DNA of 64,000 nucleotides from Rhodosorus marinus CCMP1338 (lineage: Eukaryota; Plantae; Rhodophyta). The DNA lies in assembly GCA_029953675.1 (NCBI GenBank), contig JAMWBK010000009.1, forward strand, positions 1,178,001-1,242,000, read 5' to 3'. Below, piece by piece: positions 1 to 64,000 of this stretch. The notes below the pieces were generated by a model. That model saw nothing but the letters and a program-made list of their open reading frames with translations, was not told the origin of the DNA and ran no database searches. The position numbers and the translations under genes are program-made. The first letter of the stretch is position 1, and the number at the start of each line of letters is the position of its first letter.

Positions 1-38
1 CTCGGGTTGGCAGTAGGGAGGACACCGACTTCAACACG

Positions 39-674
39 ATGGGAGCGAGAGATTTCGATGCGTATTTGCAGTTGGATTCAAGGTTTAACGGGACCATGCT
101 GCACCAGAGTCTCGTGGGGGCAGGCCTGAATGTGGTGGTTGAGGAGAACCTTCCTTACGACGCTGCTACGAGGATGGATTTCTGTTTCATTCTTGGGAGG
201 GAGCCAGATTTGGAATCTGTCATAAGCAACGCTGAGGAGGACGAAAATCCGGTTTTGGAACGGTTTGTAGGGACCATCTTGTATTGTAAGAGCAATGGAA
301 AGAAGCTTGTGGCTCTCCTGGTGTGCGGATTGGAATCGAACGATTCAACAGCATTCGAAATTGTCCAGAGAGTGCTAGGGCGTGATTGTCGGACAATGCG
401 AACGATTGACGAGTCGAACATGGCAAAGCTGATAGTTGGAATTGTTGCTGAGGAAGTTGGTAATGCAAATAGCTATGCAAAAGATCCCCCCAGCGCCGTG
501 CCGGAAATGTGCAAGCAGCTCGTAGGTCTTAAACCAAAAGCCGTACTTGAGCTGGCGGAGGAGCAATCGCTGGCTGATCTGTCGTCTATGACAGCTGAGC
601 AATTGCTCGAACTAAAAGCTCTTGGCAGAATATCTTCGAAAAAGCTGTTCGACTTCTTTGGTTCCGCGCTCTAG
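39..674 (+). CDS. XPF/ERCC4-family inactive-nuclease-like protein with C-terminal (HhH)2; FAAP24/ERCC1-like
   Basis: Intronless 211-aa ORF. The C-terminus (EMCKQLVGLKPKAVLELAEEQSLADLSSMTAEQLLELKALGRISSKKLFDFF) fits the tandem HhH of ERCC1/FAAP24. Length and N-terminal pattern resemble FAAP24. Confidence 0.55.
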   Translation: MGARDFDAYLQLDSRFNGTMLHQSLVGAGLNVVVEENLPYDAATRMDFCFILGREPDLESVISNAEEDENPVLERFVGTILYCKSNGKKLVALLVCGLESNDSTAFEIVQRVLGRDCRTMRTIDESNMAKLIVGIVAEEVGNANSYAKDPPSAVPEMCKQLVGLKPKAVLELAEEQSLADLSSMTAEQLLELKALGRISSKKLFDFFGSAL

Positions 675-785
675 GATTGTATGTATTCGTCTCCATTACC
701 GGAGTAACAGGGTTTCCGTATCAGGCCATCAGAGATAAGATTTTCACAAAAAAAATATTGAGGAAGACTCTATGTTCATCTGTAC

Positions 786-1326
786 TTAACCCTCCGCGTA
801 TTTCTTCGCCACCAATCGCTTGTACTCTTCTTGTTGGCTCCACAATGAAGCCGCTTGGTTGTTTAAGGGACTGTCGTTGTTTGGCTCATCAAGAAGGCTC
901 TGAATTGAAAGCAGAATTGATTTCACCGTATATGTCGCGCTCCACTTGTCTTTCAGAATGTCCAGGCAAATATTCCCACTCATGTCCACGTTGGGATGAA
1001 AGCATCCAGTCATAAACTTCACAGTTGGGGCGCTGTACGGGTAATCCTTCGGGAAGACTAGTGATAACTGGAATTTCATGCCTTTGTACGGTCCCACATC
1101 GCTACCGTGAATTGTTCCTGTCCATTGAGTGTAGTTGTCTCCGTCTGGAAAGGCAGATACACCTGGTACACCCTCCATCTGCAAAAAAAAGGTGCACATT
1201 CGAAGTATTCAGCAGTACTTCAAAGAGATGACGCAGGTTTTAAATATTCTATTGACTACGTTCAATGCTTACCATAAGGTTCATCAGCTCGCTCTGAAGC
1301 CGCTTTGCTACCTGCCCGTCCGCCAT
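786..1326 (-). CDS. UBE2C: Ubiquitin-conjugating enzyme E2-C (APC/C E2; UBC19/20-like)
   Basis: Exon 1326-1273 ([18 protein letters not shown]), GT-AG intron 1272-1179, exon 1178-786 with SAFPDGDN and [21 protein letters not shown] (catalytic Cys). Confidence 0.92.
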
Positions 1327-2811
1327 CTTTCCTGTCTACCTCCGAACCACACGCAGCACTGACTGAACAGTTTGACTTCTCTTCCTATCACGTACAACGA
1401 TGGTTCTCATCAACCCCCTTCCCGTGACCTGAGTTGGATACTATGGTATAATAACTCTGATTCCTCTTCATACAAGAGGAATGCACAGGTGCCACATACG
1501 CACTGTCAGCGTTAGGGGAGCGTCAACGTTCACCTCGCATGAAACTAGCCGTTACGTTTGATGGATTTCCCATTTTCACAAAATTTGCTTTTGGTTTATT
1601 GTGGCATTTGGAGAGTTTGGGGAGTGCGAGGTACTCACGAAAACAATTATTGCCAGTGTCCCCACACAGTCAAAAGATGTTCCTTTGCAAACCCCTATGG
1701 ACTCGGCTATCCGTGAGCGGGGCCGCTTTGGACCGCAAGCGTGTTTGTGCGTGATCCTGAGGAGAGTTGTTGAATGAGAAGGGCGTTCACCAATCTAGCG
1801 GTATCATGGCAGACAACATCCTAATCGACGTCTAGGTCCACACTACGTGCATATCATCAATGACCACTCGATTTTGAGGAGAGAAACGAAGCTTCTTGGC
1901 TCTAGCGGTATGGCGGACCTCTGTACCGGAGTCCGTTGCTCTACTAAACAGATGACGACGTCAACTCAAACAATTTGGAACTGAGACAGAGATCACAACC
2001 TCATTAATCATAGAAAGCACGCTTTCACATATCTTCATCTGAAACTAGTACAGGAGCAACCCCCAAAACCCCAAGGGCAACCCTGCGGTGCTCTCCATTC
2101 CGGACAAATTGCCGAAGAAGCGTCCAACATCGTAAAAGTAGATCTGAAAATATTTCATTAAAAAAACAAAACCAATCATTAAATACGATTTTGACTGCGA
2201 ATCGTGATATTGACACGTGTCCAAAAAATATTGGCATTTTTCTTTCACGGCGGTATATGTTATTTACGTGCCCTTCGCACAGTATATTAATTTTTGACGA
2301 TCCACAACATGTCTATATCGTTTGTATTTGCGAAGAAAATTTATTCCTTATCTTACACCACGATCAAATATCGTATTTTAGATATTCCGCGGATATAGAT
2401 CTTACTTTCACTCTTACCCGTAGTTAAAAGTCATGAAAAGAAAAATTCATAATTAAGAAGCAATTTTCTAGATATAAGACATTACCCAATTTAATGAATA
2501 AATAAATCTCTTGGATCTAGAATCGAACAGAAAAAATTCAAATTTTGAGTGGTCATCAGACAAAAAATTAGGCTAAGGGATTTGTTTTTAAAAGAGAGAA
2601 AATTCGGATAAATATATATCACGATCGTTGTAGATGTATTGCTTCGAGCTGGATCGGGGCGGGTATCATATGAGTAGAATATGTTCTCCTCCTCGATGGA
2701 AGCGGCTAGTGGTACATTGCAGATCGGGGACGTTTTGCTCTTTTGGTTGGTTTCTTCGATTTTCTAGATTCTTATTTCTTCTGTTGGTTTCTGTCCGTAT
2801 TTTTGATGAAG

Positions 2812-3776
2812 ATGTGTGCGTTCGTGTCATCGGCGGGTGTGTCCCTGAGGAAATCCAGCTCTTTGTGCTCCAAGGGTAAATTGCAATGACCTCAAGGTTT
2901 TTGATTTTCTGGCGAGGGGAGGGAGGGAGCAAGTCTTGGGATGTCCCTTCTATTTGAATAAGCTATTCTCAGGCTGAGCTTCTGTCATGTGCTTTGATTG
3001 CAGGGTTCCTGGGTAGCCCGGCGGTCGTCGTGAAGAAGACGAGCAGCCGTGCGGTTGTGCGTAGGGGGCTGTTCAGCTCTGCAGCTGAACCAGAGGTCAC
3101 TGACAAGGTTTACTTCGACATTACCATTGGAGGGAAGCCTACTGGAAGAGTCACCTTTGGTCTCTTCAGAGACGTTGTACCGAAGACGGTTGACAACTTT
3201 GTCAAGCTCAGGTGAGCCTGAGATCGAAGTACCAAAGCGGTAACTGTCTCACCACCGTCTGCTTTGTACTGTGCTGACTCTCTGTTTTCATTCGTGTGAC
3301 GATTCAGTACTGGAGAGGAAGGATACGGTTACAAGGGAAGCATGTTCCACCGCGTCATCCCGTCGTTCATGATCCAGGGAGGAGACTTCACCAACTTCAA
3401 CGGAACCGGTGGCAAGAGCATTTACGGTAGAACATTCCAGGACGAGAACTTTGAGCTCAAGCATGTTGCCCCAGGATATTTGTCCATGGCGAATGCTGGC
3501 CCGAACACGAATGGATCTCAGTTCTTTGTTACAACTGTTTCCACGCCGCATCTTGACGGGCGCCATGTGGTGAGCTGGGGAATCGGGGCGACTTTGAGGA
3601 CTTCCGACGTGTTTCCGTTTCTAACCCCTTTTTCCCGTTTTTTTTTCCTAAACAAGGTTTTCGGGAAGGTCATCGACGGTATGGACGTCGTTTCTACGAT
3701 CGAGAACACCAGGACTGGAGCGATGGACAAGCCCAAGGAGGATGTTGTGGTGGAGAGCTGCGGTGTTCTAGAGTAG
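2812..3776 (+). CDS. Plastid-targeted cyclophilin (peptidyl-prolyl cis-trans isomerase)
   Basis: Exons 2812-2875, 3004-3211, 3308-3569 and 3657-3776 join in frame. Transit peptide [23 protein letters not shown]; motifs [48 protein letters not shown]. Confidence 0.93.
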
Positions 3777-3933
3777 AGTCTAGGCTCATTGTAGTAAAAC
3801 CGAAGAAGCTGAAGACAATTGGAAGTTTGATTTTGCCTCACAGAAACCGTACTGTCTCCTGAATGGAGAATGTTTAATATGTTCACACCGTTTGCTATCA
3901 CTTTCACCTCTTCCTATGCATACATGCCTGTAG

Positions 3934-5119
3934 TTAGCTCAATTTCTTGGAATAATTGGAAAACCCGAGCCCAATGCAGCTCAGCACGACGGACGATTCG
4001 TCCCGTTCCGGAGCCACTTTAAATTCTACACCCATAAAATCCCGCAAATCGCGAAGGAGCTGCACTGTAAAGCCGCTCAGCCTTCCAAGTCGAACTGAAT
4101 GGACATCCTCCTGACCAAACGCCATCATCAAGATTACGAGCCCCTGATGGTTGCTATCAACGCATCCTCCAGCATCGATCTCCTCAAGCAATCGACTACA
4201 AGCATCAAGCGCTACCTTCTCAGGATCATTAGCGTCTGGCCCAGAACTGGCATCTGCTACTGTTAAGCAATGCGTCGTCGACTCGGCAAGTAGAGAAAGT
4301 CCGAAGCCTGGAGACTCGCCGCCAGTTCTCTTTGCGTGATGATCAGTGTATATGTACACGTCAGGTGTGAACCTGTTCAGGACACCTCGAGCTGCACCCA
4401 CAAGCCTATTGGTGTAGGATGGAGCAACTCTAGTTGAGTATGCTACGCCTCGAATCCTCTTGACAACGCCAGCATCAGTAAGCTCCAGAGGCTAAGGAAA
4501 AACATGATGGTTGAACTTATGTGAGACGACGGAAGCATTCAAAAGGGTGCGGGAATCTGGCTGCAAATGGACTCACCGGAATCGATTTAGCATTCTGACA
4601 CGTGAAAATTATCAGGCCTCCCCCGCCTGGCTCGGCTCCGCGCTTGACCAGTTTTACTGACAGGTTGATTCCAGCAACTCGTCTTAGTAGCGGTATTGTC
4701 GTGCTCTGGATGGAGTCTATAGCAAGTGCGCTTTCGGAATTAGTAACCCCGCGGAACTTGATTAAAACAGTGTTCTTACAGAACAACGCTAGAGGAAGTA
4801 TCCACTCGACGAAATAGCCAATAGGCCTGCCGACGGGGCACTCGTGCTCAAATTCTCCACCTACGGGCACACCAGGAACCAGTCGTATTGAAGTCCCTGT
4901 CTCATTTATTTTAACTTTAGATCCGTTAGTAAGTTTGTCCACTAGCCTCAGAAACGAAACCTCATAGTCCTTCAGTCCAATTCCACCGCCGTCCAGTGAC
5001 TCGTTAACTCGAATGTCCTCAATCACTATAGTGCGTCCCGCTAGCACCGACAGAATCAACCGCGAGCGGAGATTCTTCGTACCGGCAAACCTCACCGTTT
5101 GAGATTTACTGGAATTCAT
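3934..5119 (-). CDS. RCL1: RNA 3'-terminal phosphate cyclase-like protein (18S rRNA processing)
   Basis: Two exons. Motifs LRSRLILSVLAGR, IGYFVEWILPL, RGAEPGGGG, LNRFTPDVYIYTD, GGCVDSNHQ, VLSCIGLGFSNYSKK. Confidence 0.93.
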
Positions 5120-6813
5120 CTAACATACGGTACACTATTTGGAAACTTCATTACCTTCCTCCTGAGCTTCCCTATACTCCCATCCACACCATCCGCGAAT
5201 CCTTTCCCACGCACGATGGCCGTGGACCCCTCCTCCACTAGCATGTAGGCCAATTTGTCATGATTAAGATCATATTTTGACTATATATAGAATAATATGA
5301 GAATTCATGAAGAATAGAAGTATATGTTCCTAAATCTGTGAAAACATGGGATGTACGCGTCTATGTTTAGACCAGTCGGCTGGGAATTTAATAGGTTCCA
5401 GTCGACTTGAGACTGTAACTCTCGGGTTACCACACTGGACTCGTGAGAGTAATAGGATAGTGCCCCTATGACGCGTATGATCCGAGGGTAGCTCTAGATC
5501 GCGATGCGTCTTCTGGCACCGCCGCTTTCCGCTCCCCACCGCGGCGGTTCCAGGTCCCACAGCCACGGTGATGCGAGACGTCACTGGATTAGGTTCGCAG
5601 TACAGATCTTTGAGCATCACAAACTGGAACGTAAACAGCGAACAAATGTCTACATCCCTCCACAGAGGAAGTGAAAAGGGGCTGATTAGCGAGATACAGA
5701 TCGTTTCACAATGAAGTGCGAAGAAAATATTGAATTTGTTGCGCGCTTATAACTTCCACTCGGAAATTTGGTCACCCTTTACTTCAAACTAACCCAAACA
5801 ACCCAAGCATGCTAGCCAGGGTTTTATTGCTGTTTGGCTACTACTTGTGGAAGGACATTCACTAGGTACAATCAGGGAAATCACTACTAGTTACCGCGGT
5901 TCTAGACCTGGCCAACTGTTCGAGGCACTTTTCTCGACTTGGTATCATTTTGCTTCCTTCAGATCGTTCGCGGCCTCCTTTGGTCCCATCTAGGGTTATT
6001 GCGCCACGTTTCCTACTCACGACTCCTTCTGACCGTTCTCCCCTTCTCACATCTTGGTGTGAGCGCAGCTTCCCACTTTGCGGGCTCCAAACAAATTAAA
6101 TAATTTCATGATCGTTTACTAGTTCTGTACACCTCCCATTGGCTTATAAACAACAGACAGCCTGTCGGACGATTTTTCGGGTGTTCCGATTGGCGAAGTG
6201 GACGAGGTTGTGCAGAAAGGCTAACTGGCTTTTTGATCGATTGGTACGGTTCTGATTTGGTTTTTCGCCTTTGAATGTACTTCGTGACTAGCAATTGAGC
6301 TTGTATTGTCTGTTTAGTGTGAATCCTTGGATCCACCTCTTTAGATCTCTGGTGGTAGAAACGTAAACGCCTCACGGAATGCGTTCGAAAACGACGTCCT
6401 GGTCTCGTTGTCGGGCTGGGTGCGTTCGAGACCCGTCGGACTTCCTACGGCAAAAAGGGTTCTTCACTCTACGTACAAGTATTTTCACATATATAGTGAA
6501 AAATATGGAACCTGTGGGGCTGGGCATGACTCGAGCTTTCTTGTTGAACCCCTCCCCCTGCCCCCGAAAGGATCGCAGCGAATGGGACACTCGTTCAATT
6601 GTCGGACCGGTTGCTATTATTTATTACCGTGGCGAGCTGTGTTGTTTCATGAGGACCAAGCAAGACCCTGCAAACTGCAACTAGCAAAATGAGGGAAGCT
6701 CTCTGTCAAGGGGATTCGTTGTGAGAATCTCGAACTCTGCTTCTTGAGAAGCTGCTGGGTCGCTGTGGGGCTCCTGGAACTGGGCGGGAAAGTTGTTCGA
6801 ACGGAAGGGCTCG

Positions 6814-8289
6814 ATGGAGGCTGTTGGCTTTCATTCTGGGATTCGAGTTCCTTTGGGAGCACAAGCTCAAGGTCGAAGGAAATCCTGTCAATCAAGACCT
6901 GGTTCTCCGAAGAAGCTGTGGAGAGCACCTTTGAAGACCAGACGGGTTGCACCTTTATTCATGACTCTCAACCAACCGTACGGACCAGAGCCGCCTAGGC
7001 CAGAGGACATTGATCCAGAAGGCAGTGGGGATAGAAGCAGAGAACGACTCACTCGTGAACTGGCTTTTCGTATACTGCTGATCGTCGTGGGCAATGTGGC
7101 CTACCAGCTTGCATTCTATGGTCAAGTAAGTTTCCAGCTAAGCCAATTCAGAGTGCCGATAGGGGATGGGGTGTTTGGATACGCGGATGTCCTTTTCCTG
7201 TCTACCTACATGCTTTTAGTGAGACCCTTGCTCAGGCTGCTGCACTTCGTGCTGAAAAGCTTTGGTCTTATGAAGGAGTGCTACAAGGACACGTTTATGC
7301 AGGCCTTCGAGCCCCCCCTGTTTTGGCTAGGGGCGCTGTTTGTTTGGTTAGTTTCGTTCGACATTTCGAAAACTATGTGCTTGTACAATACAGAGTACGC
7401 TACCCTATGTTCAGTGTTGAACCCCACTCTGGTTCCCATCAGCGTCGCTGCCTACGTGCTCGTGCTCGCCAACTTTGTCAAGAATCTGCTGACGAGAGAC
7501 ATCGACACCAGATCGATGAACAGAAGAATGCGCGCTGAATATGCGTTGGTGGAGAAAGCCTTTACGGTTGCCTCGATAGTTGCAATGGTTGGCTTTTCAG
7601 CGTACAAGATCGGAGTAGCACCTGGCACGCTCCTCACGTACGGGAGCTTCAGCACGCTTCTTCTCGGTTTCGCCGCGCAACATTTTCTGAAGGACGTCGC
7701 CTCAGGCTTTATGATATTTCTATTCAAGCCGTTTGTGGTGGGCGACAACGTGAGACTACCGAGTTACAAAGACGCAGGCCTCTTGAAGGTCGTCGATATT
7801 GGCTGGATATATACGGAGATGAGACACTGGGATTCAAGCCCGGTGATTCTGCCAAATTCATCGCTTTACGGCAATAGCATTATTAATCGGTCGTTGAAGG
7901 AGTTTGCCTACTTCACCGAGGTCGTACACATAAGATATTCGGATCTGCCGCGGATGGAATCGCTCCTTGAATCGATGACGGAGTACCTTTGTTCGCGACC
8001 GGAGGTCGCGTCTGATTCGTCGACTCCGCTGGTGATCATTGAGAAGCTTGATTCAAGCTTCATCGACGTTCGGCTGATGGTCTGGCTTGTGAACGTAAGC
8101 ACCAAGCGGAGGATGCAGATCAGCTCGGCGATCCTTCTCGGACTGGCAATGAAAATCAATGAGTTCGGATGCGAATTTGCCTTCCCTCGGATGGAGATAG
8201 CCTCAGACCTTGCGCCAGCTACAAGTTCAGGAGATCCTCCGTCCGTGTCCCCATCGCTCTCATCAGCGTCGAAGACTAACGGGACGTAA
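6814..8289 (+). CDS. Small-conductance mechanosensitive channel (MscS family), probably plastid-targeted
   Basis: Intronless ORF with first ATG at 6814 (MEAVGF, transit-like). Several TM helices, then GFAAQHFLKDVASGFMIFLFKPFVVGDNV, IGWIYTEM, VILPNS and EFAFP. Confidence 0.9.
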   Translation: MEAVGFHSGIRVPLGAQAQGRRKSCQSRPGSPKKLWRAPLKTRRVAPLFMTLNQPYGPEPPRPEDIDPEGSGDRSRERLTRELAFRILLIVVGNVAYQLAFYGQVSFQLSQFRVPIGDGVFGYADVLFLSTYMLLVRPLLRLLHFVLKSFGLMKECYKDTFMQAFEPPLFWLGALFVWLVSFDISKTMCLYNTEYATLCSVLNPTLVPISVAAYVLVLANFVKNLLTRDIDTRSMNRRMRAEYALVEKAFTVASIVAMVGFSAYKIGVAPGTLLTYGSFSTLLLGFAAQHFLKDVASGFMIFLFKPFVVGDNVRLPSYKDAGLLKVVDIGWIYTEMRHWDSSPVILPNSSLYGNSIINRSLKEFAYFTEVVHIRYSDLPRMESLLESMTEYLCSRPEVASDSSTPLVIIEKLDSSFIDVRLMVWLVNVSTKRRMQISSAILLGLAMKINEFGCEFAFPRMEIASDLAPATSSGDPPSVSPSLSSASKTNGT

Positions 8290-8336
8290 GGCGATGGCTT
8301 CTGACTCAGTTGAGTTTCCCCTCAAAAAGAATTCTT

Positions 8337-10622
8337 TCACCACTGTACAGGATTGTTCGTATCTAGCGCTCGCTGGGGAACTGTGTACGCCAGGGGGCAC
8401 TCTTTCGCCTTTCTTCGCAGCTCAGCTTCGAAGAGATCTGTAAAACTAATATTGGCATAGCTACGTAGAAGAATTGGATAAAACAAAAGCCAAATAGAAG
8501 TTAGTGTAAGGGAGACTTGAGACTCGATCTTCTTCTTGGGTGCGTCAGTTACTCTTCAACGACTCCGGGAAGCGTAACGTCCTTTGGAGCTTTCTTGCTC
8601 CTCGAGTCTTTCTCAAAGGAATGGTACATTCGAGCAACTGCTGGACAGTAGTGGTGCTTCAGTGCCTCTAATTCCCACAAGGAACTCTTGTCAGCGTTGG
8701 ACTTCTTAGGATCAACTGTGTCGTCGTCGAAAACGTCCTATGTATTAGAGATCAGGAACCGAGCGTGGCCGCAATTTAGAACGAGATCTCCGCACGAGAC
8801 GAATTGGTAGCTCATACCTCAGAAAATTGGGTTCCATGGATTTGTTCCTCAAAGGGCTTGCTCGGCTCTGAAAAGTTCACGACCACACGCTGGGCCTTCG
8901 TTTCGGGGTTGTGCACAAGCACTACCACGGACGGGTGTCTATGAATCAACTCAAGAGCAACTCGCATGCACCAGAGCGCTCCTTGAGGAGGTGCCCACAA
9001 CGCCCTTCGAAGCAATCTCTTCAAGAATGCAGCTACCAAATACACAGGGATGTACCCCGACGATAAGAACTTTAGTACCAGCGTCATAAACCTTTGAAGC
9101 GCGCGAAAGAGATCACAGTTAGACGCGTGATTTTCGCGAATCTCAAGCACCTCAAACCACTGCTCGAGGCCTTAAGACGTACTTCTGTCGATCCCGAGCC
9201 AAGAAAAGGTCAGGGCTTAGAACCCCGTAGAGCTTCTCGTAGAAGAGCGGGTACTCCAACCCATGAGCGTTGATCAAGATCCACAGCGACTCCAAGGACA
9301 CAACCGCAGAGATGCCGCCTCGGTTATATGCAGAGAGCAGAAAGTCCGAGAGTCGGATCGGCTCCGGCATGTTCGGAATGACTTTCTCCGGCAAGTTGGA
9401 CAAAACTTGATCAACAGACTCGTCGGGGAGCTTCATTGACAGCACGTTCAACCAGCATTCCCCAAACGCTTTACGTTCTTGCTTGAAGTAGGAGCTCTTC
9501 CCGCCAAGGTCCTGTTTGGAGACGGCGAGCATCTCTCGGTTTTCAGTTACAAAACTACGCCAAGCGGCGTTTGTCAATCCTCCTTTTAAGCATCTTACCT
9601 CTGCTTTCTCACGGAAGGCGAACTTGTGCTTGTTTTGCAGCAGCTGCACCGGTTCATCGACAGATTTTGGTATTTTCACGAAGTCAAGCAGCCTCAGACA
9701 CCGCGAGACGACAAGCTCCTCATCGTTTCTGCGCTCACTTCGATACTTTTTACAGATGGAATCCACTAGGTTGAGAACTGAGAGCCGAACATCATCGAAT
9801 CTAACCGGAACGCACAAAGCTGTAGTCAGAAACTGCTCCCTACAGCTGCAGAGCGTTAAAAGTACGGGCAGGCGGACAGGATACACGCCCGCTTCGACTT
9901 ACTCCCGCAAGTAGCCGCCTAGATGGTTGATGACGGAGTCTGTTTCCTCCAAGTCCGTGTCAGTAAGTAAGTGTTCAACGATACCTTGCAGGGCCGCATG
10001 GAAAAGGTTCCAGCGCGCAGCGCAAGTCAACAAAACTGCCAGAGCGAGTTTGGGTAGGGCGGTCTCTTCTCGTAGGACATAGTTCGACAACGTCTCCAAA
10101 TATGTGTTTCGACGTGCAACGAGCCAGGTCATCACCAGAGCCTCCTCAGGGTCGATTGTTCCTGTTAAGATGAGTTGAATTAAGACCTTTGAGCGGTGCA
10201 TTTCACCCGTGGCAGACGAAGATGGAGAGAGTTGCCCCCTACCTGCTTTCTGGTTAGACTCGAAATGATCTTCCAAAGCTGCAAACGACTCCCTGAGCGA
10301 ATGAATTAGCGTCCGCCTCTGGCCGAGTTCCAGGCTTTCCACAGACATCTTGTTCAGAAGCGTTTGAATGTTCTCCATCTACAACGGGATTCATTGCAAG
10401 GAAAAGAGCTTTCACAAAGTGAGAATTTTTTTTTTGACGGGTCGCCAACGGTGTAAACCGATATTGATCAACTCTCCTTACACGTTCAATTCCTTTCTCA
10501 ATAACCTCATTCTTCAGCTTTTGAACGTCCAATCCGTCACCACCTTCAGTCTCAGCGTCCTTTCCAGCTTTCCTCTTCCGATTGCCTGGAGCCCCGTTTG
10601 AAGCTCGCTTCCTCTTACCCAT
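8337..10622 (-). CDS. NOC4: Nucleolar complex protein 4 (CBF/Mak21 domain)
   Basis: Multi-exon. Basic N-terminus MGKRKR; LSDFLLSAYNRGG, LEYPLFYEKLY, VAAFLKRLLRRAL, SSLWELEALKHHYCP; last exon YANISFTDLFEAELRRKGERVPLAY ends in TGA at 8339-8337. Confidence 0.88.
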
Positions 10623-11464
10623 CTTGCAGACCACACCACTCTTAAAAAACTAAAGCCAGGCCAACCTAGAAACAAACTATGTCCGTTCTCCTCTGCACCA
10701 TTCCCAACATCGGATTCTCCTCATAATCAACCGTTTACTGCTTGCCCAAACACGAAGCCATCACGGACTAGCATGCACTAGCTTGAAGACGCCTAAGCCG
10801 TAGTCCGAATCAGTCTCTCTCATGCTTATGGCATCCTTCTCCTATCGATCGATTCTATGTAAACGGTTTCATTGCTGAAACAGTTCAGTCGAAGTTTGCA
10901 CCTGCGACAAACCCCCACCGACGACGGATACTAGAGTTGGTTGCTGTTTTGCTCGACGACAAAGATGACTGGAGGGGAGAGCGAATAGCGAGTCTTCTCC
11001 TGAAGAGACAGGTCAATAAATCGAGTCATTAAGAAGGTCTTGCCCGTGTGGCGTGGGCGATACCAACACTAACATGCGACAACTATGGTGGCAGAATTCA
11101 CAACCAATCATCACCCCACCCTCCCCGGAGGATCCACGCTGCCGAGCCCGCATGAACTCAAAACGAAGCGAAAGACGTTCGATATCGGTGTCAGAGTGTA
11201 TCGTTCTGAAATCATGTTTAGCCAGTCGTCCTCAAGGCTACTAGTGAAGTCAAAAACTTGCTGCCAAGCTCTCCAAAGCAGTCCCGCTTCCGTCTTCCTG
11301 GTCATCGTCGGTCGCCGTGAATATAGACAGCTGAAACCACATCAATCCATTTTCAATCATTATTAATTTATGAGATCGAACTTCATGTGCTATTTGAGGC
11401 TCAGTCATTATTGCTGGGACGCTTTATTTATCCAGGAACGGCATTTGTACAATGGCTAGCTGGA

Positions 11465-13400
11465 TCACGTGATCACAGTTGGACCATCCCTTCCGGAAAA
11501 TTCTCCTACCTTCGTAAGCAGAAGCGCTACGTCCACCAGAGGTTGCATGGCCGATGTGGTTTCAACCGACTGTCGATCTTGGTCAGTTTCATAGTACTCC
11601 AGGTATATTCGAATTGTTGCCCCAGCAGATCCGGTTCCGGACAGTCGAACCACAAGCCGAGAACCGTTCTCAAAGAGGACTCGTATGCCTTGCTTTTCTG
11701 CCTTGCTCTTATCAACTGGGTCTACATAACTAAACTCGTCCAGGCTCTTGATAACAAAGCTGGTTGGCAAACACGTTAAACGAACGAAAAACCTCAGTGA
11801 AGAGTTGTCATACAACCAACCTGAGTCAAACGGTCACCTTACCCGCCTGGTAACTCTGTCGGGGGATTCTCTTCGAGCGATGTCAGGTAGTCCATCATTG
11901 ACTCTGCTCCTTCCGACTCAACGTTCTCGTAGTCATAGCGCAAGTACAAGTTTCGACCTGTTTGGGGTTACAACTCAGATAACTTCTGCGCGGCTTTCTT
12001 CCAAATTCGGAGCTTGGACGCTTACCGTATTTTGCCCAATGTTCTCTCACTATCTGTTCCACCCCAACTAGCTCACCTGTGGGTGTGCCTTCATTCCGAT
12101 AGGCAAGAATGGACAACCAAGCCAGAACCGCCCACAGGCCGTCCTTCTCCCGAATATGATTTGACCCGATTCCAAATGACTCCTCGCCGCATATGCTGAG
12201 CATTCCGGCATCCATCAAGTTGCCGAAATACTTCCATCCAGTCGGCGTTTCGTAGAGATTCAACCCTCGAGCGGCAGCAACGCGGTCAACTGCTCCGGAA
12301 GTTGGCATAGAGCGAGCGAGACCTCTAACACCATCCTTGAAGAATGGGATAGCACGTTCGGCATAGTCCGCTATAACTGCTAATGAGTCTGAAGGTGTAA
12401 CGAAAAAGCCTTTGCCTAGAATCATGTTCCTATCACCATCACCATCAGAAGCTGCTCCAAGGTCCGGGGCGGAAGGATTCTGGGACGGGTCCATAATCTC
12501 CAGTAGCTCTTTCGCATAGGTCAGATTGGGATCAGGGTGCCCACCCCCGAAGTCTTCCAGCGGAAGCGAATTGATTACAGTGGCCTGTGCAGCTCCCAAT
12601 TCCCCCACGAGAACGGCATCGGCACACAGACCGCCCGCGGCATTCATCCCATCATAACACAAACTGAAGTCCTCTCGAGCGATGAAGCTCTTCAGCTTGT
12701 TGAAATCAAAGCAGCCCCTTAGGACGTTGGCATGGTCGTCCGTTGAGCTGATTACTTCGACTACGAAGTTTCCCCCGTCAAACGACGTCTCGCCAAGTGA
12801 AGAAGTGTCCACATCTGATGGAAGATCGAGTGTTCGATACTGGTCGATATTTAATGTTCGTTCATAGACTCGATCAAGTAGGACCTCAGTAGCAGGAGAT
12901 CCGGACTTTGTGTTGTACTTAACCCCCCAGTCACCGTTTATTCCCCCCGGGTTGTGGCTTGCGGTCATAATGATGCCTCCAAACGCTTTTCGTTGAATAA
13001 TGCACGCGCTCACAGCGGGGGTACTCATGACACAGTCTTTTCCAACTATGACCCTTGCAACTGCGTTGGCTGCTGCCATTCTAATGACGGTCTGTGCCGC
13101 GATCTTGTTGTAGTAACGTCCATCGCCACCAAGAATGAGAGTTTTTCCTCGCAGCTCATCACCAAGGCAATCAAACAAGCTCTGGATCCAGTTACAGACA
13201 AATTTAGGTTCCTCAACCAGCACCGAAGTTTGTTTTCTCAGTCCAGATGTCCCAGTTTTTTGTCCAGCTATCGGAACCGTCGGCACAACCTGAACGTCCA
13301 GTCTGGAAACCACGCGGCTCCTGAGACACCTCCGCGATCGATCGGCCCTCAAACTGTGAGGTAAAATTGCGGGAATCGCTGAGACCCATCCTATGCTCAT
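11465..13400 (-). CDS. PGM: Phosphoglucomutase with transit-peptide-like N-terminal extension
   Basis: GQKTGTSGLRK, active-site TASHNPGG, metal loop DGDGDRNM, CGEESFG, GTGSAGATIRIY. Introns near 12030-11960 and 11840-11815; ATG at 13400. Confidence 0.93.
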
Positions 13401-13822
13401 GATTTTCTCCGTGAACATCCACAGCTTCTTCGTACTTCTTCCCCAATCGATCGACCCACCGCACCAGGCAACCGACCGAAGAGCGTCATCCCCACCCACC
13501 TTACAGCAATCTCATCCGATCTGCCATCCAAACCAAGACCTTCCGTTATATTTTAAGCCAATAATATATCTCCAAACGCCACAATGGATATTTAAGGGTT
13601 ATAGTTCGATAATAGTGATCATATCCATTCTTGATTGATGCAATCTAAACTCATAATATTCTTTAAAATATGATTCTGCAAGCCGTTACGCGTTTTCATT
13701 AGATGCTTTCTGCAATTCGACGATTTGATTCGAAACTAGGATTCAACCGCAAACGTACTATTGGAGGATGAATATTTCTAAATTATTTTAAGATATATAA
13801 TTGGCTATTCGAAAACCACTAA

Positions 13823-15463
13823 TCAACCATTCGCATCGATTTTCTCTTCGTTGAGTACTGCTCGTGGGTCGTCCAGGTGCTTGGCTTCCTCCTTCATCGA
13901 GGATGATTTGATCTCAAGCCCCCGCTGTTCAAGGCAGCTAATGATATGAGCTGCAGCTTTCATAGCGGGACTGTACTCTGGAGGGTGAGACTGAAGGAGA
14001 TTGTCTATTACCTTTGAGAGCTGAGCGGTCTGGCCCAAGCGCATGCCTGTCTCGTCGAACAGTGATCTGCAGTCCCTCACAAGAGATCCGAGATTATGAA
14101 AAAGTGAATTCTAGGAGAACTGTCTTTCGTTCTGGGAGTCGTATTGTTCTTGGCGTGGAAACATACCTGAGAGCGTTCGAGAGCTTATTAGGCTCACACG
14201 CGGTGCCCAGAAATTCGGGTATGATTTCCTTGTTTGCCAGTATGTTCGGTATTGACGCGTACCTTACTTTGGCAAGATATCTGCCCATGAGCGCGCGCAA
14301 CCCACCAGTCGAGTAAACTGACAACAAGGGTGTTCCCAAAGCCGCTGTTTCAAGAACCACAGTGCCAGAAACCGCCATCGCAGCATCGCAGGCCTAGAAT
14401 GGGTGGAGGATTTGCCGTGAGTTACAGCTGATGCGGGTCAAGCGGAGAGAGTATAGTAAACAGACCGTCACGGCCTCGACCATATTCGCACCCCCGCCTG
14501 GAACTAAAGTCACATCGACGCTTTTGTCCTTCGCGCAATAATCCTCAATCAACGACCGTACTGGTGATGCATACGGAAGAAGAGCACGCGACACTGATGT
14601 CTGTGATATCCACCATACTTCAGCTTTACGGTAGGAGGCAAAGCGTCTTTTTAGCTAGCTTCTCACCTGTCGCAGCACTTCGAAGAACAGGCCAAGATGA
14701 CTGGAAACTTCCTGAGTCCTGGAACCCGGTAAGAGCGCAACGAGCTTTTCCGTTTGCCCTACTCCATACATAGTCCTTATCCGCTTACGGATTTGTTCTC
14801 CAGCGACGGAATCCTTTCGAACATTAAGAAGTGCCCTATTATCGAGCAGCGGTGAGCCAACGTAGATTGTGTTCTCAGCTCCGAGCTCTTTCCAGTGTGG
14901 CTCCTCGAACGGGTACAGCAAAAACATGCCGTCGAAGAGGCTTGCGAAGCGACGAGAGCGATATCTTGGTCGCTTCCAAGCCCAAATTGACGGCGCAACG
15001 TATTGGAACATTGGAGGACTCGGCTCGTGCAAGTTCCTGTACTCATGTTTCAGCGATCTCGCAACCCTGCCGCTGAATCCGTTCGAATCTATGAACACGA
15101 TACAGTCCGGTTTTCCTTCTAGGGCTACGTTCACTACGCGTCTCTTGAGCTTCAGAAAGTGCGGAATCCTTGAGAATACTTCCTTGAATCCCATAAAAGA
15201 TAGCTCCTCTACCCAGAGCACAAATATGCGCAATTAGTTAGGCTCAGTCATTTCAGTCATACTTCTACTTGCGCGCACTATGCACAGAGCCGCTTACCCA
15301 TAGGGAAGATCTCTTTGTCCATCCCGTTTGAACGCATGAGGTCTCCACCGACTCCCCAAAACCTGACTTCACATCTGAGCTGCTTTCTCAGCGCAGATAT
15401 CAGGTGCGCTCCGATGGCATCTCCCGACGCCTCGCCCGCAACCAGCAGTACTTTGAGAGGCAT
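13823..15463 (-). CDS. lpxB: Lipid-A-disaccharide synthase
   Basis: Five exons. VLLVAGEASGDAIG, QYVAPSIWAWK, LYPFEEP, YVGSPL, LLPGSRTQEV, AMAVSGTVVLETAALGTPLL, SIPNILANKEIIPEFL. Confidence 0.92.
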
Positions 15464-15464
15464 C

Positions 15465-16081
15465 TCAGCTGGAGGGATCCGGTTTGGCCTCTGCCTTAGC
15501 TAACAACTCGGTGGTTATCCCACGGAATGTTCGGTCCATCACGAAGTCAACACCGTGGTCGATGGGTCCAATAATTACCGGAATAGATGCAAGCCCAACT
15601 ATAGTTGGCAACACAGCACTAGCCGACTTCCCTACACGACCTATCGAATGCGATTCTCCCCGCTTAGTACGAAGGCGAGCATCCGATCATCTGGTAGTTC
15701 ACGTAGTGCAGGAGCACGGACACACTTACCCAGTTTACAAGCACTCGAAGTCAGAGCAACAATTCGGTTGATAGTGATTCCTGGAACGATTACGCTCGCC
15801 AAACTCTGCCAAATAAGGGAGTCCCCAGCCTGTAATGCAACGCGGATCCTCGAGCCCTCCCCGGAATCTCTCTCCAATTCCTTCTGACACTGATAACACG
15901 CGTCGGCGACAACGTATCCGGATGAAGTGAGGTAGGAAGCCAAGTAAGATCGCCTGGAGACAAACCTCTTGAAGCTCTCCCCGATCTCATTTGCGTATCC
16001 CAAGTACCGAATCCATGTGTCCCGCGTCAAATTCTTTTCCTCAATTCGCAATACGTTCCCCACTCCGATCTCTGACTCCAT
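15465..16081 (-). CDS. MTFP1: Mitochondrial fission process protein 1 (MTP18 family)
   Basis: Exon 16081-15730 (RDTWIRYLGYANEIGESF; DSLIWQSLASVIVPGITINR), intron 15729-15641, exon 15640-15465 (PTIVGLASIPVIIGPIDHGVDFVMDRTF), stop TGA at 15467-15465. Confidence 0.9.
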
Positions 16082-16339
16082 AACCTCCTCGATGCAACTT
16101 TCGTCTGCAGGGCTCTTAAACTTAACTCTTCCGGTAAGCTTTGATAGAAAACAAAGTTCGCTCACTTCAATACATTCTGGAAGGAGCAGATTGCACTCCA
16201 GTAGCTCTCCTGGTTGGGTATGTTTGTTGATCACAGAACCCTCCTCTCTGGAAACCCTGGCGATCGAATACGACTTGCGCCATTTCCACGGCGTTCACAA
16301 ATCGCCGCCTGCGGCCATTGATCGATGCAAAAACTCCAG

Positions 16340-16382
16340 GACACGTGGTACTATTTTTGTGGATGATTTATCGACACGTGGT
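16340..16382. promoter_or_regulatory. Pair of G-box-containing direct repeats (GACACGTGGT x2) upstream of MTFP1/lpxB
   Basis: Identical 10-mers at 16340-16349 and 16373-16382 containing CACGTG, about 260 bp upstream of the MTFP1 ATG. Function is inferred only. Confidence 0.3.
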
Positions 16383-19300
16383 GTTATATTTATGGACAAG
16401 AGCAAAGGACAGCTGGTACCACACTCGATTGGTCGTGCCTGGTGTCGAGCGGTTCTTCTGCTAGGAGACGCAGTGGAACAGAGACTCAAGACCGAGTTCT
16501 GACCTCTAAATTGACGTTTAGCGCATCCCACCCCAATTCTGCGAAAGCGAGAGAATCTCATCGATGTCCTGGGCAGTGGGTCATTGGTGCTTAACCGCTT
16601 CATTCTCTTCTGCACTGCGCTGCACACTGCCTCGGTTCTCGAGGCGCCCCTCCTAGTTTCTATTAGTTCGGGGACCTTAGCCTCCGACTAAACCGATCTT
16701 ATCTGTCTGTCTATCTCATTACTCATCTGTGCGTCTATCTCTAACGGAATGACTTCAGAGCGGGTTTCATCCAAAGCGGCTGGATGCCTGGTTTGGCACA
16801 TGCCGCTATGAGACTGATACTAGTTCTCGGTGTATGTGTCAACGCCTTCTTGTATGGTCAAGCGTTTCCACTTTGCCGGCTAACACAACTCCTGCTGGCT
16901 TGGCGGAGCGTAGGTAAACCGTATCGGGTCATCCATTACTAAGTGCAGCAAGAAATCATCTAAAGGCAACACAACAGAATAGTTTCGATCAGCGTGCCGC
17001 ATCTGCATTGGATCCGTACTCTAACTGATCACGGAGGGTGACCATGTTTCGTATGACACGTGCATTGCTGCTTTACAATGTGTTAGAACTCTTTGGGGAG
17101 GTTCTCACACAATGTTCGTTGCGGATCAGGCGCACTGGGGCAAGACTTCGCGCAACAAGAGCTCCATGCACAATTTTGTCGGGAAGTCCACAGCCACGAG
17201 ACAAACTGTTGCGGACAAAGGCCGCCCGAAAGCAGCGACACCACTTCGAACGAAAGAGGACAAAATTCGAAAAGCACTGCAATAACCAGTTCACATCTCG
17301 CTTCGAAGACCGTATCAAGTCCATAATCAAAGTCAAGGCACGATTCACTACCCATACCAATGGCAGGTATTGAAACATCAACACTAAATTGCGCTTGCAG
17401 TCTAAAAACAACCGTTACTTCGAATGCGGAGGCCAAGCGTGCGCATTCAAAAAGCGCTGTTGCTTGGCTACCTTGCTCCCAAGACAGTCACAGAACTTTA
17501 TCATGATATGCCTGCTCTTCGCCAATGCCAAGGGCCTGTACTGTATACATCCGAACCGGGCCAGGACAGTCCTGAACCTGTCCTACTCAAACTGAAACTA
17601 GAATTGCCAAAATTGTATAGAGATCTAAGTACTGCTCCACCTTTTTCGTCCCTGCGCTTTCTCAGGACTTCCTGCGTGGAAAACGAAAATTAGGATACCT
17701 AGAACTTTCTCAAGATATATTTAGAATATTTCGTCTAAAACTAATATATAGTTTTCTTTTGAGCGTGCCATCTTTAAAATACGTAGAATTTCTAGATATA
17801 CTCAAACGGGTCTAAAACGAGTAGCAGACAGTTTCGGCGCGGAGGTAACAAAATAGAACAACTCCGTAACCCACAGCGTAAATACCTACCGGCAGCTCAG
17901 AAATCGAACAAGAGCTGAAATTATTTCCCAAAAGCATATAATTATGAATATTTATGCCAGATTTTATGCTAGTTACGGACAGTCAGAAACAAATTAATCA
18001 GTGTCGGACAGTGACTTTGTATTTGAATAATGGGAAAAAAACGAATGGACAGGAAAACGCGAAGTTGACGGAGAACCGCCCGGGGGCTTCATTTTTTGTT
18101 TCTATTTAGAAGATCGTTCGCCAGGTTCCTCTTAAGAAATTAAAGCTAAACATTATTACATTCGACTCATCAGGGAGCAGCTTGAAACTGTTAGCCAATT
18201 AGATTGAACGTATATTTTGCGCTTTGGGGTCTCTGACGTGCACCTTTTTTCCAAAGAATAGAGATAGATTACCAGACCAGCCTCCTCAATCTACGCACGT
18301 ATCTGTAAAAGAAGGACCCTGCTACCGATTTTAGGCTTTGCTTCATCCAGATCAAATTGAATACATTTATTATGATATATTTTTCCCCATTGCGAGAGCT
18401 AGGATCTAGGAATATCTAATTTTTCTTGAAAACGGAGAGAAACGTGCGTGTGTACCCTAGCTAGAAATGTTTGGGCAGGTATGGAAGCTCTAGACCTGGA
18501 ACATTGGAGTAAAAACATCGAAAATGAGCATTTTTAGGATTTAACAATCATATATTAATACCTCCATTAGTCTACTAATAGAAATCTGCTCTAAAACCTG
18601 TGTCGGATAGGGCTGATTAGGTGTGGTCTGAAAAACCGATGTGCACCAAATAAACCAGGAGCTTTGGAGTTAGTAGATGAACAGCGTAGAGACCCTTTTA
18701 GTTTTGGAATGAACGACCCCCCTCCCCCCCAAAAAACGCTGGAAGCTATATCCTCCATTCTACGCTCATGGAAAAATAAATATTTGGGATGGCTTTTGGG
18801 AGGTTTTTTCTTTCACATTTTGAATTACGGTCGACTAAAATAGCCTCCCTCTCCCCCTGTCGAGGTAGATAAGAAGCCACTCAGATCAACCGTAGATTCT
18901 CGACCAATAGTAAAACCTATTGATCACCGCCCTCAACAAACACGCTTGTCCCATTCGTTTTCTCCTTTTTTCTTGTTCACCTGGAGGGGAGAGCCTATTT
19001 TTCAGTCGACCGTAATTCAAACCTCGCCCAAAAAAAAACCAAAAAAACCCTCCATTCCACCCAAATTTCAGCAATGAAAAAACGGACAAAGGGTGTGTGA
19101 TCAAGCAAGCGCATCTATCACATTACTACTATGCGGTAGCAAAGAGCAAACAGGGGCTCCGTATTATCCGTTGTAACCTCATTAAAATGCTAAAATGCTG
19201 CGTCCAATCAAAAATAATTTGGAGGGGTTTTGTCCGCGATGAGAGAGATATATATTTTAATAAAATGAGTATTGATCGCTTTTTCTGGAACTAAACAATA

Positions 19301-20238
19301 TCCAATTATTTGTTAAATTTCGACAGAAGAGAAAACAAAAGCCCTCAATCATACCAAAAAACATCATTGATCTTCTAGTTTGGGGGGAAAAAAATGAAGA
19401 GGGTGGGGAGGGAATTGGACCCTTTCGAAATAAAAAACATTCAATTTATTATTATGGAATTTTTTAATACTTCTTGTCCGATGCCTAAGCTACGGTCAAT
19501 CCGTCCTTTTTTTGCTCGATATTTGGTTGTATAAATAATGGATGTTAGAATTGAATATAGCCTGGGATTCCGATAAAGGATAGGGAGGAGGGAAAGCGGA
19601 GGGGGGTAAGGATAGTCCATAAAAGCGTGCGGTGGGTTTTGAATAAATATTTGAAAGGGTTTTGTGATTTTTCGGTACTGTAGTGTTCTGCTAAGTAAAC
19701 CTAACATCGACGGGGGTGTCAGGATGGTGGGTAGGAAGGGTGAGAAGGGGGGGGAAGGGGGTGGTCGTGAGTACTGTTATCAGTCGATGGACTGGGGTCT
19801 TTATCTGGTGAAATTGTTTCCTTTTTGGAAATTTTGAGATTTGTTCTGAGTAGGGGAGGATGTGGGGGTGCGTACATTTCTGGGGTGGATAGACTTTTGG
19901 GGAGGGGGGGTTTGGGGCTGGGTTCTGGATTGGATTAGAGTGAACTCGAAAATTGAACAATAAATCAATGGAACACTTTCTCTGAGACTGGTCACCTTTT
20001 GTTGAAAGGTGCCAAGGATAGGGATAATCTATGCTTTTTAAGGGAGCGTTTCGGTGAAATGCGAAGTGCATATATGAGCTGGGTGGATTCTGTAACGGTC
20101 GGGGAAGTTCAACGAACTGTGTGCAAGGCGTGCTGGGTGTAGATGGTGTGAGTGTAGCTAAGCTGTGAGGTACCTGTGCTAGGTTTGGGAACGTATAGTC
20201 GTGATTGTAGTAGAGTACTGCTGTAGAGTTCGGAAAGC

Positions 20239-20914
20239 ATGACAGCCTACGTTAGGCCTGATGATTCGTGGCGGAGGAGTAGCCCACTTGCTGGTTTCGA
20301 CGTCGAGGGATTCAGTTCCCCGACCGGTTCGCCGCGGAGCTCCCCATCTGTTTCACAGAAGAAGGTTGAGGCAATTCATTTTCCAATCTCCCCGACCAGT
20401 GCAGTGACCAATACTGACTCGGACGCCAGCAGCGAAGAGGACCTCCAGTTTGGTAGCTTTGACATCGCAAAGAAAGTCACCGCTAATGGCCGGAGCCGCA
20501 GAAACCCCAACGTGTTCGAAATTGAAGGTAGACGCCAAGAAGTACCCGACAGGCCCTGCCGAGATTCACATCCCAGCAAACTGTCTCCTGGCGTTTTGAG
20601 GGTGAGCAAGCACGTTGGAGTTGGCCTTTTGGCTCAGGCACAGTGTCTCACGACCCGGTTTCCGTCTCTTTCGGCGAATCCAGAGGAAATACTCTCTGCC
20701 CGTGTCGGAGAGCCAAATGCGAAACGTGAGAGCTGATGAGGACGACCTGAGAACCCCACGAAAGCGTCTATCTGGTATCTTCATCGGACTTCCTGACCAG
20801 GAGCGCGAGTCATCCCCGTGGTTTAACGACTTGCCAGATAGGTCAAGCCAGAGGATGTCAGATTTTCTCCCCAGAGACTCGTCGAGCATATCTGATTCTG
20901 GAAGCGTACGCTAG
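20239..20914 (+). CDS. Orphan Ser/Pro/acidic-rich, probably disordered protein
   Basis: ATG at 20239. A GTGAGC donor near 20602 and a CAG acceptor near 20682 join ORF 20239 to the frame of ORF 20615, ending at TAG 20914. No family recognised. Confidence 0.5.
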
Positions 20915-22117
20915 GGTTTTGAGCAGCGAATGAAGATCAGCAGCAGTACCCCGGCAGTAGTCAAACCTAACAACTATGAATCGTTCCCCCTCGACATTCC
21001 TTTTCCGTGCTTAGGATACCAGCGCGAACAACGAGAAGGCGATGAAGATGTCTTCCCCGTGGTTCGCCGCAAGCGAAGTGAGACTTAACTCTGGAGGTCT
21101 TATGGGGAACGTTTATCGCTGTACGTGCTGATTGTTCTCTACTATTGTTCTCGTCGTCTGAAAACTAGGGCGTTTCCAACACGGACTACGACGAGTTCAT
21201 CACTAGTGTGAGGACTAGCCAAAGGTACTCGGCTAGGACTAAATACGCACACCCACGGACGCTTCACAAGCAGGAAAGCTGGGTCACCACTGTGGTTCGC
21301 AAGGCCACCTCGAGCAGCGCCAACACTGATTCAATGGAGAATTCTTCCGAAGGCGCCACGAAAGGTTTGTGGATTTGTTCGGGACTCAGGCCTCCCAATA
21401 CTAGTTCCTTACTAAGCCATTGTCTCTGTGATCCCAGGAAAGCGGGGATTTTTCCGCCGGGTATTCAAGAAACGGAGCGGCATTGAATGAATGACGCGAG
21501 CCATTCGCGGACGCCCTGGAGTCCGTGACCCCTTATTTCTAATTATCGAGCGAAATCTCCTTCGGTACCATAGACAAATTATGGTGGCCTCTACCCAAAA
21601 TGTTACTATATTGAACTAGAAAAGAGTGCGAGCAACCTTTCTGGTTATTTTAGACTCTTTTGTCTCCTATATGCTTTGATTTGGTTTTGGATTGCTCCAA
21701 GTTTGGGATTTGCGAGCAACCAGACATATATATATATATTGCCGACCATTCTATCGGGATGCTCAAGGGAAGATAGAATAAAGCAAGCGTTGACTTTTTC
21801 TTGAAGAGCCGCGGTAGCAAAACCGCTGTCCGAGCTTTTGAAGTTGACGCCGCAGTTGTAGAACCCTACGCCGCTCTATGCGGCTCCGGTGATCCGACTT
21901 TGGAGAGACGCATGTGAACTTCGAAATCGACGATGAGAATCATCACCGTATTTGTATTCAGGTTTGGCTGTGTTCTCCGGCTTGGGATTCTGCATTGCCC
22001 GAAACGAATGATTCTGGGGTCCAACGGGAGAAGTTAATTGTATGCTATCTCTTGTGTTTGCGATGGCTCGGATAAGGTTAGAGACATTTTTGTTTTCTTC
22101 ACGAAAGAAAGATCGAC

Positions 22118-23974
22118 TTAGAACAGCCGTTCAGTTGTCGCAAAATTGTTAAAGATAAGAGTGCCCAGAATATAGAATGCGATCGTAATGTAGAAGACCA
22201 GGTTCCAGGCATTGGGATAAGTATCTAGGATCAAGCCCGTTAAAAAGACCCCAACAATACCAGGAATAGCTGCAGCAGTATTCGTGATGCCCAGAAGTAC
22301 ACCCGAGATGCTCGGTCCAATGTCCTGCGTTGAGGAGCAAAGAGTCATACTTGTGAGGAGCTTGTCTACTGAAACCCTGGACCTGAGGATGCACGCGTAC
22401 CTGATGGTTTGAATAGACTCCGGCTTGGCAGAAGCTGCCCAGCCCTGTTGCCATGGCCAGGAGTACGACACACAGGGCTGGGTTGCTAGTCACAGTTTGT
22501 AGACCAAGGCACACAGCCGGGCCCAAGAAGCCTATTGTCTGCATTCCCTTTCGTACGGTATTTGTGGAGACTCCCCGGGAAACGGCAAAGTCGGCGAGGA
22601 AGCCACTCAAGTTGGCGTTGATGAACATGCTCGCCCACGGGATGATCGCCAGGAATGCTGAGCTGGTCATGTCAAAGCCGAGCTTGGAATTGAAATACGT
22701 AGGCGTCCAGGTTAGTAGCACAAAGTAACCCCACGTCAAACAGAAATGCGATATCATTAAAGCCCAAAACGGCCTGGAAGTAAATAGCTTTTTCCATGGA
22801 ATGCCTTCTCCCAAGGCTGTTCCCGATTCCTACCAAGCAAAACGCATTCAACCGAATTCAGTAGGTTAGCCTCATCGCAAGAATGGGACAACAGAAAAGT
22901 CTAGTGCACCGTTTCCAGAAGTCGTACCTCCACCCCAGCAGAAATATACCGGAGCTCCTGCTTGGATATGAACTTGCTGGTTTTCGGAGTTGCCCCGACC
23001 AGCGCTATCCAAAGCACTGACCAGACTAACCCAAGAGACCCGAAGATGTAGAATACGTAGTACCATCCGATCGACATGGTCAGGTTTGGGGAGGCCGCCA
23101 AGCCGAAAATTGACCCCAGATAAATACCAGAATAGATGAAGCCCAGGGATCGCGACCTTTCGGTTACTCTGATCCATTTTGATACCATTTGCGACATGGC
23201 GGGAAGGATTACACCTTCCCCAACACCGAGAAGACCTCTGGAGATGAGCGTGAGCGCGAGAGATCGATCCACGAGGTACGGAAAGAGCATGGTCATTGTA
23301 CTCCAAGTGAGCACTCCAAAGGCGAATACAACCTTTCCTCCGTATCTGTCTGCGAAGTAACCTCCGGGGATCTATAGGAATCGAGTGAGCCGGCTTAGAA
23401 ACTGGCTGTCGACGGAAAAGTGGGCTCGTTCGCACCGTCCAGCGGAAGTCAAGATCCTCACCTGTGTTAGCAGATACCCCCAGAAAAAGGCAGACTGAAC
23501 AAGACCGACAGTCACTGGGCTCCAATCATAGTATCTTGACAGAGGCATCATTACGACAGATATGTTGACGCGATCCACGTTCGTTATAACAAATGCGATG
23601 AAGCACATCACTACGACTTTGACTCGTTCACGCCACAGCGCAGGATGCGTCAAAATCCTGAGAAACTGAACCACCTGCTTCCTGGAGCCCACGCGCTCTG
23701 TGGGTTGCAAACCCTCACTGGATACGGAGACGATTGGTTTGGGTTTCGAGGGACCCTCATCTTCCTCTCGAACAATGGGAACGTTCTCTGACGACAATCG
23801 AACCACAGTCCTTCTACGAGTCCATCGCTTACAGCTGCTGGAGCTAGTCCTCGCAGGACCATCTAGCCGTTGACTTGAAGTTCCATATACAAACCCGCAG
23901 GTAGCGCTGCGCACCAGCTCCTTCTGCCTCATAGAGCACAAATCTGTTTCTCTGAACGAAGCTGCTGACAGCAT
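22118..23974 (-). CDS. SLC17/PHT4 (ANTR)-type MFS anion/phosphate transporter, probably plastid
   Basis: Multi-exon. ITNVDRVNISV, VQSAFFWGYLLTQ, RGLLGVGEGV, ERSRS, IPWKKLFTSRPFWAL, WGYFVLLTWTPTYF, NHQDIGP, GITNTAA. Start at 23974 or 23932. Confidence 0.9.
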
Positions 23975-25416
23975 AGGATTTTTCTGTCCTAGACGATCCC
24001 TCTCATGGGTCAAAATCTCACCATTAGATAAGACAAATCTGTGAACATCTCCTAGACAGACCCGCAGAATACAAAGGGACTCCAAACACGCTCAGGAACT
24101 CCACCACTCCTTCCAACAAATCCGTTCAAAAAACAATCACCCAAACAACACTCGATCACTCCCCCAATCCAACCCCCCCCCCCGTCCTGGTCACCAAATT
24201 CCCATATCACCACCAGATCCAGATTTTTCAAAAATGGCTTCTGTCTTTCCTCTCCTCAAAAAACTTTAAAACCCTCCCTCCTTCACCCCACCCCCCTCCT
24301 TCCCCCTTCAAAAAAAATAAATCAGAACAAGGTTCACATATCACGTACAGATACCTCTAATCAGTCAGCCTTCCGAGGAAATCTAAACCTGAAACCAGCT
24401 GAAACACGCACCCAACATCTCTCATCATCATCTTATCCTTCTCCTTCCCTCCTTTAAAAAACAAATCAGCTGAATCCCAAACCATCTCCTCACAATTCAT
24501 CATCTTCTCCTCCTTCCCTTCACTCTCATCAGATTTCCCTCGTTTTTTTGTTTTTGGTTCAAAACAACAACAACATTGTTTTTGTGTGCAAAAACCCTGA
24601 AAAATAAAAACCCATCTCCTGCGTCCTTCATCGCGAAAACCCAGATTTTTTGATCGAAATGGGGGTGCGGGAATTCCAATGCTTAACTGTCACTAAGAAT
24701 TCAATCTATAATATAGACTGAATAATCAATAATATAAATTTAATTAATTAGTATCCAGTCATTATTGATCTTAAGGATTGAGGTTAGCAGATGACCCTAA
24801 GAGTGGTTTATCGGAGTAGTCGCCATTTTCGATCGAGCATTCTTTTCTGGGATATTTTATTGGATTTTTAAAGAATTTCTGATAGTATTGGGAACGTTGT
24901 GGGTTCGAATCTGAGTGCGCGGCGGGTTTTGGTTGTTGGATTGTGTTTTTGGATGAAGAGAACTTGTTTGGGTGTGGCTGGATGGGAGGTCCTTAGCAAT
25001 AGCATGGTTACTCGTTCTTGGTTTCCTGGCTGATTGTCTCCGGATATGATTGTGAAACGAGCTTGAACATGTAACGTTCCGTTATCGTCCTGGCCCTCTC
25101 GCCACTCTGTTTTTCTTTTTGGGATTGTCTTTTGTGGCAAGTGGGAGACCGCTGGACATGTTTGGATTACGTCTTCTGCTGCTACTCCTATTTTTTGTGT
25201 TATGGATTTTCACAATATGAAGCAATAATGTCCAAGCCCATGACCAGCACTTCTCACGCGAACCCGCGCGCTCCGTCGCAGTTGAGTTGAAGCTTCGTTC
25301 AAGATGCCTCTCGCCGTGGGATCAGCGCGTTTTCGCTGCCTGAACACAAAATATTTCTCTTTTCGCATGCCCCAGGCAAATTTTAAAAAGTTGTCCAAGG
25401 CCTTCATAATTGCTCC

Positions 25417-27619
25417 ATGATCTTGAGAACCGTTTCCAGCTCTGGCTCGCGGGGAAGCCGCACTCAGATTGGAAAGGATGAGATATGGTATGCTCTTGTA
25501 CAGCTTGCAAGGGCGAAGCTGCAACTTGCGGATGAGCGAATTGGTCCTTGGATGCACAGTGAAGCGTTTTTTCAAACTATCACCTTCTGGAGAACAGTTC
25601 TTTCGGTATGATGACGTATGGATATGCTCAAGAGCGCCCATGAGGTAGTTCTAAAGCAGGTTTTCGAAAGCCCACTGGGTTTTGCAAATGGCTACGGAGC
25701 GGGCGCTACATTCTCTCACGTTACTAGAGACGGCACTAAATAGGTTTATTCTACGTTCGATGACCGAGTACTACAGTGGTAAGCTGCCGGACTCGATTTC
25801 CGCTGGAAAACGAATGAGCCTGAATGAGTGTGTTGGAGTCGTGGAAACGAATTGGGTCCTGGTTTTTGAACCCTCACCTCTTGGCAAAGAAGAGGACACG
25901 GCTAAGAGTGTACTTGTCCGCTTGAAGAAAATGGCAGAGAGCGTCACCTCTAGTAGGGACAGCGTGAGACCCACTACCTTGAAACGAATTGTTTCGAACG
26001 TGAAGTACGTGATGACCTTGATCAATGCTCCAGAGCTGAAAGCGGTAGAGCTTCTTGAAAACGGGCAAGCTTCGGGATCCGGTCAAGGTACTAGAGCAGT
26101 TCATTCTTCAGACTGGTCGTCTTTGGTGGAGGATCACCCTTTAGAGCGAGCTTCCGGGTTGGCTACTCGGCTCGTGACAAGCTCGTTGCTTCAGGCTTAT
26201 CTGAAGCTTATCTTCCTCCCTCTTCCTTCTTCGCCACCGAGAACAGCTTTGAAACACAAGAATTCTGTCAGTACTACTCCGAAGGGTCCAATCGCTTCGC
26301 CTCCAAGCGTATCTCCCGGTGCTCGTCCGAGCCCTCAAACAGCACAAAGGAAGATTGTAGCAGCGAGAAGATCCTCTCGCAAGCGTCCAACGACAATTAA
26401 GCAGGGAGCGGCTCCAGTTGAGTTAGAGGCAATTCCTCTCACATGACAACTCGCGTGGAGCAAGCAACATCTGATCTTGAACTCATCCGTTTGGGTAGGC
26501 AATTGACTCGATGGTGACGGACCGAGATTTGGATCCGAAAATAGATCAAGCTAAGAGGGACAGCGGAATTACTGAGCCTGGGAGATTCACAAGAGAGGTT
26601 GACCTTATGGAGCATAGCGGCCAAGTACATACCAAACATGCTCCGGTAAGTGATGTGCCAATGGACCAGTTCCAGCTGGAATCGATGCGCATGGGCCTAT
26701 CCGATAAGACCGATATGGAAGGTGTTCAGCGATCGTTGCGGTTCAATGCCGATAGACTGCCGACGATTGCAGACGAAGTGAATGAAACCTCTTTGCTCTT
26801 CGTAGTCGACGGGCCAAACATTGCGCATAGGTGCAGCTTTGCATCAATTGTTTATATCTGCGTAGCTGTATTTGAGGTTGAATCTAACCGACCAATGTGA
26901 TACGACGTGCAGGCATGGGTTTGGAAACTTCTCGCCGAAAGGGATGCTTTGTGCATATACGTATTTCACGAGGCACGGGTTTAACTGCGTTGTCGTTGTC
27001 CCTGATGGGCAACTACGCCTACAGGTATTGCGTCAATACTTGCTATGCCTCTCTACAATCGCTGACTTTGTTATCTCCTTTGATATGATATTCTTTGCGC
27101 AGATGATGAACGAGAGCGATTCATCTATGGAGGCAGATTCAAACGAAGTAGTTCTTGCTCTGCGTACGCTTGTTCTGAAGGGAAACCTGGTGCTTACTCC
27201 TCGGGAGGACTACGATGACTCTTACATAGTGAATTATGGAATGTCAAAAGGAGCCATTGTCGTTAGCAATGATCGGTAGGTCATTCATCGTTCATGTCCT
27301 CGAAACGAATTGGTTTCAGGGTACTCGAGGAAGAACACTATGCCTGTTTCCATAGCGATTGACACCGCTGCTTTTTCGACCATTGTTTTGCTGCCCGACT
27401 AGATACCGAGACCATCTAAGCCAGGCAGAGGCGCGAGGGAAGAAATTTCTGGACTTACTAACAAAGTATCTGAAGGCGTGCCGTCTATCGTTTGCTTTTC
27501 GCGGGGACGAGTTTATTCCTTCTCCGGATTTCGATCTTGCTGCCGGAAAGGTCGTCTGCAAGCATGTGGCGGAGAAGTATAGAGAAGCTGTCGGGGGAAC
27601 GGGCTTCACCTACTTCTAG
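25417..27619 (+). CDS. Protein with C-terminal Zc3h12a/N4BP1-type NYN (PIN-like) ribonuclease domain
   Basis: Multi-exon, 5' end uncertain. VVDGPNIAH, YFTRHG, LVLTPREDYDDSYI, IVVSNDRYRD and LSFAFRGDEFIPSPD match the Regnase-type NYN with all four acidic residues. Confidence 0.8.
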
Positions 27620-28445
27620 CAAAACCGCCAAGTGCCAAGTCCAGTTAATGTGGTATGCTCTCACACTGGACTTGTGGAGAAAAATCTATTTATTTCGTGA
27701 AATACCACGCTGCACGTTTTTCGGATAGACACAGCGATCTGTGATGGACTTCTGAGCGACTTCTGAGCAGCGGCTTGCTCAAATGCCGAACGACTTTAAT
27801 GTTTTTCTGCCCGAGGGGGATCGTTCGCACAAAGCCTACCTGCCAGCAGTTGGTTGCCATGAAGGACGAAACAACGTCTGCACAAACTCCCACAACTATT
27901 TCGCCTTTGGAGCTGCTGGAACTTTCAAAGCCATCCTCCCAGTGGCTAGGGATTGAGTACATCCAGCCACTACTACTACACCACGCGAGGGGCAATCCCG
28001 CTCTGGACTTCTGGATTTCGTACTTTCACAGTTCTGCAAAGCAACACAAAACGGCAAAAAAGCAGGTTTTCTTCGAATCCTAATTTTGATCTTTATATGC
28101 GCCAAGAAACCTCTAAGACCAAAAAAGTACAATGCTCTGACACAGCATGTAGTACACCTTTTTGTATAGTTTTTTACCGAGTTTTGCGTTCGCGCTCGTC
28201 CCCAATCACAGAAACATAGGAGAATGGTTAGGCGGGCGGCATGGGACATGCCCCCAATAGCCCCAAACCAAGAATCGTCTAGTTTTCAACGGTTCCAATG
28301 CCCCATCGGCCTCATTGTCAAGCCATATGGCCGATTCCAGCCCGCTCGTACAGATTCTGATGCCCTAGTGTTTCCCGCAATGCTTGATAATGCTTGATGT
28401 TGGGGTTTGGTTAGTAACAAAAGGAGGTGGGTGTTGGAATTCTAG

Positions 28446-28521
28446 CTCTGGCATTGAATAGTGATCGTTTCCGGGTGTGACAGTCTGTCAGACCGGAAAC
28501 GATCACTATTCAATGCCAGAG
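28446..28521. repeat. 76-nt near-perfect palindrome (29-bp perfect arms plus an internally paired loop)
   Basis: CTCTGGCATTGAATAGTGATCGTTTCCGG at 28446-28474 is the exact reverse complement of 28493-28521. The loop contains TGACAG-T-CTGTCA. Confidence 0.95.
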
Positions 28522-28960
28522 GGGTTGCGTTAGTCTGGGGTAGCAGCCAAATAAAGGCTACGGGGTTACAACAGTGAGAAGCTCGTCTGCCGAGGCCTTG
28601 TGGAAAGCTGCTGCTTCTAAGGAAGCAGCTCGATGTTCATAATGAATTTCAGTTCAATAATTCATTTTAAATGGGACATTCAATTTATTTTCATTATACG
28701 AATGAGCTCTTCATATTGTATTATGGCTGTGTTAAACACAGGAATGCGGCAACTTTTTCATGAATACATAAAATAAAGTTTCACTTGTCATCAAACCCTG
28801 TTTGGCACTTTTGGCGTAAAATCAGGAGTAATCCGTGTAGTTGTTGTGATTATGGTATTGCGGCATGCAACATTGCCCCTTGACCCACCTTGGGGATGGG
28901 GTTCTCTGCCATATAGAAAGGCCTTGTTCTTTGGAGTGGAAAAAAAAATGGGAGGGCTTT

Positions 28961-30545
28961 GTCTTCTCCAGGCATTCGTGCTTCGGCTCTAGCTCATCGC
29001 CTGGTCCTCTGGTCATTGAGTACTTTGGGTTTTTGGATTCCGTTGGTTCTCGTTGGCTTCGGGAATTCCGCGAACACCCTGTCACCGTCTCTCCTCGTTG
29101 TTTTCCCGTTCAAGTTTCTTGCTGTGGGGTATGAACGCTGCTTTGATGTTGGAGGCGCGCGATCTTCGCCGCGCATAGTCGTTTTTTCCCCCTCGGGGTT
29201 CCTTCTTTCAGTCTCTGATTAAACAAAATCATCCATTCTTTGGTAGCATAGGGCGACCAGAGCTGTGTATCGGACGACAATCAATTGGCAGCAACTCACT
29301 CAACATCACCAAACAAGAGGACAGGCTGTCCTAAAGTGTGTTATTTGTTTGTTTTTCATAAGTTTTCACCTCGCTTTCACACAACCGTCAATAAGAGCGT
29401 TTGTTCAGAGCCTACCTACCCTGAGGAGCGTATAAAGGGAGCCGGTAGTGCGGCGTGTCGAACAACAAAAGCAGCGTTAGAGCGCCAGCATGTCAAAGAA
29501 AACTCCATGAGGAGATTTTCCAAGACTGCTTGAGGGGCGTTTCGAAGGTAGGTACGAATCAGCAGCCAACACTTCAGCATAATGCTGCCTCTTATCCTGG
29601 TCCGGTTTCCCGGGTGGAATTCCTGTATGCCGCGACTACACACCTTCACGATGGAGAAGAACATCCATATAGCGTGAGAGCACAGTTGAACAGGATTCTG
29701 TGGCAACGCAGCGCTCAACTTGTCATGCATACGATCGAGAAAGATCGCAATGATCTCCCGGTATTTCCTTTAGATAGACTAGCTTTTAGGTGAGATCCCA
29801 GGACTGGGGTTTTGGGCATGTTTAGAGCCCCTTGAGTGTGTTTTCGTTGCGCTGCGAGAGGTAGCCGCCGAATAAAGGCTATGGAGCATTTCGGAAAACA
29901 CGACGGAAGCCAGGGAGAAGCAACAGTATCTAAATAGACCAAACCGCTCGAAAATGAGCAGTACAATCCCCTTAGACAGTGCCGAGTCCCGAAAGTTTCG
30001 ACGACTCATCGCCTCAGCGTACTGAGACGCCACTACTGTCGTGCGGCTATCCGCTACACTTCAAGGTATTAAGACAAAGAGCCTGAAATATCTTTTCCCT
30101 GAACCCAACATATTGTTCACCTCCGCCCGCCCTCAACAGTTGTGAGTACCAAACGTTGGAGACTCAATTGTAAGAGGCAAACTTTCGAGGGGTCCGAAGA
30201 GGGTCAGAGACCAGAGCAGGCCATGCAAAAGTGAGCGTTGATATGTAGGGAACACAGTGTGCTAGGACTTGTCCCATAGCGAATGTGCCAAACCAAGTAA
30301 GAGGGGTAGGGTAGCCTGGTGAGCACACAACCGCGAGATGAGCCTTGACGGAATCTACTGCCACTGGCAGCCAGAAAATGTAGCTTAAGGGAATGACGAT
30401 TCAATGATAGCCATTGGACAAACGCCCATCGACTGTGTTTTTGTCTACGATGGGTTTTTAAGTATTTGGAGGAGAATCGTCCAAGAGGAGTGGCGTCCGG
30501 AGGGGTGGCGTCCAGAGGGGTGGCCTTTACTTTCGTCTGGAGTAG
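28961..30545. pseudogene. Degenerate repeat or decayed coding remnant of unknown family, copy 1
   Basis: Fragmented frames shared with 36519-38610 and 35765-35975, with stops and indels (for example the + frame SLDGIYCHWQPENVA*GNDDSMIAIGQT). Coding strand unresolved. Confidence 0.4.
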
Positions 30546-32127
30546 ACTTATCATTCACCTGGTATATGACCTTCCAACTAGGTAGGGCGTAAAGTCAATA
30601 CCGGCCTAAGTTGTAGATAAATTTTTTTTGGCCGATTCTATCCTAAAATTTGTTGAATTTTGGTGTAGAAGCGCAACCCATGTATAGAGCGCATGCGGGA
30701 AACGTACAGGTGCCTAGCTGGGTCTAAACCGCGTCCTTTTGCTTAATCCTTCAAACGTCAATCTTACAAACACTAGATTCGGCTGCAACGGGTCAACTTG
30801 TTTACCCGTTTCCTCTTGCCTTTATTAACTGTTTTAGCAAGTGTGTGTAAGCGAAGCGAATCCGAAGCGCTGAAGACACTGCTGGAGACCTGAGAAACCA
30901 TACCTCCATGAAAGTATATGGAGGCAAGACGGCGTGCCCATGTGTGCGATCTGCGTGCATATTGGAGGAGGACTGCGATGCAATCAAACTGAAGCACAAT
31001 TCCAAGATTTCATAAACCACCATTCGAAACTAGAGTCTAGGCGGGTGACTAGGACCCACCAAACGAGTGTGCCTACCTTCCTTCCTCTAGCAGGTCCCGA
31101 AGGGGAAATGACGAATCACCGGGTCCGACCCCTACTGCTAGTAATGGCGAACACTGCGGGGTACGGAACTAACTACGAATTTTCAGTCCGTCAATTGCGG
31201 GCAAGTCTAAAACTACCCATTGAATCACGCTTGAAAATATAACGTGCGGGTAGTAAAACGGAATGAGAATTGTAATCTCGCAAGGAGAGAATTGAGGAAT
31301 GAGAATTATAATGGTGTGCCGAGCGTGCTCTTGTGTACAGTCAGGAGTGCCACCTTTTCAGGATAGTTGGAACCTGATTTAGCGCAATAAGTGTGGTAGG
31401 CAGCGTGCAGTGAGGGAATTGTCCCTAATTTGTCCTTTAATGGGGTTGTCATTTCCGTCTGATAAAAGTTAATATGACCTATCCTCACGAATAATTCGAT
31501 CATTTGAATTCTGGCTCCAGTCCGATATGCGTTTATCGGACCGGAATAGAAAAGAAAAACACTTGTTTTCGTCCGATATTATTCAATCAACGAACATTGA
31601 TTGAAATTCAATCGTCTTCCTCGGTGAAGATTGGGAAAGAGTTGTTCGTCACAATTTGCCGCATAATCATTTTGCCCTTCCTGTTTGCGCGCTCAGAAAA
31701 ACCATTAGAGTGTGTATGGCAGTCATCATCGCCTGTTTATTCAGAGCAAGAGAAGCGAGAAACAAGACGCTGATGATGCCCGTCCAACAATAAAGCAGCA
31801 CTTGAACACCAGAGACTCAAAAACAACTCCGTGAGGAGGCGGTCAAGACGCGAGGGTCGCGCCTCGAAAGAGAGCCACGAAGCCCCTATCGTCGCATATC
31901 AGTCAGTGGAACTCGGGAGGAAATCACTAAGTCAATTGGTCGGCGTAAAAGCTTGTCATATCGAGAAGTAATCATGATTCAATTTCTGTCCTGAAGATGA
32001 TTGATTATTAGACTAGCGTTGCTTGAGTATTGGACATTTTATCGGAACAGAAATCAGACTGGTCTCGTCGAGTAACTAGAACGGTTAACGTACGAAAGTA
32101 ATTTCGTTTTTCAATATCACGTCCAAA

Positions 32128-32157
32128 ACAAAATATCGGACGCGTCCGATATTTTGT
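32128..32157. repeat. Perfect 30-bp palindrome within a TCCGATA/TATCGGA motif cluster
   Basis: ACAAAATATCGGACGCGTCCGATATTTTGT is its own reverse complement. Confidence 0.9.
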
Positions 32158-32836
32158 CCGATAACTGATATCGGACGGTCTATGACAACTCTCCTTCAAG
32201 CAGCAAACATGACCGCAAGCAGAAGATCGAGATAAAAATTCTCTCAAAACAAAAAACTGCACATGTCGATGTCGAGGTCCTCCACTTCTGAATTCCAACT
32301 ATTCTTTGATAGATGAGGGGGGGGGGCGGGGGGGCCTGATGGTATACCTCCACTCTGTTGTAGATCTAGATATAAGAAATCTAATTCACGTATAGATAAG
32401 TATTGATATTTTCTTTTATTATTGGGAGCAACCTGTGTATTGTAAGAATTTGTACAATATTATTGTTTTAAAATAATCAGTTATATCACAGCTGTCCCAT
32501 GTTTTTAGGTGAGCAATGGTTCTAATTAAGAAGAATTGGCGTGATTAAGAATATTAAGCAGTTCGAGACTAAATCTCATGGAGCCTGATTCCATGGGATG
32601 TGGTGAAAGGGGAGTGCGTTGAGGAAAGGATTTTCGTTCGGAGGTGAAGGGCAGGACCATTCGGAACTCAGCTTCATGAACAGGTCGGAAGCTTTGGCTA
32701 TTCCTCTGAGAATATTAGAACGAAGAAATATGTTTTTGCTAGCATTCGGCATGCAGGTAGGCGTCGCGATTAAGGTCTGTGCCCATGCGTCTAAGAATTG
32801 GTTGGTTCAGGAGCCGGAATTCCATGTTTTTGAGCG

Positions 32837-34951
32837 ATGGAAAAGACGAAGAGCTTCACCATCGACGAGGCGATCGATGGAATCGGGTTTGGAAAGTTCC
32901 ACTGGATGCTGATGTTTCTCGTGGGGATTTCTTGGATTGGCGTCGGGATGCAAATGATGCTCTTGTCTTTTCTAGGTCCATTTGTGAGATGTTTATGGAC
33001 TCTTTTGCCGGCCCAAGTGAGTTCCTTCAGCTGAAGTTCAGTGATGAGTTTGCCTCTCAGTATTTTTCAAACGGAGCACCACCGCTGACCCATTGCTCCA
33101 GAACATACTGCTGGCGGCTCTTCTCGAGCATCGCCTGTCAGCAAGAGTAAACACTGACCAAGCGTTGGTCGGTCGTTTGTTTTCCTTTTTAGGTGTCGAT
33201 TCTAATCGCAGTAGAAAGCTTGGGGATTATGTGCGGAAACATACTCTGGGGTTGTGTTGGTGACCGATTCGGCAGGAAGAAAGCGGTCCTTTTCTGCACC
33301 ACGATTATTGCGCTTTTTGGTGTTGTCTCTGCGTTCACGCAGAACATCTCACAGCTCTGTGCAATGAGATTTTTTGTCGGAATTGGTTCTGGAGGAGTAA
33401 GTTTGGACTACGCCAAGGTTCAACATCGTCTGACAGCTAATAGCTTTCCCCTCCTGGAAATTTGTTTGCATTTGCACATCAGATTCATGTAGCCTTTCTG
33501 CTTTTCGTTGAGTTCGTTCCCTCTGAAAGACGAGGATTTTGGAGCACCGTTATACAGGGTTGGTGGATCATCGGAACCTTAGCCCAAGCTGTCATAGCCA
33601 TGCTCGTACTACCAACCCTTGGATGTCGTGCTTTTGTACTGGTCTCTGCGGTTCCCATTGTCGTCTTTGTGTGCCTAGGCTTTCTTTTGGTAGAAAGCCC
33701 TAGGTTCTTGCTCTCTGCAGGTAAGGCTGGGAATTTTTATGATCGATATCAGGGTCAGACGCCTCGGGATGTTGGCACTCATGTTACTGAAATCTAAAAA
33801 AAGCACTGTCCACAGGACAACTCGAGAAAGCATTTGACATTCTTGAGTATGTGTCAGAGATGAATGGGAAGAAGCTGCCTCCAGGGGAGCTGGCTGACAT
33901 GTGCCATGCTGACCCAGACGAACCGGCCGAAGAAGTCAAGGGGGAGAGTTGTGAAAACGATAAAGAGGAGGGCTCCGAAGACCTTGAGTGTATCGAACTT
34001 GAAGTAATCGAGGCTGACTTGAAGCAACCTAGCGAACGCAACAGCAAGAGCTTCCTGAACACTTTCCAGCAACTGCTTTTGGGCAAATACGCTATGATAA
34101 CGGGAATCCTTCTCATCCTATGGATAGTTTGTGCGCTGTTGTACTACGGCATCGTGCTCCTCACGACAACGCTCCTGGTATGTCAAAAGTTGATCGGGCG
34201 CTAGCATGCGTGAAACTAAACGGGCATCTTCCTCACTCTCCTCCATCAGCTCGACATTAATGGCTGTGATGCAGAGAATCCTCTCACGATGGGCGACTAC
34301 CTTCTAGTTTTGGCAACTACTGGCGCTGAGATTCCTGGGCTTCTGCTCGGGATGGTTCTTCTGGACCGCATCGGCGCAAAACCTTTGTTGGCATTATTAT
34401 TGCTGATGGGTGCGATCCCGTGCTTCCTGCTGTTCATACCGCAGCAAACCGTCAGAGTCTGCGTGCTTTTTCTAGCTCGGACAACAGTCGGCGGTGCTTT
34501 CCACGTCTTGTATACGTATACGCCTGAGGTGAGCGCGACCAGCTTTTATCTTGAAAGCTAGTGGTTTGGTGGCAGCCTCTCACATTGGTCTTCTTGACTT
34601 CTTTCCTTTGAAACAGTGCTACGGTACTTCGATACGTACTACAGCGTTCGGGTTCTGCACTGCCATTGCCAGGATAGGTGCGATGATAGCACCCTTCGTC
34701 GCAAATGTACCTCCTCACTATGGGAAGAGTTGGGTTTCGTTCACCATCCTAGGCGTCGCAGCTATCGTGGGCGGTCTCAGTTGCTTCTTCTTGCCGGTAT
34801 GTGAAAGTACTTGGAAGAGGTCGTCCACGGGGATTTTCGCTTGTGCTTCTTTAAACGTATTCACAATATTAACGTCGTAGTCGTGTTTACCTAATCGTCG
34901 CAGGTTGAAACAACTGGACGGGACCTTTCGAATCTTGACAACGACCACTGA
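32837..34951 (+). CDS. MFS transporter, SVOP/plant OCT7-like, paralogue 1
   Basis: Seven exons join in frame. FTIDEAIDGIGFGKFHW, MQMMLLSFLGP, WGCVGDRFGRKK, EFVPSERRG, ESPRFL, DRIGAK, YTYTPE-CYGTSIRTTAFG, VETTGRDL. Confidence 0.9.
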
Positions 34952-34991
34952 GGTTTGTGCATAGATCAACATTGGTTAACCAAACACCAGT

Positions 34992-35388
34992 GTTGGGAAC
35001 ACTCAAGAATGCTCGCTGTTCTGCGCAGGGTAAGCATGGGGTCATCGATTGGCTTGGAGGCTCTGCTCAGTATCGTCCTCTGAGCCTGTACATAGAAAAT
35101 TGGTGAATGAACACAATCCATTAGATGCACAGCACTATTAAAAAATGCGAATTAGTAAACTGGATCACTGGAGGAATACAATCCACCTAGAGTGTACTCT
35201 TTTTTCGAGCCTACTTACCAAAGAAAACCGGAACCCTGTCATAAATAGATAACTGTGCAAGCTCTAAGATTGGGTCCCGTCAGCGCTTGTCCCCCTCCCT
35301 TAGCAACCAGTAACGCTATTGGTGCTGCCTCGTAAAGAGCTTGATCGCTCCTAGTGGGTCACTCATATCCTGTGGATGCATATATGTG
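34992..35388 (-). pseudogene. 5'-truncated, frameshifted 3' fragment of the FBPase-like gene
   Basis: Aligns to 42840-43257, with a 1-nt deletion in the AIKLLYE segment (ATCAAGCTCTTTACG vs ATCAAGTTGCTTTACG), further small deletions, and loss of the acidic tail and stop. Confidence 0.85.
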
Positions 35389-36351
35389 TAGGGTTGGTGC
35401 CATCAGTAGGTAATTGGAATTTACTACCGGTATTACCAGTAAATGTGCGAAAACGACCCCAATTTCGAGGGCTCTTGGTAATTAGCGCTAATATCGGTAA
35501 TGGTCGGTAATTCTTTTCAAAATCGACTCTAACGATCTCAGAAGCGTGGAAAATGAACAAAATATAAAACACTGGGAATTACTGTCAACTACTGAACCCC
35601 CAAAATGGTAACCAAAAATCAACTTTTTCTTACCACCCCAAACAGTGCAGAAACTCCACCCGTTTTGTTTTGCTTAGAACTTGGAAAGCGTTTTTGACGT
35701 GTGTGTGTAATCGGCGGCAATCTACCCTGAAGCCGTACTCATTTTGTGGGCTTGGTTAGTCTGGTTCTAGAGACGTACGGAAGGCTTGGTAAGGCGGGGG
35801 GGTGGAATTTCCTTCAGGCAGCGACTACACACCTTCACGATCGAGAAGAACATCTATACAGCGTGAGAGCGCAGTCAAACAGGATTCTATGAGATCTCTG
35901 GACAGGGGTTTTGGATATGTTTAGAGCGCGTTGAGTAAGGTTTTCGTTGCGGGGCGGTAGGTAGCTGCCGGATAAAGGCTATTACAACTAAACTCCAGGA
36001 GTATTGATTGATCGTAGGTGATTCCTGCTATATTGACTGATTGTCTCCCAATCCTTAGCGAGCAATGGGGTTTCTACCCTCAATTCAAGGGGTTTGCTCG
36101 CGTCAGACTCGCGATTCCCCGACAGCAGTGCTGAATTCAACTGCCGTTTATTGCCGTCATAATCTCCGCTTTTGTTTATATATGAAACAATTCCCCCGTT
36201 ATTCCTAATCGGTGTCTTATCTGCTTAATTTCCAGGATTCCAGCTCGTATGCTTAGTGTCTATTTTTAGGTTTATTAGCTTCCTTCAGGTTTATTACCCT
36301 GTAATTGATGTGAATTACCAGTGCGGTATTTCTTACTGAAGGACAACGCTA
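35389..36351. mobile_element. Possible decayed non-autonomous DNA transposon (hAT/MITE-like) at the duplication junction
   Basis: Ends TAGGGTTG and CAACGCTA (7/8 inverted match), GGTAAT motifs clustered left and ATTACC right, flanks ATATGTG and ATATGTT. Contains an internally deleted piece of the degenerate repeat at 35765-35975. Confidence 0.3.
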
Positions 36352-38987
36352 ATATGTTATAGAGTGGGCCGCGCGGTTGACCTCGTGGTCACCTGTGACA
36401 ATAGCCGCCATACGACGTACGTTGATCTTGCTGTTCCTAGTCCTCAGGCTAGTCGCTTTTTGCCGGCTGCGGGAGGCCAATATTAGACATCGCAAGGAGT
36501 TGAATATGCGGGGGCCTCGTCTTGCCCAGGCATTCGTGTTCGGCTCTAGCTCATCGCCTGGTACCTCTGGTCATTGAGTGCTTTGGGATTATGGATTCCG
36601 TTGGCTTCGGGAATTGTTCCGCGAACGCCCTGTGACCGTCTCTCCTCGTTGTTTACCCGTTTAAGTTTCTTGCTGTGGCGTATGAACGCTGAGATGATCT
36701 TCGAGGCGCGCGATCTTCGCCGCGCTTAGTCTGTTTTTTTCACCTCGGGGTTTTTTTCTTTCAGACTCCGACTAAAGAAATTCCTTCAATGGATTGTATA
36801 CCACCAAAATCATGTGTAGACCCTCTAATCGTTGTCGTTGTGGAATTGGGGCTTGCCCCTTTGCCCCGTAACCCATCTTGAGTATGGGGTCCTCCTCTGG
36901 TCATTGAGTGCTTTGCGCTTTATGGATACCGTTGGTGCTGTTGGCTTCGGAAGTTGTTCTGCGAAGCCCTGACCGTCTGTCCCCGTTGTTTACCTGCTTA
37001 TGCTTCTTGCTGTGGCATATGAACGCTGCTTTGATGGTGGAGGCGCGTGATCTTCCCCACGCATAGGCTTTGTTTTCCCCCTCGGGTATTTTCTTTCAGT
37101 CTCCTCTTAAGCAAATTCAGTCTTTGGAAGCATGGCACCGACCGGAGCAGTGTATCGGAGGACAATCAATTGGCAGTCTCTCCATCAGCATCACCGAACT
37201 AGAGGACAGGCTGTTCTACTCGAGTTTTTCGATTGTTTTTTTGTCTCATAAGTTTTCACCGCGCTTTCGCTCAGGCGTCAACACGAGCGTTTATTCAGAG
37301 CCTTTATTCCCTGCGGAGAGCATAAAGGGTGCCGCCAACGAACCCAACGACAAAAGGTGCCAGCGTGTCAAACAAAACTCCTCGAGGAGAGTTTCCAAGA
37401 CGGCTTGAGGGGCATTTCGAAGGTAGGTACGAATCAGCAGCCAACACATCAGCATAATGCTGCCTCTTATCCTGCTCTGATTTCCCAGCGGTAGAATTCC
37501 TGCTAGGCTGCGACCACGCACCTTCACAATCGAGAAGAACATCTACACGGGGTGAGAGCTCAGTTCAACATACTAGTTGGAAAAACTTTTTTGCTGCTTG
37601 GAGAGCAGAGCAGGATAAGAGGCAGCACTATGCTGAAGTGTTGGCTTCTGATTCGAGGGGCGTGATCTTGGTCCCGTTAGTGCTAGAGACGGTCGGAAGG
37701 CTAAGGCGGGGGTGAAATTCCTGCAGGCGACGACTACGCTCCTTCACGATGGAGAAGAACATCCTTACAGCGTGAGAGTGCAGTTGAACAGGATTCTGTG
37801 GCAACGCAACGCTCAACCTGTCATGCATACGATCGCGCAAGATCGCGATGACTTTAGCTTTTAGATGAGATCCCTGGACAAGGGTTTTGGGCATGTTTAG
37901 AGCTCCTTGAGTGTGCTTTTGTTGCGCTGCGGTAGGTAGCCGCCCAATAATGGCTAAGCGGCAATTCGAAAAACACGACTAAAGCCAGGGAGAAGCAACA
38001 GTATCTAAAATAGATCAAAGTGCTCGATGATGAGCGGTACAATCCGATGAGACAGTGCCGAGTCCCGAAAGTTTGGATGACTCATCGCCTCAGCGCACTG
38101 AGACGCCACTACTGTCGTGCGGCTATCCGCTACAATTCAAGGTATTAAAAAAAAAGAGCCTGAAATCCCTTTTTCCCTGAACCCATCATATAGTTCACCT
38201 CCGGCCGCCCTCAACAGTTATGGGTACCGAATGTTGGATACTCAATTGTAAGAGGCAAATTTGTCGAGGAGCCCGAAGAGGGTCAGACGCCAGAGCAGGC
38301 CATGCAAAAGTGAGCGTTGACATGTAGGGAACACGGTGTGCTAGGACTTGTCCCAGAGCGATATGCCAAGTAGCAGGGGTAGGGTAGCCTCGGGAGCACA
38401 CAACCGCCAGGTGAGCCTTGAGGGAATCTACTGCCACTGGCAGCCAGAAAATATATCACAAGGCAGTGACAATTCAATGATAGCCATTGGACAAACGGCC
38501 GTCGACTGTGTTTTTGTTACGCTGGGGGGTTTAAGACATAGTAGCAATCAAGTGTTTGGAGCGAGAATCGTCCAAGAGGGGTGCGTCCAGAGGGGTGGCT
38601 TTTAGTTTCGTGTGTTGTGCCTATAGGAGCAGGACTGAGATTCAATTAAACTAAAGCGAACCCCAAGTCCAAGATTTTGTTAATCACTATCCGGACTAGA
38701 GTATAGGCGGCTGACGAAGCCACGCCAAACGAGTGTGCCTCCTTTCCTTCCTCTAACAGGTCCGATGGGGAAATGACGAATCACCGGGTCCGACCCCTAT
38801 TGCGAGCACTGACACCACCGTTGTATCCGAGCCCAAGAGCAAACACAGCGCGCTGATGTTCCACCCGACCGGCGTCTAATCAAATAACCAGTTCAAAATG
38901 GCAAATGACATAGCTGAGCGAGATAGATCAGCTGATGGAGTTATGGGCAAGCGTTCCAGCAAATGTCATGCAAGCCAAAACCCCAGA

Positions 38988-39128
38988 CTAACAGTGAGTT
39001 AGAAGAAGGGAACACTCACCGGTTTTTCCATCCGGCAATTTGCGGACAAATCTAAAAACTAACAGTGAGTTAGAAAAAGGGAACACTCACCGGTTTTTCC
39101 ATCCGACAATTTGCGGACAAGTTTAAAA
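38988..39128 (+). repeat. Two-copy tandem repeat of about 71 bp
   Basis: CTAACAGTGAGTTAGAA(G/A)AAGGGAACACTCACCGGTTTTTCCATCCG(G/A)CAATTTGCGGACAA starts at 38988 and again at 39059. Confidence 0.9.
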
Positions 39129-40531
39129 GTACCCATATTGAATCACGTTAGAAAATAGGAGCTTGAGGATAGTTGAATCACATAGAAAATTACAGCGTGC
39201 AGGTAGAGAAAAGCCGGGAATGAGAATTTGTAATGGTGTAAGTGCGTCCTGATTCTTAAGAGTCAGGAATGTCACCTTTCTGTTTTTTGAGGAGGGTGGT
39301 TTACGCTCGGAATGAACAGAATGAGTGCTAGCCACGGTGCAGGTGGGAATTGTCCCTAATCTGTCCTTTAACAGGGTTGTCATTTCCGTCCGATAAGAGT
39401 TCACTACAACTGAAATTACGAATAATTTGATATTTGACTTCTGCCTCCCGACCGATACGAGTTTATCGGACCGGAATAAAAAAAAAACACGGTTGTCATA
39501 GACGTCCTCACGGACGTCCGATAAGTTTTTGGGACGACTTGTTGAAAAACGAAAGTAAATGCGATGTTACTGTTGAAATTATTCAACAAAAGGAGTCTGA
39601 TTGGGTCGCGTCTTGTTTCTCGCTTCCCTGGCTCTGAATAAACGGATGATGATGACTGTCAATACACAATCTAGTGGCTTTTCAGGACGGTCGAACTGGA
39701 AGGGGAAAGATTATGGAGTAAATTGCGAACTAAGCATTCGTTTTCCATGTCCACAGAAAGGAGAACATTGAGTCTATCAATATTCGTCGATGATTGAAAT
39801 TATTCAAATTATTATATATGTAACGCCAGATAGTAATAATAATATCGGACGCTTATCGGTCGTTAACGGACGAAACAGGTGTTTTTCTTGCCGTTCAGTA
39901 CCTATCAAAACCACGTCAAAATTCTCCAAAAATAATAATAGTATTAATATAAACTATACTGGCAGGATGAGATCCGGTGCGGGGTCCTGGTCGTGAAGAA
40001 TCTCATCAACCTACTATTTTTAGATAGATAACGTCAGACTTCTTTACAAAATGCATACCTCGATTGTTGTAGATCTAGATATAATAAGATCTAATTCAAG
40101 CAAAGATAAATATTGATATTTTCTTATATTACGAAGAGCAACCTGCAAATTGTAATATTTTGTACAATATTATCATTTTTGTTACATTATATTTTAAGAA
40201 ATAATCTGAGTGATACAGCTGTCCTATCTATTTCTAGATGAAGAATGGTTTTAATTAAGAATTACTACCGTGATTAAGAACCCTAAGCATTTCGTAACTA
40301 AGTCTCACCAATGCGATTCCATCGATTGTGATGTAAATGAGAGTGCGCCGAGAGGTTCCTCGCTTTGGAGATGAACAGGTCGGAAGCTTAGGCTCTTCTT
40401 CTGAGAGTACAAGAACGAATAAAGAAGTTTTTGAAAGTATGGGTCATGCAGCTAGGCGTCGCGATTGAGGTCTGTGCCCTTGCGTCTAAGGATTAGCGGG
40501 TTCAGGAGCGGGAGTTCTATTTTTTTGTAGA

Positions 40532-42725
40532 ATGGAAAAGCCGAAGAGCTTCACCATCGACGAGGCCATCGATGGAATCGGGTTTGGAAAGTTCCACTGG
40601 ATGCTGATGTTGATCGTGGGGATATCATGGATTGGCGTCGGCATGCAGATGATGCTCTTGTCGTTTCTAGGTCCGTTTCTGGAATGTTCATGGACTCTTT
40701 TGCCGGCCCAAGTGAGTTCCTTCCGCTGAAGTTCAGTGATGAGTTTTCTCCTCAGTAATATCCAAACGGAGCACCACCGCTGACCCATTGCTTCAGAAGA
40801 TACTCCTGGCAGCTCTTCTCGAGTAGCGGCTGGCAGCAAAAGTAAACACTGACCAACTTTTGGCCGGTCGTTTGTTTTCCCGTTTCAGGAGTCGATTCTA
40901 GTCTCTGTAGAAAGCTTCGGGATCCTGTGCGGAAACTTATTCTGGGGTTGTGTTGGTGACCGATTCGGGAGGAAGAAAACGGCACTTTTCTGTACTGCGA
41001 TTATTGCGCTTTTTGGTGTGGTCTCTGCAGTCACGCAGAATATCTCACAGCTCTGCGCAGTGAGATTTTTTGTCGGAATTGGTTCTGGAGGAGTAAGTTT
41101 CGATTACGCCAAGGTTTAACATCGCTTGACAGCTAACAGCTTTCCGCTCCTACTGGAAATTTTCTTGCATTGCACATCAGATTCATGTAGCGTTTATGCT
41201 TTTCCTTGAGTTCGTTCCCTCTGAAAGACGAGGATTTTGGAGCGCTGTTGTACAGGGTTGGTGGATCGTCGGAACCCTAGCCCAAGCTGTCACAGCTATG
41301 CTCATACTACCAACCCTTCGATGGCGAACTTTTGTACTGGTCTCTGCGGTTCCCCTTGTCGTCTTTGTGTGCCTAGGCTTTCTCTTGGTAGAAAGCCCTA
41401 GGTTCTTGCTCTCTGCAGGTAAGGCTGGGAATTTTTGTGATCGATACCAGGGTCAGACGCCTCGGGATATTGGCACTCAATTCACTCTAATCTAAAAAAA
41501 GCACTATCAACAGGACAACTCGAGAAAGCATCTGAGATTCTTGAGTATGTGTCAGAGATGAACGGAAAGAAACTGCCTCCAGGGGAGCTGGCTGACATGT
41601 GCAATGCTGACCCAGACGAACCGGCCGAAGAGGTTGAGGAGGAGTGTTGCGATGACAAGGTTAGTAGCGATGACGAGAAGAGTTATGAAAACGATGACGA
41701 CGGGGGCTCCGAAGACCTTGAGAGTATCGACCTTGAGAGCATCGACCTTGAGAGTATCGACCTTGAAGTTATCGACGCTGAATCGAAGCAACCTGGCGAA
41801 CGCAGTAGCAAGAGTTTGCTGAAGACTTTCCAGCAACTGCTTTTGGGCAAGTACGCTACTATAACGGTAATCCTTCTCATTCAATGGGTCGTTTGTGCGC
41901 TGTTGTACTACGGCATCGTGCTCCTCACGACAACGCTCCTGGTACGTCAAAAAACCCAAAAAGTTGATCGGGCGCTCGCGTGCGTGAAACTAAACTGGGC
42001 CTCTTCCTCACTCTCCTCCATCAGCTCGAGATTAACGGCTGTGATGCAGAGAATCCTCTCACGATGTACGACTACCTTCTAGTTTTGGTAACTACAGCCG
42101 CTGATATTCCTGGGCTTCTGCTCGGGATGTTTCTTATAGACCGCGTCGGCGCAAAACCTCTGTTGGCATTCTTTTTGTTGACGTGCGCGATCCCGTGCTT
42201 CCTGCTGTTCGTACCGCAACAAACCGTCAGAGTTTGCATGCTTTCCCTAGCTCGAACAACAGTCGGTGGTGCTTTCCACGTCTTGCATACGTATACGCCT
42301 GAGGTGAGCGCGATCAGCTTTAATCTTGAAGCTAGTGGTTTGGTGGCAGCCTCTCACATTGGTCTTCTTGATTTGTTTCTTGTGAAACAGTGCTACGGTA
42401 CTTCGATACGTACTACAGCGTTCGGGTTCTGCGCTGCGTTTGCCAAGATAGGTGGGATGATAGCACCTTTCGTCGCAAGTGTACCTGTTGACAATGGGAA
42501 GAGTTGGCTTTCGTTCACCATCCTAGGCGTCGCAGCTATCGTGGGCGGTCTCAGTTGCTTCTTCTTGCCGGTATGTGAAAGTGCTTGGAAGAGCTCGTCC
42601 ACGGGGATTTTCGCTTGTGCCTTTTGAAACGTATTCACAATATGAACGTTGTCGTCGTGTGTCCCTAATCGTCGCAGGTTGAAACAACTGGACGGGACCT
42701 TTCCGACCTTGACAACGAGGTCTGA
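40532..42725 (+). CDS. MFS transporter, SVOP/plant OCT7-like, paralogue 2
   Basis: Same seven-exon structure as 32837-34951 with an intact frame; expanded acidic central loop with (DLESI)x3; stop TGA at 42723-42725. Confidence 0.9.
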
Positions 42726-42764
42726 AGTTTGTACATAGATCAACATTGGTTAACCAAAACATGT

Positions 42765-44798
42765 CTACCCAACCTGAGGTAAATGCGCACAAAGGATTCC
42801 ATCCTCCTCCACCTCGTCATCGTCGAGAACTGCCTTGTGGGAATACTCAAGAATGCTCGCTGTCCTGCGCAGGGTAAACATGGGGTCATCGATTGGCTTG
42901 GAGGCTCTGTAGAATCCTGTACAAAAGTTGGTATCGTCCTCTGAGCCTGTACATAGAAAAATTGGTGAATGAACACAGTCCATTAGATGCACAGCACTAT
43001 TCAAAAATACGAATTAGCAAACTGGGTCACTGCAGGAATACAATCCACCTAGCGTGTACTCCCTTTTCGAGCCCACTTACCAAAGAAAACCGGTACCCTG
43101 TCATGAATAGATGTTGGGACAAGCTCTAAGATTGGATCCAGCCCCGTAAGCGCTTGTCCCCCACCGTTAGCAACCAGGAACGCTATTGGCGCTGCCTCGT
43201 AAAGCAACTTGATCGCTCCCATGGGGTTATTCTTGTTCTGTGGATACATATATACGCCACCATACATAATTGTCCTGTGTACATCAGCAACGAGGGATCC
43301 TACGTAGCGCAGCTGGCGCTTTTTCCCATCAAGCGAGGGCTGCGACTAGAAACACCGATTGCCGAGATGATCATCGTCCCAGTTAGCGATTCGGGAAGTC
43401 GCACCCGTCTACTTTTTAAACACGAAACCCACCTTGAGAGCCTGCAGCATCTCCCGAGTTCTCTCGTCATAGAGAACCGTCCTGCCCTCGTTTACGGAGT
43501 ATTGATGTCCCGTATAGGGTACCTTGATGTTCTCGTGAGTGAGAATAAATTCATTGAGAGACGGATCCAGCGTGAATCCGTGCAGGCCATCTCCAATACT
43601 AGACCACAGATACACGGTTACGAGCGGTTAAATCGCGAGCGGCCATTGTTTGCCGACTTCCCAATTTCAGCAAAGAGATATGCCGAAAGCGTTACATCCG
43701 TCTGTTCGTCATACCTGAACATCAGCGTGGTCGCCGCTCCATACAGTGCATAGCCAGCAGCGATGAGTTGTTTTCCAGGCTGAATCACGTCATCCATTCT
43801 AGGAGGCCCCCTCGTAAGCTGCCTAAAGATCCCAAAAATTGCTCCCTGTTTTCATTGTTTTGCCGACAAGAAAGGTGGAAAACAAGGTGAGCTCAGTAGC
43901 TCCGATCCATTCCGAATCATTTCGCCGTGTTCTTGGAATGATGAGACTTTCACTCACTCGATCTTCGCAGGGCGGATCAGCAAGACCAGTCAGAGGATCG
44001 AAAACAACAGCATACTGACCCTGCATCTCGTCTTCAATGGCTACGGGCTCTTCGAGATCTTCGGAAACGAGCATGCAGCACGTTCTGCTGAATAGCAAGC
44101 AAGTAATCCACGTCTCGTTGGCCAACTTGCTCAGTTCTTCGGGATTATTGCTTTCAGCGAATGGCAATCCCATTCTCCGGACCATCGCACCAACCTGGAC
44201 GCCATTATCCCGGATTTCAATCAGTCCTCTTATGGGCTGACATTCACATCGATCGCGAGAATGAAGCTCCCTATTTTGGAAAGAATCCAACGCATTGTGG
44301 TCGTGGTTGGAGCTCTCGATCAGCGCACCTGCTTTATGGCTAGAGTGATGCTCGCGAGCAGCGCGACCAAGTCATGTAGTGAATCTCTTTCATTCTTCGT
44401 TTCAGAGTACTGCACGTTATCCTCCAAAAGGTTCAATAGATGGCGATTTGTTCTGAGTAAGTAAGTTACAACTGTTTCCTAGATATTTGAGAAGCGAGGC
44501 AACGGTTAGCTAGGTCGAAGAGGGCCTGCTTCTGGGGAGTAGTGCGAATCCATGGATGAGGCCCAAGTCCTACCCCAACCATCGGCTTTTCATCGTGCTT
44601 CGGATTACGCCCATCAATCAAATCCTACGTCGTCATTGAAGCCGAAAATCGTCAGGAAATTTCAAAAAAAAGAGTTTGTGGAACGCCCTTTGCGACCATA
44701 GCGCCTCTAATGCCCAACCTCTTTGTCGATGAAGCTGCTCCGCATGCGCTGCCTGGAGAACTTTTCCAGGGAAGTCAGCTCATCGCTGCTCGTACTCA
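42765..44798 (-). CDS. Divergent class I fructose-1,6-bisphosphatase-like protein, probably cytosolic and possibly a pseudoenzyme
   Basis: About seven exons join in frame from MSTSSDELTSLEK to GILCAHLPQVG*. Motifs CCMLVSED, YAVVFDPLTG, GAIFGIF, QPGKQLIAAGYALYG, HGFTLDP, YSVNEG, LRYVGSLVADVHRTIMYGG, LLYEAAP, RVPVFFGS. The two 5'-most exons are less certain. Confidence 0.85.
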
Positions 44799-45707
44799 TT
44801 CTGGCCTATACCTACCCAGCTCGGAAAACAGCCAGATAAAACAGTGAAGACCAGCCAAACCCGAGCTGTTCCTTCCCCCCGTCCCCGCGTCAAACCTCAC
44901 ACCAAAACTCCTCAAATGGCAATCCTCCAAATCCTTTCGGCTATCAAAAATGTCTAATCGAACGTTCCAAAACGAAACCTTCAGGCTCACCAAGTCCGCT
45001 GCTTCCGCTCTATCTGCAAACCAAACAAAACCCTAATCATTCCCTCCATGTCCGAACGATCCAGGCCATCCGCTTCATCATCGTCCATCCGTCCAGAGAT
45101 ATTGTGGAGGATCGATCAATTTGCGATGAGAGATCCATGCTTCTGAACTTGATATATCATTTCTTAAACTCACGATGTCTGTCTTCATTGTTCTGTCCCG
45201 GTCGATCTCCTGCTCAGGTAGGAGCAACAACCGCCAGGCCTAGCGCGGTAACCCCTCGCTCAAAATTGATTGAATAAAATTGAATTTCTGAATTTTATTT
45301 GCATAGGTAGTCATTTACATTGCCGCAGGTAGCAAATGGACGGGAACGGTTAAGGAGGTTGGAGAAAGCAGCTGTTGACCATCGCGCGTGTGCTTCAGGG
45401 GATTTCCTACGTGCGTTCTCGTATTTGTCCCACGTGGCGAAACGCATTTTATGCGGTTGCTCCGCTAGGTCTGTGGTTGTCTTGGTTGCAATGTGTGCTG
45501 GATCCGGACGCGCCCGACCATGCACTAGCGTTTGTAAGCCATCAACCGCATGGTATGAGGAGCATTGCCTAGATCGTTCTCAACGCCCGAGATTGTTCGT
45601 ATTCAGCAGGCGTGCTTGATTTCCACCCCTCCCCCAGTCTCTCTTCGGGCTGGTGTTTCCCGCGCGAAGGGCGGTAGGATTCCCAGGGGGACAGAGTCGA
45701 TATGCTT

Positions 45708-46271
45708 CTATGCCCACCATGACGCACCTCCGAGGCCATCTCCAGCGATGGAACCCCGGATGTGCATTGGTGACTTTCTGCCCTCTGCAGCGTCCTTGTC
45801 GCCTGGTTGAGAAAAGAAGACGTCTAACACTTTGAACCAGATGTAATCAAACTCGTAGAGGTACAGTTCGTTTTCTTCGTACTTCCAGATCCACGCGTTG
45901 TCTTCTACCTCAAAGGTCGATGGATGTTGCAAGTCCTTCTTGTCAATAAAAATGTCGTCGAAAAAGTCGAGGCTGAGGAATATCCCCGTGGCGTCCACCG
46001 CGCGAATCCTCGCGAGGAGCACGTCCCCGGCCATTGGCCGGAAAACTACCATCCGGAACTCCACCAGCGTCTGCGTTGCACCGTCCCCATAGAGGATTCT
46101 GTCTTCACCAATCGACAGCCAGTCGTACAAAATAATGCACTGCCCGTGCCCCTCCACTACCCGGTTGCTGAACTGCCTATTTACCTCATCCTCAAGCACC
46201 CGCGAGCGATCCTCGGAAAACAAATGCGGTGGAATCCTGATCGATTCCCTAATCCGAATCAGACTAAACAT
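45708..46271 (-). CDS. POLR3H: RNA polymerase III subunit RPC8/C25
   Basis: Intronless 187 aa. IRIPPHLF, GQCIILYD, VEFRMVVFRPMAGDVL, LDFFDDIFI, NAWIWKY, GDGLGGASWW. Confidence 0.92.
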   Translation of the reverse strand: MFSLIRIRESIRIPPHLFSEDRSRVLEDEVNRQFSNRVVEGHGQCIILYDWLSIGEDRILYGDGATQTLVEFRMVVFRPMAGDVLLARIRAVDATGIFLSLDFFDDIFIDKKDLQHPSTFEVEDNAWIWKYEENELYLYEFDYIWFKVLDVFFSQPGDKDAAEGRKSPMHIRGSIAGDGLGGASWWA

Positions 46272-47421
46272 ACCATAGATCTAATCTTCATCAGATACCG
46301 TTCCTTTTTCCATTCCAATACCTCACACCTCTTGGCAATACACCCAACCCTCGAAGAGCTCTCCACAATCCCTCCACATCACGCCGATAAGCATTATCTA
46401 TCTAAACCCATCCGAATTAAAAAAACCTTAAAGTGTCACCTACTTAATCAATCAAATACAAGAATTATCAAGTTAACAATTTATTAATTCTATATTATGT
46501 ACAGTCAATATTATAAAAGATTGAACTTGTAAGTGACAGTTAGATACTCGGAGTGGAGACCGAATCGGCTTCAAACCTGCAACAAGCAGTTGAAATGTTG
46601 AGCTTGAGGATACACTGGGGACTTTCTCAGACGACAATTGAGCTTACTGCCTTCGATGAGTCCCTTGCTTATTCACCCGCTCATGCTAGTCCTCGCCGGC
46701 TGATGTAGCTGTCGACTTCCTGAAGCATATACCGACCAGCAGCTACGAAGGCGGTTTCTTTCGCGAAGCTCCAGCCCTTGTGCTTCTGGTCCGTAGTAGA
46801 CAGACGAACTTCGCGCTGTGATGCTGGTGTCATTCCCAGCTTCAGGGATAGCCACTAGGTAACCAAAAAATCCGCTTCGGGTTGACATCTCTAATCCCAG
46901 AGCGCGGGGATGTTGACTCAAGTCTGGTGTGGATGGAATGCTCTGTTTTTACCACGTCCTCTCATATCACAGCAAACGAATCAGTACCTTGCCAGCAAAC
47001 GAACGAGTAGTCGTTTGGTGGCAGTCCGATTCGGCTTGTTTCACATGTCGAAATTGGAGGCATCCTCTCTCTGCTCTGGATGCTATAGCTCATCCAGGAA
47101 CGCGGGGCTGAAAGCTCGACGTGGGTGTAGAGATGATGTGCTCCGTCTTGACCGTGTCCTCTCACATCAGCGCAAACAAGCAAGTACAGCTCCACCAAAT
47201 GAACAGTCCCATTCAGTTTGTTTGGCTTATGGAAGAAGGACAGCTGCTTGCGGGCTTCAGTCTTGATGTGGATGAGACCCTTTCGTGAAGAGGGTAGCGA
47301 AAGAGTCAGAGCTTCAGCAAGACGGAAGGGGTTGGCAGAGACTGGTCTTTCTGTATGGAGAGGAAAGAAAGCATTTATTCAGCGTTTTTCGAAAGCAGCT
47401 TCCTTCGTCCGCTTGAAGAAG

Positions 47422-48670
47422 ATGAATGGTCAAGAGAGAGAGAAGAAATATTGTGCGAGATTGGATGCTGGTGAAGACGTATCTACTGTCGTGAGGGAGG
47501 CTGTAAGCGATCCTCTGCTGTTTCAATTCGGGGAAATTCTGAGCTTGGATCAGGTTTCTGAGGTAAGACTAATCCTTGTCACACCATTCGAATTTTTAGC
47601 AATTTTGTTTGGTTCGGCTGTCGTGGAATCGGAAGCCGAATCATGGTCGACAGAGTGGCGTCGGACGAGATGTTCCGATTTACGTGACAGTCGGGAACAG
47701 ACAACATTGTATAGGAAGCTCTCGCCCGATCTACTTTAGAGGTTTTTCACGATTCTTGGTTGTGTTGCTCGCCACTGTTGCCCGCGGCTGTCGTCGTAGA
47801 AAAGCAGGGCCGGCATCCCCAGCAAGTTCGCTGACTCGTTGGTTTGTTTTTGGATCTCTGTTCCGTTGTGATTTGTTGCGGTAGCTGTGTAATGGTGGAG
47901 GACAGGAGCTTTACGATCTACTCGTTCTTTATGCATATGGCAATCTGAAGGATTATGAGAGTGGGTGTTTGTCATGAGACTCTGCCAAAAAATTCGATAC
48001 TTAGGGGAAGCCTTTCTGAAAGAGTCGCAAATTTCTTCTCGTGAAACCTAGTGAACACCTCGTTGCTACCCAAGATTTTGAATGTCGAGCGGATGAAACT
48101 TAAGCAGTTGACAGTTCTTTCTCAGCTATCGGTACCTGGGGATGTCTCATATGACACGCTGATGAAGGAGCTGAATATCACAAAAGTGCGTGAGCTGGAG
48201 GATCTGATAATTGAACTGATCTACGCCAAGCTCTTGAACGCAACTTTTGATCAGAAAAGGATGCTTCTCCACTTTGTTGGCTGCACCTCACGGGATGTAC
48301 CAAACCCGGACGTACTTCAACGGACACGATTAACTCTCACTTCTGTTCAATCCACTGTCGACGTCATGTTGCAGTCGCTCGAATCCTGGCGAGCTAACTC
48401 CGTGAGGCTTCTTCAGACCATTGACGATATGGTAAGCCGGTGGTTGAATGCGTGCTTACGACCTAGGCTCTCGCTCTTTCTTCTTGCCCGTATGCTAAGT
48501 TGCAGCTTTTTCTCTTTCATCAAACTAAGGCTTTGGACGTTCGAGAAAAGGAACTGGAGAAGGAGAGGCATGACGCCGAGCTTGAGAAGCGGATCGCGGT
48601 TGTTCGGGACAGCATGAAGATAGACAAACCGCGACCAGGTCGAGCGGATGTGGATACGAACGTCGCCTAA
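47422..48670 (+). CDS. CSN7: COP9 signalosome subunit 7 (PCI domain)
   Basis: Multi-exon. DPLLFQFGEILSL, KLKQLTVLS, SYDTLMKELNITKVRELEDLIIELIY, TFDQK, RDV; coiled-coil tail ending DTNVA*. Confidence 0.85.
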
Positions 48671-48853
48671 CTGCAATAAACAAAAACGCGTGAGATCGCA
48701 TAACAACTTAATAAAGGCCAGTGGAAGCCCGTTAAACGACGGATTGTTTTCTACGTGAACTCTTCAAAAGCTTTCCACTGAAAAAGAACATACATATTAG
48801 AAGTACGAGGAACTCCATTTGGATTCCTCATTCTGGGCTCTGGTTGCCCCTGT

Positions 48854-50034
48854 TCAACCTTCAAGCACTAGTTCCTCAATGCTCTCAATGTCCCAACCCA
48901 AGTCCGCCTTCCTCACCTGGACTTTCTCCAAATCCTCAGCAAAGGCCTCTATGGTTTCGGAACTATTTGAACAGAACGGCAGAGCAACACCATGAACGTC
49001 AGGCACACCACTTATTCCTCTACAGCCACCTGACCTGCACGGTCTTCGTTCAATACTCACTCGAGACTCTTGATCCAGCGGTAGTAGTCATTAATGTAGA
49101 GGCGCTTAAGAATCTCCCAGTCCTCGTCCTCATCGAAAAGCTTCCACAATCGTACGAGGCATCCGAGCATGGCTTTTCTACCGCTGCGGACTACACTCTT
49201 AAGATTATCGAGTACCGTAACGGCAAGCTTGAAATTTCTGCAGAGCGTATAGGCTAAGCTTCTCCTAAACGACGTTACAATCGCTTCGTCGAGGCTTTCA
49301 TAAGTCTTCAAGAACACATCAAGGAAGGCGAAGCGATGAAAAGCCAGTTCAGAGCCTGGTCATCGTGCCTCTTGAGGTTGATCTTGAGGTGCAGTGTGGA
49401 TACCGCGAAGCAGGAAAGGGTGGCGCTGAGCTGCGATATTGTAAGCGCTGATTCTACGTTGAACTCTCCCTCGGTGATTCGGCACTCGTGAAGAAACGCG
49501 AAAATCAGATCGGAGAGTCCATACAAACAGCGGTTGATCGATGACTCCTCAACAGGGAGCGGAAGATCGGACCCCATCTCCAGTTCCTCGCTTGCTTCTT
49601 CCCTCTCGAGCTCGCGGATCTCTAGGGTGAAGGCGATGTAATCTTCAGCCTCGTCTGGCATTCTAAAATCAGCCCTGAACAAGATAGCACCAATGAAAGT
49701 ACGTCAATCAGAATTGCGTTCGTGTCCTGGTCCGGGTTGAGCCCGACATGGAGCGATCCTACACGTAGTATTCGGGGTCAAACTTTTCGTCCTCTGCAAT
49801 CCGCCTCATCTGAGAGCGGTGCTCGTTCGCGATGTCAGCCGGATATTGCTGATTTAGAGTGAGCCCGGCCGGCTCTGAATTTCCTGAAAACAAATTAGAG
49901 AATCTGTTGTTGAATCCAAAGGTGTGCTCCGGGTTCTCGCACGAGTCCTTCTCCGCACCAGGTCCTTCCACATGAGCCTTCACATCCTCAGCGGTTGCCA
50001 TTTTGTCCTTAGTTTGCTGATCCCTATCCTCCAT
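48854..50034 (-). CDS. SHQ1: H/ACA snoRNP assembly factor SHQ1 (SSD domain; no CS domain seen)
   Basis: Multi-exon. TFGFNNRFSNLF, RRIAEDEKFDPEYY, LIFAFLHECRITEGEFNVESALTISQLSATLSCF, FRRSLAYTLCRNFKLA, LKRLYINDYYRWI, KADLGWDIESIE. Confidence 0.85.
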
Positions 50035-51126
50035 TCCTCCTCTTTTATCAAGCCGGTCTCTTCCCTACGCTATTTTTAGCGTTTTCTAAAATCAGCGCCT
50101 CATCTGATCTGCCGAGCACACCGTGCTCGTAGCCAAACCACCGCTGCTGACTAATAACTTTGCCACTCCCGTGCCGCCTCCTCCTGTCTGAAGATTCTGC
50201 CAGATAAAAGCGATCCTGTACTTCGTCAGAGCAGGTTTATTTTCATGATAGAATGGGGTTTTCCAAACTCTCAGCAACGCCCGCCCATCAAACCTCCTTC
50301 CCACCCCCCCAACGCCAAACCCCAAAACGACTAGAGGCAGTGACTTAATCAACTTCCAGTTTCGCCCCGCCGATATCACAAAAACATTGTTTCAAATAAA
50401 TTATAGAACATTTCTCAATTATTATAATACTATTGGACTAAATATATCTATTTTCCAAAACTTTATTCATACTATTTGGATGAGGCCCGATTTTCGCCCC
50501 TTACGCATCAGAACCCAAAAACGTGTATTATAAAATAATTTGTGTGTTGATAATTTCTTCTAAAACTATTGGACTAAAACAGTTGTATACTAAAGAAATT
50601 ATTGAATTGTCTGCATTTCGCTTCCTTGTAAACAAATGCAATACATGTTTTAACAGATATTTTGATAGGATCGGATGTGATTGGATATAAATATATGTTT
50701 AGTATAAATAATTTAGGAGATACACTGTCGATGAGGGACATTTTCTGTACTGATGAAAATATAATTACAAAATGAGAATCGGAATCAGCTCGGAAGGTTC
50801 AAGTGGATCAAGGTGATTGAGGGTTTTGGGGACCACCGCGCGCAGTTTGTTGTTGTTGCGGAGCGTTGGCATGGGAGACTCTGTTGGTGGGCCCACGCCA
50901 GGTTTTGTATTGATGTGGATGATTAGTGTTACTTAACTGGTCTCTGACTTGGAGTTGAAGAACGGAAAACCAGAAGAGGAGGAGGAGGACAGATGTGTTT
51001 TTTGGTGCATGAAAGTTTGTGAGGGTTGGGTTTGGGGATGGGGTAGAGGTGGATAGGGATGGGATAGAGGGCTTTTTGGGGGGTTTTCGATGGGAGATCG
51101 TGTCAGTTGTGGACACGGATAATAGG

Positions 51127-52712
51127 ATGTATGGTTCCTGGCTGGTTTGGGCTCTCGTGTTGCTAATTGTGGTGGTGGTGGTGGTGACGTTGAGGAACGT
51201 GCTGGTGTTGAAGTTTGGAGCTCTCTCAGCGATTCCACAGATCGGGAAAGGTTCGCGTGAGCTGTATGGCGTTCGCTTGCTGCAGAACATTTCGCTTAAC
51301 TCGGGCGATTGCGATGCTTACAAGGTTGCCGCTGACTTGGCGGACATCGCCGATTCCTTGCCAGGAGTGTTTGTGTTACCCGGAAGTCTCCTGAGCAGGG
51401 AACGGATCATAATCACGAGCCCCAGCGCAATTCGTAAAATAACGACCGATGATGTCTTCGATAAGCCAGGTTTTGTTAAGACAACACTCGGAGGTACTTT
51501 TGGATCGGACTCCATGTTATTTGCTATCGGGACAAAGCATCGGCGGTTGAGGAAAGTTGCTGTAGATCTTATTCATCAAGAAACACTTCACAAGAGCGCA
51601 GGTGCATTCTTCAGAGCTGGGCGTCGGCTAGCGGAAACCTGGTCGTCTGCAAAACCACCAGTGGAAGCCCACATTGAGAACATGAACACGACTCTTGGTG
51701 TGATTACCGAATCGCTGTTCTCATGGGACATTCCAGAGAGGACTCGATTGCATAACTTGTATGTTGCAATGTTCTTAGAGGAAGCACCCTCGCCCTTGGA
51801 TCTGCTCACTGGCTACATATTACCGTACGGTCCTCTTCTCATTGGATATCGGAATGCACGAGCAGCCAGAGAGGTCCTATGTTCTGTGATCGAAGAACGG
51901 CGCAGGAATCGCAATCCAAGCCGCGCAGACCTCCTCGAGCAGCTGCTGAGTGCGCTGGACGCCGGGATGGTGGACATCGACGAGCTCGTTTCACAAGTAC
52001 AGACGCTTTACGTCGCTGGGTTCTCCACCACTGCGATCTGGCTGAGTTGGTCCATGTACTACCTCGCTTCGTCCCCGAAATGGCAAGAGAAGGTCCGCAC
52101 GGAGATTGCTTCCATCGATAACATTCAGGACGATAACGAGCGCCTTTCACGTCTTGACTCACTGCCACTCCTGCACGCGGTTACCAAGGAGGTCCTAAGG
52201 CTGCACCCGCCGATCACGGACACGCTGCGTCAGAACTCTTCGGATGTTTGTATTGATGGATTCAGGGTACGTGCTTGCCGTTCGAAACCTTGCAGTTTGA
52301 TGTAATTAGAATGGATGCTTGGCGTTGTCCCACGCAGCCCCTGGCATAGGTAGGAGCTTTCAACTCCGTAGCTGAAATCCATTCATATGCTGTTTAGATT
52401 CCAAAGGGTACGCTCCTAAGGATACCGATCGGCTCTGTGCATCGAATGGAAAGGTTTTGGGGGACAACGGCGAACGAATTTGATCCGGCTCGGCACTTGA
52501 ACCTGAACGGAAATGGTTCGGCTTCAGGCTTATGGCTCCCCTTCTTGACCGGTCCTCACGCCTGTATCGGAGGCCATTACGCTCGTCTAGAAGTAAAAGC
52601 TATTCTCTCCGAGCTGGTGAGAAAGGTATCACTCTGCGACCCGAGGATGGGGATTTGCAGAACAACTTTGGGGAATCCAAGCAACTTTTCCCTGCGTGCT
52701 GATTCTCTGTAG
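51127..52712 (+). CDS. Cytochrome P450 with N-terminal membrane anchor
   Basis: Exons 51127-52266 and 52398-52712. I-helix YVAGFSTTA, EVLR (ExxR), FDPARH, heme motif FLTGPHACIG. Confidence 0.92.
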
Positions 52713-53159
52713 GCGTCCACGGAAGCAGCCTCGCTCGCGGAAGAATTCGGAGATGACCTTTTTTCGGAGCAACTACCCCCTAATATGCTACTAACTGTTA
52801 AAAACAGAACCAAACCGCCCAATACTAATCAAGTTCATATGGACACATACTCAAAAAGAACAAAGGGAAGAATCACACTAGGCGCTCATCACTCGCGCAT
52901 GGCGCATGGTCTTGTCCTCTACTTTGTCCTCTCCTTGCCGTGCACAAAAGCAATAGTAAACCCATTCATTGGATGAGGACTTTATCCTTGCGGACTTGTA
53001 GGGAAGCCGCAAAAAGGCTTTCTGAAGAATACCATTCTCAGACCTGGATCCGATCAATCGATTCCAGGCCATCCAAACTGAACTAACGTAAGCTCCTCTT
53101 CGTAGTGTTCCTTGAAAAGGGACACAAGAACGGAGTGATCGTGAGGAAGCTGGTGCACC

Positions 53160-53455
53160 CTGTCGATGCGATCGCAGTCGCTCCGAAGCGTCTGTTAACA
53201 TTGTTTGGCCGCTAAGCTAGGGCTTGTTATCCCTCAGAGCGTGGTGGGTTGATCCAGCCTAGAAGCTTGGTTACAGTGAAGAGCCAGAATGGAGCTTACG
53301 ATGATACTGTTGTGCAGACTCCTTCACACCGCTGGCATTGTTGCCCTTGCCGTCGTTAACCAGAGTAGTTTAGCTTCCGTCGTCCTGGTGCTGGACATCG
53401 ACCAGAGTCCATCGGTGACGCGGTGTGTCTCTGGTGTAGGTCCCCCCCAACCCGC
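53160..53455. repeat. Degenerate dispersed repeat, copy A (copy B at 56276-56515)
   Basis: Shared blocks GATCGCAGTCGCTC, CTCAGAGCGT, CACACCGC-GGCATTG, GAGTAGTTTAGCTTCCGT and CGGTGACG occur in the same order on either side of ARP8. Confidence 0.75.
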
Positions 53456-54041
53456 GTCCTGTCGACTCTGAGAGCTGCTGAAGCCAGAAAGAGGCACTTT
53501 ACGTCGACACGTACGTTGACAAATGCAGAGTTTCGGGAATCGATCATGCGGGCATCGTCTTTGTGCCGTTCGTGACAATCGAGTCGTTCGAGTTTTCCTG
53601 GTGGTAAGGAGGGAGTTGCTTGGCTCAAAAGACTGCTTCCGTGAGCGCGGCAGGCTGCACTCTTCCAATCCGTGAACGGCTCACTTCAGCTTGCATGTTA
53701 TAATCAATGAAACACTGGAATTTCATGCGCTCAAGAGCCGTCTTCAGTAGTTTTTAGTGTCCTCAGAGTAGGTCGTCTTGAAGGGGAAGCTGGTCGGGGA
53801 GGTTGGCTTGGAATGTTAATGATGCAGATGGAACAAGACCCTTGAGAGAAATTGGTATTCCTAAGAAAGCCTGCTTGAAGTTTCTTGCGAGGAACAGCAG
53901 ATGTAGATCTCATTTTTCGCACATCGAACTTTGCTTATCAAGTGGCTGTTGGAGATGTAGAGGGGTTTTTCATATATTGTTTATGTTAGGCAGTTGTTTC
54001 TTTTTGCGTTGGGGGGAGGAAGGAGTGTGTAATTGGAAACG

Positions 54042-55715
54042 ATGGAAGATACGAAAGTTGCCACGCCCTTAGAAGGAAACGGAGTGAGTAAGGTGGAAGG
54101 CGAGAAACTTGATAGTGGAATTAAGGGTGAGAACCTTTTGCAGAATGGATCTGGATCGGCCGGTTCCGGGGTTGATCCCATGGACACTTCTGCGGTTGGG
54201 ACGACCACGGTGATTCAGCTCGGATCGTACGTGACCAGATATGGAGGGCCGAATTTCGTTACCCCAAAGTCAATGCGCACTGCCGTCGCATTTTCACGAC
54301 TCGCGAATGCTCCGGACAAAGCAGATGACAAAACTTCGGAGGATGATGACATGTGGAGCGAGGAGACGTTCGATGGGACCCTGGATAGCATCGTAACTAA
54401 TGCTAGAATGCTCTCTAGGCGCCGTGGAGGCGGTCGACCAGTCCCATGGGCCTACAGAGTTGAGCAACTTGATACGAAAGCTGCTGAAGGCGAGAAAGTG
54501 GACGCCATGACGGTTGTGGAGGATGGTGCCAAGGTCCTGGTTGGGAATGAGGCTATCACAGTTCAGAACGACAAGCGCTACGATGTCATTGAGCCCATTA
54601 AAGCGGGCCGACTGAATTGGGAGTATAGATCAAAAGGCGCGGTGAGAGAATCGCTTCACATCCTAGTGAAAACAGTTGTACAGGGATCGGATTCGGTGAT
54701 CCTGATCCTGCCGGAGCAGGCGACGAGATCGGATGTAGCGGAGGTCGTTGACCTCACATTTCAAGTCAACGGCATACAACGGGTGTTTGTTCACCATAGC
54801 TCTGTTGCCGCCGCGTTTGGAGCGGGACTTTCATCATGCGTCGTCGTCGATATCGGACATTCAAGCGGCTATGTGGTTTGTATGGAAGATGGAACGGCGG
54901 TTGCAGATTCCAGAGTAAAAATTCCTTATGGTGGAAGAGAGGTGTCCGCCGCGATCCAGGTTATTGCGGATCAGTACTGCGAGAGGGATATATGTGAGGG
55001 AATCGACGACAGCGATGAAGAGGCGGTGCTCGTCGCGGTCAAGGAACAGCTTTGTGATGCCTCGGGTGAGGACAACGATTCTCTGGCAATCACGAACGTA
55101 GCTCTCAAGGACAATAGGAACCTGCGGGTAAGTGTAGGTGTAGGCCTGAGAAGTGTGGCAGTGAGTGGGCTGTTCTACCCGAAGCTGCTTCAGGTTCTTA
55201 GTGGGGCACCGCAGAAAGTGGCACCGGCAGCTGATGATGACGATAGTAAATGGTTCGATTCATTGGTTGATGATACAGCGAGGGCCGCTAGGGCCGCTGC
55301 TGCACGGCCCCTAGGATTCTTTAGCACTAGCTCGAATCCGTTGCCGGCTCTAGATGAAGCGGTTGAAATATCCTTGTCGAGGGTTGTTGAGGGTAAACCG
55401 GCGGAGAAGAAATCTGAACTGAAAAGGTTTCTGGGTGCCGTGCTATTGGTTGGTGGATCTTGCAAGATTCTCAACCTCGGTCGGGTCCTAGAGCAGCGAT
55501 TGAGAGCGATAGTCGAGAGCAAGTGGCCGGATATTGATTCTAAAGTAGTAGAAGTCGTCGTGGGAGAAAAGGATATGGATCCATCTGAACTCGCCTGGAA
55601 AGGTGGAGCAGTCATGGCTCATACAGAGTCAAGCGTGGATTTTTACGTGCACATAGATGAATGGAAGGCGCACAGCGTTCGTACTCTGAGGGAAAAGGCG
55701 CCGTTCTTTTGGTGA
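54042..55715 (+). CDS. ARP8: Actin-related protein 8 (INO80 complex; plant ARP9-like)
   Basis: Intronless. VIQLGS, EPIKAGRLN, FGAGLSSCVVVDIG..VVCMEDG, YGGREV, VLLVGG, MDPSELAWKGGAVM, EWKAHSVRTLREKAPFFW. Confidence 0.85.
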   Translation: MEDTKVATPLEGNGVSKVEGEKLDSGIKGENLLQNGSGSAGSGVDPMDTSAVGTTTVIQLGSYVTRYGGPNFVTPKSMRTAVAFSRLANAPDKADDKTSEDDDMWSEETFDGTLDSIVTNARMLSRRRGGGRPVPWAYRVEQLDTKAAEGEKVDAMTVVEDGAKVLVGNEAITVQNDKRYDVIEPIKAGRLNWEYRSKGAVRESLHILVKTVVQGSDSVILILPEQATRSDVAEVVDLTFQVNGIQRVFVHHSSVAAAFGAGLSSCVVVDIGHSSGYVVCMEDGTAVADSRVKIPYGGREVSAAIQVIADQYCERDICEGIDDSDEEAVLVAVKEQLCDASGEDNDSLAITNVALKDNRNLRVSVGVGLRSVAVSGLFYPKLLQVLSGAPQKVAPAADDDDSKWFDSLVDDTARAARAAAARPLGFFSTSSNPLPALDEAVEISLSRVVEGKPAEKKSELKRFLGAVLLVGGSCKILNLGRVLEQRLRAIVESKWPDIDSKVVEVVVGEKDMDPSELAWKGGAVMAHTESSVDFYVHIDEWKAHSVRTLREKAPFFW

Positions 55716-56275
55716 AGAACGAGAACCTCGGAGTCTCAAAATGCCTGGTTGGAACAGCCTTGGCTCAGGAATTTACTTTTTGTATTGTACATTTTATGAA
55801 GACAAAATTGGTAACATAGCATGTTCAACTTGCTTCTTCTTACACTGCGGGAAAGTGTATAGGCTAAAGCCCCAGCCAGACCTGTCGCCAAGGCGCCCCT
55901 AAGGTTGATCCAGAATAAGCACAAAGTCTCATCGATAGGGTCACACCTTTGCAGCTACAAGCAGGCGATCACCGATGCTGTGTAGAGCACCTTTTTTCTT
56001 CCCATACCTGCGCTTGTTGAGGGAAGCCTCCTTCAATCCGGGAGAAAAGATCTTTCCCTCGTCTACATCTCTTTCTAGTGCAAAAGCTGTCCTAATTCAC
56101 TTCCGATAGGCTCAGCCAGCGACTCGTTTCGCTAGGTATCGCATGACTCCCATGAAGACGACGGTGAGGTGGTGAGATCCCGACGAGCCTTGTCCATACC
56201 AACCATAGATGCATACACAGAGTTTTGACGATGTTGACTGGCTTCTCCGTTGAAGTCAGGTGCCCTGACGACCCT

Positions 56276-56515
56276 AACGATGTGATCGCAGTCGCTCGAA
56301 GACTCTAGAGCGCAACGCTATGGGCTCATTGTCCTTGCTCAGAGCGTAGTCGGTTGATAGAGCATAGCAACTTGGTTTCGATCACACCGCAGGCATTGCT
56401 GCCCTTGTCCTCGTTCTTAAGGCTGACGGGAGAGTAGTTTAGCTTCCGTTGTCGTCGTGGTGCTGGAGAATGACGAGAGCACCTCGGTGACGTGCTGTGT
56501 CTCAGGTGTGGTGTT
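56276..56515. repeat. Degenerate dispersed repeat, copy B
   Basis: Colinear with 53160-53455, with indels. Confidence 0.75.
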
Positions 56516-56632
56516 AAAGGGTGAAGGTGAGAGACAGATCTCCTTCATGGCAGATTGATTCATTGTCCTGGTGTCGATCTGGTAGGTTAAGCTTGAGTTG
56601 CTTTGTTGCCTGTTGGGGTTTGGTTGGCCTGG

Positions 56633-57452
56633 ATGGAGAGCATAGAGGGCGCTGTTGTTGTAGTGACTGGTGGTGCTCAGGGTATAGGCTTCGCTACATG
56701 TGAGGAGGTCTTGGCTAGGGGTGGAAAGGTATCGATACTGGACTTGAGCGAGGAGAAGGGATTGGAGGCCTTGTCGAATCTGTGCAAGAGCTTTGATGCA
56801 GAGAGAGTCTTGTTTCTCGCCTGCGATGTTTCGCGCAGGGAGTCGGTCGTCAAGGCCTTGGAAGAGACGAGGTACCACTTTGGACGCCTTGATGTCCTCG
56901 TGAACAACGCGGGGATAGGGTCCGGAACACCGGAAATGGTCATGGAAGTCAATTTCCACAGTGTGGTATCCGGTACGAGAGTTTTGGCGTCCTTATGACT
57001 TGTTCTGCCCGCTTCGAGAGGCACTGATTTCTAACGAGGATCTAGTCCATACCTTAGGCTCGGAATACGGTTGGGAAATGAGAACCAGGACAAACGGCCC
57101 ATCGGTGATTATCAACGTTGCCTCTACCGCAGGGCTTGTTCCATTAGAGCAGGCACCGATTTATACTGCAAGCAAGCACGCCGTCGTGGGATACTCCCGT
57201 GCCATTGCTCGGAAAGCGAAGAAAGACTCAGTTACCGTTCACTGTATGTGTCCAGCGTTCACTGACACAGGGCTAGTGAGGAAGCTGAAGGATCAGCTCC
57301 GCAAGTCGACACTGGAAAAGGTTGGAATTCAGGAGCCCAGTGTTGTTGCAGAAGGTATCGTGCGTCTAATGACGACAGAGGAGCCGCTACTGGTTGCGTG
57401 TACACCAGAAAATCCTTTCAAGGTCCTAAACCGCAACAAGCCAAAGCTCTGA
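56633..57452 (+). CDS. Short-chain dehydrogenase/reductase (15-PGDH-like), C-terminal PKL
   Basis: TGGAQGIG, CDVS, LDVLVNNAGI; intron at about 56972-57057; INVASTAG, catalytic YTASK; ends NKPKL*. Confidence 0.9.
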
Positions 57453-57577
57453 TGAACAGATCTCCGTTGAAATTGTATAGAAACTATTTGTTTATATGGC
57501 CGCATCACGTCAAGGAATAATGTATCGCCGCTTGTGTAAGCCTACAATCCTTACTCAAGCTCTTCGGAGCACTAGGA

Positions 57578-58176
57578 CTACCAGGTGGGGATGTCCTCTT
57601 TGACCTCAAGGTCAAGCTGCTGATCATTCGGCGTCTCGTAGAATTCTTCAGTTTTTTCATCATGTACGACCTTTCCCAGAGACTTTTCAATGGCCTTGGT
57701 TATTTCCACGCACTTTGATCCCTTTACACCGATGACCTTGTTTTGTAGGATATGAAATGGGTCAGCGCGAAAGCCAAGTCAGTAGAATACGGGTCATGCT
57801 CTACACACCTTTTGCTCAACTCGCCCTCCAGGTCGAATAATGAACTCAATCTTCTCCAAGTGGCCCCTATACCCATCCCAAGAGCCCCCAAAAAGACAAA
57901 AAAAGGAGCGCAAGCTATTTGAGTATTGATACACCGACTTCCTGAAGCGACAAGCCGGGTCAAGTATTTTCTCATTCGGAGAAGACAAACAAAACAAAAA
58001 TCCTCAAAACACGCCTTCCGACCACCTTACCCAGACTGACTCCCCTCTCCATACCCACCACCAACACCACTGCTACTCCACTCAGACGACATAGAAACAG
58101 CTCGGGACCTCGAACAAGAAGTGCTCCTCATTCCCCGTCCACTCAACACCAATCCTCCCCCAGTAAACGCCATCAT
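57578..58176 (-). CDS. Plastid-targeted DUF2997-family small protein
   Basis: Transit-like MMAFTGGGLVLSGRGMRSTSCSRSRAVSMS, then spliced LEKIEFIIRPGGRVEQK / VIGVKGSKCVEITKAIEKSLGKVVHDEKTEEFY, matching the cyanobacterial DUF2997 pattern. Confidence 0.75.
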
Positions 58177-59534
58177 AGACCCTGCGACCTGCCACAGAAA
58201 AAAAAAAAAAAAGCCAAAAAGAAAACAACTCGCGTTTCCCAGCACCTTTATAACATGGAAAAACCTCACGGAACCAAAGACGACTTTCGAAAACCTCAAA
58301 AGCTTCTTCTTCTATACCGAGAACCCCAAAACTTCCTCTTCTATACCAACCTCCGATCTCTAAAACAAACTCGTTTCCCCCGCGGTCATTAAAAAGGGCT
58401 AAGCAGAGTCCTCTTCCTCACTAGCGACCTCCCAGCGGCCTCCCAACTTTGGGACGTCCCTAGTTCGTGGGACAGAGGGAAGAGAGTCGTCGTAGAAGTG
58501 GTCATCTGAATCTTTTAAGTTTGTTTTGTAATTGTTTCATTTGGTTTTCTGTTTTATTGTACATATGAACGGAGAATAAGTGAGCGTCCCCCATCAAACT
58601 GGCGGACCTGTTTGAGTGACTCTTTCTCCACTGGCAGAGCCCTTCCCGTTCTTGAACTGTAACCCTGTTGAGAGTGGTAGATTCTTTTGGGTTGCAGCTC
58701 GTAGCTATTCTTTTGCTATCGTTTTTGTTGAATTTGTAGCAATTAGTCACATGCTTATGGCTCCCCTCTCCAAACCGGGTAGCGTCTAGAGCTGAGCCAA
58801 CCGGCCTGAAGCAATGCATTTCCCGGGATTATCTGAGCGGAGGGAAAGGTTCTTCAGCTACAGGTCGTAGCTATTAGTTGCTCCGTTATCATGTCCTAAG
58901 AGACCAACCCGACGCTGTTGGTCTTCCAGTAGAAACCATAGCATCCAGGAACATCAACTGGACTTTGTTCGGCTTCCTGGTCCGAAAATTCGCACCTTCA
59001 CAGAACAACCAAATACAATCTGTTTTATCCAATACTGATCAATCTCGGTCGTGATATTAGTAATATTGGAGATATTACTCACAAATCAGAACAGAGGTAG
59101 GAGAGGGTGTCTTAAATATTCCTTTTTATAAGAGTTTTGTAGGTGTATGATAGATATTTTTCGGGTAGACAGAATTTGCATTGAATTCCGTAGTCTATTA
59201 TTGAATATTTTTGAACGTGCTTGGTTGTTGGAGATGGCAATTTGATGAGTTTGTTTGATTTGGTTATAATTTTAGGGTTCTTGTCGTTTGGGGGTTGAAA
59301 CGTCGGGGAGGGATCGTGGATGCCTTTGGGGCGGATAGGACTACCTGTCGAGGTCAGTAGGCTTTGTCTAGTGATACCCACAGAGTTCTCCTACGCTTTT
59401 GTTCTTGAATATACCGCCTTCAAGGTCCGATCTTGTCAGAGGTTAGGAGCGTATACCCGAGCTATATGCTGTTGTAGTTTCTACAGGTTTATGCGAGATT
59501 AGTTCATATGTTAGATCGATCCTTAAAAGGTCCA

Positions 59535-61245
<1,711 letters not shown>

Positions 61246-62080
61246 TCAACGGCCTGGAAAAGTTCCAAAACTCATCCAAAAGTTTCATTCACTCTATTTT
61301 TTGAAAAAGGGGATCCTAGATCGTTTTGAAGGGGCTCTGGCGCGTCTGGTGGCCTGGTATGATACACACTCTATCGACGTCTGCCTTTTTATTACTACTA
61401 CTCACTGACGAGGCCAGTGGTGGAGCCATCTAGCTTTCGTGGCGTTACTCCTGCTAATGGCGCAATCCGCAGCAGACTTTGGAATACTTTCATGTCCCAA
61501 GGAAAGTCTGACACACGCACGTCGATACATTCCTCAAAGTATCTAGCTGAGCTCAGGGCTTCAAAGACTAAATGAAGCAATCGATCCTGATCCAGCTATT
61601 GATGTTCAATTCTTCAGGGTTGGTTCCCAACGAGGTCACGGCCCAATATGTTTTTAAGATGAAGCGAGACGTTGAAAGGAATGTCTAGCTCCATAAAGAG
61701 CGCCTGGTTGTGCAAGGCTAACCGGGACTGGCCCTAAGGTCCAAGCTAGTGCATGTCACACGACGATTTGGATCCCCGCTCAGCTCGTACCTCTTCTTTT
61801 ATCCAGTTGGTATCAGACGCTCTGCCGATTCATTATCATCTCTTAGTGACGCTCGGGTACTGGGTCGTGTGAACACCCTCAAAGCAAGTACATGCCCTAG
61901 TGCATCGCCTGCCATGACATGCGTTGAGGAACCAAAACCAGCATGAGCGGTGGACCTGCTAGTGTGAGGGCCTAGCCGACCTTCTGGTTTCTCACCGCCA
62001 AAAGTTCAACTCGAATATCGTTTTTGGGGAAATGAGGAGTTGTTGGTCTATTTACAACGGGAAGACGCTAGGGCCGAGAC

Positions 62081-63224
62081 TTAGTCTAGAGAGTACCCCA
62101 TTTTCGTGAGCACCTCTAGGGCGAGGTAAGCTGCCGCCATGTTGTTGCTCTGGAACGTTCCGGCAAGTAAGAGTTCCTTCACTTCTCGAATGGGGACTCC
62201 CCTTTCGACATGGAGGTCTACTTCTTCGGAATCACGTTCGTTCGGATTTTCGTCCTCCTCCTCATCAACGCATAGGTACATGTAGATGCGTTCCCTTTGG
62301 TACTTATCCTGCATGTTTTGCAAACATTGTCTGGGCGCTTCAGTGGGATAGTCCAGCAGCCACTGCAAGTTCTAGACAGCTGCGACCAACGGCGTGAACT
62401 AAGCTTTCTTCGTGGGGGTAGGTAATAACCTGCGTTTCATATTTGTAAGATACAGAAACCTTCGGCCAAGTCTCCTGTCCATTCTGAAACAGCAGTATCT
62501 CACCACGAAGATAGAAGGCTCCGCCATTGGCCTCAGCACTGAGGAGTTTAAAGAACATGGTCTCGTTTTAAGGGGCTTGTTACCCTACCTGTGGAACACC
62601 ATTTGTAGCTGAAGGGCTCAACATGTCAATCAAGTTGTTGCACGTGAGCTCCGCTTCCTCATCCAGTTCCTGCCTAGCAGCGTCCAACGGTGACTTGTGT
62701 TTGCTGGCTGAGACCATTCCAGTTGGAAAACCGTACACAAACCGGTCATGCGCTGGATTGTATTCTTTAATCAGCGTCATTGTCCGCGTACGTGTTTCGT
62801 ACGGTACAATAATGACGACTGAAAATGTATTAGTTTTCCAGTTTCGGCCCCAGCTAGATATCCCGGGTTTCATGAGCGTGTGAGAATACATCAAAAGGTA
62901 TAGTCAGTCGAGCACCCTGGCTCGATACCAGAGTCGAGAGGGTTTTAAAAAGGAGGCTTACATATCGTAGGCGAACTTCTCTCCATTAGGATACTCCACA
63001 ACCCTATCATAAACTCGGGCGTACCTCTCGTAGACTGGGGAATCTGTAATGATTCTGTAGCTCTCAGCATGGTCGATCAACTCCTTCAGTCTCCGCTCAG
63101 TGGCCTTCGCAGTCTCAATAGATATCCCTACCTTACGCTGCTGATACATAAACACGACCAGAACGAGCAAGGACAAGCACCCAGCGGCTACCAAATAGGC
63201 GCTTCTCCCTTGAACCAGCTTCAT
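62081..63224 (-). CDS. Nudix hydrolase with N-terminal signal/TM anchor
   Basis: Three exons. Hydrophobic AYLVAAGCLSLLVLVVFMY; YARVYDRVVEYPNG; TLIKEY; Nudix-like box GFPTGMVSASKHKSPLDAARQELDEEAEL; GVPQ/DKYQRE. Confidence 0.82.
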
Positions 63225-64000
63225 CACAACTCTCAACCAGATGAGGATTACCAAGCTGGATTTCTATCCAGATTCATGAAGAATCATCTTCAAAATTCCT
63301 ATTAGTGAAAATATTAAAGCAGACTGATTTTGCACAAGCGAAGTTTCGCTCGTCTCCTTGTTCCCGGTCCACAACGCTGAAGCCACCTCACCCAATTGCT
63401 TAACAAAAAGCGTTCAATCTCAACCAGTCAAATCAAACCTTTCCAGACGACTCTAAAATCCCGTGTTGTTTAGCATTAATCTAAATTGTACAAACAAACG
63501 AATATGTAAATCAGCAAAATAGTGGAAATCCAACTTGTCTATAAATAACAATTAGGCATGGGTTGAGAAAAATTCATAATCGAGAGCGGAAGGGTTTGAG
63601 GAGGCCTCTTGGCGAAGCTTCTCTGAACAGTCGAGTTGATGGATTGATAGCAGCTCTGAATATCCCTAGGCTGAACAAATTGCGACCCCGCTTGACTCCA
63701 GTTGTGCCTGTACAGGTTCCACGATGAATAATGTACATCGCAACGTGGAGAACGGATGGCACTGATGACAAGCTGGCACAGGAGTCTTCTGTTGTTGTAG
63801 AACCCTGGTTTCTTCAAGGTCTCCACCGCGTCACTATCCCCCTCCCATGAAGGGCTCGACAATGTCGTTTGAAGCATCAAAATCACTTGGAAACAGATTG
63901 ACAGGGGGAGGGGGGGGGGGTTCAACTCCCAATGTCTTAGCTCCGATGAAGACGCATCTCTCCAAGAGTCATCTGTTCACCGAGATCGGTACTCGTTTGT

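Follow-up and report, generated by a model that had tools for sequence, protein, structure and literature searches.

An MTFP1 gene and an LpxB gene one nucleotide apart in the nuclear genome of the red alga Rhodosorus marinus: a candidate dicistronic transcription unit

The window, a 64 kb stretch of Rhodosorus marinus nuclear DNA, was analysed together with contigs from two further Rhodosorus strains (A and B). The R. marinus genome comprises 31.2 Mb and 8,392 genes and was assembled from Nanopore reads (PMC10250338), giving an average gene spacing of approximately 3.7 kb per gene. On the minus strand, a gene of the MTFP1 (MTP18) family is followed head to tail by a gene for LpxB. Across the junction the minus strand reads GGATCCCTCCAGCTGAGATGCCTCTCAAAGT, in which the MTFP1 TGA (15467-15465), a single G (15464) and the LpxB ATG (15463-15461) follow one another. 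The following same-strand gaps around the pair are 404 and 842 nt, and the 1-nt spacing is exceptional within a genome that is otherwise not compact. The features of the locus are listed below; L001 is an Illumina transcript contig of strain A (JGI Ga0186194_102338).

16340..16381, minus strand: paired CCACGTGTC boxes, 33 nt apart and ~260-300 nt upstream of the MTFP1 ATG; candidate promoter element
15730..16081, minus strand: MTFP1 (MTP18) exon 1, 352 nt, ATG at 16081-16079, ending in phase 1 (from translation and Pfam PF10558)
15641..15729, minus strand: MTFP1 intron, 89 nt, GTAAGT...GATAG, with a TACTAAG branch-like motif
15465..15640, minus strand: MTFP1 exon 2 including TGA 15467-15465, with the motif GLxSIPxIIxPIDxxVDFxMD and a variable 13-codon tail
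15464..15464, minus strand: spacer separating the MTFP1 stop from the LpxB ATG, one G, the same in three strains
15298..15463, minus strand: LpxB exon 1, ATG at 15463-15461, beginning MPLKVLLVAGEASGD
15209..15297, minus strand: LpxB intron 1, 89 nt, GTAAGC...GGTAG
14667..15208, minus strand: LpxB exon 2 (L001 alignment)
14601..14666, minus strand: LpxB intron 2, 66 nt
14466..14600, minus strand: LpxB exon 3 (L001 alignment)
14394..14465, minus strand: LpxB intron 3, 72 nt
14167..14393, minus strand: LpxB exon 4 (L001 alignment)
14067..14166, minus strand: LpxB intron 4, 100 nt, kept in MMETSP isoform P0002
13823..14066, minus strand: coding part of LpxB exon 5, stop at 13825-13823; whole product 437 aa
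13688..13822, minus strand: LpxB 3' UTR, minimum extent (L001 nt 1590-1968 aligns to 14069-13688)

The spliced MTFP1 product stays in the reading frame of its family and is 175 aa long, equal in length to the MMETSP ORF P0121. It scored 54.3 bits against PF10558 (MTP18/MTFP1; gathering cut-off 25) over profile positions 20-170 of 171. Aligned with family members from insects, birds, cnidarians and diatoms it has 32 invariant columns, the C-terminal PIDxxVDFxM core among them, and it ends at the same place as other members; the protein belongs to this family. The paired CCACGTGTC boxes upstream of its ATG are the only two copies in the 64 kb and are both kept in strain B; this was the sole conserved promoter-like motif pair found. 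Scans for Rfam families and tRNAs gave no matches, and a scan for bacterial promoters and terminators, not relevant to a eukaryote, gave results at chance level.

The 437-aa product of the second gene matched Pfam LpxB (PF02684) with 230.8 bits (cut-off 22.6) over profile positions 1-355 of 374. It also matched E. coli LpxB (5W8S) with an E-value of 4e-34, the AGExSGD, PGSR and SGT..LE motifs being aligned. Its score against the NCBIfam equivalog TIGR00215 was 180.6 bits, slightly under the cut-off of 190.25; the profile matches place the protein in the LpxB family, and exact functional equivalence to lipid-A-disaccharide synthase is not certified by the TIGR00215 score. In the databases searched, no close LpxB was found in any other eukaryote, and a literature search on LpxB in algae gave no report for red algae. 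A scan of JGI metagenomes for LpxB returned only distant loci (24-37% identity), none of them with MTFP1 nearby. Judged from the length and composition of the match list rather than one by one, these distant loci appear mostly bacterial.

A preliminary description, made from the letters of the window, agrees with these data in most structural respects. It had named both genes as the Pfam matches now do, and had placed the MTFP1 stop 1 nt ahead of the LpxB ATG, leaving no space for a promoter between the ORFs. The donor that it assigned to MTFP1 exon 1 in phase 1 is the GT at 15729-15728, and its statement that LpxB begins directly at the fold, without a presequence, is upheld by the alignments (Pfam position 1 at residue 5; E. 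coli LpxB residue 6 at residue 2). LpxB lies in the +1 frame relative to MTFP1. This frame was said to be closed by a TAG about 10 codons upstream of the ATG; the TAG is present (15502-15500), and the open stretch ahead of the ATG amounts to 12 sense codons.

L001 is 1,977 nt long and has all five introns removed. It carries MTFP1 up to its stop at nt 519-521, one G, and full-length LpxB at nt 523-1812 in a separate frame. Its alignment to the window resolves into six blocks that reproduce the exon model: nt 1-347 match 16074-15728, and MTFP1 exon 2, the G and LpxB exon 1 form a single ungapped block of 344 nt. The MTFP1 intron, spliced out in L001, is kept in contigs L002 and L031. The 3' end of L001 lies ~135-165 nt past the LpxB stop without run-on into PGM, so the assembler did not merely chain adjacent genes. 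In an independent assembly, MMETSP Transcript_34075 holds both g.133376 (MTFP1, 175 aa, complete) and g.133375 (a complete LpxB that starts MALKV). Two distinct conserved proteins are thus encoded in non-overlapping ORFs on the same strand, and spliced contigs over both come from two strains. These are short-read contigs, which do not prove single molecules because assemblers may merge overlapping mRNAs. The strain A MMETSP assembly contains an LpxB ORF (P0003) with no matching MTFP1 ORF in the database, which would fit a shorter, LpxB-only transcript; exact-sequence look-ups of P0121 and P0003 returned no record.

The sequence TGA-G-ATG is identical in the window strain, strain A (L001) and strain B (L031, a Logan contig), a conservation of adjacency and spacing in relatives that the preliminary description had asked about. 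The other two strains differ at ~30% of synonymous sites, and the junction is unchanged although any two of the strains disagree at 6-9 of the 13 final MTFP1 codons. Collinearity was thereby found among three Rhodosorus strains. Since the same frames and spacing occur in L001, in L031 and in the 175-aa P0121, the junction is real, and the assembly indel about which the preliminary description had worried is excluded. Between the window strain and strain A, dS is ~0.3 and dN/dS is 0.15 for MTFP1 and 0.27 for LpxB, values from which both appear to be expressed, selected genes; by this sequence comparison, purifying selection acts on both. Across the strains compared, MTFP1 exon 2 had no excess synonymous conservation of the kind that would signal an embedded element.

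Taken as a whole explanation, we tentatively favour one shared transcript, a dicistronic mRNA from which LpxB is made by reinitiation, and hold it as a possibility somewhat short of an even chance. MTFP1 and LpxB are separate intron-containing nuclear genes, arranged head to tail, and would share one transcription unit. Transcription from the MTFP1 promoter would run through LpxB, and full splicing would yield the dicistronic mRNA. The cap-proximal AUG would direct synthesis of MTFP1 (175 aa), with termination at UGA-G, and LpxB (437 aa, no presequence) would be an independent protein whose own AUG follows after the one-nucleotide spacer. The likeliest route would be stop-start coupling, in which some ribosomes remain on the mRNA after terminating and re-initiate; the output would be low, which would fit an enzyme. 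We infer both that single RNA molecules carry the two ORFs and that reinitiation on such molecules yields LpxB. Position +4 of the MTFP1 stop is a purine (UGA-G), a feature linked to efficient termination, and position -3 of the LpxB AUG is G in every strain. The stop and restart codons lie within a few nucleotides of each other (UGA G AUG), as in TURBS-type spacing. Reinitiation past a 175-codon ORF is normally very inefficient unless a special element assists it. Around the junction no conserved RNA structure was detected (z = -1.31, covariation term +3.66). A TURBS-like UGGGA with a flanking stem, sought within ~90 nt upstream, was not conserved: at 15522-15518 the UGGGA of the window strain is replaced by GGGGA (strain A) or AGGAA (strain B). 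With four exon junctions 3' of the MTFP1 stop, a dicistronic mRNA would probably be a target of nonsense-mediated decay unless the second ORF is translated.

The public annotation reads the locus differently. GenBank KAJ8902417.1 (UniRef A0AAV8UMB1; NDN08_006822) is a single 587-aa protein that is 100% identical to our models over LpxB, which forms its C-terminal 437 aa, and over MTFP1 residues 1-138. It differs in that the genes are joined via a 79-nt intron without transcript support and in that the last 37 MTFP1 residues, with the conserved motif, are missing. Splicing of 15578-15500 recreates this protein exactly. A second route to a fusion, from MTFP1 exon 1 directly to LpxB, was suggested in the preliminary description. 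The two features involved are as follows.

15500..15578, minus strand: extra GenBank intron, 79 nt, present only in the KAJ8902417.1 model; its AG lies within the upstream in-frame stop of LpxB, TAG (15502-15500)
15469..15470, minus strand: alternative acceptor AG of the preliminary description, CCCTCCAG; AA in strain B

A spliced MTFP1-LpxB fusion, in which LpxB would be anchored via the MTFP1 membrane segments, could be made by 15730^15468 or by 15578-15500, and in the window strain each junction preserves the frame. The exon 1 junction uses an acceptor, CCCTCCAG, that exists there as the preliminary description had said and gives the in-frame product ...ACKL-AE-MPLKV...; this route is not supported: strain B has AA in place of the acceptor AG, splicing would require an intron of 261 nt where the five real introns measure 66-100 nt, and no such ORF was found in the transcript sets. 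For the GenBank intron, the GT, the AG and a URAY branch-like motif are present in all three strains, and the 12-codon linker frame is likewise open in each; the GT and AG are, however, accounted for by conserved Val and Leu-Ala codons, and the linker peptide varies between strains (LRQRPNRIPPAE, LRWPRNPTPPVE, LRQTSNQIHPTE). This intron would also cut out the invariant PIDxxVDFxM family core, and the stretch 15578-15500 is kept unspliced in L001 and P0121; given its conserved splice signals, a rare isoform may nevertheless exist. No joined ORF, whether by splicing or continuous, was present in the transcripts, including the transcript-derived proteins of two strains with 12 MMETSP isoforms; the fusion is known only from the BRAKER model. 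BRAKER/Augustus is probably prone to joining genes that have no intergenic space between them, and KAJ8902417.1 is most likely a gene-prediction artefact of this origin. A fusion of either kind is thus highly improbable, even though GenBank annotates one. More improbable still, to the point of being negligible, is that MTFP1 and LpxB are really one gene, hidden by an assembly indel or read through a +1 shift at AGC-UGA-G. The +1 position of LpxB, the open frame before its ATG and the Nanopore origin of the assembly would be compatible with this; against it, frames and spacing are the same in three independent data sets, namely the genome, an Illumina transcript contig and a Logan contig, which rules out the indel, and MTFP1 terminates where other family members do. 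For a frameshift at the stop, the P-site codon before the stop is variable (AGC, AGU, AAC) and no conserved downstream structure was found that could act as a stimulator. Of the two options named in the preliminary description, a bicistronic locus or a fusion, the former therefore stands at the level of short-read assembly (L001, Transcript_34075 and the three-strain junction) and the latter does not.

Nested or overlapping monocistronic mRNAs, with an LpxB start inside MTFP1 (in the intron or exon 2) and MTFP1 coding sequence serving as its 5' UTR, are a serious possibility, which we would place at rather better than one chance in three. The MTFP1 poly(A) site would then lie in LpxB exon 1 or intron 1, each mRNA would be translated by cap-dependent scanning, and the spanning contigs would have been merged by the assembler. 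This is the conventional eukaryotic solution and requires no unusual translation; sequence signatures of leaky scanning, IRES and TURBS are all absent at the locus, and short-read contigs cannot tell overlapping mRNAs from a bicistron. The LpxB ORF of the strain A MMETSP assembly starts from its own M, and in the window strain a transcript beginning beyond MTFP1 Met152 would have an AUG-free leader. Such transcripts are opposed by the lack of a conserved promoter-like element inside MTFP1, where synonymous conservation is not in excess, and by the truncation of LpxB pre-mRNAs that an MTFP1 poly(A) site within LpxB would also cause. They would moreover leave the 1-nt gap without reason in a genome of ~3.7 kb per gene, and in two independent assemblies there are contigs extending from around the MTFP1 start to the end of LpxB. 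As routes to LpxB, reinitiation and a nested transcript starting inside MTFP1 are about equally likely. A dicistronic mRNA could instead yield LpxB through leaky scanning past the MTFP1 AUG. The spliced contigs spanning both ORFs would suit this, and the mechanism has experimental support in Chlamydomonas and Auxenochlorella (PMC11291117). The MTFP1 start, ggttATGG, however, has G at both -3 and +4, and ahead of the LpxB AUG the window strain has three further AUGs and strain A has six, several in good context (e.g., gacacATGG, gtgATGG). The count in the window strain does not differ from a codon-shuffle expectation of 3.9 +/- 1.4 (P = 0.41); green-algal bicistrons show the opposite, a weak ORF1 context and AUG depletion (PMC11291117). 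Leaky scanning, which the preliminary description had offered as one route, fits the strong MTFP1 start and the normal number of internal AUGs poorly and is accordingly improbable.

Several consequences would follow if the preferred reading of a dicistronic mRNA is right. Nuclear polycistrony in red algae would reach beyond the streamlined Cyanidiophyceae to a mesophile of ordinary gene density, and a bicistron that misfits the green-algal leaky-scanning model would be well suited to testing algal reinitiation. The stricter claim, that the MTFP1 mRNA, with LpxB as its second cistron, is the sole source of this bacterial-type enzyme, by stop-start reinitiation without a TURBS-like element, is doubtful, at roughly one chance in four. 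If true, it would provide a cellular case of efficient-enough reinitiation after a long (175-codon) ORF, and might show an acquired gene gaining expression by settling right behind a host stop codon. Enzymes of the lipid A-like pathway are mitochondrial in plants. At this locus an enzyme of such a pathway would then be coupled to a mitochondrial inner-membrane protein, hinting at co-regulation; that mitochondrial fission and lipid A synthesis are functionally linked is speculation. The public GenBank/UniProt entry is most likely mis-joined and should become a 175-aa MTFP1 and a 437-aa LpxB.

Compact neighbours of several kinds offer a comparison. In calicivirus TURBS and at the influenza B M1/BM2 UAAUG, a long ORF ends a few nucleotides from the next AUG and a separate product is made at a low level. 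The MTFP1-LpxB junction shares the proximity of stop and AUG after a long upstream ORF; it differs in that the 18S-complementary UGGGA and stem are not conserved and in that the mRNA is cellular and spliced. Microsporidia and nucleomorphs have transcripts that begin in or run into their neighbours, where intergenic space is missing under genome-wide compaction; around the Rhodosorus pair, in contrast, hundreds of bases separate neighbouring genes.

Nuclear mRNAs with more than one cistron have been documented both in green algae, some loci having a stop/start overlap, and in cyanidiophycean red algae (PMC11291117, PMC9812998). Like the green-algal bicistrons (Gallaher et al. 2021, PMC7896298; PMC11291117), the MTFP1-LpxB pair consists of unrelated conserved ORFs on one strand, separated by a tiny inter-ORF distance and kept collinear in relatives. 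Stop and start overlap at some Auxenochlorella loci (PMC11291117), and several green-algal bicistrons have a mitochondrial-membrane protein (TOM22) as ORF1, as MTFP1 is here. The weak ORF1 start, the AUG depletion before ORF2 and the short ORF1 leaders of those loci are all lacking at MTFP1-LpxB, and the green-algal examples were proven by Iso-Seq, Ribo-seq and proteomics, whereas the present pair is known from short-read assemblies. The same difference in evidence separates it from the cyanidiophycean transcripts (Cho et al. 2023, PMC9812998), which were verified by Iso-Seq and RT-PCR, Iso-Seq being required because short-read assemblers merge overlapping transcripts. Those algae are extremophiles whose streamlined genomes have short intergenic regions, whereas Rhodosorus is a mesophile with ~3.7 kb per gene in which the pair is a local exception. 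The Cyanidiophyceae nonetheless belong to the same phylum, and their multi-gene transcripts were likewise first spotted in Illumina assemblies; neither 2A peptides nor IRES were found in the Cyanidiales (PMC9812998).

The locus lies in nuclear DNA of the red alga Rhodosorus marinus (assembly GCA_029953675.1), where MTFP1 and LpxB follow one another head to tail. Its features, in window coordinates, are as follows.

16373-16381 and 16340-16348, minus strand: CCACGTGTC boxes, candidate promoter element
16081-15730 and 15640-15465, minus strand: MTFP1 exons, separated by an 89-nt phase-1 intron (product 175 aa)
15467-15465, minus strand: MTFP1 stop TGA
15464, minus strand: spacer, a single G
15463-15461, minus strand: LpxB start ATG
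15463-15298, 15208-14667, 14600-14466, 14393-14167 and 14066-13823, minus strand: LpxB exons (product 437 aa)

The four LpxB introns (89, 66, 72 and 100 nt) are all GT-AG, and the spliced model was 100% identical to GenBank KAJ8902417.1 (NDN08_006822; 1.83-Mb contig JAMWBK010000009.1). MTFP1 scored 54 bits against Pfam MTP18 (PF10558; cut-off 25), retained the family-invariant residues including the C-terminal GLxSIPxIIxPIDxxVDFxM core, and ended at the same place as its insect, bird, cnidarian and diatom homologues. LpxB scored 231 bits against Pfam LpxB (PF02684; cut-off 22.6) and 180.6 bits against the NCBIfam equivalog, slightly under its cut-off of 190.25; alignment to E. coli LpxB (PDB 5W8S) revealed that the AGExSGD, PGSR..EV and SGT..LE motifs are kept. 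Given that Pfam position 1 fell at residue 5 and 5W8S residue 6 at residue 2, LpxB begins directly at the fold with no presequence, as had been proposed from the sequence.

The minus strand at 15480-15450 reads GGATCCCTCCAGCTGAGATGCCTCTCAAAGT, which places the MTFP1 stop, spacer and LpxB start exactly where the preliminary description had put them. The junction was compared among three diverged Rhodosorus strains: G (the window), A (represented by L001, a 1,977-nt JGI transcript contig) and B (MMETSP Transcript_34075 and related isoforms, JGI contig L002 and Logan contig L031). TGA-G-ATG was common to all three; among the last 13 MTFP1 codons, 6-9 differ between strain pairs, yet the junction is unchanged. 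In L031, which is unspliced and probably genomic, it reads CCA TCC AAC TGA G ATG GCT. An assembly indel is excluded, as frames and spacer are the same across the diverged strains. The published R. marinus genome (31.2 Mb, 8,392 genes, 24,821 introns; PMC10250338) averages roughly 3.7 kb per gene. Within the surrounding 22 kb, the remaining gaps between same-strand genes measure 404 nt (between LpxB and phosphoglucomutase) and 842 nt; the 1-nt spacing is unusual for this genome.

Six blocks of L001 aligned to the window in exact agreement with the exon model, with all five introns spliced out and with a single ungapped 344-nt block spanning MTFP1 exon 2, spacer and LpxB exon 1. It carries the MTFP1 TGA at 519-521, then G, LpxB at 523-1812 and a 165-nt 3' UTR, and its LpxB product is identical to UniProt A0A7S0BHL1 (R. 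marinus) over the shared region. One strain B MMETSP transcript likewise holds a complete 175-aa MTFP1 ORF (g.133376) and a complete LpxB ORF (g.133375), the latter starting MALKV and retaining intron 4. Between strains G and A (dS ~0.3), dN/dS was 0.15 for MTFP1 and 0.27 for LpxB, so both genes are functional and translated. In the strain B assemblies, namely L002 (JGI 3300017118) and MMETSP isoforms Transcript_34076-34086, many forms of the two genes keep introns (MTFP1 intron; LpxB introns 1, 2 and 4); their number suggests that those libraries contained much unspliced RNA or carried-over DNA.

Spliced contigs spanning both ORFs in separate frames thus came from two independent assemblies, which bears out the earlier proposal of a candidate bicistronic locus. 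Because L001 ends 165 nt beyond the LpxB stop without continuing into the next gene, it has the appearance of a single transcription unit. Overlapping mRNAs are, however, merged by short-read assemblers, so that a true dicistronic mRNA and a nested monocistronic pair both fit; Cho et al. raised the same caveat for Cyanidiophyceae, where transcripts were verified by Iso-Seq and RT-PCR (PMC9812998). We tentatively favor a shared transcript from which LpxB is made by reinitiation, since this would account both for abutting genes in a roomy genome and for the position of the only conserved upstream element, which precedes MTFP1. That element consists of the two G-box-like CCACGTGTC boxes, 33 nt apart and preceding the MTFP1 ATG by ~260-300 nt. 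The 64-kb window contains no further copy; L002 and L031 keep both boxes within otherwise indel-rich upstream sequence, and no other conserved promoter-like element was seen. On such an mRNA, which has four exon junctions past the MTFP1 stop, translation of LpxB would also give protection from nonsense-mediated decay. The 1-nt spacing suits reinitiation, whereas a first ORF of 175 codons is long for it. An ordinary LpxB mRNA starting inside MTFP1 is almost as likely; were its start upstream of the invariant Met152, it would carry a 24-codon upstream ORF ending 1 nt before the LpxB AUG.

Leaky scanning past the MTFP1 AUG, also raised in the preliminary description, is unlikely. It serves green-algal bicistrons, which have weak ORF1 start contexts, short leaders and AUG depletion upstream of ORF2 (PMC11291117), but MTFP1 starts in ggttATGG (-3 G, +4 G) and contains internal AUGs (three in strain G, six in strain A), several of them in favorable context; the number in strain G agrees with codon shuffling (3.9 +/- 1.4 expected; P = 0.41). 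Folding of the 199 nt around the junction was not better than that of shuffled sequences (z = -1.31; 22 of 200 folded at least as well), and the covariation term of the three-strain consensus there was positive (penalizing). UGGGA, 59 nt upstream of the LpxB ATG, resembles calicivirus TURBS motif 1; strain A has GGGGA at this place and strain B AGGAA, and TURBS-type reinitiation was rejected on this defining motif. In MTFP1 exon 2, 14-23% of codons showed synonymous change, no less than in MTFP1 exon 1 (10-16%) or LpxB exon 1 (16-20%), leaving no embedded conserved element visible in exon 2. The routes remaining are either plain stop-start reinitiation at 1-nt distance or an LpxB mRNA starting inside MTFP1.

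GenBank annotates the locus as one 587-aa protein bearing both Pfam domains; inserting an intron at 15578-15500 recovered this model exactly. The intron takes its acceptor AG from the TAG (15502-15500) by which the LpxB frame is closed, 12 codons before the ATG, and it deletes MTFP1 residues 139-175, invariant core included; L001 and the MMETSP MTFP1 ORF both keep this stretch unspliced. BRAKER2, trained on RNA-seq, produced this annotation, and we infer that the predictor joined two genes lacking intergenic space; the public record should be corrected. The different fusion suggested earlier, joining the exon 1 donor at 15729 to an AG acceptor at 15470-15469, keeps the reading frame in strain G, but strain B has AA in place of this AG, and at 261 nt the intron would be longer than the real ones (66-100 nt). 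Among transcript-derived ORFs of strains A and B in the relevant 90% clusters (including 12 MMETSP isoforms), none was a fusion: members had the MALKV start, an internal-methionine start or MTFP1 alone. The gene fusion thus failed the transcript test. The +1-frame linker peptides (LRQRPNRIPPAE, LRWPRNPTPPVE, LRQTSNQIHPTE) are not conserved. A functional spliced fusion is quite improbable; a rare isoform may occur, since the GT, AG and URAY motif of the GenBank intron are present in all three strains, but conserved Val and Leu-Ala codons account for them. A single gene or recoding is hardly credible: a programmed +1 shift is disfavored by the varying codon before the MTFP1 stop (AGC, AGT, AAC).

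Outside the Rhodosorus strains, the nearest LpxB relatives in the databases were at most 37% identical and bacterial in type, and the best 120 hits included no other eukaryote. The best-scoring relative outside Rhodosorus (36% identical) sits among LolA, YhdP and RuvA genes and is therefore bacterial. The four spliceosomal introns mark the Rhodosorus gene as nuclear rather than contamination. Judged from these matches, LpxB could be a lineage-specific acquisition, though vertical descent is also conceivable. A weak, distant PDB match (E = 2e-5) was to chain 7tgh_T1, deposited as 'Lipid-A-disaccharide synthase' and found also in entries 8b6f, 8bqs, 8gym and 8gzu. We take all five to be Tetrahymena respiratory-chain structures; if so, LpxB-like proteins can be components of inner-membrane complexes in some eukaryotes. 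Animal MTFP1 is an inner-membrane protein (PMC9636241). The connection of mitochondrial fission with lipid A-like synthesis raised in the preliminary description is speculative.

Elsewhere in the window, the ~4.2 kb upstream of MTFP1 (16082-20238) is unusually empty, with no GenBank-annotated gene, long ORF of note, or Rfam or tRNA match. GenBank models for an MscS-like channel (6814-8289, plus strand) and NOC4/CBF (8337-10622, minus strand) converge, with only 47 nt between their ends; the 3' UTRs of the two must therefore overlap. Two plus-strand ORFs (33851-34204 and 41549-42082) have nearly identical N-termini (MSEMNGKKLPPGELADMC...) and are followed by similar membrane-protein-like ORFs ~7.7 kb apart; the pair resembles a tandem duplication of a transporter-like gene. 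A 71-nt unit occurs in two tandem copies (94% identity) at 38987-39128.

No publication describing the MTFP1/LpxB locus was found. Polycistronic nuclear genes are an established feature of green algae (PMC7896298, PMC11291117), and reports from red algae concern Cyanidiophyceae only (PMC9812998). Compared with these loci, MTFP1/LpxB is atypical in its long first ORF, its lack of a leaky-scanning signature and its 1-nt spacer, and it would add a mesophilic stylonematophycean alga to their number.
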